Under the pieces are notes generated by a model. That model ran no database searches, was not told the origin of the DNA, and worked only from the letters and a program-made list of their open reading frames with translations. Made by a program: the position numbers and the translations under genes. 64,000 nt of DNA from Vitrella brassicaformis CCMP3155 (Eukaryota > Protista > Chromerida): contig CDMY01000474.1 in the NCBI GenBank assembly GCA_001179505.1, positions 5,581 to 69,580 on the forward strand, written 5' to 3'. Positions 1-64,000 of this stretch are shown here, piece by piece. Every line of letters begins with the position of its first letter. Within the stretch, counting starts at the first letter, position 1.

Positions 1-805
1 GATGTAGCTGTCGATGTTGCTGACGTCTGCCGTCGGGTCGAAGCCTTCCAAGGCCAGCCGCTGCTCCTGCGGGTCGGCGAACAGGATCAGATGGCCGTTG
101 GGGATGGCACCAAGTCGGCGAGACCACATGCTGGCGACAGACAGAAGAGGAAGGAGGTGATGTGATGTGGATTAGATGGATGCATTGCAAGCTGTGCCAC
201 CTGCTGAATCGGACGGTCTCATCGAGGGTCTCGCCGAGGGACACGTCGCCCTTCTCTGGCTTGACAGGAAACTCTGACACGACACAAACCACACACAAAT
301 GCGAAGAACAAGAGGTCGGCGATTCATTTCGGTGCTGCCTTGCCTTCTTTCTCTCACCGATGCAGATCTTGTCAATGCCGTCCTTCAGGGCCGCCAGCGT
401 GCTCTCCGCCGCCTGTCTGGCCATCTCTGTGACATCGAGTGCCCTCACCTTGTTGCTGTCGACGGGCACAATCGGGGCTGCGTGAAGGCGAGATGGAGGG
501 CCGTCGGCGTCTGTGATGTGCCTTCTCCTCCTGTGTGGGAGGATGGGTGGATGGGCTGAGCGAGTGGGCAGCTGGTGAAGGAACGCATCATCCGATGCTG
601 TATCTGCGGAGATGAAGTATGAAATGAGGACAGTGACGATGCAGCAGCCAGACGAGAGCGTCAGAAGCATCGCGGAATGCTGCGGGGAGGTGCGAGCTTC
701 AGCGAAAGATCGACGCGAGAAGAGTGAGAAACAAGAAGACAGATCTGGCCACTGTAGCTCTGGCAAGGTGTTGAGGAGTGCGGCGCTGCATTCGTCGCCG
801 CTCAT
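1..805 (-). CDS. Hypothetical protein, multi-exon, runs off the left edge of the window (partial)
   Basis: The minus strand is open from ATG at 805 (MSGDECSAALLNTLPEL...) through ...PVDSNKVRALDVTEMARQAAESTLAALKDGIDKIC. GT-AG introns lie near 357-274 and 200-140, and a last visible exon reads ...MWSRRLGAIPNGHLILFADPQEQRLALEGFDPTADVSNIDSYI. No family recognised; start uncertain. Confidence 0.5.
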   Translation of the reverse strand, partial: MSGDECSAALLNTLPELQWPDLSSCFSLFSRRSFAEARTSPQHSAMLLTLSSGCCIVTVLISYFISADTASDDAFLHQLPTRSAHPPILPHRRRRHITDADGPPSRLHAAPIVPVDSNKVRALDVTEMARQAAESTLAALKDGIDKICIGERKKARQHRNESPTSCSSHLCVVCVVSEFPVKPEKGDVSLGETLDETVRFSRWHSLQCIHLIHITSPPSSSVCRQHVVSPTWCHPQRPSDPVRRPAGAAAGLGRLRPDGRRQQHRQLH

Positions 806-910
806 CAGATCGAACTCATCCCGCTCCCCGTGTGCTATTCCGCCATAACGGACGTCAGCAACGGCTGAGGGCTGAAGGGCTAACTAACCAAGGAAGGGGC
901 TGCGGTAGGG

Positions 911-3381
911 ATGACAGCGATGAGCAAGATGGCGCGCCCCTCGGTCATGTTTGCCCTCGCCGGCCTCACTCTAGCCATCGCACCCTGCGCCGCCTACGCC
1001 TTCTGGAGGACCGGGGCGGTGCGGGGGGTCCGCAGGGGACTACGGATGCTCGCTGGCGCCAAACCCACACCACCAAAGGCCAACAAACTGCCGCAGAAAG
1101 TCGTATTCGGCAAAATTGAGGGCGAGGCGCGGTGAGGGGGGTGGGTGAGAGAGGGGGGGCTCTGGGTGTGGTTCTGATTTCATTTCCTGTGTGTGATGTG
1201 TTCTCTGTTGTGTGTGTGTGTGTGTGTGTGTGTGTTTGTGTGTGTGTGTCAGGGGTGCGGCTGGTGACGTGCTGATGCACACGGCTACTGCAGAGGACCC
1301 CTACTTCTGGCTGAGGGTTAGTGAGTGGACGATTCACCTCACCTGTCTGTCAGGGGAGAGATGAGAGAGATGTGCTTTGCCTCTATGTGTGCTGTGTGCT
1401 GTTCAGGATAGCGAGCGTAAGGACCCGGCCATGTTGGCCCACCTGGAGGCCGAGAACGACTATGCCGACCAGATGCTCAAGCCACTCAAGGCCCTCAAGG
1501 ACCAGGTTTTCGGCGAATTCCTCGCACACATGAAGGAAACTGACGAGCGGGTCAGGAAACGGCTGACTAAATGGGCACGGTCCATCCATCCGTCGCCCAT
1601 CCTGTCACACACATGGCTGGTTGGTTGTTGGACTGACAGGTGCCGTATCCCCACGGCGGGTGGTACTATTACTCGCGTACGGTGAAGGGGCTGGCGTACG
1701 ACATCTACTGCCGCAAGAAGACCCTCGACGGCGATGAGGTCATACTCCTCGACGTCAACAAACTCGCAGAGGGCAAGAAGTTCTGCGACGTCGCTGGTAC
1801 TACAGTGAGATCATCCATCTAGAACTGACGTCCGTATTGTGATGGATCGTTTGTGTGTGTCGTTGGTGTGTGTAGAGCTGCACCCGAGCCCATCGCACAC
1901 GATCATGGCGTACTCGGTCGACTTCCAGGGGTCAGTCAGTTTACCCACCACATGTGACACAGACAGGCAGACCATCCACACACACACACATCTCTGTCGT
2001 GTGTGTGTTGCCCAGATACGAGACCTACGACATCTACTTCAAGAACCCCACCACAGGTGGGTGCCTAACACTCCACAATCAGCAAGGCACGGGATTGCCG
2101 AGCCCACACTGAGTGTTATGTGTGGTGTGTGTGTCAATCGACAGGGGAATTGTTAGATGACGTGCTGCACGATACCTACGACTCGTTCGTGTGGGGGGCG
2201 GACGAGTCCACCATCTACTACTGGACGTTCGACGAGGCACACAGGTGCGCACACAGAAGGGAAAGTCAGGACCGACAGCACAGCACGACAGCGGGCGGCG
2301 CGTGTGTGTATGTCTGTGCTCTGCAGGCCTTACAAGTTCTGGCGTCATATTCTGGGCACTCCCCAGTCGGAGGACGTCAATCTGTTCACTGAGGACGACA
2401 ACACCTTCTAGTATGGAACCAGCACCAGCGCACACACACGTATGAAAACACCGCTGTCTGTCTGTTGTCTTCCGTGTGTCAGTGTTGGCAGCGGCAAGAC
2501 GCAGAACAGCCGGTTCATAGTGGTCGAGAGCTCTTCCACCGCACCCACCAGCGAAGCACACTACATCGACCTCAAGGTCAAGAGGCAACAGCCATCCACC
2601 CCACACACACACACTCTTTGTGTCCGTGTGTGCATCACATCCTCAGGGTGTGTCAGGTGCTGAGGGTCACAAGAGTGCCCCCCTGGTGTTGTTCCAGGAG
2701 CGCACGAGGGGCATCCAGTTCGACCTCGAGCAGTGGGGCGACCAGTGGTGGATCGTCACCAACAAAGACAAAGCCATGAACAGCAAAATCATGACGTGAG
2801 CGATCGCACACCCACCACACATAGACAGGCGCGGATGCTGCACCCATCCATGCATCCATGCATCCATCCATGTGTGTATGGGTATGGGTGTGCGTGTGTG
2901 TGTCGTGCAGGTGTCCGCTGGGCAACACGACGTTTGAGCACTGGAAGGACTGGCAGCCGTATGACCCCAAAACCAGAATCAAGGCCATCACACCGTTCAA
3001 GGTGAGTTTGGATCCCCAGCCAAACAGCAAGATCCTCTCTCTCTGTGTGTGTGTTGGCGTGAATGATGGTCAGGATCACATCGCAGTGTCGGGTCGCAAG
3101 GGCGGCTACCAGCAGATGTGGATCATCAAACCTGCGGAAGGTCAGCAACCCACACACATGTCTGTCTATGTCACCACACATTTACCCCAGTGTGTCACAT
3201 CACATTTGGTGTGTGTGTGTGTGTGCGTCTGCCTGACGTGCAGACACGTGGTACCAGATAGACTGGCCCGAGGAGCTGCACTCGATCACCATCAGCACCA
3301 ACGAAGAGTTCGACACGGACGTCGTCAGAGTCACGGTATGTCGAGACATACACACAGACACACACACACGGACAATCCGTG

Positions 3382-3415
<34 letters not shown>

Positions 3416-5169
3416 TCTGCGTGTGGTGGATGGATCAGTACTCGTCGATGACGACCCCCCGGCAAACGCTCGACTTCAACATGACCACACAGTGAGCCAT
3501 CACGACACACATGCACACACATGCACACACATGCACACACATTCACACACACGCACATCTCACTCACTGCTACGTCCATCTTGCAGGGATCAGAAGTTGC
3601 TGAAGGAGCAGCCTGTGCCGCACTACAACCGGACTGACTACGCCTCAGAGCGTATCTACGCCACGGCCGTCGACGGCACCCAGATACCCATGTCACTCGT
3701 TTACAAGTACGCGTGTTCGTGCGGCAGGGAGACGCTGCCTGGGACCATAACGTAACTTTTGTTGTGTTGGTCGCGATGATCAGCTCCAAGATCTACCCCG
3801 ACGGCATCCACAAAGTGGGGCGTCTCCCCATCCTCCTATACGGTATCCGTCCCTCCCTCCACACACACATCACATGAGCACACCCCGTGTACCCATTCAC
3901 GGCTGCGTGTGTGTGTGTGTGTGTGTAGGATACGGTTCCTACGGGATATCGCTCGACCCCGACTTCGACTACCGCAGGCTGAGCTACCTCGACAGAGGGG
4001 TCGTGTACGTCATGGCACACATTAGGGGCGGGGAGGACGAGGGCAGGGAGTGGTACGAGGAGCAGGGCAAGTTCCTGACCAAGAAAAACACGGTTAGCAC
4101 ACAGACGGAAGTCACGCGGTGATCGATATCGACGTCTGCCTCCTCTGTGTGGTGTGTTGATGGATGGCTTCAGTTCAGCGACTTCGTCAGCTGTGCGGAG
4201 TACTTGGTGTCCGAGGGATACACCAACACCGAGAGCATCTGTATCAATGGTACTTCACTACCACATTCTCACAGACGTCACACGCGTCAGATATCGCATC
4301 ATATCGTATGGTGTGTGTCTTGATGCAGGTCGTAGTGCTGGCGGCCTGCTGATCGGTGCATCACTGAACCTGCGGCCTGATTTGTTCAAGTGCGTCATCA
4401 CAGCCGTCCCCTTTGTAGACGTCCTCAACACGGTCAGTGCGGGCGGGAGTGGGGACGGGCCGGCCGCAATGCATCGATCCGTCCATCGTCAACGGGTGTA
4501 TGCGTGTGTGCAGATGTCGGATCCGTCCATTCCGCTGACCACTGGCGAGTGGGAGGAGTGGGGCAAGTAAGCCAAGCCACAAACCACATACATCCATCCC
4601 ATCCGCCCGTGTGTTTATGTGAATGTGTGGATGTGTGTCAGTCCCAACATCAAGGAGTACCACTACTACATGAAGGAGTACTCGCCCTATGACAACGTTC
4701 GCGCCACCCGATACCCCGCCATGTTCGTCACGGCCGGACTCTGGGACTCGAGAGTCGCCTATTGGGAACCGGCCAAATGGTGGGTGTGCGCATGAGTGAC
4801 AACACACACGCAAGCAGATGGTGAATTGCGTGTGTTTGTATGTCGTCGATATCAGGGTGGCGAAGCTGCGTGACTTCAAGACGGACGACAACCCGATCAT
4901 CCTCAAAGTCGACACTGCCGCGGGACACTTCAGCGCTTCAGACAGATACAGGGTCAGTCAACCCAGTGCACCCATTGCAAGAACCGATACGCACCGATAC
5001 GCTGTGTGTGTGTGTGTGTGTGTGGTATGTCTGTGGAATGCAGCACATGCGTGAGCGCGCGTTGGAGACGGCCTTTGTGCTGGACCAGCTCTCGTCCACA
5101 GAGCTGCTCGTCCCCGGCCCACCGCTGCCTGACCTCCCTCCTGAGCCAAAGGAGTCATCAAGGTCGTAG
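911..5169 (+). CDS. ptrB: Oligopeptidase B (prolyl oligopeptidase family S9A), many exons, with an N-terminal hydrophobic presequence
   Basis: Spliced exons give [69 protein letters not shown], the nucleophile motif G-R-S-A-G-G (split by an intron at ~4250-4328), [22 protein letters not shown] (catalytic Asp) and AGHFSAS (catalytic His). Stop TAG at 5167-5169. Confidence 0.95.
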
Positions 5170-6400
5170 ACAAGACACACCAGGGGCGGCGCGTAGACAG
5201 ACAGACAGACAGGCAGACAGGTGGTGTTGTTTTCTGTGTAGGTACGCGATTGTGAACATGTAAAGGTGTAGTCAGGGAGACGGACGCGGGCCTGTGTACA
5301 TGTGTGTACATGTTTGGATTCGCTCAAGACGGACGGGAGGGAGGGAGGGAGGGAGGGTCGGCCTATTGGTTTGGCGGGATGTGTCGATCTATGGTGTTTA
5401 CAATGTTCCAAAGGGGAGGCGAGGGAAGTGTTTGCTGGGGATCTTGACGATGAGGCGCAAGGGGGGTGCAGCAAAGCGTCCTACGCGGCCCAGCCGGCCG
5501 GCTGTTGCGTAGGCCCGACCTGTACATGGATGTCGTCTACTCTTGTTCTATTCCTCCGGTCTGTGTGGATGCATGTCAGTGGCTATCTTTCTGTCTGTCA
5601 GTGTCTTATGGGGTGCGGTACGGTGAGGCGGGGCTGGGGGAGTGGGCGACTGAAAGGTCCTTCCGATGATCGATACGATAAGCAATCGTTGACAACGTTT
5701 TGCATAAGGGTGGCTCCGGCGGCGTACTGCGTGTGTGTGAGGGACGCGTGCGTATGTGCGTGCGTGACATCTGCCGGCCTCTATGAGACTCATCTGTGGA
5801 TGTGTGTGTGTGTGTGTGTGTGTTGTGTATGGGTGTGTACGCCTTTTTTTCTTTCCCTGGACTCACTCACTACTCTGACTGACCCTTGACAGACACTGCA
5901 GCCATTCCCGTGTGTGCATATCCACTCATTCTCATCCACTCATCCATCCATTCAAGCGATTTTTATCGATCCAAATCACGCAGTCACCATTGTGCAAAGG
6001 AACGGTCCCCGTCCACCCCCCCACTCACCAACATGAAACAAGCGACACACTGCAGATCTGGGCAACACGCCAGAGCTGGCAAATTAGTTGGGACATCGAA
6101 AGGAAAAAGACAGATCAGACCGTTGGGTCGCGGGTAGGGAATCACACACACGTCAGTCGGCCACGCAGGGCAGCAGCAAAAAAGGACTGCGAAAAAAGGA
6201 GGCTCATCGTGCGACCGCTTAGGCGCGGCGCAGAGACGCATGCACCAGACACGCATCTACGCTGCCAAATAGACCAGGCACATACACCCACACAGACACA
6301 CGCACCAACACTCCCACACCCACACCCACACCCACACCCACGGATGGTAGCTACTCTGCGATGGTGCGATAGACATAAAAAAAGGTTACGACACGCCACG

Positions 6401-8073
6401 CTACGCTTCTCCATTCTGCGTCTCGTATCTTGGCCAGTCGTCGCCCTCAGTGAATGCCTCGAGCTCCTCGCTCGTCATCTCACACCGCTCGTCAGCGCCG
6501 CGTGCCGGGATGCCAGCCGCGTCCACCACACGCGTGACGTTGTAGCCTGCAGCCTCCAACCCAGTCAGCAGCAGATCGTCGTCATGTATCCCCACCAGGG
6601 CATCCTGCAGGCCAGGCAAGGCACCACACACAAGACACCCATACATACATGCCCACCCATCCGTTTCGGCCGCCGGTGGTTTCCTTCCTTCGTTTCTCGC
6701 GCTCTTACCCATTCCAGGGCGAAGACGAACAGCGGCCGGCATGGACCTCTTTGACCCTCACCCTCACCACCAATGACGTTTGTGACGTTCCTCTGGCCCG
6801 TGGCGTTGGCCTGGCTCGTGTTGAGTGTGAAGTTGGACCCACTTGTGGCGTTCGCTTGACTCGTGGAGTTGCCCTCGCTCGTGACGTTCGCTTGAGTCGT
6901 CCCATTGGTGTCCGTCACCGCCTCCCTCGTGCCATTGGCCAGGAGGAAGAGCACCCTGTCGAGCCACAGCTGATTCCTTCGGCTGGTGGCCTCCTTGCGG
7001 GTACGGTTGGCCGCCGAGAACAGCTCCTGCAGCTGCTCGTTGTCGCGGCACGCAGCCTGACGGGCCTCCAGCTCGCCCAGCAGCTCGTCGCTGAAGTATC
7101 CCTCATAGTAGAACGACCCCTTGGAAGCGTTGATGTCCTTGAGCGGGGCGAAATTAAGGCCGCACTCCTCGAAGGCGAAAAGCCGCTCCAGCATGGCCCG
7201 GTCACCTTGCTTCCACGCGTAGACGACGGGCGACTGCGGCGTCGTCAGGGTGGACGGCGGGTACCTGGTGAAGTTCCTGGTGAGGGCCTCGTAAACCGCC
7301 AGAGTCATGTTCAGGTAGACCATCTGCGTGTCGAGTGGAATGTCCCTCGAGTAGTCAAGCGACTGACCCGCCTCGCGTTGCGTCTCGATGGCTGCCGCGG
7401 CCGCGCCTTCTCGTGTGCCGAGAGAGCCGATGTAGCCGGCAAGGGAGAGCCCGTCGGACGCCATGGCACAGTTGAACATATAGTTCCTCTCAAGCAGGAA
7501 GTGCAGGGCGATAGCAGATCCGAAGGGCGTCGAGTTCATGATCTCCCCCGACCACTGCTCGTCGACGTCGTACTGCTCGGGACTGGTGCTAAGGCCTTCC
7601 ACGAGGTCATGCAAGCGGCCCAGACGCTCCTCTACCACAGGGTAGCTGTCCAGCTGGTCAAACAGGGTCCGAGCCAGAGGCAGCGGAATGTCGGGAAGCG
7701 GCTCCTCCTCCTCACTGCCGGCATCCTCCCCCACGACGACATCTGGCTGCGCCTTGTAGAATAGCCTGTCCACCAGCGAGAGGGCGTCCCCCTCATAAGG
7801 CCTATAGAACAGACCCAACTTGGATGTGCCAATGAGGTAAGCCTTCACACCCTCCTGATCCTCCACCTGACGACACAACAGCACCATGCAGGCAGTGCCG
7901 TGCCTCGTGCGTGCCTAGATCTGTGTGTCTGACGGCTGGTGCATGGCGCCTACCCTCCAGATGAGAGGTCTTGGCGCACCATCTTCGCCCAGTCCTCGCA
8001 GTCGCTGCCGGGTAGATGCGAAGCCGCACACGAGCAAGGAGAGCACGGCGAAGATGGTGGCCTTCATATTCAT
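6401..8073 (-). CDS. Secreted, probably N-glycosylated protein of unknown function (3 exons)
   Basis: Signal peptide MNMKATIFAVLSLLVCGFA at 8073. An in-frame intron 7953-7867 joins IWR|VEDQEG; a long exon 2 runs to ...FALEW, and an intron joins DALVGIHDD...QNGEA* (6401). A cluster of N-x-S/T sequons lies at about 6770-6915. Confidence 0.75.
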
Positions 8074-8447
8074 GGAGGAGGAGGGTAGATCTTTGTCAGG
8101 GTTCCGGCCGTTAACAGAGAAGCTCGCAAATCTTGGATCTTTCCCTTTTGGCTGGTTTTTCCCTTTGGCAAGTATGTGTGACTCCCCACGAGGAGATCCA
8201 ACAATAAAATCGCAGAACGGATGCGTCAAAAGCGAGAAAAACGGTGGTTCGACCCTCACTCGATCAGCTGGAAAATGACGGATTCTCGTCAAAAATGAGC
8301 ACCTGTGAAGGTCTCAAAGACCTCAATCGAGACCTTCAGTCAGCCACGGATCGGGGGAATTCCTCTGCTCCGAGTCGTCAGGCGGAGGCCCCCACCGTGC
8401 CCCCGGCCCAGTCTTCGGCTTTTTCCTTTTTCTCCGCCGACAATTGA

Positions 8448-11400
8448 GTGATGGTGCTTGACAAGTCGACGGCAATGGATGCTCCGGAGGAGCGGCATAA
8501 AGTGGCAGTGAGAGTGCGGCCCTACCTGCCAAAAGAGAAGGAGCACCCAGGGGACTCGCCTGTGAGATGCCTTACCGAGAGATGTGTGCAGGTGAGTATG
8601 CAAGAGAGACAACTGGCTGACCGCATGCTGGTGTGATTGAATGCATGTCGTGAGCAGGTGCTGCTTCCGTCTGATGGCAGTGTGGAGGGCCAGATAGAGC
8701 CCGGCATCAGGTACTGATAAAGACATGAAAGGTTGTCATTGGACTGTCTTGTGTCTACTGGACAGACACAAAGACTACTTCTTCGACCATATATTCAACT
8801 CTGGTACTAAGTAACACAGACCAGAGAACCACCAAATCACAGCGTCGTTCTGTCATTCAATGTCGTTCTCTTCGTGTGTATGCAGTTGACCGCAGTAACG
8901 ACAAGTATGCGGGTCAGCGTGAGGTGTACCAGACCATGGGGCGGATGATGCTCAAGAGTGCGTGGCGGGGGTTCAACACGTGCCTCTTGGCTTATGGACA
9001 AACGGGGTCAGGGAAAAGCCACTCGGTCGTGGGTACCGACACCGATCCCGGCCTCTTGCCACGCATCGCGACAAAGCTCTTTGAGATTGTGGCCGAGCAC
9101 GATAGGAGACAGCAGCTGGCTCAGAAGAACCGTGGGGACATCCGCGGTGTCGCAAGACGAAAGTCGCTAGCCCACGGCCTTCGGTCGCTGCCAAGGACAG
9201 GCAGCGACGACAGAGACTTAGGTCACTCGCCAGCTGTCACCCCTGGGTCCGTCAAGCCCTCTCCGGCACTCACTCTGTTGCAGAGACAAAAGTCAGACAA
9301 ACTGCTGGACTACGCCGAGGTAATCACATGCACACAGCAGAGGCCAGTCGGATTGATGGATGGTCCAATCCATGCAGGAGGACGAAGGCGCGCTCACGAT
9401 GGAGGTGCCACTCCAAGACGCTTCCAAGCCAAGGGCGGCCCTGACGGCCGAGGTGTTCAAGAGGCTCGGCCAGACAGGCAGTGTGATGCACAGCGGGTCG
9501 ATATCTAAGCCCACGGTGTCGGCCAAAGGAAAGAAGACCGAAAAACCAATCGAGAAGGGCAAGGTCATCATTACCATGACCTTCATTGAGGTGCGCACGT
9601 GTGTGTATAGATATGGAAGGCTCTTGGACGACTGGGGGCGTTTGTGTGTGTGTGTGTGAACATACAACAGATCTATCATGAGAAGGTGCGTGACTTGCTG
9701 GCATTGCCAAACCAAGATGCAGCCTGCCAGGTTCACACTCACCCCACCATCGGCGTATTCCTTAATGGTGCCGTTCAGCCTGTCGTCACGTCAATCAATG
9801 TATGTAGGAAAAACTCGCTTCCGCTTTCTCATTTCCTTGTTTGCGGTGTGCGTGCAGGATTTGAACACCTATGTCTCCTATGGCCTGCGGTCCCGCTCGA
9901 CGGCCAACACGGGCCTCAATGCCCACAGCTCCCGGAGCCACGCCATAGTCACCCTCTACATTAATAGGGTGGGTGAATGCGCTGGCCGTCTCCACCTGGT
10001 GGATCTGGCTGGTGCTGAGAATGTGTCCAACGTCCGTGGGGGGCAGGAGAGGCAGACAGAGGGAAGGTATATCAACAAGGGGCTCCTGCAGCTGTCGATC
10101 GTCATCAACCAGATCGTGGAGAAACAGAAACAGCAGAAAATGGCCGAGTTCGCCATCCCGGGAAGCGAGACGAAGCAGCGTAGGAAAGAGACAGCAGCCC
10201 CATCGGCATTTGTATTCGTATCTGAATTGTGCGTCTGTGTCTCTTTCGCAGGCCATATTGCCTACAGAGACTCAAAGCTGACCTACTTTCTGTCGGACTC
10301 ATTGGAAGGCAACAGCCGGACAGCGCTGCTGGCCAATATCAGCCCCAATTCGAAGGACCTGCAGTACACCCTGTCCACCTTGCGCTTCGCCGAGCTCATG
10401 TCCCGCATCAAAGTCAAGCCGCGTATCAACAAAACACCGCAGGCCCTGCTCGATGACTTGCGGAAATACATGAACAGGTGCGTAGCCCAAGTCACCGAGC
10501 ACCTTCGTACTAGTGTGTTTTTGTCAGTCTGAAGTCGGGGCTGGCGATGAATGAGGATGGTCGGCTTGAGACGCTTATGAAGGACATACAGGAAATACAA
10601 GACGTCGAGAAGTTTGCGGAGATACTCAAGGTGACCCAGAGGAGCGAAGATACACAGAGATTCACGAAGGAGTTGACACTCATCCGTGGTCTCTCCAGGG
10701 TCTGGCCACGGGCTACGGTGCCACCGCACAACGCGACGACACGCGGACACGGGTGGAGATAGACAACAAGTGCCCACTGCATTGACTGACGTGGCGTCTC
10801 TGTCTCTTTCTCTCTCACGCAGCGGCGTATGAGTCATCATCTGGGTGGCGGCGGGTCGATCATGACGCCTTTTCTCACCAACATATCCGTGGATCCCATC
10901 CTCAACAACAAAATCAAGCTTGTGCTCAGCCAGCCCTCACAAACTATCGGCACCGACCTCACGTGCGAGCTCGTCCTGCAGGGCCTCGGCATTCTGCCAG
11001 CTCACTGTCGACTCAGGCGACCCCCCGAGGAGAAGCCCCCTACCCTGCCAGAAGGGGCCAACCTCATGCTGCCCATCAGCACAGCACCTACGGTGGCCTT
11101 CCAGGTACAGCCGAGCGGAGAATCCTTCTCATCGGGTGACTCGTCCTCTGCCGTCGGTTCGCCCCAACGATCCATTCTGCGCGGCTCTGCGTCCTCGTCA
11201 CCAGCGGCGAGAGGCTCTGCGCGCCGAGTGACCCTCGTGGAAGGGCCGTTCGGCAACCCTGTGTTGCAGCAAGAAGACGAGAGACAAGAGGATATGGCAC
11301 CGGCAGATGAGACTGGCAGCGCAGAGAAAGACGAGAGTGAGTCGCTGTCGGAGTCTGCGGCGTCAGCTGATCACGAGTTCCACGGGCATGAGAGTCAGCA

Positions 11401-14400
11401 GTCTGTGTCGCCCAGCGGAATAATGGCGTTCTCTGATGGGCTAGCTCAGCAGGCGTTCCTGGAAGCCTGCAGCGACGCCATGGAGGGCGGACTTGGTATC
11501 GAAACACGACGGGAGCACCTCTCGCAACGATTGACACTGTTGTCCTTGTATCATGTCGTGTATTAGGCAGCGTGGTGGTCAACGGTCGTGTGTTGCGTGC
11601 GGGTGAGGAGCTTGAGCTCCAGCACGGCGATTGGATCGTCTTCGGACAGGGACAGGTCTTCCGCATGGTCTTCCCACGTACGTAATCCGTCGTTCACCGT
11701 CCTGCTTTATTGACAGTGCCTGCATCGTGAGTCTGCGTGGTGTAGTGCGCTACGTTGAGGATCCTCAGCTGCTGGAGCAAGACAACAAAAAGGATCAGCA
11801 GCTCTACGGCACCGTCATGGACGAGTTGCAGAAAATAAACGCCAAGTGCGACAAGCAGCAAACATCACGCCTGATTCATCAGTGAATCATCACTCATTTC
11901 GTCTGTCTCCCTCTCTCACAGGGCTGTTCGGCGGCACAGCACGTCCGACAACTGGGAGAAGACGGCTCTCAAGCTCTATGGGGAGGAGAAGGCGGCAGAG
12001 CTCAAGCGTCAAGTCGAGGCCCTTCAGCCTCTCGTAGAGGAAGCCAACCAGCTGACGGTTGCAGTCAGAGGCACAGAGAGCTCCGATGGCGGCCAGCAGG
12101 GAGTGGTCGACTACGAGTTTTTTATCGGTATTACGACCGACTCCCTCCAGCTCGACGCCGTTACACCGCAGTCAGTCGTTGTACAGCGGGACAACCTCAA
12201 TTCACTCCGCCCCGACGGTCGACAGAGGACTATCGTCAAGCCCCTCGACGAGACGACCGGCACGCACTATAAGGTGGCTCGGCATACACATTCCATGGCT
12301 CATCTGCGTATGGTGCGTCTGTTCCTCTTCCAGACAGTGGGGGTGCATCTGCCAAGGGGCTTTGAGGATCTTGTGGAACAGTTCAGAAGCGTCCACAGGG
12401 AGGGTGGCTACGGGCCTGACCAGAGGCAGGAGGCAGATCATGCTGCCGCTGGCTACGAGCGGGGTGTCGATGGAAAAGACCCGTGGCTGCCATTGCCAAG
12501 CTCCATGTGGAAGGGCCTTCTGGACAATGCTAGGTGGGTGGTGAGACATCTGAAGGATGAAGCATCCATGGACAGTTCTGTGCCGCCTTTTCAGTCGTCG
12601 GCAGCAGATGTTGGTGGATGAGCTCATTGAGGCGAGGCAAGCGTCCACCCACAGCAAGAAAGAGACCGAGGCCAGAAGCGAACAGCAGGCGCAGCTCCGC
12701 CTCGACATGGCCAAAGCTCAGGTAACGATTGACCGGCCAACTTCTCCTTTTCTCTCCTGCTCAACTGTCACCTCAGACTGAGCTAGAGCACCTTCGCAAG
12801 GCAGTGGAGGAGCAGACTGCCTCCAGCAAGAAGTTGGCTGAGGAGCGAGATCACCTCCTGCGCGAGAACGGCCAGCTTTCTCTCTTATGCGAGAGGCTGG
12901 AGAAGGAGAAAGACACCGACGCGACTGCCAAGCTGCAGCAGCAGCGGATGGATGACCAACACGCCGCTGCCATCAAAGTAAGACAGGCATCTGCACAAGA
13001 AAGAAGAACTATTGTCTGGTGTTTGCAGGCTGCCGTGACGAGTGCCGAAATCGAGTGGAAGACCAGGGCTGAGGAGGCGCAGAAACGATATGAGACAGAA
13101 CTTGAGAAGGAGAGGGAGATCGCAACGCTCCACAGAGAGGTACTCGTGCCTACCTGTAGGTGCCCACAGGACCCATCGCTTTCTTTTCGTGCTGGCAGAG
13201 GGCGGATGGTCTGCAGTCAATGCTTGACGAGCGTATCAAGGATCTCACAAGGCAGCTCAACGACGCCAGGAAGAGCGCCAAGGAGCAGGAAGACTACTAC
13301 CGGCAGCAGCTGACGGACCAGGGGGCCAACAGTCAGCAAACCCAACAAAGACTCATCAATCAGCATGCACAAAAGGTGGAGGACCTGCTGAATCTGCTGC
13401 ACGCGGCCAAGAACGAGGCCCACATGAATCTGAAGGACAGAGACCAGCTGGAGAGGACTATCCAGAAGCTGGAGCACCAGCTGCACGAGGAGGGGGAGAG
13501 ATCGCAGGAGAGGGAGGCGGCACACGTTGAAGAAGTAGATAGACTCAATTGCACCATCAGAGAGCTACAGGTGAGAAGGGACATATACACGCATCGTTTG
13601 TATTGATGTGAGTCTGTGTGTATGTCAGGGTGATCTAGAGGAGAAGTCGCATCGTCTGGCTGAGTTGTCGAGATGGGAGGCCGAGTATGGTGCGCTTCTG
13701 GACAGCCGAGAGGCCACGCAGCAGCAGCTCGATGAGATCAAGCAGAAGGCCATCAAACTACTAAGAGGGTAGGCAGACATTGTCCACACCTACACACCAC
13801 ATTTAGAGTGGGAATGACAGATAGAAGTGATGAAAAGGAGGGAGACACACATTTCCGTAGGGGTCGGGGAGCACCGGACATGTAGAAGGCAGAAGAGTAG
13901 AGTAGTCTCGTTACATCGTGCCCGGCTTTCTGTTCATGTAACCACCGCTTTATCCGCCAATCTCCGCTGAGACATATGTATGTGCATGCAGTTCAGACAC
14001 TCTTTCTTCTTCTTTTGTGCATCCATCCTATCCATGTGCCTGTCAATAGACTCCGACTACATGTGCCGTGCCGTCTATACATAGCTCTAGTAGCTTTCCT
14101 TGCCCCCACCACTGCTGGCCAACAGCCACACTTTCCATGATGCGAGTGAGGTCTTCAAAAGACCTAGTTCCCTTGTATGAATGGCCGCATGCCCTGGTCT
14201 GTCTGCTGTGTGTGCGTCTTGGATGCAGGATGGTCAAGGTGCACGCGCGGAACGAGGAGCTGGCAAGGCTGGTGCGGGACTATCGAAGGACACGATTCAA
14301 CTACAACCTAGAACTCTATCGCAAGGTACCCTTTCCACGCAGTTCGCCGCATTGCTTTCCCTCCGTGTCTGATAACAGTTTGCCGAGTTTTATCACTTTC

Positions 14401-15408
14401 TGCATCGCTCCGGCTTGTTCAAAGACACAGCTCTCCACGACGCGAGCGCTGCCAAGGCCTGGGGATGTCTGAGGAGGCTGGCGCACGGCTGGAACCCGAG
14501 ACACCAGGTCATCAAGTCGCGGCGGAACCGACATGCACATATCAACGAGAGATTCTACTTCTCAAGCCCTGCCGAGTGAGTCGAGAGAGAGACACAATCG
14601 GACCTATGCTGTCAAACGTCCATGTTTGCACTTCAGTGAGGCAACCGACGAGTGGAATATCGCAAGTCAGCGGTTGGACATCCCCATCAAGAACGCCGAG
14701 TACCTCGTCTACCCCCCGCCCTTCGAGGAGCCACCAGGCAAATCAATGAAGCCGTCTCGATCGTCGCCGAGCCTTCACCAGCCCATGATGCAGACGGAGA
14801 CACCAGTGGGGCCACCGCCGCAAGGAGAAGCTGACCTTGGTGATGACGAAGGCGAGGGAGAGGGAGATGGCGGGGAGCCGCCCGCGGCGTGGGGTAACTG
14901 GAACGAGTGGTTTCAGGAGGTCAAGGACGAGTGGGGCGGGCTGCTGGCCCATCAGGACGTGCACCTAGCAGAGAAGGGAGACTTGTCGGACCCTCCGCCA
15001 TGTGCAACTGCCGCAGAGGAGGCGGCATTTCAAACGCCTGTGTTCTCGAGACCTGACACATACCAAGGGTACGCACACACATACGTGCAAACGACAAACC
15101 TCACATGCCTTTGTGTGCCTTGTGTGTGAGTGTCGGCTTGCAGATCTCGTGTGGCCCCTGTGTCCCATCACCCCACGCACTTGCCTGACTACTCCAATAA
15201 GGCTCCCTACAAGGCGAGGCAGGGATGGGGCGGCGAGGCAGGGATGCCCCCCAGCTCACATCGCACCGGCAAATCATCGCCGGGCCGCTCCACACACCTG
15301 GAGCCATCCCGGCCCACATCTGCAGTGTCGAGACCCACCTCAGCCACCAAGAGGCAGCAACAGCAGGCGCATAGTCGGCCGTCATCAGCAGGGCTGACGT
15401 ATAGATGA
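8448..15408 (+). CDS. Kinesin motor protein, kinesin-3-like (motor + FHA + coiled coils), many exons
   Basis: KVAVRVRP, YFFDHIF, P-loop AYGQTGSGKSHS, switch I NAHSSRSH, switch II LVDLAGAE, INKGL, HIAYRDSKLT, STLRFA. FHA halves IGTD...GILPAHC and VVNG...LQHGDWIVFG are followed by E/Q/K-rich coiled coils. The final exon ends GLTYR* at 15408. Confidence 0.92.
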
Positions 15409-15664
15409 GATATGTCTGTGTGCGATGATGATAGATAAGGGTTATTCGGCCGAAGGACAGACGGCTGTGTGATGACGATACATAGATAATATGTGTCCCT
15501 CATGGGTACCATGCAACGCCTGCCGGTCAGCGGTCTATGGATCCTGACTGCACACTACTCTCACTGTACACACGCTTTCTCAAAGCCTCTGTCGCTTCCG
15601 TCCACTCATCATTCACCGTGAGCACTTAGTGCCTGTCTGCCTGGTTGGGTGGCCATCAATCATC

Positions 15665-16354
15665 TCATCTCCACCCCCTCTCAGCCTCCTGCAGCACATA
15701 CTCCGCCACAGCAGCAACATCCTCATCAGTCAACCTCGGACCAAAGGTACACTGCACACACCACACACACACACACACACATGCACGGACGGTGCAGACT
15801 CATATCAACGGCTGGCTCTCGTCCCTCACCCGTGATTTCGGGTTGCAGCTCTCGCCAAATCCGGGCATGTTCGCCACGCCATAGTAGGTCACCTGATAGA
15901 GCTTGTCGACGTCATAGATTTTGTTGCCGATGAGGTCTCCCTTCTTGAGTGTCTTGCCGGCACGAGCCGACGCTATCACATTGCCACCGCCAGCATGGCA
16001 CGCTGCACAGTTGATGTTGAAAACATCCTCACCCCGTGTTGCGCCAATGACCGGGTCGATGGGAAGGCTGGCGAGAGCAACGAGGGCAAAAGGCAGCAAC
16101 ACACTCCGCAGGAGGCTCTGCAAAGGCTGGGTAGCATCGGTTGCAGCGTCGTGTCGTGGCTCAGACGCCTTCAGCAACCCGCTGCCGAGAGATCTCCTGT
16201 CGCTGTGGGACAGGTGGGATGGTCGTTGCGCCGTCTGCTGCAGTCGTGTAAGCGAGGGAGTGAAGGCAGTGAAAGAATGAGTTGTTGAAGAGAAGACGAC
16301 AACTGCGACGACAAGTTGCGTCACCAGCTGGTGGAGACCTCTGAACAGCCGCAT
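15665..16354 (-). CDS. petJ: Cytochrome c6-family protein of the c6A type, nuclear-encoded, with a tripartite (signal + transit + thylakoid) presequence; 2 exons
   Basis: Heme motif CAACH and distal Met in NMPGFG. Intron 15829-15752 (GT..AG, phase 0) joins GESCNPKSR|CTFGPRLTDEDVAAVAEYVLQEAERGWR*; stop at 15665-15667. The presequence has a TAF motif and a second hydrophobic stretch ending VIGA. Confidence 0.92.
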
Positions 16355-16529
16355 CGTCCAGACGGATTCGTGACGGGATCTTCCTGCAGGCTTAGCTCGC
16401 AGCTTTCCTCCGTTTTTCCATTGCAGATGGACTCAGCACTTCTAGACGTGGACACAAATTCACAGAGTAGGTATGTCACATCGACATATCATCCAGTCTC
16501 GTGGTCTCGGCCGTTTGCTGCCTCACGTC

Positions 16530-17943
16530 CTACTTGGCTCTACCGAACTGCCCCAGCAGCTCAGCAAGCTTCTCATTGTCTAATCTCGGCAGCCCGCTGC
16601 GCGCCCCCTGGTGCTTCAACTTCTCGTGCGCAATGAGGCCACCCCACACCAGCACCCTCTCCACACACCATCCCCTCAGCAGCCCGAAGATGACACCGCC
16701 GATGAAGGCGTCCCCGGCCCCCGTCGTGTCAACGATCTCCGACTCGTCGATGGGCCACGCGCTGCAGTGCACCGCTGCATGACAGCCCTCGCCACTCAAT
16801 GCATCAACTGCTGGCGGCTCGTCGCACCAATCGACCAAAGCGATCTCGTCAGTGGTCACAGTGGCATACCGCAGCTTGACGGGCACGTGGGAGCGTAAGG
16901 GTGAAGGGCCATCGACATGGAGGGAGGGGTGAAAGGGGCAGGGCATGAGCATCACAGCCCCCCGCTCGCCGAGGGTGGAGCACACAAGCCGCCTCGTGGG
17001 GCACTTGGCAGACAGATGACGCATTCCGTGCAGGAAAGATGAGTCCACCGGCGCATTGGGGGAGGAGGAAGGGGAAGAAGACGGGGCGAACTGCTTGGGG
17101 TAGCGGCTGTTGGTGAACAGGACATCCGCGAGAGCGAGGAGCTCTGGTAGCCCTTCACGATCCTGAGCAACGAGCGAAGGGAGGCCAACCAATGAAATGG
17201 AGAGAACACCAGACCATCATCGTCTTTGCCCACCTTTTCTGCATCCAGTGAGATCGTCACGCCAGCCTCTTTGGCCAACTCAGCCAGTCGACAGGCGGCC
17301 GCTGGTTGCCTCGCATCTGAGTGTACCCAACGAATGCCCGCATCCCTCCGAAACATGTCGTCTGCTACATCATTCGCCCCCATCTCCTTCGGGCAGGGCG
17401 TGTGGATGCACGTGCGGGTCTTGGCAGCCTCATCGACGATCACATAAGTGAATGGCGAGGGGACGCCAGGATAGGTCAGGACCAGGCTTGTGTCGATACC
17501 GTCCTCACGCAGCTCATTGAGTATGGTCTGCCCGTTGCTGTCGTCTCCGACACACGTGATTATGCCGCACTTCACACCCAGCCGAGAGAGGGCCGTGCAT
17601 GTGTTGCCGGCGTTGCCGCCTCCCTCTATGCTGAGCGACTCTGTCCTGATCTTGTCGTCGGGCTCCGGATAAGCCGCTACACGGGCGAGAAAGTCGACTC
17701 CAGCAGCACCGACACAAAGAACCTTCATTGTCGGCACTGTGCGATGAGTCCCTCGCAACCGCAACTGAAGAAAGCGAACAGACAAGTGGCAGATCTGTGT
17801 GCTGGTATGTTGCTTCACTCACGCAGTACCGATCTTTCGTTCCGCCCAGCTGCATTCAGCACAAACGCCGCAGCGAAGTGTTCGCGGATTCCCCTGCTGA
17901 CGAAGAGAAGCACAAGAAGGCCTTGGAGCCGAGTGTTCAGCAT
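16530..17943 (-). CDS. PfkB/ribokinase-family carbohydrate kinase, probably plastid-targeted (3 exons)
   Basis: Signatures GGGNAGN and VDTTGAGDAFIGG. Intron 17233-17163 joins LDAEK|DREGL. An upstream exon MLNTRLQGLLVLLFVSRG...AAAFV...ERS is joined in phase 0 by intron 17829-17765 to LRLRGTHRTVPT-MKVLCVG. Confidence 0.9.
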
Positions 17944-18131
17944 CAAAAGGGGAAGTCCGAGGAAAGAAAAGCTCGCGTGGGGGTCTGGGGGCGAGACGCC
18001 AGAACGGGAGGCAATCTCGGCCACGACATTCACCTATATAGACTTGCTGTGTCCCGAAGGCCAGACAATCTTGGTTGAACTTCCCAACCAGTTCCAATTG
18101 ACCAGTTCAGTTCTCTCGGGGTCCTTCAGCC

Positions 18132-20242
18132 ATGCTGAGTGCGGCGAACAAGCCACGCGCCATCAACCCTGTGCGCAGCACCGAGGGAGAGAGGAGAGTG
18201 CTGAAACGACTTTCATCCGAGAGCCTCTTCCTTCCGCCCATCTCGCCTTCACAGAAGGAAGCCGCTGAAAACGAACTCTCGGCTGCCCTCGTGGCCGAGC
18301 TATCCGGCTCCGACGGGGATGACGAGACGGTCCTGTCTCAAGTCGACACGCTGATAGTAAGAGGTGCCGGGATTGCTCGCCTCGATGGACTCCACTCGGT
18401 GGATTTCCGCTGGCTGAGGAGCCTGGAGGTGCTGTCTCTGTCGCACAACGCCCTCACGGACATCTGTCCATTGCAGCACCTCGTCAGGCTGAGGTCGCTG
18501 AACCTCAACTTTAATCAGCTGAGGGATCTGTCGCCAGCCTTCGAGTGCCCCCAGCTGGAGTCGCTGTACGCCTCCCACAACCAAGTGATGTCCATCAAGG
18601 GTATCGAGGCTTGTCAGGAGCTGCAGGCGTTGTGCCTGTTTCGGAACAGCCTTGCCGACCTGGGAAAGGTGATTGAGAGCCTAAGCACCCTTCCATTGTT
18701 AGAGCAGCTGGACCTCAACGGCAACCCCTGTATGGGGACTACTCAGTCATCAGAGGACCACACATCGACACAATCCACCAGCCCATCAACACGACCCTCG
18801 GCGGCCGTACCCGGCCGCGTTACTCCGGCATGTTTCGCCCTGCCGGCTGCTGCCGTGTCTGCTCCCTCGTCCACCTGTCAGTACCGGGTTATCGCGGCCG
18901 TGCCCTCGCTGATCAAGTTGGATGAGATGGAGGTGGATGAGTCCACTCGCAGAGTGGCGGAGCGGTTCGTCCAATGTGGCAAGAAGGAGGCAAAAGACCA
19001 GGGGGATGGAGACAATGACTGCGGCTCTTGGCTTCGTGATCTCCCGCGGCCCTCTACGGCACCGGCCAAGGAGCCGGTCATCACATCAGAAGGGCGACAT
19101 GTGTCTATCGGCAGTGAGTCGGCAGAAGAAGACATCCAGGACATGAATGCAGAAGAGAGCGTGGAAACGGGTGGTCTTGAAGCACTGCGGCAGCAGATTC
19201 GCGTCCTGGAGGCGAAGGTCACCTCTCTGGAGGTTGAGAACCGCAATGTCTACTCACTTATGGGGGAGAACCGGCGTCTCAAACAGCAGATCGACGAGGG
19301 GCAGACTGACGAGTGTGATGACCTGCCTGCAGCCAGCAGTGAGGATACTGATGATGTGTCGAGTCTGCGGCTGGAGAACAGGATGCTGCGTAAGCGCCTG
19401 GGCAGGACGGTCGAGCACGTTGGGCAGCTCAGAAATGACCTGTATGAGGCGCGGTTGGGCAGGAAGCTTAGACCGGTATGCAAATATCCAAACATGTGGT
19501 GGATCCATCCAATCATGTCTCATCTTTGTGTGCTCGTGTTCAGAGAGCAGACACGGGCGATGAATCGTCCTCGATCCCACGGCCCTTCACTGCCAATGCG
19601 GAATCCTCTAATTGCATGGGTAGCAGGACACAGCCGTCTCTCGACTGCTCTCCAGGTGCCCGGCGAAGTCGGCGTGCCAGCTCTCTGGTCACCATCCAGG
19701 AGGACCAGCCCGTGTCGATCGACGATGCAGCTCCGGCTAGCCCAAATGGCTCTGGCGGAGGGAGCGATGACGACATAGAGGCAATGCTGAAACGAAATGC
19801 AGCAAACCTGGAGCTGCTTCAGCGGTCATTGCACGAGACAGAGGCACTGTTCAGTCGTCCGCAGACGGCGCAGCCGGACGGCCGGATCCAGCCACCGCAA
19901 ATGCCGATGTTGCCACCAAACGCCAACCCCTCGCCGAGGAGACGGCCCTCCTCGCCTCAACATAAGACGCCCACGGCTGCCCCGCCGAGATGTCGCACCG
20001 CCCCTGAGAAGGGAAAAAGGCCGCGGGTCTCGGCACATGACGAAGGGGCATATTGTGGCGTGTCGGCGCTGGAGATGGACGTGCCCGACGTTGAGTTGAC
20101 GGGCAGCGATGGGGCTGCGTTGTTTGTGGGTGATACGGGTGAGGTGCTGCAGCTTAATGGAGGGGTTGGCGGGGTGGATGGGGTGGAGGGGATAAGGGCG
20201 ATGATTGAGGGATACAAAAGACTCACTGGGGCACCGATCTAA
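18132..20242 (+). CDS. SDS22-like leucine-rich-repeat protein with LRRcap and C-terminal coiled coil (possibly centriolar/flagellar)
   Basis: Repeats LEVLSLSHNAL, LRSLNLNFNQL, LESLYASHNQV, LQALCLFRNSL, LEQLDLNGNP; cap YRVIAAVPSLIKLD; heptad coiled coil at about 19180-19450. One intron near 19477-19543, then an exon ending GAPI* at 20242. Confidence 0.85.
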
Positions 20243-20469
20243 TGCATGATTGTTGTTGACTGGTTGTCTGCATACTGCTGGATGTGCGAGACTTGATCCA
20301 AAGCATGAAGCATGCTCACATTCAGTCCGAATTCGTCATGTCACGTTGGTCAGGTCATGTATGCACACGTATCTGCCATCACCACCGTCCCTCCCAATAT
20401 ATATTGGTCCCTCCCTCTTTCTCCCTCTCCCCTTATCCCTCCCTCCAGCCATATGCCTCCGTCCATGTC

Positions 20470-21863
20470 TCACAGGCGGAGCAGTGTCTGAGCGTCCTGC
20501 TGGCCGAGTGCTTGTCGCACCATGGCCACTGTCCATGGGTAGGCTGCTGCCGGGTCGCCCTGGTTCAGGTACACGTTGTAGTTGGCATTGGGCTGGGGGG
20601 GCTCGGTGGTGTAGAGGGTGGCCGTCGAGTAGAGGAGCATCGATGTCAGCTGGATGTAGCAGGGGAAGGGATCTCCGGCCTGAGTGCCCGCCAGAGTGAT
20701 GGTGCGCCTCGTCACGTCGGGCGTGTAGCGGGATGATGTCAGCCGCTGCTGACCCCAGAAGGGGGTCGACGGGTCCTGCTTACACGGATCCATAAGACAT
20801 CTTCATTTGGGGGTTGCTGTGTTGTGTGTTGTGTGTGATATTCTCTGCATACCTGTACAGCCAGCTCGTCTGTGCGCTCCTCTCCGGCGGCACCGTCGGG
20901 GTCGTAGGAGTGGTGGGCCACTATCACCACTGGGCGGAACGGACCACGCTGCTGCACACTGCAAACACACACACCCAGACACGCACACACAGAAGGAAAT
21001 GACAACAAAACGGGGTGATGCTATTTGGAAAGGCCACCATCGTTTCCCACCCACCGGTCCACGATCGCATCTCGGATCCCCAAGTAGTAATGGACACCCA
21101 CTGCAGCCAATGATCAAAGACACATCAGTTGGATTGGAGCGGGCGAGACGTGAGGATCTTTCTGTGTGCCGCGTACCGCGGACGGGCGGGTTGTTGGCTT
21201 GGTAAGGCAGGGCGCCGGTCGCGATCGGGTGCTCGTCGGGCAAGGGTGACACAATCCCGTCCGGCGGCCCATACACAGTCACAAAGTCGGCACCCAGCTT
21301 GTCCTTCTTCACCCCCCGCCCCTCGGGACCTTCTTGTGGGTCAGCAGCATCTCACTCCTGGGTTTCAGCACATGGCTGAACAGTGAGAGCTGGCGCATGC
21401 TCTCGGGGCGACGGTCAAAGTCGGCCTTATGCACATCCTCCACCTCCTCACCGAGCCGCAGGGGCAGCGCCTCCACCACACCGCACGTCTTGGCGTACAC
21501 GAACAACTGCACAGAACTCAGAAAGTCCACAAATACCCGCTGCATCATGGATGCACGTCCATCATGTGCTCTGTTTGCAATGACGTGAATGCATACCTCC
21601 CCCCAGCTGACGATGTTACCGGCGTGCTCCAGCATGTACGCCATCTGCGTCAGTTTCTTGCGGGCTGACCGCAGGCGGGGCTCACGCAGCCCCAGCATGT
21701 GGCCGATGTGGTTGGCGGTGATGAGCTGCTGGATGCGGTACCTCGCAACGGCCACCGTGATGGTCTGGTGGACGGCCTTGCTGACGCGGGGGACTGCCGC
21801 GGCCTCTTCGGGCTCGAGGAAACTACACAGAGTATTGAACACACCTTCTGGGAGCTTGTTCAT
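20470..21863 (-). CDS. Hypothetical protein with an F-box-like N-terminus, multi-exon (probably a lineage-expanded family)
   Basis: MNKLPEGVFNTLCSFLEPEEAAAVPRVSKAVH fits the F-box pattern LP..V...I.SFL......VSK. Downstream exons (LFVYAKTCGVV..., KLGADFVTVYG..., GPFRPVVIVAHH..., TPFWGQQRLTSSRY...) are flanked by GT/AG sites. Exact splicing not fully resolved. Confidence 0.6.
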
Positions 21864-22371
21864 CGCGGAGAATTGAGGAACGAGAAACGCGGGTCACCAA
21901 CCCGAGAAAATGACAGCCCCAGAGTCTTGAGACGCCCCCAGCCGGATGGCACGTTTTTGTGAAGGCGAGATTTTCTCACCGGGAGACGGCTTTTTGAGAC
22001 GATGTCCTTTCTGTCATCGAGGACAAGGTAGAACAGCCTTTTCGTTGAGATTCTACACGTCTGGCACTGTCAGGCCTTCGCCGCCCTCGGCACACTGGCA
22101 TCTTCACCTGATTATCCCCCGCGGCGGCTATTGGCGAGGACTTGGACAGTCGCAGACCTGCTGCATCCTTGCATGGGCCCGGGGCGGCGTCGGGGGCGAT
22201 ATCTGCGGGCGACAGTCTGTCTGTCCACGAACAAGGGCGCGAGATGATGCGGGCTGGTGTTGGCGATGGCGCGTCCAGAGTTCGTGAGCGTGGAGCGCTC
22301 CCTAGCCCTCTACGGAAGCTCTTCACCCGTCAGCATCCTCAGTCGACGCACTTCCTCAGCAATTCCAGGCT

Positions 22372-24516
22372 TTGCAACAGGATGCACCAGATGGCGTCGA
22401 GCGCAGATATCGCAAACCCGTCCACACCCCACTTCCACCAATGCCTGGCTATCCTCTCTTTCTCTACGGCCACGCAGCACCCGCCGTCGCCCCGCTGCGG
22501 CCAGCCAATGCCACCCAGAGGCGGCACCCGTCTGCACCCCTCCAGCAGCCCCCTGGACCGCAGACGCCGGAGGCTTCTGGTGACCAAGGCCAACTGAGCT
22601 GCTACGGCAAGTTCATGCGGTGCATCGGATTCAACGAGTGCTTGTGCTGTCGGAGCTCGAACAAGTCCTCGCAGAAGGCCAATACCGACGACAGCCGCAC
22701 TCGTCCATCTGCTGCATCCGCTGCCGAGCAGCCAGTGGCCCGACAAGGGCTGGGAGAGGCGCGTCCGTGGCAACACGGTCAGGACTCGCCACCTGCCACA
22801 CACACGGAGAACCACTGGCAGCCACTGCGCCTCAGCCAGCCCCCTACAGCAGCACCAACAGGCCGCCCATTTACTTTGGCTATCGGCCATCACAATCGAG
22901 GGCGGGCCTTCAGCAGGAGCAGCAGCGCGCAGCGCCCACCGCACCACCGACGGCGAATTATCGCCCCAATATTGCGCGACTCCCTAGGGAGGGAATGAGT
23001 CGGGCTAGGCCACCTAGTGGCTTTCAGCGGGGAGTGGGAGGGGTGTCTGTATCGCACGCCCGACGGCCTCAACTGTGGCGACCGCCCCGGCAGCAGCAGC
23101 GCGCCCTGGGCCCTATGTTTGGCGGACGCCAGCCGCCCAGACCAGGCGCGCTTTCCAACCTGGCAGCGAGACCCCCCGCTGCCCATGGTCGACACACTCA
23201 CGTGCAAGGCAAGCACATCAGAATGAATGGCTATGTGGCGGGTTCTTTGTTGTGTGCAAGTGGGTGGTCTTGTGTGTGTGTCGATTCGATGAACGAATTC
23301 CCTCAGGGCCTGACGATGGCCGAGGAGTTGCTCCGCCGGCCTCACGTCAACAAGGCGCTTTGCTTGGGCGATTCGCCGTACGACCACGGCGCAATGGACC
23401 TCGCCCTGCAACACCCGTAAGTGAATCGATCACATGTCTCGCTTGTCCGTTCCCAATGTGTGCGTCATGCCTCCCTGTGTTGGGTGTGCAGTGGTCTCGC
23501 GACACGAGGCCTCGACGTGACGAAAATCAAGATGATCTACAACGCGTCCCACTTTAAACTCATCGCAGAGGTATGTGGGGGAAAGAGCTGAGACGCACGC
23601 ACGCAGACACACATGCAGTGGACGCGCGCATCGATGTGTCTGGTGTTGTGTCGTCTGTTGCTGTCATGCAGCAACTGAGTGTGGTCAGGGAGGAGTTGCA
23701 CGAATGGCTGAAAAGCTCTGATATGCACTCCACCAACTTCGAGCTGAAGCAGGTACGTGCTCTCTTCAACTTCCTTCACACATCCTCCTCTTTGTCCTTA
23801 TCTGCTGATGCTTCATTCAGCACATCTGGGGTGGTTTTGTTTACGGCCACCGGTTGGCCGGAGGCCCTCTGCCAGATTGGCGAGACGGGTGGCAGCCAAA
23901 GGGACTGCAGATGGACATCCGCATCCGGGCTTTAATCAAGGAGACAGTGTTTACCGCTGGAAGACGGAAGTGGTGTTGAGGCATCTTGTCGCGCCGATCC
24001 CGCCGCACCAGCATCGTGACGGTACGTGCAACTTTTCTTGTAAAGGGAAGCCTAAACGAATGCTGTGTCTCTGTGTCAGACTTCAGAATCGTTGCCTGCA
24101 TTTTATATCTGTCGGCCTATTTTCCCCGTGTCTCCGCATTCACGACCAGGGCCATCATCAGCCATCGCACCACCCGCAGGACGGCCAGCCCATCGCCCGC
24201 CCTCTACAGCCCCTTCAGCGCGGCCGCAGACGCATATGCCGTCTGCTCGCTGGGGGCGGCGGTGTTGATGGGGCCTCACATGGACCACCCCTCAGGCAGC
24301 GGCAGCAACGGCGACATCTGCGGCGAGGAGCGGGCGTTCTTCGCCGAGAGCAACGACACCACGCCCCTCTACGACAGCCACTTTGTCATCAAGGTCCAAA
24401 GGGAGACGGAGGCCATGAGTGGAGCCGCGGCGCTGCAGGCGATCTCGCCAGATGGGCCGGCTGAGCGCCACGAGTGGCTGCCGGAGATCATCGCACTGTT
24501 GTCGACTTCATCCTGA
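22372..24516 (+). pseudogene. Chimeric, probably frameshifted gene. It shares its N-terminal low-complexity block and a kinase C-lobe fragment with the 44.3-46.9 kb locus, but has a different central module
   Basis: NYRPNIARLP...MSRA...GFQ.G block (22945-23167) and the TTRRTASPSP..ALY.PFSAAADAYAVCSLG.AVLMGPHMDHPSGSGSNG block (24168-24480) match locus 2. Spliceable central exons lie at 23312-24020. Frame continuity 5' and at about 23820-23990 needs shifts. Confidence 0.5.
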
Positions 24517-25630
24517 CTAGGGCGGCGTCTGACGGGGAGGGAAGGGTGCGTGCTTACGTAATCTGCTGCCAGCTGGCCCGCCGTCAACCTGACGACGGTT
24601 TTGGGACGCGGACAGCGAATCTTCTTCTGTTCTGCTTGTCTTTCTAACCGATCGAGTGGACGTCCATGCCGTCAGCACTGCCTTCGTGCCGCATCCACCA
24701 TCCCCCCACACACAACTGGCTGCCCACCGCCCCGCCCCATAGCGACGTACGTGAGCATTGACTTTCGCTCAGCCGTGGCTGTCTGCCTGTCTGTCCATCG
24801 CATACATGGGGGGCCGCCTTTCGTCTCTCTCTCTCGCTCTCTCTCTCTCTCCTGGCTGTCTGGCTGGTGGAGTGGCGGTTGATTGCCGTGAGTGTGTTGC
24901 CTTGTGCACCTTTGGTGGCCAATTTCTCCGACTCATTCTTTTTTCGTCCATCCATCCATCCATCCATCTGTGGCGCGTCGGTCATCTTGGCTGGCTGGCT
25001 CTCGGACTTAGCTTAGGAGTGGTGGGGTGTGGGTATCTGTGTCAATCCGGCCGCCACAGGCAATGATGGATGTAGACGAGGGTAAGCTTGGTGTGGGTGT
25101 GGGTGTGGATGAGAGGGATGAATGGGTGGATATGGCTGGGTGGGCGGGACGGGTGGGATGGATTGGGTGGGATTGGATTGGTGGTTGGGGTGGCTGGGCT
25201 GGTCGCTCGGGTCTGCTGATTCTGCTAGGTGAGGTGCCAGATGGTAGGCTGCTACTGCTGCTCAGCAGTGTGTTGCATGATGATCTATCTGCCTGGCTGA
25301 ATTTGATATGGATGTGTGACGATTGCTGTGATGTGTACCACTTTGCTGACTGTTTTATTGTCTGTCTGTGACGACGCGACGGATGGCTAGATGCTTCATG
25401 GGGCCGGTTTGTCTCTGCGAGGAGGGCGTGACGCGTGAAGGGCTTATGGTCTGGAAGAGTTCACGCCCGGCCCGCAGTGGTCGTGGTGAGAGATGGGGAG
25501 CAAGATGCCCCCCGAATCGTTGCCTACGTTTTATATTCGTGTGTTCGTGGATCGAGACACATTGTGTTCGACCTGGCCCGACCATATGACTATTGACTAT
25601 GCATGTCTCTCATCAACTGGTCCATCAATG

Positions 25631-26228
25631 TCACTTGTCGTTGCTCCCCCCCAAGTTGAAAAGACCCTGTAAGGGCCCGAGGCCCTTCGGTGATGCTTGC
25701 TGTGATTCCGCTTTGCTCGACTTGGTCTCTGCCTGCGCCGCCTGCGGCAGCGAGAGACACATGCAGCGAATGAATGCAGCTCTCCCTTAGCCTCTCACAA
25801 GGTAGTGAGTGCTGTGTGTTACATACCTTCATCCTTTCTCTGATGACCCAGCCCTCTCGGTCATTCAGGTACTCGTCAACCTGACACATCCAGAGACATC
25901 GACGGATCGATGTGCCGTTTTAATACCTTTTTATCTTCCAATGCACCCCACCTCACCTCCTTTTCAGCCTCTTCCCTCGACTTGCCGCTCCTCCTCATGT
26001 AGGCCTCGATCATGTTCTCACGCTTGTTCTGAACGTCCGACACCTGCAGGCAGGCAGGCACGCACGCACATGTCCACACACACACACGAGAATCCATCTT
26101 CGATATGTGTCCGTATTTGAATACGTACTGTCTTTTGGAAGCCGTCGACGAGCTTGTTGAGGCCGTCGAACATGTGCAGTTGGGACGTTGGAGATCGTTG
26201 CGCTGCCGACTGATGGTGGATGGGCGAT
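25631..26228 (-). CDS. Small hypothetical protein (4 visible exons; 5' exon unresolved)
   Basis: Three phase-0 GT-AG introns join MFDGLNKLVDGFQKT|VSDVQNKRENMIEAYMRRSGKSREEAEKE|VDEYLNDREGWVIRERMK|AAQAETKSS...LFNLGGSNDK*. The upstream S/Q-rich segment resembles a transit peptide. Confidence 0.6.
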
Positions 26229-26435
26229 CTGACCGAGCAACACAAAACGACAGGCGAAAGGGCGCATGTTCGTGTGTGTGCACACACCGCAACCTTCACA
26301 GTTATACACACATCACATCAAAAGGTCAGAATCTGCACGCATCCACGCATACAGCGCATGCGTCCTCACGGCATACATGAGAGAGAAATCGACATAAGAC
26401 ACATCACGCTGACCACAGGTATCACCCTTGTCTCA

Positions 26436-27984
26436 CTACACAGTCACAGTGGCCGCTTCGCTCGCCACAGCTGCTCTCTCTTGACTCTTGCCCTCCCCGT
26501 GCCCGCCTATGAGGTCAGCCAGCACCCGCCCCACGCCCCTCACAGCCGCATCCATGATGCGCACCCCGTCCTCCGGACAGCACAGCTGCGGATGGCTGAA
26601 CATCCTGCCGTCAGGAAATCGCGCGCGGAAGTCCACAGGGTCCATGACAGACAGCGACGACTGGGCGTCGACTTTCCTCTTGGTCCAGCCACCCATCTTC
26701 CTCGCCTTGGCAATGGCCTCGTCGCTGAGCGTCCTGTTCCGCTTGATGGACTGGGGGTACAGATGCTGGGTGAGGGAGATCTCGTCACATGTGGCGTGCT
26801 GCCCATTCTTGTTGCCATAGAGCGCCCCAGCCTCTTGCTGCGCCTCGCTGGTGGCGAACCAGTTGGTCAGCTTGACGCGGAAGGGCGTGTCGGGATCTCG
26901 TGGGACTAGGGGGGTCAGCAGGGGGTGGTCGTCGATGGCGTGAGAACTGTTGGGCAGCATCTTCATGTGCAAGGGCGAGCACAGCCAGTGGGGGGCGCTG
27001 TGGTTGTCGTTGCTGGGGATGATGGTGGCCACATCCGCCTCGTGGAGCGTCTTCATGGCGAGTGAAATCGGAACAATGTTACCTCCATGGCCTGCAGCAA
27101 TGCATAGATGGAAGACACAGTGCAAGACCACGCGCGTGTGCGTGCGCATAGCTCACCGTTGACGATGAGGACGTTGCGGACACCAGCATTCCTCAGTGAG
27201 AGGAGGACGTCTTGCAGCACATAGATCAAGACTGACGGCCGCAGAGTGATGGTGCCGGGGAAGCCACTGTGATGGATGGCGTTGCCATAAGAGACAGTCG
27301 GAGCAACAAGTGCACCCATCTCACGAGCCGCTGCGCGGCCAACTGCCTGTAGGTATTCACACAGACACACAGAAGCAAAATTTGTCTGCCTTGTGTAGCG
27401 GTCACACAGACACACCTCGCTGACCTCAGCAGTGATGGCATCAGTGCCGATCAGCCCAGAGGGCCCGTGCTGCTCCGTAGACCCCACAGGCAGCACGACA
27501 GTCATGCCCTCTTGGTCTCGTATCTCTTCCCACGTCCTATGTGACCACTCGTGGTCCAGATAAGAGTCGTCACGCGGTGGATGGGGGGCTCTTCTCGGCG
27601 GCTGCTTGGCAGGGGCGGAAGTGGCGGCTGCATTACTCTGGGCGAAGGCGGGCTGGCGTGGCGGGCGACCCATTCTATGCAGCCAGGCACGGTGGCCATG
27701 TTAGTACGGTACCAACGAAGGAAGAGTGCAGCAGTCCAGCAAGTCCACACACACGCCCAGCACACACAGCCATGCAAATGTGTCGTGTTGTGCATACATA
27801 CCTGTAAGGGGCGTTGATGAATGACAGCGCTGCATCTGATGTCCTCGGCAGCGGGATGCCCTGGAATCACGCACAGCAGACAGACATCGCCAGATCTGCG
27901 GTGTCAATGCGCTGATCTTACTGATGCGACAACGATGGTGAAGCTGACACAGGCCAGCAGCGCATTGAGAGCTCGGCGCTTCAT
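26436..27984 (-). CDS. Creatininase / creatinine amidohydrolase-family metalloenzyme with a bipartite (plastid-type) presequence
   Basis: Motifs LPVGSTEQHGP, D in GTDA, HHSGFPGTITL, NG|HGGN (across an intron), GQHATCDEIS and DFRARFPDGRM. The 5' exons give MKRRALNALLACVSFTIVVAS|GIPLPRTSDAALSFINAPYR|MGRPP with consistent intron phases. Confidence 0.9.
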
Positions 27985-29256
27985 TCCAGAGGATTTCCCT
28001 CCTGAAAGCTAAGCTCGCAGACGGATCGGCGGAAAGAGCAACGCGTATTTTTCTAGTGTTCACGGCGTTTCTGGGCCGTACCTGCTGCCCACTGACGAGA
28101 TCTCCCAAGATGACGGCGATTGACGTCACATTGACCGTCCCCCACGACGTCCCCCACGAGACCAGCACGTAAGCGAAAGGTCAGCTAGCGGAGGGCCACA
28201 AGGCAGCCGAGACAGGGGAAGAGGTCGATTAATGACAGGAAAACAACGTCCCATGCTGCCCTCCCAAAAAACACATGCGTGTCTGTCTGTCTGTCTGTCT
28301 TGTCGTTGGTGGTAGGGAGAGGATGACACAGATAAACAACAACACAAATCCTCGGCTGTAAGAGACAAAAGAGACAGAATGAATCCGTGGCACATGCATC
28401 ATATGGATCTCCTCTCCTGTCGGCAGCATTGAGGTGATCTGCAAGCCTCCCATCAGATGGACTGGAGGAGGTTATGACCAGCGTCTGCTCGAGTTTGAAG
28501 AAAGACGGCGACGTCAAGACTCGCCTGTGTGTGTCGCTGCCAGCTGTGGACGAGACCCGCCCCGTCCTCCCCCTAAGGGCCCTTCGTGTGGCGGCCCACC
28601 TACACTACACAACGCCACCCTGCCTTTCTGCTTGGTCACGTATGGAGCTTCGCTGGGTCATTTTTCGAGTGTCCCTCATGCTGCTGCATCAGGCACAGGC
28701 GACGACGGATGCATTACGATGGATCAAGTGGCACGGATATGTAAAAAGAGGAGAGCATGTTCTGACGAACAGAACGCAATATCCGTTCGTGTTGGTTAAT
28801 GGGCACATTGTCAAGCACAGGGCAGTGGGAGCGATACCACACTCTGCACCGCTCTGACCTCTCGTGGCATTTAGACGATGAAGATGGCGCAAACAGAATT
28901 GTACAATCGACCAGTGAACGGATTGTGCCATCTCTGCCACGGCCATCATCATCGAGGAAATCCCACAAGGCGGGCAAGCGGCGCACAAGAGACCGCAACG
29001 CCCGAAAAATGCCTCAGACACACACAGCGCAGTCCGAGCAGTCGAAAACCTCGGCTGCTTACTCCGCTCCCGCCATCCCGATCATTGTCCCCACTTCCCT
29101 TTCCCGAGCCGTGTCCCCTTGTGCAATCGCATCCAGGGCTCGGCCGCCGAAGAAAAAGACACTAGACACGTGTGTGTATGAAAATCGAGAAATAGAGTAA
29201 GTGTCCCGCACAGCTTGCCTGCTCTGTCCGGCCTTGGGTGTGGGTTGCATTGCTTG

Positions 29257-30335
29257 CTATTCGACCCGCCTCTCTGAGAAGACCCACAGGCTCTCGAACC
29301 TGCCGTTGTTGAAGCGCTGAGACGTCCGCTGCAACATGCCCTGACCAATCAACCAACAGTCACACAACACACATGCGGCCCTGTGCTGGTTTGTGGGTCA
29401 CCATGTGTGTGCTATGCGTACCTCTGAAGTGAGTGTGATGAGTTCGGAGACCTCGAGTAGCCCCGTCTTGGGCGACGTGCCGATCAGCGTGGCGCCCACA
29501 GACACCGCACTCTCTGTCAACGTCAGCGACGTGTCCCTCGGCCTGCATACATGGGCAAAACCACGCGACAAACGTGTGTCTGTGTGTGGTCGCATCGCGT
29601 GTCTGTGTACCCGTCCTCCAGGTCAACAGAGAGCAGTCCGTGGCCCACAGGGAGGAACCGATAGTGGCGGATGTACGCCGCACCGTCCTCCTGCAAGACA
29701 CGCATTGCAGACACAAGGGTAAAAGAGCAGTGATTCGCCTGGTGCAGCGGTGAGAGCCACGCCTGCCTAAAAGCATCCACACATACATGACTTACTTACT
29801 TACCCCGGCGGTGGTCTCCCTCATTGACCAGAAGCCTTCCTCGTTCCATTGGATCTTAGTGGACGCGGCCTTCTGCTCCTCCTGCTGGCCGCTGTACGCC
29901 AGCCGCACACACTGACCGCTCCACTTGCTGCATCCAACATCCATGGGTGGACAAGCGCAACACAACACAACATAGCTCATTCATCAGGGTCCTGCAGCGT
30001 TCCCGCATCCGTGTACCCTTCCAGCAGATGGATGAACGAGAAGTGGAAGCCGTTGACGACGCACTTCTGCCCGTCCATCATCCTGACACACACACACACA
30101 CACACACACGAACCGGATATGAGAGGCAGGCAGGCAGGCAGGCAGTCAGGCAGGCAGGGAATCGTCAAGATGTGCGGTGCTGTGTGGTGCACGTCCAGGC
30201 TTACATTCGGATGCACGGTGCCCGTGAAGCCCTCTGTCTGTCCATGAGCTTCATGAGGGTTTCCTGCTGGTGCTCCTCGCCATTCACCTTGCCGACAGCC
30301 GTGTTGGCGATCGGCGCTTCCTGTGGATCTGACAT
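29257..30335 (-). CDS. Hypothetical protein, multi-exon, beta-strand-rich
   Basis: Exons flanked by GT/AG: SKWSGQCVRLAY...WSMRETTAG | EDGAAYIRHYRFLPVGHGLLSVDLEDG | ...SVGATLIGTSPKTGLLEVSELITL | GMLQRTSQRFNNGRFESLWVFSERRVE*. Candidate start MSDPQEAP at 30335; 5' splicing uncertain. Confidence 0.55.
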
Positions 30336-30848
30336 GGCGATAAACCGCTTGAGGGAGATCTGGTGGTCGTTTCAGCTGAGGCTCAGCCGCATGTGTTTCA
30401 CGCGCAAGGTCCCCTTTTACGAACGAACGATTCCGCAATCGCATTAATTCCTTGCCAACCAGAGCCGTTATACGCATGTATACATGTGTTCCCATGAAGT
30501 ACCATTCACTCATCTTCACCACACCTGTCATCAAGTAAGTCAGCATCATCAATCAAAACTCCAGGTATCCATACGCGCGGCACATACATGGATGGCTCCA
30601 GCAAGGAGCATGCATGGAGATACAGTCACAACACGGTGCCGGCCAGTCGGCCCGCCCACCGGTCAGGCCGGCAGTTGATCGAACAAACACACAGCCAGCC
30701 AGAGTGTCTCCCTCCCTCCCTCCCTCCCTCTTTTTGTCCGTCTGTCGTCCATCTATGGAGTGTGCCCGTCGGCCATCGACTAGCTATGTACACGCCCGCC
30801 GTCCGTTGGCTATCTGCGCCTGTCGCTGTGTGTGTCTTGCTTGATGGC

Positions 30849-31520
30849 TCAGCGGCTCTTCTCGAAGCCAGCCATGAGGAACCTCCACTGCCCCCAAGTC
30901 AACAGGCCGTCCTTCTTGTTCCCCCAATCCCTGCCGCCCTCCGTGCCTGAGGAAGTCAATGGACGGATGGACAGAACGCACCCTGAGTGACTGTAAGCCG
31001 TTTGTGCGTTCGGTGCGGACATGTCTGTTCATGTACGTACCTGACGAGGTGGACATGGTGAGTCCGGCCATCCGATCCGTCAGGGCCTTCTCCCTGCATG
31101 CACCATAGACGCACACACGACACGCATTAATTAGAGGGGAACGCGCCCACACAATGTGGCCATTCGTGTGCGTACTCGTCCGGGTGATACGGCGCCTTGG
31201 CGTCCACAACGAACCCAGCGCCCTGCACATACAACACACACAACACAATGCGACTGACTCATCAGACAGACACACGCAGCGCAGCGAGGTGGATGGGTGG
31301 AGGCTGAGTGCCTACGTCCGTGCAGTACGCGTGACCTGACAAGGACAACACACACAGAATGGGTGGACGGATCGGATGCCGCCCTCCCTCTTTCATTCTT
31401 TCGTTTCGCCAACTCACCGTCAGCGATGCCCTTTGGTGCCTTGCCGTCCGACGCCTCGAACTTGGCGCCACACTCCTCAGCCGTCTTGCACACGCCAACG
31501 GACTGAGACTGCGCCGCCAT
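30849..31520 (-). CDS. Small hypothetical protein (~5 exons)
   Basis: Plausible splice path MAAQSQSVGVCKTAEECGAKF...IADG|HAYCTD|GAGFVVDAKAPYHPDEYAHEWPH|GEGPDGSDGRTHHVHLVR|HGGRQGLGNKKDGLLTWGQWRFLMAGFEKSR*. One junction is not phase-verified. Confidence 0.5.
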
Positions 31521-31914
31521 CTCAACTGAAGCTCGGCTGACGGCAACAGAGCACATCAACGCACCATGGGCCGATGCACCGCCATGCATTCCAGTGCCTC
31601 ACCTGTCGTTTGAGGTCCTCAGCGGCTCGTGGTGCTACTTGTCCGGCCGTAGAGTGCTCTTGCCGGCAGAATGCAATGGCCTGCTCTGCCAAACGTCGGA
31701 TGCAGACACGATAAGCGATGTCAGCAACGTCGAATCCGATGAGAACCGATTTGCTGAGGGGAAACGTTCTGTCGCGAGCATGCAAGCTCGCAAAATGGTC
31801 CGTTTGGGGGTAATGTCCTCGGGTTCCAACGAATGAGTGACTTATCCGCAATCGCATTGATGCATTGCACCCGCTCCATCTACAATCGTCATTGCAAACG
31901 GCCCGCCTGCCTCT

Positions 31915-34493
31915 CTACCCACCGACCGCCGCCCTTAGATCGAACACACGGCCCCTCTCATGCCCCTGCCTCTGTCTCAGATCCAACACACGAGCACTGA
32001 CGTCCTTAGCCACATCCTGCTGCCTCAGATCCAGTGCAGCATCAGCCCCGGAAGGGTCCCCATTGGCAACAAGATAACGCCGGTCCGGCCTCTCGGGCCG
32101 CCTCCCTAGCTGCTGAAACACCTGCAGCTGTGCCAGGATGGCATCCCTCTCCTCCCGCGTCAGATGTGCGCGGCACGAGGGACACACAAGCACGCCGTCG
32201 AGGTGGTCCTGGACCACTGCATCGTCGCCCATGTCGATCTGCAGCTGATCGATGACGTCCTCGTACCACTCAGCGTTGTCCTCTGTCAGCTCAACCAGCT
32301 CGGCTGAGAGAATGGATGACAAGGAACACGAAACAGACGCGCGGATATGTGGATGTGTGGATGTGTGGATGCGTGGATTGGGGTTGCTTACGGTTGTTGC
32401 ATCGGAGGCATCTAGAGAGGGGTCTGTGTGTCCAGTTGAGCCTCAGGTGCTGGTTGATCTCGTTGACATCACCCTCCAGCGTGTTGAAGCGCAGCGACTG
32501 CACCGTCCTGTCAGCCCAGCCATCGACAAATACCTGACACCACAACACACCACAGCAACAACCACAGAGTCGATGAATGGAAAGATGCGTCCATCGTACG
32601 GTCTAACCTGTTTGTATCTGAGGGCCCTGAGTGGCGTGGCTGGGTCGAGTGCGGCGGCGATGCGCCGTGCCATCTCACTCCGCAGCCGATAGGCAAGGGG
32701 AGGCTTCGACAGCACCACACGACGTGACCCTTTCTTGGTTGCCGCATCCAACATGCGCCGGGGACTGATCGATTGATGTCCACACAGCAATGGCACATAC
32801 ACACAGAGGGGAGACACACGTTGCATATCGATGGCACCCACCTTCTGTATGGGTCATCCAGTCTATTGGTGGCCTCGATGACGTCATAGCCGGCAGCACG
32901 CAACCATTTGCCCAGTTCCTGAAAGAAAGACACGAAGCAAATCGGTCGGTCATTCCCCACTCGTCATGACGTGCTAATGTGTACCTCCTTCGCCGCATCT
33001 GCGTCGACCAGTAGCCGCAGACTGTCAGGATTCACACTTGAGGGCGACCGCATCCTCTTCAGCGGCACAAATGGGGGCATCCCCTCGCCAGTCCACTTAT
33101 CGCCCTCGTCACCGTTCCCCCTGCTCGAGTGCAGCATCGCGGCGGTGTCGTAGCTCTGCGCTCCCGGCGGCACCCCCACCAGCATCGCCTCGCCCGTGTC
33201 TTTCTCGGTGAAGAACTCGCCGTGACAGTTGAGCAAGGCCGATGCGGCCTGCCCGTCCGTCAGAGTCAGCTGGGTGAAGGTGCCGTAGCGATCGATGGGC
33301 GCGCCGTCAGACCGCCGCTTGTTCGCCCCCTCTGTGCGTTGCAGCTCAATCGACGTGATGCGCGCCGGATCGACGCCCTTGCTCTCGCAGAAGTCCCTTA
33401 GGTCCATCTCAGTTACCCATGACGGCAGCTTGCCCATGTAGATGCGCGAAGGGGCAGCGGGGAGGGAGGGGAGGGGGGAGGCAGTGTCTGGATGTGAGGA
33501 AAACGGGTCCATTTCTGCCACAAGGTTCCATCTGTGTCTGTAGGGGGCCGTCCGTAGCCGTCTGTCGTCTTGCTCGACCATCATCTGCCCGCTGAGGATC
33601 TCTCTGGCCTGCTTGGCGCTCTCGTGATCGTCAAATCGCAGGTAGCCTCGCCCGATGTGTCGTGTGGAACATGTCCGCGGCAGCCTTATCTCCCGCACTC
33701 CCCGCACCTTGACCAGAGCCAGCCACCCCCTCACGTCGTCCATCAGCGCCTTGAAGGGCAGCCCCACAACAGTCACGGCCGCATCCTCGTCGTGGTATGC
33801 GTCAAGACGGACGGGCTCGGTCGCGTGGGGGAGGACAATCTGGTTGTCGAAGAGCAGCGCCCGCTCCCTCTCGAGCATGGTCGGGAAGTGCAGCAGGGCA
33901 GTGGACGGGGAGAGGGGCGTGACAGAGGTGAGGTTGAGGCCCAGCTCGGTGCGCAAGATTTCGGACAAGGCTTCCTGGGAGTCGGTGTCAGGGAGGCCTG
34001 CTGCAAGGGCCGTGAAGTCATCTCCTTCGCCCCAGAAGAACGGCACACGGGTGCGCTTCATCTGCTCATCAGCAAGGTCCTCAAGCTCTAACTCCTCATC
34101 GCCGATAGCCTCGCTCTCCACGTCGCCCTCCTCGTCAGCCATTTCACCATCACCTTCGCCTTCATCTTGCTGGCGGTCTTCTGTCGGCTCAACGTCCCGC
34201 ATCCGCCGGACCGTCGCCAAGAACTCAGGCAGCGGCTCTTCGTCGCCGTCACCATCGCCCTGCTGCTTCTTCTCCCTGGCAAGCTCCTTCTTCAGCAGAT
34301 CACCCAGCCGTGCCTTTGCCTTCAGCCGAGAGCGCCTGGGGAGTGCTGCCACGCGTGGCTTAGTGGGCAGCAGAGGGGCAGGAAAGATGAATGCCGATGA
34401 GGGGAGGGCAAGGGCGGCAACAGAGAGGACCATCGTCACCGCCAGCGGAAGCGCGAGAGATGTCACCAGCATCTCGACGACGGATCTTCGCAT
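31915..34493 (-). CDS. Plastid-targeted RNA-binding protein: 2-3 RRM domains fused to a Mut7-C RNase domain (PIN-like + Zn ribbon); 5 exons, 757 aa
   Basis: Exons 34493-32985, 32918-32842, 32764-32608, 32533-32392 and 32303-31915 splice in frame (2274 nt). Presequence ...AALALPSSAFIFP; RRMs VTVVGLP...RGYLRF and RIYMGKLP...; Mut7-C motifs LLVDADAAKE|ELGKWLRAAGYD, SRCLRCN and VCPSC. Confidence 0.82.
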
Positions 34494-34680
34494 TCACTCA
34501 TGATCTTGGTAGAACAGCAGCAAAGACAGACCGCAGAGCTCTGGGATGATGGAGAAAGGAAGGGAAGAGCACACAGATCTTTGCAGCTCGCAGTGGATTT
34601 TTTCGAGCTCGCGGTTGAAAAGGCAGATCTCCTTTCCCCCCCTCTTCGCACGGCCGTAGGCGACGTCCCCTCTTCCCCCC

Positions 34681-35667
34681 ATGCAGCAGACGAGGTTGGG
34701 CGTTTGCCTTCTCACCCTCATCTGTGGAGGTCACATGTGCGGCGTCAGCAATGCCGTCACAGCAGCAGCATCAGCAGCTGGATTCGTCCCCCCAACAGCT
34801 CCCCTCATCCGTTCCAGAGGCGCATCTCCCCACAGGCAGCCCGCACGGACGGCGACGAGCGCCATGCCGGAGGCGCTGGGTGCTTTGTCAGGGGTGACCA
34901 ATCTGATGTCAGAGGTGGTGGAGGTGGAGGGCGGCGGCTCGGCCATCCTGAATCTGGACCTGCTCGAGACAGGCATGATCAACTTGGCTATCGCGTGGGT
35001 GCTCTTCTACAACTTCGTGTGGAAGGCCATCGTCAACAATAACAGGAACATCGAGCGCGAGAAGGTCAAGGAGTTCGCAGAAGACGAGAAGGCCGCTGCC
35101 GACGTGGCCAGGGAGATCTACGCACACAACCAGGGCATCGACTCGCTCGACGAGAAGATGCAGCAGCTCAAGACGGCGCTGGCGGCCAAGGGCGGCAAGA
35201 TGGTCGAGACGGCGCGTGAGGACTTCACCACCGCCCTGGACAAGTTCACCGCGAGCGAGGAGGCCAACGTCAAGGAGCACGCCAAGCAGATCGTCACGGC
35301 GCGTGAGGACATCAAAGTGGGCAAGGCGCTTGAGGAGGTGGTCAAGCAGAAGCTGCTGCAGCGGCGGCTGCTCCTCAAGCTGCGGGCCGCGTCGGGCAGC
35401 AAGGAGCTGGACCCCTTCATGGCCTCACTCAACGTGTACGACCCCGGCCTGCCCGACTGGGCCCTGACGAGCAAGTACCTGGGCTTCCACCAGCAGTTCG
35501 CCACGCCGCCGGCCACAGACATTGCCGTCAACGATGTGGTGCTGAGGGCGCTGGCCAAGATGCAGGCCAAGAAGGAGGGAAGGGCGGACGACGAGCAGGT
35601 GCTGCTCAACAAGGCACTCAGGTCCGTCGTCGCCGCAAACGCTTTCGAGAAATCACTCGCTGACTAG
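34681..35667 (+). CDS. atpF: Plastid ATP synthase CF0 subunit b (AtpF), nuclear-encoded, intronless, with presequence and C-terminal extension
   Basis: Signal peptide + AAGFVPP transit motif. LNLDLLETGMINLAIAWVLF matches the AtpF N-terminal/TM signature (cf. cyanobacterial INLDFLEANLFNLAI) and is followed by a long A/E/K-rich helical stalk. Single 328-aa ORF. Confidence 0.8.
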   Translation: MQQTRLGVCLLTLICGGHMCGVSNAVTAAASAAGFVPPTAPLIRSRGASPHRQPARTATSAMPEALGALSGVTNLMSEVVEVEGGGSAILNLDLLETGMINLAIAWVLFYNFVWKAIVNNNRNIEREKVKEFAEDEKAAADVAREIYAHNQGIDSLDEKMQQLKTALAAKGGKMVETAREDFTTALDKFTASEEANVKEHAKQIVTAREDIKVGKALEEVVKQKLLQRRLLLKLRAASGSKELDPFMASLNVYDPGLPDWALTSKYLGFHQQFATPPATDIAVNDVVLRALAKMQAKKEGRADDEQVLLNKALRSVVAANAFEKSLAD

Positions 35668-36134
35668 GGGCTGCAGGGAGGGAGGGAGGACAGGCAGTTT
35701 TGGTTTGTGAAGCTAGATGAGGGAGAGAGCGTCTTGATGGGATTTTTGGACGCTCTGATAGGTGCTGTGTCTGTCTGTCATTTTCCACCCCCACTCTCCC
35801 GCCGTATCTTGTTTGCCGCGTGTTGTGGCACGGACGACCCCTACGCCACCACCGACGCATGGATGCATTGATGCACGAGAGCATTGATGCACGAAGCCAT
35901 GCTTCGATGGTGGCATGAGGAGCGCGGGAGGGCCACAACAAGCAGCAAGACAAGGTCGGGGGAGTGCAGTTGTGTACCCGATGTGAGATCTTTCAAGTGA
36001 CAGTGACACACACGTGCATGTCGTATGTACACATACGAACAATCAATCGTATGCTTGGTCCTCACCACCTCGAATGCGATCGACTCCCGCAGATCTCGCT
36101 GAATTTTGAAAGGAACGAGAAGGATTCGTTTGTC

Positions 36135-37389
36135 ATGGAGGTCTTCATCGTGCGGCACGGCGAGAGGTGTTTCACTCATGCCAGTGCCATCACTGATCTC
36201 CACCAGCTCAATTGCATGTGGCTGCCTGCTGCAGAATCGACATGGTGGAGTCCGGCTGGCTGCGCAAGGCAGGCCACAACAGAAAGCATGACCCACACCT
36301 CGCGCGTACGTCCCCGACCAACGACAGACAGAAATGTCAGTGCATTCATATCTTTGCTTGTCTGTGGGTGTGGTGTTCGCGTGTGCAGCGAAGGGCTGGA
36401 TACAGGCAAAGGAAACAGCAGAGAGGCTGGCGGCCATCCTGACCAGAGATGGCATGAAGGCCCCTGCTGCTGTGTGCATCATCTCGTCGCCGTTCGTTCG
36501 TTGTATTGAGACGGCCAGCGTGGGCGGACCCGGACACACAGACAGACAGGGGAATGAATCCCTGTACGTAGGTTGTATGACATGATGTTATGCTATGTGT
36601 GTGTAGGTGATTGCCGAGAAGCTGGACGCGCCATCCATCAAAGTCGAGCCAGGTGGGCAGTGCAACACAGCCCAGCCCAGCCCAGCTGTCTGTCCGTGAA
36701 TGGATGCAGGTATCTGTGAGGTGATTCACGTCTCGCCGCCCGAGTACCTCTCTGCAGAACAACTCAAGGAGACCTTCCCAAGGTACGTCAGGAGAAGCAC
36801 AACACCCGAAACAGCCACAGGGATCAATCACGCTCCTTGCTTTCTTTGCCCTGGCTGGCTGTGTGCGTGGTGCGTGTGCAGGATAGACGAGTCATACGTG
36901 GCGCAGATGCACCCATCAGCAGCTGAGTACGGAGACGACATCTGCATCCACCGATCGGCCAAAGTCGCCAGGACTATATGCGCCCAGCATGAGCAGACGT
37001 CGCCCTCGACGCCTTTGGTGTTTGTGGGGCATGGCGCCTCGTGTGCGGGCATCTTTGACGGTTTAGTCGGGCGCGTGTCTTACCAGGGGCTGTGTACGGT
37101 GACGCACCTGGTGCGGCCGACACCCGGCGAGAAGTGGAGGGTGCTGCTGGAGGGCGATGCTGCTCACCTGTCGGGTGAGCTCGATATCACGCAACATCCA
37201 GCTGTCAGCAGTCTGTGTGCCGTGTGTGTTTGCTGGCAGACAAAACAAATCTGCGGCCCTACTGACTGTTGCGTTTGGGCAGCTCCTGAGTGTTGTTGCT
37301 GTTGCACAGTTCAACCGAGCGGTCTTTCTGTGTCGGGGCTTTCGTCGGTCTACAGGCAGCAGCTGGTAGAAGTTCAGACACAGAGATAA
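36135..37389 (+). CDS. Histidine phosphatase (phosphoglycerate mutase superfamily, branch 1)
   Basis: MEVFIVRHGER|IDM...HDPHL, G..QA, ISSPFVRCIETA, IKVEP|GICE, LVFVGHGAS; several GT-AG introns. Confidence 0.9.
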
Positions 37390-37779
37390 GGACTCTGTGC
37401 CTGAACAATCTGCTGGTTGCTGCCGAGGGCAGATGAGAGCCAGACATGGAAAGGCTGACGATAGATACTGCAGAGGAATTTTACTAGTAGGGATGGCGGG
37501 TGCAGTGCATGCGCATTTTGGATAACGTGTGTGGTCCTACAATATGCAGTATGGGCCGCTCAGACGATGGGTGGGTGCCAGGAATCGGACGTCATTACAT
37601 ATTCCATAAGGTTCATACCTCTGTACACGCCCGCCAGCGGCCTTCGAACACGGACAGCCATCCATCCATCCATCCAGGCAGGCAGGCAAAAAGACCGTCA
37701 TTTACTCACTATACACACACTAAGCATTCCTACCCTCATCATCAGCCAGCCAGTTTTCCCCACCTCAGTGCTCATCTTG

Positions 37780-39034
37780 CTAAGCTGCTCTGTATCTGCC
37801 CTCAGTGTCCATTGGCGCCCCCTCCCTGTCCGCCTCGTCCGATGCCGCGATGAAGTCATTGAGCAGCTCCAAAGTCTCGCGGGGCTTCTCGCTGTGCACC
37901 CAATGACCTTAACACAGACAGGCACAACAACACACGGTGCTCTGACGGGTGGTCTGTGCCCGGTGGGTAGACACCTACCAACCTACCTGCGTCAGGGATG
38001 ACTTCGAGCAGTGCGTTTGGGAAGTGCTCGTATATGGCGGGGAGGTAGTGGTTCTCGATGAAGCGCGACTCGCTGCCCTTGATGAACAGCGACGGCTGAT
38101 GATACGTCAGGGAGGCTGGGTACTCCCATCCCGCCAGCTGAGGGTAACACCTGCCGTCAGGCACACAAATCCCACGCACAATGAGACAAATACGCATAGA
38201 TGGCGGCAGATCGGCTCACCCACCGCATGATAGCGCCCACGTTCATCTTCCATCCCCAGGTGCCGTCACTTCTCTCATGGGCACTCTGAAGCAGGAATGC
38301 CCGCAGCCCCTCCGACAGCCACGGCGCCCTCTTCTGCAGCAGTGCATCGGCCTCCTTCCGGTTGGTAATGCCCTCCTGCGCCAGATGGATGGAGTGCACC
38401 AGCTCCACTACGTCGCGCGTCGAGTAGCCGTCACGGTTCTTGGGCGACTCCACCGACAGATAGTCCACCTGCACAGACGGGACGTACACGCATTCGCACA
38501 TGGATGCCTGACGTGTTCCCTCTGTCTATCTGTCCGCCAGCCGCTCACCGGCGCCATGTCGATGCATCCCATCTTCCTGACCCTGTCCGGGTGCATCAGT
38601 GCCGTCGCCATGGCCACCTTGCCGCCCAGTGAGTGACCCACGAGCACCCACTCTTCAATCCCGATCTCGTCCATGAGGTGCAGCGTGTCGGCCACCATCG
38701 CCTCGATGCTCATGTCGTCGTGGTGCGGTGAGCTGCCATGGTTTCTCAGGTCAGCCACGATGCAGCGCGGCGCGTGGATGGCCTTGGCGAATGAGTTGAA
38801 GTTGAGCTTGGATCCGAAGAGGCCGTGCAGCAGCATCACTGGCGGACAGGAGTGGTACTTGTCATGGTACTTCTCAATGCTGATCTCGCGGCGGGAGAGT
38901 GCAACGGATGAGAAGGCCCTCCTGTGTGCTTTGCCATCAGAGGTTCTCCCAGCGATGAGTCGAATCGCTTCACGGTGGCCAGATGTGGTAGCTGTGCTGA
39001 TGATAGCTGTGCTCCCGAGCCTTAGCGCGTTCAT
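37780..39034 (-). CDS. ABHD11: ABHD11/YbfF-like alpha/beta-hydrolase (esterase), probably mitochondrial
   Basis: LLHGLFGSKLN, DLRNHGSSPH, nucleophile GHSLGGK, IDMAP, LFIKGSES and |GHWVHSEKP. The R/S/A-rich N-terminus resembles a mitochondrial presequence. Stop TAG at 37780-37782. Confidence 0.9.
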
Positions 39035-39250
39035 TTCACCACCCACGCCTCCGATCGGAAAAGTGAAGCTCGCAAAATGGTCTTTCCCAAAAGGGCGTTC
39101 TTCCTTCCAAGGGTGCGTTGTTGACCGCCACGCGTCAGATCTTACAATCCCTTCCAGAGCGGCAAGTGAACAGGGTTCGCATTAGCAGAGGCGACAGCTG
39201 GTGCTGCTCACGCTGGCGCGTCTGCTCCACTGGTGACGGAGTACTGCCTG

Positions 39251-40551
39251 ATGGAGCCTTTGGTTCAGAACGATGGTCTATCTCAGACGGGTGGCGTCCC
39301 TATATCCCACAGGGCAGTGCAGCGGGACGGCGCTACGGCTGGAGAACAGCCTGCAACGGCGGCCACAGAGGAGAGGCAACCGCTCTTCCAATTCGCAAAG
39401 CCCGGACACACACCAGCCAGGAGCAGAGACGGCAGCCCGTAAGCACCTCCAACACAAGGGATGGATGGATGGATGGCATGTGTGTGTGGTTCTCTGTGGT
39501 GTTGATTGTAAGTAATGTGACTGACGAGGTGTTCAACGCTGCGTCGCATCTGGTGGGGAGTATGCTGGCCATCATGGGGTTCCTGATGCTCGTAGTCAAG
39601 AGCAGCGTCGAGGGCAAACCATGGTACGTATAAAAGACACAGACGTTGGTTAGTTGCACTCACATGTCATGTGTGCGTTGTTGGCCTGTGCAGGCACATA
39701 GTGAGCTTCAGCATCTACGGTGTGTGTACGATAGCGGTGTTTGTGACGTCTTTCCTGCACCACGGGCTCCACTCGGAGCGGTTCGACGCCATATTCCTCA
39801 TGGCCGACTACCTTGCCATATACGCCATGATCGCAGGTACATACGCAGCAGACAAAGAAAGGCATGTGTGTCAATCGGAGCAATGAGTGGTTGCGGTGTG
39901 TTTCCTGCTGTGCACAGGGACTTTCACACCCCTGTGTCTAGTGTACTTCAACCACCAGTGGATCGGTGAGTGAGTGAGAAACCACAAAGACAATGAGTGG
40001 ATGTACTTGTGTGGCACATACAGGGTGGGTGTTCCTGGGGTCGATATGGTTCTTCGCTTTGACCGGGATGAGCACCCACATAGTCATGGGCCACGACCAC
40101 GTACCCAAGTGGCTCTCAATGACCATACACGGATTCATGGTATGCACACAGACACACGGACATAAAGCATCCCACGTTCACGCGCACGTGCTCCCTGACT
40201 CTCTGTCAGGGGTGGACGGGCGTCTTTGTGGTGATTCCTCTGTGTGCGGTGATGCCGGCCGGCGGCATTTGCCTCATCGTCCTGGGCGGCGTCCTCTATA
40301 CGGGCGGGGCTGTCATATTCGGGGCAGAGAAACCCAACCCATGCCCGGGCAGGTACACAGCCGATGACACACAATGGTCGTGTGGGCATTTCTCTCTCTC
40401 ACTTTGTGTGTGCGTCGATTATATGTACAGGTTCGGCTTCCACGAGATTTGGCACTTGTTTGTGCTGCTGGGGGCCCTCACGCACTGGCTGTGCATGTGG
40501 TTCTACGTGGAGCCTTACGCTGGGCCGCCAGCGCTCGCGCAACAGGCGTGA
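39251..40551 (+). CDS. Hemolysin-III / PAQR-family 7-TM membrane protein
   Basis: DEVFNAASHL, S.LHH, DYLAIYAMIAG|TFTP, LYTGGA and GFHEIWHLFVLLG across about 7 exons. Confidence 0.92.
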
Positions 40552-41200
40552 TGGACGAGGGAAGCGTGGAAGCAGAGGCCTGTGCGGTGTGTTGCGCTGC
40601 GGGTCACGGGGAACCATTACAAGTACGTGCGGGGATGTGCGTAAACTGATGTCCGTGATGATGATGCTGTTGATGGATGATGAGTGGCGGTGTAATTTGG
40701 TGTGTGCAAAGAAAGGATGAGCCGATGGATGGATGGATGGATGCGTGTGATGCCAGTGTGTGTCTTTTTGGTGCGTGAGGGAGCCAGACAGACAGACAGA
40801 CAGACAGAGGGAGTGACGATTGATGTGCCGACTGTCTGACTGACTGACTGCTCGACTGACTGACCGACTTGTAGAGCCTTGCTCAATTCATTGAACACCT
40901 TCAGACACAGGTCAATACACACACACGATGGATTAGCTATCCAATAAGTGGGCGCGTATCCCAGATGGCGGCAAGTCGTATCCAAGGAAAGAATCAGCCT
41001 CTGATGACCTATTTCTCGGATGCACGGCCTGGCAGCCAAGCCGGCTACACGCCTGTGCGAAGTCACTCATCAACGCACAGGTGAGCACATGGGAAGACAC
41101 ACAAGTGAGCTGACATGTCACTGCACCTTGCACCCACGATTCGAAGAAAGCCACCGTGAGACGGCCGCTTGAGCAACCCAGTGCGTAGTCCATTGACGAA

Positions 41201-41636
41201 AACCAGCTATACACACCAGGCGGTCATATACAGTGATCAAGTCAGTCCACCTATCAACACACACCCTCTCTACGTGCTTCATTCTTCTGGGACCATGTGC
41301 AGTGACGTTGAGTGGACAACCGTGCTGTCGACAAAGGTAAGATGCACGTGCCGTGAATGCTAGTCAGCATAAGAGAGGCCACACAAGTGAGCGAGCGTGC
41401 CACTGGGGCTCAAGAAACGAGAATGTATCCGAGGGACCAGCCCACGTCGGCTTCTTCCTCAGATGCACCACTCGGCACTCCAGCCACCGTGACACACCCA
41501 CCGACAGAGGGCAACGCAGTAAGTACATCAATGACTGACAACCAGCTATACACACACCAGGCGGTCATATACAGTGATAGAGTCAGTCAGTCTTCGCAGT
41601 ACCCGTCCTGTCTATCATATCAACACACCCCCTCTC
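41201..41636. repeat. Imperfect direct repeat (~50-70 nt, two copies ~340 bp apart) in intergenic DNA
   Basis: aaccagctatacacaccaggcggtcatatacagtgat..gtcagtc...tatcaacacac.ccctctc at 41201-41270 and 41540-41636. Confidence 0.85.
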
Positions 41637-41660
41637 AGTGTCCTCCCCTCTATCGACCGA

Positions 41661-42347
41661 TCATCCTACGAGCCGCCTGATGCCCTCGGCAAGCCACCCC
41701 AGGATGCCGCCCTTGGTCAGCAACACCAGCAACCCTGATTGACACACAACACACACCATACACAGGGCATCCTTTGTGCGTGTGTGGCGAACAGGCGCAC
41801 CCGAGATGAGCACAAGCAAGCCCACAAACATGAGTGCGAAGACGGCCTTGATGGCCATCGATTCGCGAGGCGACAGCCCACTCGTGAGTGCACCCAGCTT
41901 CTGCAGAGCAGCGCGGCCCTCGGGAGTCAGCCTCGACCGAAACCACTGCACACACACTCCACGCACCCACCAGCCCGAAGAGCACGTCCGTGCAGTTGCG
42001 TGCTATCAAGAGATACATGCATGGCTCACCTCGGCTCGTCTTCGGGCAGCCTCTACATCAGCCTGAGAGATCGGCTCCCGCCTTTCGTTGCCGTCAGCAG
42101 CTGTCATCGTGTTGCCGGCCTGCGCATCCGTCGGCATTCCTCTCCTCTGCCGCATGCCCTCCCTCTGCGCCGCGCCACTAGTGACGACGGACGTGTGGCC
42201 GTCGGGCTGGGCGTCCTCCTGCTTGGTCTTGGGAGTCGGGCTTCTTCGGCTGGCGTAGACGAGGAACGACAGACCAGCGATGATGCCCGCTGAGAAGACG
42301 GCGATGGCCTCGGCAGGCGCCCCTGCCCACACCCCCGGCAAATCCAT
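41661..42347 (-). CDS. Small membrane protein with N- and C-terminal TM segments, unknown function (3 exons)
   Basis: MDLPGVW...AIAVFSAGIIAGLSFLVY; EAARRRAE|WFRSRL...; KAVFALMFVGLLVLISG|LLVLLTKGG...RRLVG*. Confidence 0.7.
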
Positions 42348-42674
42348 GCGCAAGCAGCTGCCCTTCTGAAGCGTCGAGAATTGTCGCCGAGAGACGACGA
42401 CAGATGAACCCTAGCCCGAAGAATATTTCGTTCCAATTTCGACACATTCCAGCGTCGTTTGTTCGCCGCAGCTTGCGTGCCGCCTCATTTCTGTAGAGAG
42501 CACAGCATCCAATCGCAGAAGAGGCCATCCAACTTTATCAGCGGTCCGGCCTTTCCCGACTCTTTCCCGCAGCTGCTGGACGCTGCTGGTGGTCCCCTTT
42601 GATGTGATGTTGAGAGTGTTTCGGCTGGGGACCGTGCATGACACAAGGTAGGATAGTTGTTTGAGCACTTGTGA

Positions 42675-44125
42675 TATCGAGGAGGGCCAGGTCCCAGCGG
42701 ATATCAGGACTACCGCTATCCGCCGTCGGTGCCGCTGCTGTTGGACGTCAAGAAGAAGGTCGACAAACTACTCGAGCTACAGACGAGTGCGAGGTGACGG
42801 TAAGGCACCACACACACGGGCAATGGGAGTGGTTGACGTGATGCTTTGTGTGTGGCGTGTCATTTGTGTGCAGGCAACTGTTTTACCGTGCCCTCGCTTT
42901 CGGCCTCCGTGAACTGCGAGATGCTGGCGAGTACGCCTTCGATGTGCCCGACGACTGTGAAGACACAGTGGGGGCGCCTGCAACGCCTCAACGGGACCGA
43001 TCTATACTGGCACCTGATGACTGACAGCGACCTGGACAAAGCCATAGGTGGGTGCACAGCCCGCACCCTCCCCACAGCAGACATTCTTGACCGTTCTTTT
43101 CTCTCCCTCCTCTCCTTGGTTTTCTTCGCCGTGTGGTGGCGATGTTCATGGTCGACCACAAGGATGGCGCGCTCACCATCTCGGAGTACGTCCAGACGCA
43201 CCCCTTCCGCGGGAGCCCGGAGGACTGCTACGGGCAGAAGTACGCTGCAGATGGGTAAATGATGGGGAAGGGGGAGCTCTGGGTGGGTGGGGGTAGTGGT
43301 CACTGTGTCTGTGTCTGTATGAATGTGTGTGTGTGTGTGTGGTTGGTGGTTGCCGTGGCTTCGATATGTTTCAAGATCAGAATCCGCATCGTGCTGTTGG
43401 TAAGTGACTGACAGGACAACAATACCAATATCGACTACACACGCCTTTCTCGCTCGACTCGCGTGTGTATGCTGTGTGTGCGTCAGGACAACTCGGCTGG
43501 TGTCTGCCCGATCTACGAGTAACCCGAGGACAACTCCTCTCCCGGCACCACAGAGACAACTGTGGTCCCCTTCTTCCGGCCGTGCCACTACGACCTCCTC
43601 TACGCCAAGTACGTAGCCATATGCACACAGTTTTGACATCTTTGTGCTGTGCTATGGTTCGACGTCATGCCCACAGTTCCCAGTAGCGCCGTTTCAAAGA
43701 GTTGAGCGCGTTTCAGGGCGACTGTAGCAACTGCAACCTCTACACCACAGTGCTAGCACAGGTACGTGACCACCACACACCACAAGACCACATCACACTT
43801 CACCTCACTGGCCCGATGTGTCTATCGTCTTTGTTGCACAGGACATGCTGATCTGCTTCCATCGTTTGTGCGTCAAGTGCAAGCAGAGCCATGGGCGAGG
43901 AGAGGCCGTAAGGAAGCCGGCCCCTCACACACCATACACACACACTCACACACTCGTTCAGGGCTATCTATGTGTTCGTTGGTCCTGTTTGTTTGCAGGA
44001 CTCGGTGGAGGACCTGCAGTGCCCTGTGTGTCAGCACTCGACCGCCGAGGGAGCTGACGCCGCCAAGCAGTGCCCCATTTGCACATGTCGTGAGGACCTG
44101 CTCAAGCTCCCCTGCTGCAAATAGG
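42675..44125 (+). pseudogene. Otubain (peptidase C65, OTU deubiquitinase) + RING-finger gene, disrupted
   Basis: NYSSYRRVRGDG|NC is followed by FYRALAFGL only after a 1-nt shift. His box VPFFRPCHYDLLY follows an in-frame TAA (43520-43522), and an in-frame TAG lies at 43684-43686. Spliced RING: CSNC-x13-CFH-RL-CVKC-x16-CPVC. Confidence 0.75.
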
Positions 44126-44333
44126 TAGGTAGCCAACCACCCGCACAAAGACGGACATGAACTCACTTCCCTGCACTGGTCGCTGCTTGTGTGTGTCGCA
44201 TGTGGGTGGCTGGATGGATGGATGGATGGATGCAGATCATTTGCAAGGTATGTGCAAGTGACCACCTCATTTACAAAAGAAAGAAGATAGACAACAATGT
44301 AGGAAAGACCGAACAAACCGACACACATCGAAC

Positions 44334-46880
44334 TTGTTGAAGAGCACCAGCACCTCCACGACGACTTACCGTCCGAATATCGCGCGACTGCCTGGGAATG
44401 AGATGAGTCGGGCTGAGCCGCATCGTGGCTTTCAGCAGGGAGGGAGAGGGGAGTCCGTATCGTACGGCAGACGTCCACAGATCTGGCGGCCCACCCACCA
44501 CCACCACCAGCAGCAGCAGCAGTGCTTGCTCCGCCCTGTGTTTCGGGGACGCCAGCTGCCCCCACCAGGCGGCCTGAGCCTGTCCAACCACGTGTCCAAC
44601 CTGCGGCAGCTGCGGCCAGTAGTCGGGGACGAGGGGCCCGAACCGGCCGCAGAGGAGGAGAGTGAGGATGGAGAGGAGGACGATGAGGAGGCCGAAAGTG
44701 GTGAGGAGGAGGGTGACAGCCAGGCGGGGGAGCGTCAGGAGGGGGGAGCCATCGAGGGGCAGGACGACGGCGTAGTGCATGATGATGTGCGTGAGGAGTG
44801 CGTAGGATTTGTTGTTGAAGATGGTGAGTGGGTGACGGGGCACACCCAAAGGGCAAGGCAGACAGAGGGACGTCTGGGTGATGTCTGGCCTGACCGATCA
44901 TTGTCCTGTTTGCTGTGTGTGTGTTGGCCTCTATCGTCAGGTCGTTTGTTTGAGCGATGCCGGGCGGCGGGTCAGGAGCACCCAGGCAGCCCGTCGCCAC
45001 CGTCTACGGCTGCTGGCCAAGATGACGCCTCGGACGGCTCATCGCCGCTGCTGCCCCTCGCCGCCTCGTCTGACGCCGGCTCGGCACAGATGCCCCTCGC
45101 CCTCGCCCACTCACCCTCAGCTGCAGGCGCGCAGCCAGCACCACAGGAGGCCATGTCAGAGGAGTCGCGTGCCATTCTGGCGGCGTTCCAGCCAGCTGGC
45201 CGCTACATGGTGCGGCCCGTCGGCGAGACTCCCCGCTACGGCGTCATCGAGGGCCACTGTGAGGGCCGTCGGGTGGTGCTCAAGGCAGTCGTCCCCGACG
45301 CCATCAGGCGCGTCGACGAGGCCAGGAGGGCGCAGCTCGGCTGACGGCGCGCCGAGGCGGAGGCCATCGAGGCGCTGAAGGGCGTGACGGGGGATGGCGG
45401 CCTCCCGATTGCCGTCCCGCTGGTGGCCCACGGCCTCGCCGACGGCGATGCGCGGCTGTCGGTGGCCCTGATGGACAATGACTGGCACGAGTACCGTGAG
45501 AATGGGTATGAAAGGCTGCGGCCGTCGACGGCCAACAAGAGGGTGCCGGCTCTGATAGAGGGCTACGTGCTGATATCACAATTCTCGGTATGGATTGCAC
45601 ATGACAGAGGGGGGGGCGCGGCACGTGTGTCTGTCTGCATTGGTGTGTGCGCCTTGGCTGTTGATTTCTCCCTCTCAGAGCTGCTTACGGAGGCCGACCG
45701 CACCGACCTCGAGCAGCAGCAGCCACCATCGCCGGACCCAGAGCCCTCATCGGGCTCGGCTTCCGCTGAGGAGGCGACGCTCTCCGAGGCTGACAAGCAA
45801 CGTAAGATGACCAGCCAGCCGCCAGACAGACAGAGAGACGGCTGTTCATTCGGCAAGCAACACACCTGTGTGTGTGTGTCTGTCCGATATGGCTCAGTGG
45901 AGGAGATGCTCAGGGAGATGCGGGAAAAGCACGAGCGCAGGATGGCCGACATTCGGGCCAGTGTGCCAGCCTTTATGCTCCGTGCCCTGCAGCCTCCGCC
46001 CGCAGAGGCGGACAGTGGCGACGAGGGAGAGGAGAAGCGGGAGATGGAGAGGCAGCCGGGGCCGGCCGAGGTGTGGGACGGGGAGGTGACCCTCCTCGAC
46101 ATCTTCCACATACGCGCCGGCCTCTTGCGCGACCCATGCCTGCCGAAGGCCACCAAGCGGCGTCTGCCGGTGATCGCCCAGACCCTCCGCTGCCTGCAGC
46201 TGACCCCCGACGCCCATCGACGGCTGGTCATCTCGGCGCTGTCGTCCCTGGCTGCCATCCACGCGGCTGACTGGGTGCACGGCGACACCAACGGCCATAA
46301 CATCATGGTCGTCTGGGACGCCGTCGCCCGCCGGCTGTGCAGCCAGTGGATAGACTTTGAGATGGCCAGACGCCGGGCGGAGACACTGCAGCCGCTGCCC
46401 TCGCTGCCACAGACAGTCCATGACATCGAACCCGCCCCCGTCCCAGCCCCCCACTCAGACCCCGCCGCCGTGAGGAAGGTGGCAGCCACGATGGAGGCCG
46501 TCATCGACCGCAGCACCACCCGCAGGACGGCCAGCCCATCGCCCCCGCCCGCCCTCTACGGCCCCTTCAGCGCGGCCGCAGACGCATATGCCGTCTGCTC
46601 GCTGGGTTCGGCGGTGTTGATGGGGCCTCACATGGACCACCCCTCAGGCAGCGGCAGCAACGGCCACATCTACGGCGAGGAGGGGGCGTTCTTTGCCGAG
46701 AGGAACGACATCACGCCCCTCTACACCAGACACTTCGCCAAGAAGGTGGTGCGGGAGACGGCGGCCATGAAGAAGGCCATCGATGGGACGGTGCAGCCAA
46801 GCGCCGCCGTGCAGGAGTTCTCGCCAAACGGGCCGGCCGAGCGCCATCAGTGGCTGCGGAGAGACGAGGAGTGTCGATGA
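44334..46880 (+). pseudogene. Atypical (RIO/APH/Bud32-like) protein kinase gene with an in-frame TGA
   Basis: YGVIEG...VVLKAV (beta3 Lys), catalytic loop VHGDTNGHNIMV, IDFEMA, and subdomain-IX-like ADAYAVCSLG. ORFs 44334-45344 and 45384-46880 are in the same frame, separated only by TGA at 45342-45344 (QLG*RRAEAEAIE). Confidence 0.65.
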
Positions 46881-47095
46881 GGGGGAGCGGGGGGCGACCC
46901 CTCCCCTATCGTTGCCTGCATTTTATATTCGGTTGTTTGTGACGGATATTCTCGCTGCATTCACGTGAACTGCTCAGTGAGACATTGGCTGTGCCAATTG
47001 ACAGACCAAATGCGTTGATGTCATTAATGTCCATCAGCAGCCCACGTGTCACGCACTGATCACATACCTGTCCGCACAGCAATGCCCCTCTCAGC

Positions 47096-48175
47096 TCACC
47101 CAGCCTCTCTCATGCTGCCGTGGTTTGTTTGGCCGTAGGTGTTTGCCTGCCACCACAACCACCGATGGACCATCTGTGTGCTCCCTCTGGTGTCGGGGAG
47201 AAATGGGCCATCGGTGGTCTCATGCAGACATTCACCTCGGCCAACACACACACACACGGCAGGCCCCATCGACCAGTACACAGACAACATCATATCGCCA
47301 GACAGATAGAGTGAGAGGCAAAGACAGCCTGCCTGCTGATGGAGGGAGATGCTACAGATGGCATCGAGTGTGTGTCCGAGCAATCCCCGTACTGACCCCC
47401 CTCTAGAGCTCGGCCATGCAGTTGCCCGCCTCTCCGCGACGCTGTGATCCACACGCACAGGCCACACGTCGCCAAGAGCTGGCAAACTACATAGGCGAGC
47501 CGAGAGATGGGAAGCAGAGGGTGACGGTATGCGCACAGAGGAGGGCCGGCCGCTCACTGCCTCAACTGACGGCTGATGTGTGTGCCTAACTGACGTACTC
47601 GATGGCACGTCTGTCTGTCTGTCTGTCTGTTCGGTATGAATGTGCTTACTACAAAAGGCACCACCGCTTCCCGCGGCATAGCCCACAAAGGGCCACTGAA
47701 CAATCGCAGCCGCCAGCACTGGCCCCGCTACACACACACGTGGCTGCCACGCCCACACCATATTGACACACCACAGTCACAACCACCCCAACACGATCAG
47801 TGCAGCAAGGAAGAGAAGCGTGCGGTCATCGGCCCCGGTGTGGGTCACTGGGGAGTGTCGGCTCGTACACACCTGGAGAGCACACAGCACACAGAGAAAG
47901 AACAAGCATCCTCCCTCCCTCTCGTGGATAGTGTGAGCCCCCCTCCCTCTCTCCTCACCATTCATTGATGTGAAGGAATGCCCCGCCAGTCGCTCAGATC
48001 TGTCTCTCCGGCGAGTGGCTTCGTCAGGAAGGTCACGGCACGTCCAGCTTGGCGTCCGTTGCTGCGGCGCGGTGACCGGTGACCGGAGAGGGACGGTGGG
48101 AGGGCGAGGGCCGCAAGTCGCTCAGTGGCCGACGGAGATCTCCGTGCTCCCCTGCAGCTCGAAGCCTTCACACGC
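47096..48175 (-). CDS. Possible multi-exon membrane protein gene (poorly resolved)
   Basis: Hydrophobic exon-like blocks (RTLLFLAALIVLG, AGPVLAAAIVQWPFVGYAAG) separated by (GT)/(GACA)-rich intron-like stretches in minus orientation. No continuous model could be built. Confidence 0.3.
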
Positions 48176-48439
48176 GTGGACCATCCCTGCAACGCATGGA
48201 AGGCAGAAGATGACGAGATGCTTGACTCTCCCGGCGCATTCCTGTCATCATGCTGACCTCTTTCAACCGCGAAAGTGGGGAAAAACCCGAGAGGCCCACC
48301 ACAACGCGAGCTTGTAGCCAAGCTCGCAGCTCCGGAGGGAAAGGAGAAGGAGAAAGGGCGCCCTTTCCCTACAGTAGATCCAACACTCGGCGCCGGCGAA
48401 AATCCACATTGAGGACGGTAGCAGGCGGAGAGCTGGAAA

Positions 48440-49162
48440 ATGGCAGGGCAGGCGGCCAAGAAGGCAAGCAAGAAGGCTCAGGAAGCCATGCAGATCTACC
48501 TCTACGTCATCATTGGCGTGCAGGTGAGTTGGACAAGCACGGAAACAGCACATGCACCTGTGCTCATTTGTTTGTTTGTGTGTCCATTGATTGACTTGAC
48601 ACGTGGTGTGTGGGTGTGTGCAGATACCGTATGTGCTGGTCCGTTTCCTTTGGCAGTTTCGCTCGGTCACCCACTACACGTGTCTGGGGTACGTGTTCCT
48701 CGCCATCGTCTACTACTTCACCTACACAGGCATGGCCGAGCGGATAACCATGAGCCTCGACTACTCGTGAGCCACACGCACACACGGACACACAAGGTCA
48801 CCACCACACGCCGAAGCTGTCATTTGCTCTGAGCTGTCTGTGTCCGCTCGCAGGTACTTTCAGGATGTGTTTATCGTGAATGCGGTTGTGCAGCTGCTGA
48901 CGACCTTCAGCGACTGGTTCTGGCTCGTCTACCTGGTGGTGCCGGGGTACGCCATCTGGCGGTTAGCCTCCTCCATCCTGCAATGGGTCTTCACGCCAGA
49001 ACCGGTGAGCCGACGAGCGACCGAGGAGAGGGAGGCAGGCGATGAGCTGCGTGTGGTGTGTGTGTGTGTGTGTGTGTGCAGGACACTGGCGAGGAGGACG
49101 AGAAGACGAGAAAGAAGCGGGAAAAGGCAAATCGGCCGCGGTTTAAGCTCATGAAGCGGTGA
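48440..49162 (+). CDS. TMEM208: TMEM208 / SND2 (DUF788) ER-targeting membrane protein
   Basis: MAGQAAKK..., D..YFQDVFIVNAVVQLLTTFSDWFWLVYLVVPGYAIW, and a basic C-tail KTRKKREKANRPRFKLMKR*; 4 exons. Confidence 0.92.
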
Positions 49163-50298
49163 CATGACTGGCTCGTGTAGACGAGAGACGAGAGAGCGTT
49201 TTGCCGCTTTTGGATGTCGGATGTCATGCGTGGCTGGGGTCATGTCATGGCTGTATATCAGGCCGTCTGAGTGTGAGTGTGTGAGGTGTCATGTTGTGTG
49301 TACCGTTTATACGTGACGTGACACCTTCCTGCCTGTGGATTTATGTCCATCCCATCGACCCCTCTGCCATTCGCCCATTCATCGAATGCGTCAATCCATC
49401 GGTTGTCAGCCATCTCAGTCCTGTCGATGCAGCCCGCTCTCTCACTCATTCACACGTCGCTGCAGCCCACCATATATACACACAACCACACCCATCCATC
49501 CATCCATCCAGCCATCCATCCATCCAACCAGAAACGAACACAAACAAAAACGCAAACAGACAGGCAGCCAGGAACATGGACGAGCAGACAGGCAGGCAGG
49601 CAGGCAGGCAAAGCGACTGCTGTGCGACAAAGAGAGAAAGACAAGCCTAGGGCATAAATCAATTCATGGGTGTCTCTGCCTGCCGCTGTCCATCCCACCA
49701 CCCACCCGTGTGTACAGCCCGCACTCGTCGGTACACAGGTGTCCTAGCATCCATCCATCCATCCATGTGTGTGTGTGCGCCGGCAGTCGTGTCCCTGTCC
49801 ATCCATTCGCCCACGGTCCCTCTGTGCGCATCTCTGTCGCCACCCGGCAACTCCAAGGCACCAACACCACACATGGGCTGATACTCTGAGGTTGCAGCTC
49901 GGCGGACGAGATGCCCACAAAAGGGGGAGGGACACACGACATACACACAAACACGCCCATCATGCCATCCATCCATCCATTCATCCGGCCAGAAACAAAC
50001 ACAAACAACAACAAACAAACATGCTGCCATTCCACGTCCGTCAATCCGTCCATCAGTCAATCCATCCATCCATGCATGCACCATCTGTCAGTCAGTCATC
50101 CCTCGCCTCTAGCTAGCCACTCACTCAGTCGCCTCCCCTATAACATCAGCACACTCACACCCATCCATCCACCCTCTGCAGTAGCCCTCCCGCTCACACT
50201 CTCCCCTCCCTCTCCCTGCCTGCTCATCCCAACCGGGTGCCGTCTACTGTTACTCGCTGTTGCTGCTGCTACTGTTGCTGGCTATGGCTGGCCTGGCG

Positions 50299-51259
50299 TC
50301 ATACGGGCGGTCGCGGCCTCGTGGCGCCCGGGTTTGGCTGTGGCTGGACGGCACTGTTGGGCGGCATGGAGGGCATGGCGCTGGGCGGTGCAGCCGGGAG
50401 GGGCATGCCATAGGGGGGCGGCTGTGCGAAGGGGAAGCCGCCAAGAGGCGAGTAAACCAGATGGGGCGGCATGATTGGGGGTGGGGGAGGGGGAGGGGGA
50501 TCGCCTAAGCCCCGATGAAACGCCCACACTTCCTCGATCTCGGCGGGGGTTAGTTCTCGTATGTCAGCTGAGACATTGAGCTGTGGGGATGGATGACCCG
50601 CCATCGACGCACCGGCTGCCGCACCGGACGAGCCATGGCCGCTGGGCGGCTGAGGGGCCTGCTGGTGCATCGTCAGCACTGGGCGAGCAACACCCTGCAC
50701 GGCACAGGCAGACAGACAGGCAGACAGACAGAAAGACACACTTGTGTTTCCCTTTTCTTGACCCTGCCTGCCTTGTACCTGCTGCTGCTCAAATGGATGC
50801 GATGTGGCTACAGCTACTCCAGGACCACCAAACGGCTGCAGACAGAGCCACACACGAACACCACAGCAACATGACTGACAATAAATACCTTTGAGATCTG
50901 TGTATCTCTTGCTGTCGTACCGGTGCTGGTGGTGCATTGGGTGGAGCTGCATGGCCATGTGCCGCATAAGGGGCGGCTGCCGACCCATCACCACCGCCAC
51001 CCCCACCATGTGGAGGGGGAGGGGGATCGCCTAAGCCCCGATAAAACGCCAACACTTCCTGGATTTCCTCGTAGGTTGGTTCTCGTATGGCAGCTGAGCC
51101 GTTGAGCTGTGAGGGAGGACCCGCCATTGACGCACCGGCTCCCGCACCAGAGGGAGGGGGATCGCCTAAGCCCCGGCAAAGCGCCGCCACTTCCTTGATT
51201 TCGGCGAGGGTCGGTTCTCTTTCAGCATCTGCCGGCCGCTTGCCGACGCACGCACCCAT
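50299..51259 (-). CDS. Proline-rich protein with an N-terminal MG-x-C acylation motif and three ~25-aa repeats (3 exons)
   Basis: MGACVGK start; repeats REPTLAEIKEVAALCRGLGDPPP, REPTYEEIQEVLAFYRGLGDPPP and RELTPAEIEEVWAFHRGLGDPPP. Phase-0 introns reconcile ORFs 50789-51259 and 50299-51009. Confidence 0.65.
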
Positions 51260-51285
51260 AACTCTACTGCCAAAACGCGGCAGGT

Positions 51286-51316
51286 GGGTTCAGGGTTTGA
51301 CAGAACCCTAAAACCC
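51286..51316. promoter_or_regulatory. Telobox-like near-palindrome (GGGTTCAGGGTT-TGACAG-AACCCTAAAACCC) in a 145-bp bidirectional intergenic gap
   Basis: Two inverted arms made of telomere-like TT(T/C)AGGG units, centred between ATGs at 51259 (-) and 51405 (+). Function is inferred. Confidence 0.45.
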
Positions 51317-51404
51317 AGCGCGAAAATGGGTCACACCAAACACTGTTTGCGTCCGAGGTGTTCGTCGACGGCAAAGGAGCCAGGGAGGTGAAGCATCTAG
51401 GCAA

Positions 51405-51807
51405 ATGGGCTGCTGCTATGGTTCAGCCAAGACAGTGGATGAAGTTTTCCCGCGGACAGACCTGCTGCGGAGCCCGGACGCTCACCGCGCTGACCGCCGG
51501 GCCACAGCCCGCCTGACCCTGCTCGCATCCTCTGGCGAAGGCAGGGCACGCACGCTGCACACACAGGACATCACGGGCAGCTACTTTAGCCAAGGTACAG
51601 AATCCCAAGGCAAGCAGGCAGATCAACATGTGTTCTGTTGTGTTGTGTTGTCCTATGTGCAGATTATCTGAATGAGTTGGTGGCTAAAGGGACGGCGTTG
51701 GATGACGGCAGGACGCCGCTGCTCGTGATGCAGCTCTTCCTGGAGGCTGCCAGGGTGAGAGCAGTCGAGTGCATCAACCAACCGCCCACAGACACACCCT
51801 CAACCCA

Positions 51808-51848
<41 letters not shown>

Positions 51849-52987
51849 GCTCGGCACGTCAGGAGGAGAGTTGGTGTTTTGGTGTGTATCCCCGGGGCGG
51901 GTCGAGGGGTCGCGACATGTGGGGGGCGGTGTATGTGTATGGCTCCTTCGACGAGTCCCAGCTGAGGCTGCCGCTGCACAGGCTGCAGAGCGAGGCGTCC
52001 GTCGAAGGTGAGTGAGGTGCGCAGACAGAACGAAAGCGGGCACATTGCCATTTTCGCGTTTGTGCTGATGTGGTGTGGTTGGTACAGTGCGTGCGCATAG
52101 CGGCGATTGGTGTGTGGCGGCCTATGTGGTGTCGCTGCACGAGTGGGAGAGCAAGGGGTCCTTCGAAATCATATACCCCAAACACGTACGCCACGAAGAT
52201 ATCGCCCCCTGTGTGCACGGCTGCAGGCCTGCATTCCCTCCCTCTGTGCAGCTGCGTGCCCAACCCGACGAGTCGGATCTCGGCTGGCAGCTTACGCGTA
52301 AGTCTACAGCCTCCTTCTCTCGTCCGTCGACAGCGTTGTTTTGCGCGTGTGTGATATTGCTTTTCGTCTCAGAGGTGACATTGCCGAGCGCTTACTCTGG
52401 GGAGGAGAAGAGCGTCACAGTCGTCACTCCAACCGAGCAGCCACCGTAAGACAACCGACCGATCCACATCGGTGTCACATCCATCCCTTCTCCCTCTTGT
52501 ACCTCCCTCCAGAGACCCCGATGCCCGCTCCTCATCTATCGGCCTGCCCACCGGTGCCCATCCCCTGCACCTCAACCCCCAGACCATCCACAGCCACCAG
52601 CAGCGGTCCAACATGTACATGCAGAGCGACAACGACCACGCGGCCAGGCAGCACGACGCACTCATGGACGCACTCACCGGCGAGCGGCACTTCAGCGGCA
52701 ACATCGTGTCCGACCTCACCTTTCCCCCATCCCGCAACCAGGCCATCCGCAACGATGGGGTCATGACGTTCGCCTCTGCCGCCGGGCGCAACGAATTCCG
52801 CAGCCTGGGCGAGCGGTCGCCTGCACGGCTGGTGCACCAGCCCCAGCCCATCCCTGTGGCAGCGTCACCACTTGAGGAGTGGCGGGCGACCAACGGAGGG
52901 CCGCCGCCTGTGGCGTGGGCGCTGGGATGGCCGCAGCCAGACTGGAGGAGGCGATCAAGCACCGGGGAGAGAGAGGCGCTGCTGTGA
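51405..52987 (+). CDS. Hypothetical protein with an N-terminal MGCC myristoylation/palmitoylation motif (~6 exons)
   Basis: MGCCYGSAK start; exons ...SYFSQ|DYLNELV...EAAR|ESWCFGVYPRG...|...SLHEWESKGSFEIIYPK...|EVTLP...|...EREALL*. Confidence 0.7.
51812..51845. repeat. (CT)n microsatellite, intronic; representative of many intronic (GT)n, (AC)n, (CCAT)n, (GACA)n and (GGCA)n tracts across the window
   Basis: Pure TC dinucleotide run read directly from the sequence. Confidence 0.95.
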
Positions 52988-53747
52988 TTGATTATGGATC
53001 GATTTGAGAGAGGGACATTGAGCCAGAGCGGGAGAGAGAGTGCGTGCATACCACCTGTGTGTGTGTTTGGCGGCCACCAGTGGATGGGCACAAACACACT
53101 GTATGGGAGGGAATTATGGCGAGTTCCACACTGAGGTTGTTGGGATGATGTGGTTGTTGTGATGATGTGTGTACGTATTTGTGACGGACTGACATTGTTT
53201 GTGTGTGTCAGTGATGTGGTGCATTGTGTTGTATGTGCGTGCCGCCGCGTTTTGTACAGGGTTTTGCTGACTAGCACCTACCTAGACAGAGAGATGAACC
53301 TGTAATTTGTGAAGACTGAAGACTGATGGATGGAGGAGGGATCGGCTAGAGAGCCTAGTTTTTCGACAGACACCACCCTTGGCTCTCTGCCTGCTCATTC
53401 ATGTGTTTTTGGTGTTAAGACACGATGCGATGGAATCACATTGACTGACGTCACCATCACGCCACGCCCATAGATATATATGTACACACGTCTGTGGAGA
53501 AGAACAGCACGCTACACGCTACACATACCATTCCTGTGTTGTCGTGTCGTCTTGCTGAAGGAAGGACACCACTGGTCTGTTTCCCGCCCCCGGCTGGCAA
53601 CGAGTGACGGTCTCTCTTCCTGGCAGAGCGACCATCAGCTGTTCCCACCCCGAGCTGGAAACAGCCAGTGGTACCATACGTACGATGATCTGTCCGATCA
53701 CACATCCGCAGCACAGCAGCCACTCAACTCACCCCTCCGTCCCTCTC

Positions 53748-55558
53748 TCAGACGCTGGCATATCCATATCTGGTTGGGAAGGCCACATCGGGCGGCTGCA
53801 TGCCCGCCCGACGCATCACACTGCGCACGGTTGCAGCTAGGGTGTTGAGGACGGTGCCGACGATCTTGACCAGGAAGGACAGGAAGTCCTGCATCAGAGC
53901 CGGCACCTCTCGCCAAAACCTGCAGACACCAACATGACATCACACCGATGAGAAGGACGGATGGATGTGTCTGGAGGGTCTTCTGAGGGTGTGCCGCTTA
54001 CTTGATGTGCGGCACCGCATCCAGGCCTGAAGACAGCCAGACATAGGAAGGAAGACGGCAATGAACGAAACGCAGTGTGTGGTGATCTGTTTGTCGTCCG
54101 TTCCCCCACCTACCTTGCATCTCATATAGCGAGACATTGATGTAAGTCCCGAATCCGATGTATAGGGCAAAGAGACATATCGCGCTGCACAAAGGAGGGA
54201 GAGGAGGACACACAACGTGAGATGACAACCGCCGCTGCATGTTCGTCTTGTCTGTCGGCTGCCTCACAAGAATACGAGGTGGCTGATAGACGACAGAATG
54301 CCCCCATGATGATGATGCCGGTGCATGTGCATGCCGTGCTGGTCATGGGTGGCGTCGCGCAGCTGCCGGTGCTGCTGCTGCTGGTCTCCCGTCTGCGGTG
54401 CGACAGGCAGCCCGACTGACGGCTGCGACAGGCTCACCATCCCTGCAGGGCCATTCGGGGCTCCCTGCACACCTGGCGTCATCCGAATAAAGCAGCCTGG
54501 AATCGACAGATGGAGGGAGAGAGAGACCAGCAGTGGGTGTGTTAGGTGCGTGTTGGTGGCTTGGCTACCGTGTTGGGACTTGATTTTCAGCTCGTACATG
54601 CAGAATGACAGCTCCTCACAAGTGTGGAAAAGCGGCGTCGACGCGTTGGGGTCGCACTCGATGTGCACTGCCACCTGAACACACAACACACGTACAGCCG
54701 TACACACACGTCACGCGTGTCAGCGTCGCCTTGTGTTGCGTTTTCGGGCGCACGCACTTTTCTGGGCCCGCCGGTGGTCTCGCAGGTCTCGCCGCTGCTG
54801 TATTCCATACGAATGCCCTTGAGCGGATCATACGGATCTGATACACACAGATGCACGGAGAGGGAGAGAGATCTGGTGTGCGGGGCAGGTGCTGTGGTAT
54901 TTGAACCCCGCACCCACCGATGAGCTGTGTGGTGCCTGCGTCTTCGGTCTTGACGAGTACGGCCTGGCATGTCTGCTGCACAATGCCCACCGCACCCATC
55001 GCCTCCGTCAGCGGATTGATCAGGAACTGGTTCACCGTCCCATCCTGCAGACAGACGACACACACGTGCGGCGAGCAGTGACATCAACCATCGGTGCTTT
55101 CTCCCCCTCTCTTCGCTGACCGACCTTTCCATTGCATTTCTGGTGGACGGGTCTGCACATGTTCATCACGTAGCGATAGCTCTGGCGCTCACACGAAAAG
55201 TCCGGTGTGCTCGACGGCGCCAACAAAGACAGATCCCACCTGCAGACATCACATCCACACACAGACGCAGAACCTTGATTGGAGAGGACACGCCCAACTC
55301 TGCCATCCTTGCGTACATGTAAGTGTTGCCATCCTGTCCCACGATGTCGACGGCATGCAACTTCGCACAGTGGTCGTGTTGGTTGTGATAGCTGCTGTGA
55401 TGTTGCCACCCGTGGTGGAGCGGATAGGACAGCTGACTCGCTGCCATCGCCATGCCCTCGCCAGCAGCGACATCCACAAGCGTCAAGAAAGCCAGGCTCC
55501 GCCACCACACGATGAATAGAAGCGCACGAGGGCGCGGCGCACCCGCCGCTACCAACAT
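53748..55558 (-). CDS. Cation-dependent mannose-6-phosphate receptor / ATG27-like type I membrane protein with one MRH domain
   Basis: Signal peptide; WDLSLL...YRYVMNMC, TCQ, YSSGETC...GPRK, IECD, CEE...CMYE; His-rich stalk; TM AICLFALYIGFG; tail GLDAVPHIK|FWREVPAL ending in YASV* (53748). Confidence 0.88.
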
Positions 55559-55695
55559 CTCTAGCGCTGCTGGATGAAACCGCGAAGATCAGCGCAATGG
55601 CATGCTGCGGAAGCGATGAACCGAGGTGGATCTTACGACGGCAACGCGATGGAGAGAGCAGGTGGCAAGTCAGCAGGGCAAAATGTCGCCACAAG

Positions 55696-55768
55696 TGTCG
55701 CCTCCGTGGATCGAACACGGGACCTTCAGATCTTCAGTCTGACGCGCTCCCAACTACGCCAAAGCGAC
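55696..55768 (-). tRNA. trnF: tRNA-Phe (GAA), intronless, 73 nt
   Basis: GTCGCTT acceptor pairs with AGGCGAC + discriminator A; D-arm GCGT/GCGC; anticodon arm TCAGA-CTGAAGA-TCTGA; T-arm CCGTG-TTCGATC-CACGG; TTTT shortly downstream. Confidence 0.97.
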
Positions 55769-56163
55769 ATCTGCTCTTCCCTAGACCTCACTTTATATGT
55801 GCATGATGCGGAAAAGTAGCCCTTTCGCCGATGCGAACCGACGAAGATCCACCCACTCATGAGGCGTCGCGCAACGCAGCCCAGCTGAACGGCAACGCAG
55901 CAGAGAGCTCAGCCCGGCACACCGCGCTTCGCGAGACCTGGCCATCATGAGCGCAGCGATGACTGCACAGGTGAGGGCTGAAGTGCACACGAAGATCTGC
56001 ACAGCGCCCATTGTGCACTCTGTGTCTGTTGCAGACGGCACCGGTGCCAGGCCCCGCCTGCTGTTTGGCGTATCGTGGAGGTGAGGAACCGGCACAGACA
56101 CGTATCTTCAGTCGATGGTCCATGTTTGTTGGTGTCTTTGGCTGGTGGCGGATGGTGCGCCAG

Positions 56164-57250
56164 TCAGCTGTCGAGTGAATTGGCGCACCTTGTGCGTCCG
56201 GGGACGGCCATGACGCTGATGCCAGAGATGATGTGCATTGCGTGTTTGCTCGGGAGAGAGGGGGAGAGAGATGTGTGACACACTGATCTATACATGTATG
56301 TGCTGTTGATTGATATCACACTTGGTATCCGACCTTCACTTCGTGCGGACCTTTGACGTATGCCACTGAGTCCACTCGTGTATATGGCGACATATCGCAG
56401 ACGTCTGTGCCTCACGTGCGTGGCGCAAGGGGGAGCTATGGATGGCCTACATGGAAGCACGTGTACGACCATCCATAGCTCCCTGTGTCCACACGGCCGT
56501 GAGGCACTGACTGTCCATGCATACATGTACAAAACACCTGCTGATCCCCGGACTCTCTGCCTTCCTGCCTGGTTTGCGTCGTCTTCCTTCCAGTAGAAGA
56601 GCGTGCCGTGCATCATATAAGGATGCTTTGCACCGTCCTCCCTCCCTCCCTGCCTGCCTGCCTGCCTGCCTGCCATACGCACAAACGCATTCACGCACGT
56701 GTAGCTGGGATGTGTCAGCCATACACACACAAGTGCCATGACAGAGAGAAAAGACAAGGACGTTCGTTTTCTGACACTTCACTGCGTGGCCCATGCATGA
56801 CACAAGAGAGAAAACCGCTGCTGTACAATACAAAGAACAAAGTATGCACCATTCATGCACTGAGCAGTCCGACATGCACCTCCCTCTCCACCCCCCGGCC
56901 CTCCCCCTCTCACATAGTCTTCTTGACCGCCCGCAATCATTCTCCTATCCTCACCTCCCGCGCCGCTGCCTGCGGACGACCCTCTTGAGGTATCTCATGA
57001 GCAGGCGGATGGGCAGTGTGGTCGCACGGACGAGGCCCTCTCGCTCGTCGCTCCCATATGCATGTCTGCCCATTGGCAAGTGCTGTTCGCTCCTCGCTCG
57101 GGGCAGCTAATTACAGAACAGACTGGTCGGCTGTTGGAGAAGGTATGCTCGGCTGACAAACCGCGACAGACACCACACAGAAGAGAGCGCTCAGAGAAGC
57201 AACGCAGATGACGGCCCAGATGAGCGGCCGAAAAAACGAGCTGGCCGCGC
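56164..57250 (-). CDS. Probable multi-exon gene of unknown function (model unresolved)
   Basis: Exon-like blocks with GT/AG borders: FFRPLIWAVICVASLSALFCVV (TM-like), LVRATTLPIRLLMRYLKRVVRRQRRG and HPYMMHGTLFYWKEDD. Start and end are uncertain. Confidence 0.35.
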
Positions 57251-57633
57251 CGGAGCCGGTCTTCACGTACCGTCACGCCATTGTCTTGACGACGATTCCA
57301 GTCCGCAGGAAGACAAGAGGGGAAGGCGATAACAAGGGGGAAAGTGCATGCAGGTCGAGACTGTGTACGCGCACTCTAGGGTTTCGTAGCGATCTCTCAA
57401 ACGGGCTGCGTACGGGACACATTTTCCAGCTGCATCCGGCTGTGTTTGTCTTCGCCACACATCGCAGGAGGCCAGCGGGTCCCCCTTGCATGAGTCCTTG
57501 ACCCTCCCCTCCCCCATCGCACCTCGGCAAGGACATCGCATTTGCTTCCCTCTTCCTCTCCCTCCGTTTTTCTGAAGCGTCGTTCGGCCCAAGCAGGTCT
57601 CCTCCCATCAGCAGCTGCCCTCACATCGCACCC

Positions 57634-60600
57634 ATGGCCAGCAGACTGCTCTTCGTGCTCGCCTGTCTCGCTCTCCGGGCGTCGTGTCAGCCAGCCAACA
57701 TCACCGTGACCATCGCGTACGGAGGCGATTTCGAGGGCTTCTGGTCCTTCCCTCTGCTTGCGTGGACGGCCAAGCTTGCGTGGGAGCGCGAAAGCCCTCT
57801 CATCCCCGCCCCTCCGGCAGCACGGGCCGGTCTGGCTGTCGACTTGGTGTTGGAGGATCTGAGGGGCGAGAGCAAGACGGCCGTCGACTTCGCCACGAGA
57901 CACTTTGTGGGGTCGCGCTTCGATGAGGACATGCCCAAAGGTGAGTGCGGGGGAGGGGGGAGATAGTGTCGTGCATGCATGTACGTGATGGCCTCTGTGT
58001 GTTGCGTGTGGTTGTCAGTGTCTGCGGTTGTTTGCTGCCACCGTTCGTCCAACACCGTAGCTGTTGCGTCCCTGGGCACCCTCATGCAGGGTGTGCAGAT
58101 CACCGACCTGTCCACGGCCATCGACCGCTCCAACCCACTCCCATACTACAGCAACTTCCCCACACTCACCAACACCACTGCCACATTCCCGTACCTGTTC
58201 AGGTGCGTGTGCACATCGGAGAAAGCAAAGCTTGTCTCTTGACTGCTGCATGCACGTGTCGTGTGCCTATGTGTTGGTGTTGCAGGACCGTTCCCGGCAC
58301 ACAGAGCACAGGAGAGCGATGCCGACTCCTGCGCGGGTACACAACACCTCCCCCCACACCCACGCCCACACAGCCACACACAGAGGAACGTTCACTCCCA
58401 GTCCCAGCTCATTCTCTCTCCTTTATCTGTCCCCATGGTTGGTGCAGTCTTGTTGAGGCCATCGGTGCGGAGCGTGTGGTTTTCATCAACCCGGCCATCG
58501 GTGCGGGCAAGACGCAGCAGCGCTTCCAGGTCCTGTGCCTCAGCGCGCAGAACATCACTGTCGACACCATCGACCTGCCGCCACTCATCGGCAACCAAGA
58601 CGAACCCTCAGACGACCTCATCGAGAAATGGTAAAAGGCAGACAGCCGCGAAGTGTGTTCCTCATGTGTCTGTGGTCTTGTTGTGCAGGGAGCAGCATCT
58701 GTCTCGCGCCAAGGGCTCCGACACCCTCATGACTGCCTTCTTCCCCTACCTCGACAACCCCTCGTCATGGGAGCCCTTCCTGGCCCTGCCCCCATCCATC
58801 GGCCTGACCTCGCCCAACACCACATGGGTCTTCCCCCCGCAGTTCATCACCGTGATGCCCTCGCTCCCAGACCTCTCCGACTACATCGGCAGCCTGGTCA
58901 TTGCACACGACGAGCGGTCCACCATGTGGAGGGACTTCACCGACTTCTGGAGCACTCTCACGCCTGACGACTTCCCCACTGAGGCACAGACCTGGCTCCG
59001 GGGGCTGGCGGCGCTACTCGACGTCGACGACGTCGACGGACTCTTCGACAAAGGTATGCATCCTTGCATGGGGAAGAGAGAAAGTCCCATGGCCTTCTCT
59101 TGTCGGTTTTCAGGCGTGGATCCTGACGTGTTCCTCGGTGCGTCCGGACGTGCTTTCGACTCCGTCACAGCCGTGCTGCTCGCGGCCGCCCACATCCGCA
59201 CCACAGCACGAGAGGCGTCACGGCAGCCTCAACTGCACGGCGAGACCATGCGGGACACCCTGCAGCAGATTCGCTTCAAGGGGCTGTCGGGCGACGTCGC
59301 CTTCACAGAGACCAACGACAGGGTGGGGCTCCCGTCCGGGGAGGTGCTGGCCATCGCCGAGACGGGTGAAGACGGCATGGTGCGGATGTCGTCCGTTGGG
59401 CGGTTTGATGGGGGTGGGCGTGTGGGTGTGGATTCGCACGACTTGGATGTGCTCAAGGGCGTGTGGGTCGGCGAACGAGACATCGATGACCTCAACATGA
59501 GGTGAGTGAGACCACAAGGTGTCTACACGCACCTTCACGCACACTTTCATCCTTACACGTGTGTGTCCTCTGTGTGTTTTGCCTTCAGCGCATCCGTCAC
59601 CACTGGTGCCAGCCCCTCACCGACCAACGCGGCTTCATCGACCAACAGCAGTGACAGCGAACCTGATGTCTCAGCCCTGCAAGCAGACCCAGAGAAGAAG
59701 GGCCTCCTCCCACCCAATGGTGGCGCCCCCGCCCCACCCCCACCCGCGCCCCCAGCAGACCCAGCCAAGAAGCCAGAGGACACGGCAGCCCCGCCACCAC
59801 CAGCCGCCAAGCCGGAGCATGCTGCTCCCTCTCCCCCTCCCCCCACTCATGAAGCGATGCCCGCGCCATATGCCCACGAGGCGCCCGCGCCGCCCATGCC
59901 CCACGACCACAGTGTCCACTACCCGTCGCAGCACCATGAGCATATCGACCATGAGCATGAACACGGTGGCGAGCTGGTGTACGACATCCCTCCTGGCTAC
60001 TACAGTGTGGGCGACACGACCTATGGCGGCGAGGGGATGGGCAAAAAGGAGGGCGAGGCCCCACCACCCCCGCCACCGACCGGCAAGAAGGAAGACCACG
60101 TGCCCCCTCCCCCACCATCAAAGGAGCCAGCACCACCCCCGATGGACGGCAAGAAGATGCCGGCACCCGAGCCCGTGGTCGACAAGATGCCCGCCCCCGA
60201 ACCGACTCCCCCACCCCCTCCCCCGATGAAGCAGATGCCCGAGGTGGACAAGAAGACGGCCAAGAAGATGCGCAAGCAGCTCGGAGGGGGCGGCATTGGT
60301 GGCGGCAAGATGGGAGGGGGCAAGATGGGCGGCGGGGGCAAGATGGGTGGCAAGATGGGAGGCAAGATGATGCACGGGGCGGAGATCCAGTGCGGCGCGC
60401 AGGTGTGCAGCCCTAATGCTGCGTGTGTGGACGTGAATCGCGTGGCGACGCGGATCGGGATGCTGAAGCCTTTGCAGCTCAAGAAGCTGCAGAAGCGGAT
60501 CCAGAAGCGAGCCAAGAAGGGCAAGGGCGTGCCGATGCCGATCCCCGACTACCAGTGCAGGTGTAACTTCGGATACACCGGCACCGGACTCACTTGCAGC

Positions 60601-61554
60601 CGTACGCACACGGGCACAGGGAGGGGTGGGGGGAGAGGGGCGGGGGGATGCATGCATCAGCGGTTCTTCGGTCCATGCTGTTCGATGTGTTATGTTTCAG
60701 GTCCGCAAGGGTGTGGTGACTGTGACGAGAACGCCGAGTGCATGCCGGGCCCGAGCGGCAGCTTCGAGTGTGTGTGCAAATACGGATACGTCGGCGACGG
60801 GCGACGATGCACACGTAAGCATAACACAGTACACGAGACACACGCGCCCCCTTCCTCCATCCATCTGTGTGTCTATAACTATGTCAGCCCCTGGCGAGTG
60901 CGATCACTGCGGCCATGGTTCGAGCTGTGTCCACACGGATGACGGGTGGACGTGTCAGTGCGACGAGGGCTTCGTACCCATGCCACACGAGGAGGGACAC
61001 TTCATCTGCCAACGTGAGCCAGACACGAGCCACAACAAACCTCCTGAACATGACAGACATGTGTGTGGGATGCTTGTTCGTCTGCCCACGTGTGGCATCA
61101 GCGATCGACCCGTACCTGCATTGCGGCCCCAAGGGATGCTCCAAGCATGAGGTCGGCGCGCTGTCGGTCTCATCCTCGTCGAGCGGCAGCAACTCCACCA
61201 GATCATCACGGTCTCGTTCTCGTGCGGTGCCGCCTTATTGGCTGTACTCGGGTGCGCTCTTCTCCAGCGACGCCATGAGACACCAAGACCACAAAGCGGA
61301 GGCATCGCTGCAGAGCATGTGTGCTGCTGGTACGGACAGACACAGACACGGGGGGTGAGGGGGAGACATCTGATGTGATGTGTCTCTGCCTGTCTGTGGA
61401 TGGATGGATGTTTGCAGTGACGCCCAAGTCTCAAAAGCTGTCGGTAGATGAAAGCGAGGAGAGCCCTTCGAGCGGCGCTGCGCCGGCCGTGGCTGGCTCG
61501 ATGGCGGTCTTCATGTTGGTCATCGGAGTGCTGTCCTTCCTGCTGATCTGCTGA
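57634..61554 (+). CDS. Surface protein: signal peptide - ANF-receptor-type periplasmic-binding (Venus flytrap) domain - Pro-rich stalk - 3 EGF-like domains - hydrophobic C-terminus (GPI-like)
   Basis: MASRLLFVLACLALRASC; FPYLFR|TVP and AFDSV..LLAA...G..MRDTLQQIRFKGLSGDVAF...NDR (typical of the ANF-receptor ligand-binding C-lobe); EGFs C..NAAC...CRCNFGYTGTGLTC, CDENAEC...CVCKYGYVGDGRRC and CGHGSSC...CQCDEGF; ends AVFMLVIGVLSFLLIC*. Confidence 0.8.
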
Positions 61555-61878
61555 CTGAAGCTGATGATATGCTGAGGGCTTGGTGCATGGACGTGTTAAT
61601 GTGATAGGCTGTTCGTACCGCATGTATAGCACACTCACTCTCTCTGCGTACAACTGAGCGTCGTGTTTGAGGCCTGTCTGCCCTTCACACACGTCCATGC
61701 GCACTGACCAAGGCTGCAATGCACGGCCGTATGCGTTTGGTGCCGTGTGTACGGACGGTCAGACGAGTGTCTCCCATGCTCGTTCCATATCGTATGTACT
61801 CTCAATCACAATGATCATTAAGGCAGGAAGGTCATCCATCGGTTTTATCGCTTTTTCCCTTTTTCTGGACACCGCATA

Positions 61879-61930
61879 GCATACATATAGCATACATATA
61901 GCATACATATAGCATACATATAGCATACAT
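61879..61930. repeat. 11-bp tandem repeat (GCATACATATA) x4.7 in 3'/intergenic DNA
   Basis: Units start at 61879, 61890, 61901 and 61912, with a partial copy at 61923. Confidence 0.95.
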
Positions 61931-63043
61931 GTACAGGCAGACATGTATGTACGTGTGTACGTGTGTACGTGTTTTCTGCTGGTCTATGTATATACCGAAT
62001 AGGTAGGTATCCATCGTATGCTCGTAAATGGGTCGATACGATACACCCGCCTGTTGGTCGCGAGTGTCTTTCCCATGTTTTGGTTGGCATGGCATTCATA
62101 TCGGTGGCCTGTGTGTGAGCCACCAATCAATCAACTTGCATAACTTGCATTTGTGTAATTCGTCCACAGGGGTTACCTACGTTTTGTATCTCTACATTTC
62201 TGTGGCTGTGTATCGGATCACCTGTGTATGAGTAGAGAGCTGTAGCGAGCGGGCTGAAAGGTGTTTCAGGTACAAAAACGGTGTTTTTCGGGAGCTGGGA
62301 TGGGGCTCAACGATGATGTACAGGCAGAGACATTATACTAGTGCTATGTGTTGTTGACGGACGACCGAGCGAACAGTCAGGTCTTTTTCCGTGACACGAA
62401 CACACGCACACCAGTGGTCTGAGTGAGACGCAAAGCAGTGTACAGGTCCACCACCTCACTCACTCCACTCACTCCACCACCTTGCACTAGTCGACGTGTG
62501 CATGTATGCATTGCCATTGACTGACAGACACCACAGGCAGGCTATGTGCAGAAACCTATATCGATCAATCGATGGGCGATAAGACTTGGATGCGGTGTGC
62601 GTGTACAGGCAGGTTCTCGTTGACATGGTAGGTCTCTTCAGCGGGCTCCACTGCATCGCGGCCCCCCGTGAGGTCGGGAGGCAATGACACAGTGGGGCCG
62701 GGCGAGGAAAGAGGGCTACTATGTCGACGAGGCACGGCTCAGCCAGATTGCATGACAAAAGCGACATTTCCACTCATGGGCATAGATGAACACCGGGTGC
62801 GTGGAATGAAGCGACAGACATGGCGTGAGTGTCTACAGTCGGTGCTACGGTGAGACTTCTGCGTTCGTCATGTGCCGAGAACATTCTTCACTGCGCCAAG
62901 TTGCGTGCAACCAAACGGTTTCGAGGGATGCGCAGAAGACGTACAAGCCAAAGTTTGACATGGACAAATACACAAGACCCCAAACCGGCGCACCTAAGTC
63001 TCATGACGCATACGTATACACATCACATGAATCAGCCAATCAG

Positions 63044-63712
63044 TCAGTCGGTCTTGTGCTGGGCGTCTGCCTTGCCCTTGGCCCCCTTCCTCTTGCCGCG
63101 ATAGTTGGCGATGTTCTCGGCACGCTGCTCCTGAACGGTGAAAAGAACACCACACAGACAGACAGGCACCCATACAGGTGAGCACACTGGCTGCCTGGCT
63201 GCCGGGTTGCTTTTTGTGTCTGCGAGTCTACCTACCTGTCGTTCCTTCTTGCCCTCCTCCACGGCCTTGTTGCGGTCAGCCCTGAACGCACACACACAGA
63301 CAGACAGACAGACAGACATGCCATTTTGAGCATCGCTCGGCAGAGGTCCTGGTCATCGTGCCACCAATTGAGGAAGTCCAACGCCGACAAGCAGTCCAAC
63401 AGATTCTTGCACACATGCGACAAGGGAAAGACGGCAGCGCGCAATCGGTACCTCTCGCGTGACACTTCTCAGCATGTCATTCCTCGTCTGCAGCACCCGG
63501 CAGCACTGTGCGCTCAGCCGACTGCTGGAAACCGCCGTCCAGCAACTGCAGCACATGCAGTGTGTTTCTCGGTTCCTTACGGCTTGGAAGAAGGTGTATT
63601 GCTGCGGCACGGCCTCCGATATGGTCAGAGTGTCCTCAGAGCCCTCGAACTTGACCGAGATGGGCTGACTCGCAGATGACGCCGACAGAGATGCTGCAAC
63701 ACCTGACTCCAA
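63044..63712 (-). CDS. Small hypothetical protein with a possible SKP1/BTB-like fold and basic C-terminus (multi-exon)
   Basis: ISVKFEGSEDTLTISEAVPQQYTFFQA and LLDCLSALDFL resemble POZ/Skp1 strands and helices; later exons RADRNKAVEEGKKERQ|EQRAENIANYRGKRKGAKGK. Start uncertain. Confidence 0.5.
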
Positions 63713-63894
63713 TTACGCGCCAGCAGGCCTCCACTGCCCCTCAAAGGCTCAAAGCAGAAACGAAATTGCCAGCCGCACTCGGGTGCGTAGGGTTGGCCGT
63801 GTAACGTTTGGCAAGAGAAGCCGAACGGGGGTGGCGGCCATCATGATTTCTGGGCTCGAACAGAAGCATTCGTGTCAGAAGTGCAAGTCGGTCC

Positions 63895-63914
63895 AGGGTT
63901 TAGGGTCTAGGGTT
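63895..63914. promoter_or_regulatory. Short degenerate telomere-like repeat (AGGGTTTAGGGTCTAGGGTT) upstream of the last minus-strand gene
   Basis: About three TT(T/C)AGGG-like units read directly; a regulatory role is inferred. Confidence 0.4.
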
Positions 63915-64000
63915 CATAGACCGACGATCCACTGATCTGTGAGACAGGACGGCTGTTGAGTCTTTGTCCGTTCCATGAGACAGGCCATGGCGGACAGGAC

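What the first reader, a model, noticed from the sequence alone, without database searches (positions are those of the whole stretch)
15665..16354. Cytochrome c6A-type protein (two-Cys loop insertion + Val at the redox-tuning site) in a red-lineage alga
Seen: the spliced product reads ...LYQVTYYGVANMPGFGESCNPKSR|CTFGPRL...GW. The second Cys appears only after removing the 78-nt intron, so the ORF track hides it. Known: the ~12-residue disulfide-bridged loop insertion and a Val in place of the c6 Gln define cytochrome c6A, a low-potential lumen protein of plants and green algae with unresolved function; c6A-like features have also been noted in peridinin dinoflagellates. Inference: a chromerid copy bears on whether this is shared myzozoan ancestry, horizontal transfer from green algae, or convergence.
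Basis: partly seen in the sequence, partly recalled or inferred. Interest (0 to 1): 0.75.

Follow-up and report, generated by a model that had tools for sequence, protein, structure and literature searches.

The report
Chromerid cytochrome c6A-type gene
The alga Vitrella brassicaformis has an expressed two-exon nuclear gene for a cytochrome c6A-type protein, a kind so far described in green plants and algae, Euglena and (as a look-alike) dinoflagellates; this widens the known range of the family but does not settle where the gene came from.

Summary
Observation confirmed. On the minus strand, exon 1 (16354-15830) and exon 2 (15751-15665) are joined by removing a 78-nt GT-AG intron. The product is 203 aa and identical to the public Vitrella brassicaformis model, which is named only 'cytochrome c-553'. 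Two transcript-like contigs lack exactly this intron.

The mature domain meets the published sequence definition of cytochrome c6A. It has CAACH and Met163, Val155 at the position of Arabidopsis Val52, and a 12-residue loop insertion with Cys170 and Cys176. It aligns without a gap through that loop to Arabidopsis c6A (2CE0, 98 bits; best canonical c6, 57 bits). A predicted structure matches 2CE0 at rmsd 0.9 Å.

Chromera velia has an orthologue. Two pelagophytes also carry the two-Cys loop. Other ochrophytes carry an 11-residue Cys-free insertion at the same site.

The loop motif (C-x-P-K/R-x-x-C-T-F-G) is shared with green c6A, so convergence is unlikely. The origin stays open: with the loop columns the chromerids join the green clade, and without them they do not. 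AU tests reject nothing.

Low potential, the disulfide and lumen location are inferred, not shown. No searched paper links c6A to chromerids. This is a new member of a known kind, of moderate interest.

The parts
15830..16354 (-). Exon 1: start codon to Arg175. It holds the presequence, the heme site, the tuning residue, the Met ligand and the first half of the loop insertion.
   Evidence: Covered by transcript-like contigs.
15752..15829 (-). 78-nt phase-0 GT-AG intron between Arg175 and Cys176, with a (GT)n microsatellite just before the acceptor.
   Evidence: Sequence. Absent from contigs X1 record 2 and X2 record 7; partly present in contig X3 (kind not on record, taken as DNA). The public model P0001 uses the same splice.
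15665..15751 (-). Exon 2: Cys176 to Arg203 plus TGA. It holds the second loop cysteine, TFGPRL and the C-terminal helix ending GW.
16277..16354 (-). Residues 1-26: a hydrophobic, signal-peptide-like N-terminus followed by Phe27 (...THS/FTAF), as in presequences for red-derived complex plastids (inferred).
   Evidence: The best 11-residue hydropathy window in the first 35 residues scores 2.8. No dedicated predictor was available.
16040..16114 (-). Residues 81-105: a second hydrophobic segment ending ...VIGA just before the mature domain. It is a candidate thylakoid-lumen targeting domain (inferred).
   Evidence: Hydropathy 2.7 in the 40 residues before the domain. Green c6A precursors show the same kind of segment.
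15995..16009 (-). Heme-binding motif Cys116-Ala-Ala-Cys119-His120.
   Evidence: These columns are invariant in a 47-sequence alignment.
15890..15892 (-). Val155 codon (GTG), at the position of Arabidopsis c6A Val52 and canonical c6 Gln (the redox-tuning site).
   Evidence: Gapless alignment to 2CE0, and to the V52Q variant 2V07. Eight of 8 canonical c6 rows have Gln here; 81 of 83 two-Cys rows have V, L or I.
15866..15868 (-). Met163 codon, the expected sixth heme ligand.
   Evidence: Invariant column M163.
15830..15850 (-). First part of the 12-residue loop insertion (Ser169-Arg175), with Cys170 at 15847..15845.
15737..15751 (-). Second part of the loop insertion (Cys176-Pro180), with Cys176 at 15751..15749.
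15470..16384 (-). Span of the transcript-like contigs: at least 30 nt of 5' UTR and about 195 nt of 3' UTR.
   Evidence: table 8.

Best explanation
This is a nuclear gene of Vitrella brassicaformis for a cytochrome c6A-type protein. Shown: the gene is spliced as proposed, and spliced copies stand in transcript-like contigs. The product is a class-I monoheme c-type cytochrome of the c6 family. It has Val at the tuning position and a 12-residue insertion with two cysteines at the site, length and motif of the green-lineage c6A loop. Chromera velia has an orthologue. Inferred: the three-part presequence (signal-peptide-like segment, transit-like segment, second hydrophobic segment) takes it across the complex plastid envelope into the thylakoid lumen. 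Cys170 and Cys176 form the loop disulfide, as in Arabidopsis 2CE0. With Val instead of Gln beside the heme, the midpoint potential would be far below that of cytochrome f. The protein would then not carry electrons from b6f to photosystem I. It would instead act, like c6A in Chlamydomonas, in a side pathway of lumenal redox regulation that helps balance the photosystems under changing light. On origin, the loop is homologous to that of green c6A, not convergent. The gene was already in the common ancestor of the two chromerids. Whether it came by descent within red-derived plastid lineages or by an old transfer from the green lineage is not resolved.
For: Splice and expression. Family: Pfam Cytochrome_CBB3 and Cytochrom_C. 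By phmmer against the PDB, Arabidopsis c6A 2CE0 scores 2.2e-27 (98 bits, gapless through the loop), the best canonical c6 scores 1.8e-14 and c6C 4EIE scores 1.9e-10. The AlphaFold2 model (pLDDT 89) matches 2CE0, 2V07 and 2DGE at TM 0.88-0.90 and rmsd 0.9 Å; canonical c6 gives TM 0.8 or less. The NCBIfam PetJ equivalog scores 76 bits against a cut-off of 135. Val155 sits at the Val52 column. Loop motif: 73 of 83 non-redundant two-Cys relatives share C-x-P-K/R/Q-x-x-C-T-F/Y-G/A, and 81 of 83 have five residues between the cysteines. Chromera orthologue P0004; it is sister to Vitrella at 99/91 and 92/90. All two-Cys proteins form one clade at 97/80, apart from c6 at 100/93. Function of c6A and its +71 mV potential: PMC8358224 and bioRxiv 10.64898/2026.02.13.705717.
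Against: No potential, disulfide, heme attachment or location was measured. Vitrella departs from the family consensus: G-V-A replaces the usual G-K-G before Met-Pro, and three extra residues follow the heme motif. Gln154 lies next to Val155, so a one-residue register shift would put Gln at the tuning site. The gapless alignment and the 0.9 Å model argue against that shift. The alignment has only 92 columns, and AU tests have little power: even a forced clade of chromerids with canonical c6 is not rejected (p = 0.149). Runs X1 and X2 are only guessed to be RNA.
Confidence: 0.85

Rival explanations
1. Origin by old gene transfer from the green lineage. Under this reading the chromerid gene is a green c6A, acquired by endosymbiotic or horizontal transfer before Vitrella and Chromera split.
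For: With all 92 columns the chromerids fall inside a clade with the 38 rows I labelled green (100/91). The highest identity of the Vitrella domain is to rows in that clade (54-55%). The (I/V)-T-Y-Y/F-G stretch around the tuning site resembles streptophyte sequences.
Against: Once the 17 loop columns are removed, the 38 green rows form a clade without the chromerids (100/94), and the chromerids sit weakly among ochrophyte sequences. Green monophyly without chromerids is not rejected on the full alignment either (p = 0.441). Only a few of the 'green' rows carry an organism name. The loop intron lies two codons away from the intron found in the chlorophyte Micractinium.
Confidence: 0.35
2. Origin by descent within red-derived plastid lineages. 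Under this reading the loop insertion is older than the green lineage, or spread early. It is kept with its cysteines in chromerids and pelagophytes and without them in other ochrophytes.
For: Two pelagophytes, Chrysophaeum taylorii and Pelagophyceae sp. CCMP2097, carry the two-Cys loop and Ile at the tuning site. Fibrocapsa and Nannochloropsis carry an 11-residue Cys-free insertion at the same site; many unnamed rows of that group keep a P-K-G core. Without loop columns the chromerids lie among these sequences. A clade of chromerids with the other non-green two-Cys rows is not rejected (p = 0.289).
Against: Support for that placement is weak (34-82%). The full alignment favours the green side. 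No named red algal sequence was in the set. Slater et al. report c6B, not c6A, in red algae.
Confidence: 0.4
3. Convergence: an independent loop insertion into a chromerid c6B, as Slater et al. proposed for peridinin dinoflagellates.
For: That paper argues for an independent loop in dinoflagellates. The backbone outside the loop does not clearly group with green c6A.
Against: The insertion has the same site and the same length (12 residues) as in Arabidopsis c6A, with the same five-residue Cys spacing. Seven of its 12 residues are identical to the Arabidopsis loop, and the flanks (MPGFGE before, RL after) match as well.
Confidence: 0.05
4. It is simply the organism's working cytochrome c6 (PetJ), the electron donor to photosystem I, as the database name 'cytochrome c-553' suggests.
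For: It belongs to the same fold and family. AU does not formally reject a forced clade with c6 (p = 0.149).
Against: It has Val, not the Gln found in all 8 canonical c6 rows. It has the 12-residue loop. It scores 76 bits against the 135-bit cut-off of the PetJ equivalog. Canonical c6 is split off at 100/93. c6A cannot replace plastocyanin or c6 in plants.
Confidence: 0.03

Closest known systems
Arabidopsis thaliana cytochrome c6A (PDB 2CE0, 2DGE; V52Q variant 2V07)
   Same: About 45-48% identity over the whole mature domain, with no gap through the loop. It shares the CxxCH motif, the Met ligand, Val at position 52, the 12-residue loop with two cysteines five residues apart, and the TFGPRL flank. 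The predicted fold superposes at rmsd 0.9 Å.
   Different: Vitrella has a three-part presequence for a complex plastid, three extra residues after the heme motif, G-V-A instead of G-K-G before Met-Pro, and a phase-0 intron just before the second cysteine.
Chromera velia Cvel_10327 (P0004, UniProt A0A0G4I271)
   Same: Nearest relative in both trees. It has a two-Cys loop, a hydrophobic tuning residue (Ile) and a signal-peptide-like N-terminus.
   Different: Only about 51% identical in the domain. Its loop is more diverged (C-K-P-Q-R-M-C-T-Y-G-E-K). It keeps G-K-G and lacks the three-residue insertion. Its genomic locus was not available.
Pelagophyte two-Cys c6-like proteins (Chrysophaeum taylorii KAJ8608165.1; Pelagophyceae sp. 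CCMP2097 KAJ1459425.1)
   Same: Two-Cys loop with the same spacing and the C-x-P-K-x-x-C-T-F-G motif, Ile at the tuning site and a signal peptide.
   Different: The helix before Met-Pro is of another type (for example ...IIALGKNAMP). There is no intron in the loop: the Chrysophaeum gene has no intron at all. They fall outside the green-plus-chromerid clade in the full tree.
Peridinin dinoflagellate c6A-like proteins (S. microadriaticum OLP91854.1, A. carterae CF065358.1; Slater et al. 2021)
   Same: Both come from alveolates with red-derived plastids, and both are reported to have a hydrophobic tuning residue and a two-Cys insertion.
   Different: The paper says their loop shares little beyond the two cysteines with green c6A, whereas the Vitrella loop matches the green motif closely. 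I could not retrieve these sequences by name, so no direct comparison was made.
Cyanobacterial cytochromes c6B and c6C (PDB 4KMG, 4EIE)
   Same: Same fold and a hydrophobic tuning residue. They are the presumed ancestors of c6A.
   Different: They have no loop insertion. They also match much more weakly (4EIE at 1.9e-10, against 2.2e-27 for c6A).
Canonical cytochrome c6 (PetJ)
   Same: Same fold, heme motif and Met ligand.
   Different: Gln at the tuning site and no loop insertion. Vitrella scores below the PetJ equivalog cut-off.

Membership tests
cytochrome c6A | Class-I c-type cytochrome of the c6 family: CxxCH heme site and Met sixth ligand | tested here: met
   CAACH at residues 116-120 and Met163 are invariant alignment columns. 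Pfam hits; c6-family PDB hits.
cytochrome c6A | Hydrophobic residue (V, L or I) at the position of Arabidopsis residue 52 (definition in PMC8358224) | tested here: met
   Val155 aligns with Val52 of 2CE0 and with Gln of the V52Q variant 2V07.
cytochrome c6A | Loop insertion peptide of about 12 residues with two cysteines, relative to c6 | tested here: met
   The 12 residues Ser169-Pro180, with Cys170 and Cys176, align without a gap to the Arabidopsis loop. Length relative to c6C and c6 is shown.
cytochrome c6A | The two loop cysteines form a disulfide bridge | not testable with these tools
   Inferred only, from the 0.9 Å superposition of the model on 2CE0. Coordinates of the model could not be measured.
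cytochrome c6A | Midpoint potential about 200-250 mV below c6 | not testable with these tools
   Inferred from Val155. Published values are +71 mV for c6A against +325 mV for c6.
cytochrome c6A | Thylakoid-lumen location | tested here: inconclusive
   The hydropathy pattern fits a signal peptide plus a lumen-targeting segment. No targeting predictor or experiment was available.
cytochrome c6A | Groups with known c6A in a tree | tested here: inconclusive
   It lies inside the two-Cys clade (97/80) and, with loop columns, inside the green clade (100/91). Without loop columns it does not. AU tests reject none of the alternatives.
canonical cytochrome c6 (PetJ) | Gln at the tuning site, no loop insertion, and a score above the NCBIfam NF045930 cut-off | tested here: not met
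   It has Val155 and a 12-residue insertion, and scores 76.1 bits against a cut-off of 135.
cytochrome c6B / c6C | Hydrophobic tuning residue but no loop insertion (definition in PMC8358224) | tested here: not met
   The loop insertion is present.

The most novel reading that the evidence does not exclude
The two-Cys loop insertion is not an invention of the green lineage with a separate look-alike in dinoflagellates. Under this reading one insertion arose once and is now found in green algae and plants, Euglena, chromerids and pelagophytes. The Cys-free 11-residue insertion of other ochrophytes would be a derivative of it. The published model of c6A evolution (c6A arising after the green lineage diverged, with two independent origins) would then need revision. 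The still poorly understood function of c6A would also be shared by red-plastid algae that dominate the oceans.
Probability: 0.4. Interest if true: 0.6.

Novelty: new member of a known kind. Interest (0 to 1): 0.45.

Why it matters
Cytochrome c6A is present in nearly all plants and green algae sampled. Its function is only now being uncovered: a 2026 preprint reports a growth advantage in fluctuating light and a role in photosystem balance in Chlamydomonas. The current evolutionary model places its origin inside the green lineage and treats the dinoflagellate look-alike as an independent invention (PMC8358224). That survey did not sample chromerids and lists no c6A among 80 ochrophytes. A c6A-type protein with a green-type loop in both chromerids, and in pelagophytes, extends the family into red-plastid algae. 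It also weakens the case for convergence. It gives new organisms in which to test whether the loop disulfide and the low potential serve lumenal redox regulation. The finding is incremental: the gene model was already public, under a generic name.

Tried and rejected
1. The word-index protein search found almost nothing. With exon 1 it returned only the query itself, and with the mature region only two relatives. I therefore ran the exhaustive representative search and then a profile word search to collect names and cyanobacterial references.

2. Organism names could be recovered for only about a dozen of the relatives. The label 'green' for 38 rows therefore rests on tree position, plus two named rows among them (Micractinium, Coleochaete) and rows with land-plant-like sequence; the named Haematococcus row was left out of the trees.

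3. I tried the protein atlas to find the taxon of two MMETSP sequences that might be dinoflagellate (P0099, P0034). It gave no usable taxonomy.

4. The Slater et al. supplements give accession numbers for the dinoflagellate c6A-like proteins but no sequences. They were therefore not in my trees.

5. The Chromera genomic locus is not on record, so intron positions in the two chromerids could not be compared.

6. AU tests turned out to be uninformative: p = 0.289, 0.446, 0.441 and 0.149. Even a clade with canonical c6 is not rejected. The classification therefore rests on discrete characters and similarity scores, not on topology tests.

7. I rejected a shared intron as evidence of green ancestry. 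The Vitrella intron lies between Arg175 and Cys176. The intron of the chlorophyte Micractinium lies two codons upstream.

8. I considered whether Gln154 rather than Val155 sits at the tuning site, because the local string Y-Q-V-T also occurs in canonical c6. I rejected this on the gapless alignment to 2CE0 and 2V07, and because other two-Cys relatives, several with land-plant-like sequence, also have Gln at the preceding position.

Full report
**Observation.**

The minus strand of window 15665-16354 holds an ORF of 184 codons (16354..15800). It reads ...MPGFGESCNPKSR and then runs on into VRDESQPLI and a stop. Directly after the Arg codon at 15832-15830 comes GTGAGG. Seventy-eight bases further on, a (GT)n run ends in TGTGCAG at 15752.

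From 15751 the same frame reads CTFGPRLTDEDVAAVAEYVLQEAERGWR and a stop at 15667-15665. Removing 15829..15752 (78 nt, phase 0) gives a 203-residue product. This product is letter for letter the public protein of Vitrella brassicaformis CCMP3155. NCBI calls it 'unnamed protein product' and UniRef calls it 'Cytochrome c-553'.

**Expression.**

Two contigs from runs that the tool guesses to be RNA cover the gene: X1 record 2 (810 nt) and X2 record 7 (821 nt). They lie on 15470/15497-15748 and on 15830-16364/16384. Exactly three letters sit between the two pieces. That number fits 15749-15751, which the tool had masked as part of the repeat.

The 78 bases 15752-15829 are thus missing from both contigs. 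Contig X3, whose kind is not on record and which I take for DNA from its long, intron-bearing contigs, runs from 15795 through the donor site into exon 1. The contigs end about 10-30 nt upstream of the ATG and about 170-195 nt downstream of the stop, as a transcript would. Their depth (37 and 131) is well above that of the flanking contigs, but contig depth is a poor measure of expression. I take the splice as confirmed. Two caveats apply: the run type is a guess, and the joint row itself was suppressed by the repeat mask.

**What the protein is.**

- Pfam finds the class-I cytochrome c domains.
- Against all PDB sequences, the spliced mature domain matches Arabidopsis cytochrome c6A best: 2CE0 at 2.2e-27 and 98 bits, then 2DGE and the V52Q variant 2V07.
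- The best canonical c6 reaches 1.8e-14 (57 bits), and c6C (4EIE) reaches 1.9e-10.
- The alignment to 2CE0 covers residues 5-99 of the 105-residue chain. Its single gap is three extra Vitrella residues after the heme motif; there is none in the loop.
- An AlphaFold2 model built on 51 aligned relatives (mean pLDDT 89) superposes on 2CE0, 2V07 and 2DGE at TM 0.88-0.90 and rmsd 0.9 Å. Canonical c6, c6C and c6B follow at TM 0.69-0.80.
- The NCBIfam equivalog for canonical c6 (PetJ) scores 76 bits against a cut-off of 135.

**Test against the published definition.**

Slater et al. 2021 define c6A by two features: a hydrophobic residue at the equivalent of Arabidopsis position 52, and an insertion with a disulfide (the LIP) in the loop (PMC8358224). 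Val155 lies in the column of Val52. In the same alignment the V52Q crystal variant shows Gln at that column.

In my non-redundant set, all 8 canonical c6 rows have Gln there, and 81 of 83 two-Cys rows have V, L or I. Compared with c6C and c6, Vitrella has 12 extra residues between MPGFGE and RL. These are Ser169-Pro180, with Cys170 and Cys176.

Seven of these 12 residues are identical to the Arabidopsis loop, and both flanks match. Of the 83 two-Cys relatives, 73 share the motif C-x-P-K/R/Q-x-x-C-T-F/Y-G/A, and 81 have five residues between the cysteines. Both sequence criteria are met. The disulfide itself, the potential and the location were not tested.

One point needed care. The local string Y-Q-V-T also occurs in canonical c6, where the Gln is the tuning residue. 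In c6A this stretch is one residue longer before Met-Pro, so Gln154 falls at position 51 and Val155 at position 52. Other two-Cys relatives, several with land-plant-like sequence, also carry Gln at position 51, so this is not unusual.

**Presequence.**

The 105 or so residues before the mature domain have three parts:

- a strongly hydrophobic start (hydropathy 2.8), followed by ...THS/FTAF;
- a polar middle part;
- a second hydrophobic segment (hydropathy 2.7) ending ...VIGA just before the domain.

This is the pattern expected for a lumenal protein of a complex, red-derived plastid. It remains an inference.

**Relatives.**

The exhaustive search gave 556 relatives at E ≤ 0.001, of which 140 are at E ≤ 1e-10.

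- The nearest is Chromera velia Cvel_10327, at 51% identity. It has a two-Cys loop and Ile at the tuning site.
- Named two-Cys proteins also include Euglena gracilis, the green algae Micractinium, Haematococcus and Coleochaete, and rows with land-plant-like sequence.
- Unexpectedly, two pelagophytes are among them: Chrysophaeum taylorii and Pelagophyceae sp. CCMP2097.
- A further group includes Fibrocapsa and Nannochloropsis. It has an 11-residue insertion at the same site without cysteines, and many of its unnamed rows keep a P-K-G core.

Slater et al. sampled no chromerids and list no c6A among 80 ochrophytes. No paper in the searched library mentions c6A together with Chromera, Vitrella or chromerids.

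**Phylogeny.**

I built a careful maximum-likelihood tree of 83 rows and 92 columns, rooted on canonical c6. It shows:

- canonical c6 apart from the rest (100/93);
- all two-Cys proteins as one clade (97/80);
- Vitrella and Chromera as sisters (99/91);
- the chromerids inside a clade with the 38 rows I labelled green (100/91);
- the pelagophytes, Euglena and an unnamed group outside that clade.

When the 17 columns of the loop and its flanks are removed, the result changes. The 38 green rows form a clade without the chromerids (100/94). The chromerids, still sisters (92/90), sit with weak support among the Cys-free ochrophyte sequences.

The AU tests reject nothing:

| Forced clade | Alignment | p-AU |
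|---|---|---|
| chromerids + other non-green two-Cys rows | full | 0.289 |
| chromerids + green | loop columns removed | 0.446 |
| green alone (chromerids outside) | full | 0.441 |
| chromerids + canonical c6 | full | 0.149 |

The protein is too short for topology tests to decide. Three points hold in both trees: the two chromerid genes are orthologues, they are not nested in any named green subgroup, and they are not canonical c6. Descent versus old transfer remains open.

**Introns.**

The Vitrella intron is phase 0 and lies between Arg175 and Cys176, directly before the second cysteine. In the chlorophyte Micractinium conductrix a phase-0 intron (L001 3515-3811) lies between C-A-P-R and G-A-C, two codons upstream. 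Several unnamed predicted proteins that read through an intron break at that same point.

The Chrysophaeum gene has no intron. The CCMP2097 gene has none in the loop. The positions differ, so the intron gives no evidence for a shared gene history.

**Mechanism.**

These steps are shown: a spliced, expressed gene; a c6A-type primary structure; and a model that fits the c6A crystal structure.

These steps are inferred from the family. Arabidopsis c6A has a midpoint potential of +71 mV against +325 mV for c6, largely because of residue 52. It cannot replace plastocyanin. In Chlamydomonas, loss of c6A shifts light-harvesting balance towards photosystem II, leaves the plastoquinone pool more reduced and slows growth in fluctuating light. 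The authors suspect a role in lumenal thiol-based regulation.

I therefore expect the Vitrella protein to be a low-potential lumenal cytochrome working beside the main electron chain, not in it. I put about 0.85 on the c6A-type identity and less on the specific role.

**Verdict.**

This is a new member of a known kind, under a generic name in the databases. Together with the pelagophyte and Cys-free ochrophyte sequences, it questions the view that the loop is a green-lineage invention.

Noticed in passing
L002:1501-1935 (Chrysophaeum taylorii, P0038); L003:1501-2039 (Pelagophyceae sp. CCMP2097, P0086): Two pelagophytes (ochrophytes with red-derived plastids) encode c6-family proteins with the two-Cys loop motif and Ile at the tuning site. 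They therefore meet the published sequence definition of c6A. The 2021 survey lists no c6A among 80 ochrophytes and sampled no pelagophyte.
   Followed up: partly
P0083, P0091, P0100, P0116, P0122 (Fibrocapsa), P0125 (Nannochloropsis) and about 20 more: A clade of low-potential-type c6 homologues (98/90 in the full tree) carries an 11-residue insertion without cysteines at exactly the c6A loop site; many rows, though not the two named ones, keep a P-K-G core. It may be a Cys-free derivative or forerunner of the c6A loop. Several members also end in a C-terminal extension ...C-D-E-Y-P-G-C.
   Followed up: partly
L001:3515-3811 (Micractinium conductrix, P0051): This chlorophyte has a phase-0 intron inside the loop, between C-A-P-R and G-A-C. 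Several unnamed predicted proteins (P0072, P0075, P0088, P0111, P0143) look like read-through of an intron at the same point. The site lies two codons upstream of the Vitrella intron.
   Followed up: partly
window 15753-15783: A (GT)n microsatellite lies directly before the 3' splice site of the intron. Contigs X3 and X8 (kind not on record, taken as DNA) break there, and the read tool masks 15749-15794.
   Followed up: no
window 16530-17192 (minus strand): The ORF just upstream on the same strand has the C-terminal part of a pfkB-family carbohydrate kinase (Pfam PF00294, 1.8e-10). Low-depth transcript-like contigs cover it. The two genes are less than 200 nt apart.
   Followed up: partly
window 15872-15880 (residues 159-161) and about 15964-15972: Vitrella replaces the near-universal G-K-G before Met-Pro with G-V-A. 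It also has three extra residues (A-S-A) after the heme motif. Chromera shares neither change.
   Followed up: no
P0016 (Euglena gracilis) and P0062: The Euglena c6A, expected to be of green origin, falls outside the green clade in both trees, next to an unnamed metagenomic sequence. This is a reminder that this short protein places divergent sequences poorly.
   Followed up: no

Follow-up and report, generated by a model that had tools for sequence, protein, structure and literature searches.

A chromerid gene joining RRM-like units to a MUT7-C domain behind a plastid-type leader encodes a candidate RNA-binding protein

The plant chloroplast ribonucleoproteins (cpRNPs) CP29, CP31 and CP33 stabilise and process plastid transcripts and are built from a transit peptide, an acidic domain and two RRMs. 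The MUT7-C domain (PF01927) is known from other settings. In Gammaproteobacteria, Chlamydiota and Verrucomicrobiota it occurs as a stand-alone protein of about 150-190 aa, and prokaryotic fusions include THUMP+Mut7-C (Myxococcota), Ub-Mut7C (Actinomycetota) and MGMT DNA_binding_1+Mut7-C (archaea). In MUT-7 and EXD3 it follows an N-terminal DEDDy 3'-5' exonuclease. PF01927 has been classed by sequence as a reduced PIN-like fold and is annotated 'Mut7-C RNAse'; according to Matelska et al., the first predicted active-site residue is the only one conserved in the family (PMC5499597). The paper on the MUT7-C crystal structure (8Q66) reports no significant PIN similarity, and isolated C-terminal domains (CTDs) of MUT-7 and EXD3 served there as negative controls in RNase assays. 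In the full protein the CTD raises RNA affinity 6-8 fold, and it was assigned a supporting role in RNA binding (PMC11347159). Photosynthesis genes are the favoured targets of transcript processing and poly(U) addition in the plastids of chromerids (PMC3894158).

The gene described here is a real, expressed, five-exon gene of Vitrella brassicaformis. It occupies positions 34493-31915 on the minus strand of the window, the 64,000-nucleotide stretch of contig CDMY01000474.1 to which all coordinates refer. In our reading of the sequence, its five exons are joined by four GT-AG introns, each with GT at the start and a pyrimidine-rich tract and AG at the end, and removal of the introns leaves a CDS of 2274 nt, with 757 codons followed by a stop at 31917-31915. 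The earlier note had proposed this in-frame splicing to 757 aa, and the transcripts bear it out. Specifically, an MMETSP transcript ORF labelled 'type:complete' has exactly the sequence of the spliced product, and two cDNA contigs lacking the introns, a JGI record of 2439 nt and a Logan assembly of run ERR558152 of 2415 nt, align with the spliced model at 100% identity, ungapped and over their full length, crossing all four junctions. The mRNA extends over 31824-34570 (minus strand), with 5' ends at about 34570 and 34543 and 3' ends at about 31827 and 31824 in the two contigs. The protein had also been called hidden by splicing, which does not hold, because the same splicing is already public in GenBank CEM15929.1 (844 aa). 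That entry uses an alternative 3' splice and adds a 3' extension that belongs to a separately transcribed downstream gene. The accessions of the protein are not mentioned in the searchable literature.

Exon 1 (32985-34493, CDS for aa 1-503) encodes the leader, an acidic stretch, three RRM-like units and strand 1 of the MUT7-C domain. Intron 1 (32919-32984, 66 nt) separates it from exon 2 (32842-32918, aa 504-528), which carries the WLRAAGYD motif. After intron 2 (32765-32841, 77 nt), exon 3 (32608-32764, aa 529-581) encodes the RVVLS strand, Pro550 (32703-32701) and a basic helical insert, about 29 aa long and specific to the chromerids. Intron 3 (32534-32607, 74 nt) precedes exon 4 (32392-32533, aa 582-628), which contains the first putative zinc pair, Cys623 (32410-32408) and Cys626 (32401-32399). 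Beyond intron 4 (32304-32391, 88 nt), exon 5 (31915-32303, aa 629-757 and the stop) contains a conserved acidic zinc-loop helix, the second pair, Cys669 (32184-32182) and Cys672 (32175-32173), and a low-conservation tail. All of these features lie on the minus strand.

The true start codon of the gene is uncertain, since Met1 (34493) competes with Met8 (34472) in the GenBank model and Met21 (34433) in the JGI model, and upstream, 8 nt ahead of the proposed main start, there is an AUG in another frame at 34501. This AUG opens a short upstream ORF (34463-34501, minus strand; 12 codons and a stop), which overlaps the main start codon and lies inside both cDNA contigs. A start at Met21 would leave a very short signal peptide.

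The C-terminal domain (aa 491-697; 32098-33023, minus strand, split by all four introns) is, by profile and predicted fold, a true bacterial-type MUT7-C, as the earlier note had recognised. The Pfam Mut7-C model (PF01927 / IPR002782) scores 31.9 bits with the whole protein and 36.0 bits with residues 480-757, above the cut-off of 23.3, and the match spans profile positions 6-109 of 146. The AF2 model of the domain has a pLDDT of 88 and a pTM of 0.84. Its best solved match in VIA-align is the CTD of C. elegans MUT-7 (8Q66_A), with Z of 8.9 and rmsd of 4.0 Å over 155 residues, and generic flavodoxin/CheY-like receiver folds rank after it, with Z of 6.6 or less. Each of the nine ESM Atlas clusters nearest to it is 100% PF01927, and target-normalised TM reaches 0.83. 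A Foldseek search of the model against the PDB gave no match at E <= 0.001, and a profile search of PDB sequences reached 8Q66 only at E 0.07.

The family motifs are retained in the same domain. W-L-R-x-x-G-Y-D is kept in 60 of 60 aligned sequences, as WLRAAGYD (508-515) in Vitrella and WLRVAGYD in Chromera, and the Vitrella domain also has the invariant W..P.SRC..CN and the second CxxC motif. Cys623, Cys626, Cys669 and Cys672 align with invariant Cys columns and probably form a Cys4 zinc ribbon. The motifs quoted beforehand (LLVDAD...ELGKWLRAAGYD, VVLSKP, SRCLRCN, CPSC and SSA|F) are all found in the protein. A six-frame Pfam search of the Vitrella genome for PF01927 missed the gene because its exons are too short, and the only match was a separate EXD3-type gene on another contig. 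In single-exon scans, the one Mut7-C match came from exon 4, at a sub-threshold 15.9 bits. Recent paralogy with the MUT7-C of the EXD3-type gene was ruled out, as the MUT7-C exons of that gene show no BLASTP similarity to this domain (E 0.3-1.7).

The closest sequence relatives of the domain are the bacterial stand-alone MUT7-C proteins (BLASTP E 8e-13). The two have in common WLRAAGYD, W..P.SRC..CN and the four Cys, and their predicted folds agree, with TM of 0.77-0.83 and rmsd of 2.3-2.6 Å. Unlike the chromerid protein, the bacterial proteins are single-domain and have neither the basic 29-aa insert nor the acidic helix of the zinc loop; most of them retain the Asp of the TRD motif, and 58 of the 58 aligned retain a W-G motif. 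MUT-7 and EXD3 resemble the chromerid protein in having a lineage-specific insertion between the Cys pairs and in that MUT7-C cooperates there with another RNA-handling module, whereas the chromerid protein has no exonuclease domain (no PF01612 match). The THUMP, Ub and MGMT fusions are similar in that MUT7-C is appended to another binding module, but the partner domains are different and all are prokaryotic. No RRM partner was found among the nearest ESM Atlas PF01927 clusters.

An exhaustive phmmer search of 1.84 billion proteins returned one orthologue with the same layout, Chromera velia Cvel_18177, and no apicomplexan or dinoflagellate orthologue. In the databases searched, the combination of RRM and MUT7-C is restricted to the two chromerids, and the architecture, one that the earlier note did not recognise, is rare. 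Homologue searches with the 509-aa ORF and with the full-length alignment of the Vitrella and Chromera proteins both returned only the protein itself, and an ESM Atlas feature search gave no usable match. Cvel_18177 has the same order of signal peptide and Phe, three RRM-like units and MUT7-C; its MUT7-C shares both insertions and likewise lacks the TRD Asp and the W-G-H motif. It differs in an extra linker of about 150 aa that separates RRM 2 from RRM 3 and in a C-terminal tail that is long and acidic, and overall identity is only 30-34%.

The domain had been taken for a PIN-fold ribonuclease, albeit one that had lost its usual TRD Asp. The second part of this claim is correct and the first is not supported. 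No PIN domain is present among the 50 best VIA-align matches of the MUT7-C model, and the single PIN entry in Foldseek, 2fe1, has a probability of 0.14 and TM of 0.14, in line with the crystal-structure report (PMC11347159). The Asp of R.LIT.D (TRD), present in 66% of 58 bacterial homologues, is replaced by Pro550 in Vitrella and by Gly in Chromera, and the Glu preceding this position (72% in bacteria) is Lys in Vitrella. The W, G and M of CP.C..YW.G.H..RM, each invariant across those homologues, read L, R and I in Vitrella and A, G and T in Chromera. Both chromerids keep the Asp that follows strand 1, the first of the predicted active-site residues, together with two further conserved Asp (Asp515 and Asp525), so the chromerid MUT7-C may have a reduced metal site.

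A rival reading, that of the earlier note, is an active plastid endoribonuclease, in which the RRMs would select plastid precursor transcripts for cleavage by MUT7-C, perhaps as a step before poly(U) is added. Besides the three retained Asp, the annotation and sequence classification of the family (PMC5499597) and the plastid-type leader described below are in its favour. The protein occurs in photosynthetic chromerids, with no apicomplexan match found, and chromerid plastids rely on unknown nuclear factors to process polycistronic precursors and to add poly(U) (PMC3894158). However, neither species retains the TRD Asp or the W-G-H motif, the PIN fold is missing among the structural matches, and the sole biochemically tested MUT7-C domains have no nuclease activity on their own (PMC11347159). 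Dinoflagellates polyuridylylate too, yet no orthologue was found there. By extrapolation from the EXD3-type domains of animals, MUT7-C is unlikely to cut RNA by itself. Any link to poly(U) or precursor cleavage would be purely conjectural, and we regard the endoribonuclease as improbable.

The Vitrella protein starts with a signal-peptide-like segment (aa 1-34; 34392-34493, minus strand), which ends in SSA and is followed by Phe35. Its maximum Kyte-Doolittle value in a 15-aa window is 2.25, and a small-x-small site lies directly before Phe35, so that the signal peptide and 'SAF' motif of the earlier note are recovered by a crude hydrophobicity and cleavage-site rule. The next segment (aa 35-77; 34263-34391, minus strand) is basic and transit-peptide-like by charge count, with 11 K/R versus 3 D/E in the 40 aa from Phe35 onward. 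The leader of the Chromera orthologue has a hydrophobic core followed by AAG|F, the counterpart of SSA|F in Vitrella, and the two leaders are otherwise unrelated (18-21% identity). Within the window, a cytochrome c6-like gene has the same kind of leader (THS|F). Phe right after the signal-peptide cleavage site, a mark of the bipartite targeting signal of complex red-derived plastids, is the chromerid plastid signature, and it is less strictly conserved, and hence less diagnostic, among Vitrella plastid proteins (PMC6668581). From these leader sequences we infer a plastid location of the protein.

A signal peptide followed by Phe could also serve another endomembrane destination. The protein would then be secreted from the cell or stay in the ER, the periplastid space or a further endomembrane compartment, and its ligands there could be RNA or something else. 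The crudeness of the rule behind the leader call, the lower diagnostic value of Phe in Vitrella, the uncertain start codon and the absence of the protein from the supplementary reference sets of PMC6668581 point in this direction. Nevertheless, Phe stands exactly after the small-x-small site in both orthologues despite their unrelated leaders, and the Vitrella segment that follows it is acid-poor as well as basic, as expected of a transit peptide. To our knowledge, there is no obvious task for a multi-RRM protein in the lumen of the secretory pathway. A non-plastid destination is an unlikely reading, on a par with the endoribonuclease.

Between the leader and MUT7-C lie an acidic low-complexity stretch (aa 78-148; 34050-34262, minus strand), with a net charge of -23 and a pI of 4.05, and what look like three divergent RRM-like domains, for which profile and model matches are weak and partial. 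The whole-protein RRM_1 (PF00076) score of 23.9 bits, versus a cut-off of 20.7, is the sum of two partial matches. One is to RRM 2 (aa 236-320; 33534-33788, minus strand; 18.9 bits), which has an RNP1-like GRGYLRF and the corresponding AF2 secondary structure, and the other is to RRM 3 (aa 347-441; 33171-33455, minus strand; 13.8 bits), which has an RNP2-like IYMGKL and is also supported by AF2 and Foldseek. RRM-like unit 1 (aa 149-232; 33798-34049, minus strand) has no Pfam match and shares 31% identity with its Chromera counterpart. The AF2 model of the RRM region contains three beta-alpha-beta-beta-alpha units, unit 1 included, at low confidence (mean pLDDT 49.7), and Foldseek matches to this region are almost all tandem-RRM proteins (E 4e-6 to 1e-4). 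RNP2 is good in RRM 3 and RNP1 partial in RRM 2, with the aromatic positions of RNP1 and RNP2 partly replaced.

The protein resembles the cpRNPs in its predicted organelle targeting and in an acidic N-terminal region followed by tandem RRM-like units. This likeness is one of layout; cpRNPs have canonical RRMs, a simple transit peptide and no MUT7-C. Taken as a whole, the mature protein has an acidic pI of about 4.9, which counts against RNA binding. In favour of an RNA-binding surface, the MUT7-C core, leaving aside the zinc-loop insert, has a pI of 10.3 and a net charge of +12, to which the basic insert adds +6. The zinc-loop helix ELTEDNAEWYEDVID is conserved between Vitrella and Chromera at 10 of 15 positions, on par with the family-defining motifs, which together with the shared layout speaks for a conserved function.

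The degenerate RNP motifs, the lack of an RRM profile match for unit 1 and the strong conservation of the acidic helix would also fit a protein that serves mainly as a protein-protein scaffold, in which the RRM-like units and the MUT7-C insertions bind partners instead of RNA; C. elegans MUT-7 binds MUT-8 through the insertion that lies between its Cys pairs (PMC11347159). The strongly basic MUT7-C core, the good RNP2 in RRM 3 and RNA binding as the proposed ancestral role of MUT7-C argue against this reading, which we hold to be very unlikely, and scaffolding and RNA binding are compatible with each other.

In a quick tree with 73 bacterial homologues, the chromerid pair falls within a set in which Chlamydiota and Verrucomicrobiota abound (SH-aLRT 95). 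We draw no donor from this tree, given its long branches (3.0 for Chromera), a sampling skewed by the motifs used for searching, and its lack of EXD3-type, cyanobacterial and archaeal sequences. A further reading, in our estimate a long shot, is that chromerids acquired a bacterial gene for a stand-alone MUT7-C, the donor possibly being a gammaproteobacterium or a member of the PVC group, and fused it to tandem RRMs and a plastid leader. This would have yielded a lineage-specific plastid enzyme that recognises and cleaves photosynthesis-gene precursors as one of the nuclear factors of the poly(U)-linked pathway.

The reading we prefer, with a roughly even chance of being right, is a plastid multi-domain RNA-binding protein in which MUT7-C offers an extra RNA-binding surface and is unlikely to cleave. 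The protein looks more like an RNA-binding factor than the nuclease proposed before. The nuclear-encoded product would enter the plastid via the secretory route, by means of its signal peptide, Phe and basic transit-like segment. Inside the plastid it would act as a multi-domain RNA-binding protein with a layout similar to that of plant chloroplast ribonucleoproteins. The basic MUT7-C core, enlarged by the basic helical insert, would provide the further RNA-binding surface, and the conserved acidic zinc-loop helix may serve for docking or self-regulation. What the analysis shows is the structure of the gene, its expression, the identity of its domains and, in the databases searched, its confinement to the two chromerids. 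That the protein binds RNA, that it is not catalytic and that it would help to stabilise or process transcripts is what we infer from these features.

Hardly any nuclear factors acting on plastid RNA are known from chromerids, which are photosynthetic relatives of the apicomplexan parasites. This expressed gene is a concrete candidate, shared by the two chromerids, that combines a plastid-type leader with two types of predicted RNA-binding module, and its value is that of a well-defined candidate for experiments rather than of a demonstrated mechanism. For the small list of MUT7-C architectures, it adds the RRM as a new partner and the plastid as a new predicted compartment.

The window is part of contig C474 in the 72.7-Mb Vitrella genome (1064 contigs, 58% G+C). 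The 509-aa ORF at 34493-32964 (minus strand) is extended through four short introns at 32984-32919 (66 nt), 32841-32765 (77 nt), 32607-32534 (74 nt), and 32391-32304 (88 nt), all on the minus strand. Each intron has GT..AG borders and a pyrimidine-rich tract before the AG. The five joined exons form a 2274-nt CDS with the stop codon at 31917-31915, and the spliced 757-aa product is identical to P0001, the complete ORF product of an MMETSP transcript. All four junctions are spanned by two intron-less cDNA contigs: L003, a 2439-nt JGI record, and L004, 2415 nt long and assembled by Logan from run ERR558152. Both are 100% identical to the spliced model from end to end, without gaps, and give an mRNA from ~34570 to ~31824. 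The transcript evidence has three sources (MMETSP, JGI, and Logan), which are perhaps not fully independent. The intron coordinates and the in-frame 757-aa protein proposed in the earlier note are confirmed, and the RRM-MUT7-C fusion is genuine and expressed. Intron 4 shows a repeated CCACACATCCACA-like motif.

Splicing hides the fusion, as the earlier note put it, only from someone reading the raw DNA; UniProt already lists it with automatically assigned names. Specifically, the 757-aa product clusters by exact look-up with CEM15929.1/UniProt A0A0G4FNX8 (Vitrella brassicaformis CCMP3155), and neither accession occurs in any searchable paper. GenBank CEM15929.1 (844 aa) has the same four introns and does not differ from P0001 across residues 8-729. 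After residue 729, it splices into exons at 31640-30852 (minus strand), which lie beyond the stop at 31915. This 3' extension is possibly an alternative isoform; it is probably a merger of two genes, because the extra exons are part of a separate MMETSP transcript (whose 106-aa product, P0003, has no Pfam match), and the two cDNA contigs stop at ~31825, upstream of these exons.

The start codon is uncertain: Met1 is used in the MMETSP product, Met8 in GenBank, and Met21 in a JGI model. Located 8 nt ahead of the proposed start (34493, minus strand), an AUG in another reading frame (34501) begins a 12-codon upstream ORF (34463-34501, minus strand), which overlaps the proposed start, lies inside both cDNA contigs, and may affect the choice among the three Met codons. 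In a head-to-head neighbour (34681-35667, plus strand), the ATG and the 5' end of the RRM-MUT7-C transcript are ~110 bp apart. The 328-aa ORF of this neighbour has no significant Pfam match; its hydrophobic start is a plastid-type leader, ending AAG↓F.

The signal peptide and SAF transit motif described earlier correspond to an N-terminus that is hydrophobic (Kyte-Doolittle 2.25) and ends in SSA↓F, followed by a basic, acid-poor segment (11 K/R versus 3 D/E in 40 residues). The Chromera orthologue has AAG↓F, although the rest of its leader is dissimilar to that of Vitrella. Chromerid plastid proteins are marked by a Phe right after the signal-peptide cleavage site, less strictly in Vitrella (PMC6668581). 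From these sequence features, plastid targeting is somewhat favoured. The positive control for this pattern was a cytochrome c6-like ORF in the window (15800-16354, minus strand): its signal peptide ends THS↓F and is followed by a segment rich in Ser, Thr, and Arg and by another hydrophobic stretch, the three-part leader typical of lumen proteins.

The leader is followed by an acidic stretch (residues 78-148, net charge -23). Plant chloroplast ribonucleoproteins have a layout of an acidic region plus RRMs, which the Vitrella protein may be said to recall. Residues 149 onward are read as three divergent RRM-like domains. RRM_1 exceeds the Pfam cut-off only when two partial matches are added together (265-304, 18.9 bits alone; 351-373, 13.8 bits), the first RRM-like unit (149-232) has no Pfam match, and the RNP motifs are partly degenerate. 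The AlphaFold2 model of residues 140-482 is poor (pLDDT 49.7), with three beta-alpha-beta-beta-alpha units still visible. Foldseek matches of this low-confidence model are nearly all tandem-RRM proteins (for example HuR, raver1, Sxl, PABP, and Prp24; E 4e-6 to 1e-4). RNA binding by these putative domains is plausible.

The C-terminal MUT7-C domain was correctly recognized in the earlier note. Pfam Mut7-C (PF01927) matches residues 499-640 with 31.9 bits in the whole protein and 36.0 bits in the C-terminal 278 residues (cut-off 23.3). In an alignment of 60 sequences (Vitrella, the Chromera orthologue, and 58 bacterial stand-alone homologues), the family motifs W-L-R-A-A-G-Y-D, W..P.S-R-C..C-N, and the second CxxC are retained, as are the Cys quartet (623, 626, 669, and 672), the Asp after strand 1, Asp515, and Asp525. 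The predicted loss of the usual Asp (VVLSKP) is borne out: the Asp of the R.LIT.D motif, which 66% of the bacterial sequences have, is replaced by Pro550 in Vitrella and by Gly in Chromera. Both chromerids also show replacements of the W, G, and M that follow the second CxxC, three residues that never vary in the 58 bacterial sequences. Two insertions are chromerid-specific, namely a basic, helical one of ~29 residues after the RVVLS strand and a lengthened zinc loop with an acidic helix (net charge -13). The acidic helix, ELTEDNAEWYEDVID, has 10 of 15 residues common to Vitrella and Chromera, on par with the family-defining motifs. The core without the zinc-loop insert has a pI of 10.3.

The AlphaFold2 model of MUT7-C, built from the 60-sequence alignment, has a pLDDT of 88 and a pTM of 0.84. 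Foldseek against the PDB gave no match at E <= 0.001. The top VIA-align match is the C. elegans MUT-7 C-terminal domain (8Q66_A, Z 8.9, 155 residues), with generic CheY/flavodoxin-like folds well below it (Z 6.6 or less). The nine nearest ESM Atlas clusters are all 100% PF01927; their architectures are stand-alone, Ub-Mut7C, MGMT-type DNA_binding_1+Mut7-C, THUMP+Mut7-C, and exonuclease+Mut7-C, and none has an RRM partner.

A PIN ribonuclease, as suggested in the earlier note, is the weaker reading. MUT7-C was classed from sequence as a reduced PIN-like fold by Matelska et al., who noted that the family conserves just the first of the predicted active-site residues (PMC5499597). A 2024 structural and biochemical study found a TOPRIM-like subdomain and a zinc finger without significant PIN similarity; in its RNase assays, the domain on its own was a negative control (PMC11347159). 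No PIN domain is among our top 50 VIA-align matches. Catalysis by the chromerid domain is unlikely because of the residue losses and the published MUT7-C structure and biochemistry. The 2024 study reports that MUT7-C raises the RNA affinity of MUT-7 and EXD3 6-8 fold, that an insertion between the Cys pairs can act as a protein-docking site for MUT-8, and that RNA binding is the proposed ancestral function (PMC11347159). The reading with the most support is that of a plastid RNA-binding protein, to which MUT7-C would contribute a basic RNA-binding surface and the conserved acidic zinc-loop helix would be a docking helix. A link to poly(U)-associated plastid transcript processing (PMC3894158) is speculation.

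Searched exhaustively with phmmer, 1.84 billion representative proteins, including those of MMETSP and EukProt, gave four matches: the query, Chromera velia Cvel_18177 (E 2.6e-39; 991 aa with the same architecture), and two stand-alone bacterial proteins of ~160 aa. Among the lineages suggested in the earlier note, RRM+MUT7-C was found in Chromera, and no apicomplexan or dinoflagellate orthologue was detected in this search. The fusion appears restricted to chromerids. Vitrella has a second MUT7-C gene on contig C255 (G000:C255:195757-198972; Pfam matches 197257-197472 and 197618-197746), which is of the canonical MUT-7/EXD3 type, because a 3'-5' exonuclease-like motif (YAALDA) precedes its MUT7-C. 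BLASTP found no similarity between its MUT7-C exons and the RRM-linked domain, to which bacterial stand-alone proteins match down to E 8e-13. Among named bacteria, the nearest carriers belong to Gammaproteobacteria, Chlamydiota, and Verrucomicrobiota. In a quick tree with bacterial loci L005-L084, the chromerid pair falls within a 22-row set (Chlamydiota 13, Verrucomicrobiota 2; SH-aLRT 95), from which no donor is drawn because of long branches and biased sampling; the Chlamydiota-rich grouping is only a lead on the origin of the domain.

What is new in the known MUT7-C family is the RRM partner and the predicted organellar leader, and the RRM-MUT7-C gene is a reasonable candidate for experiments.
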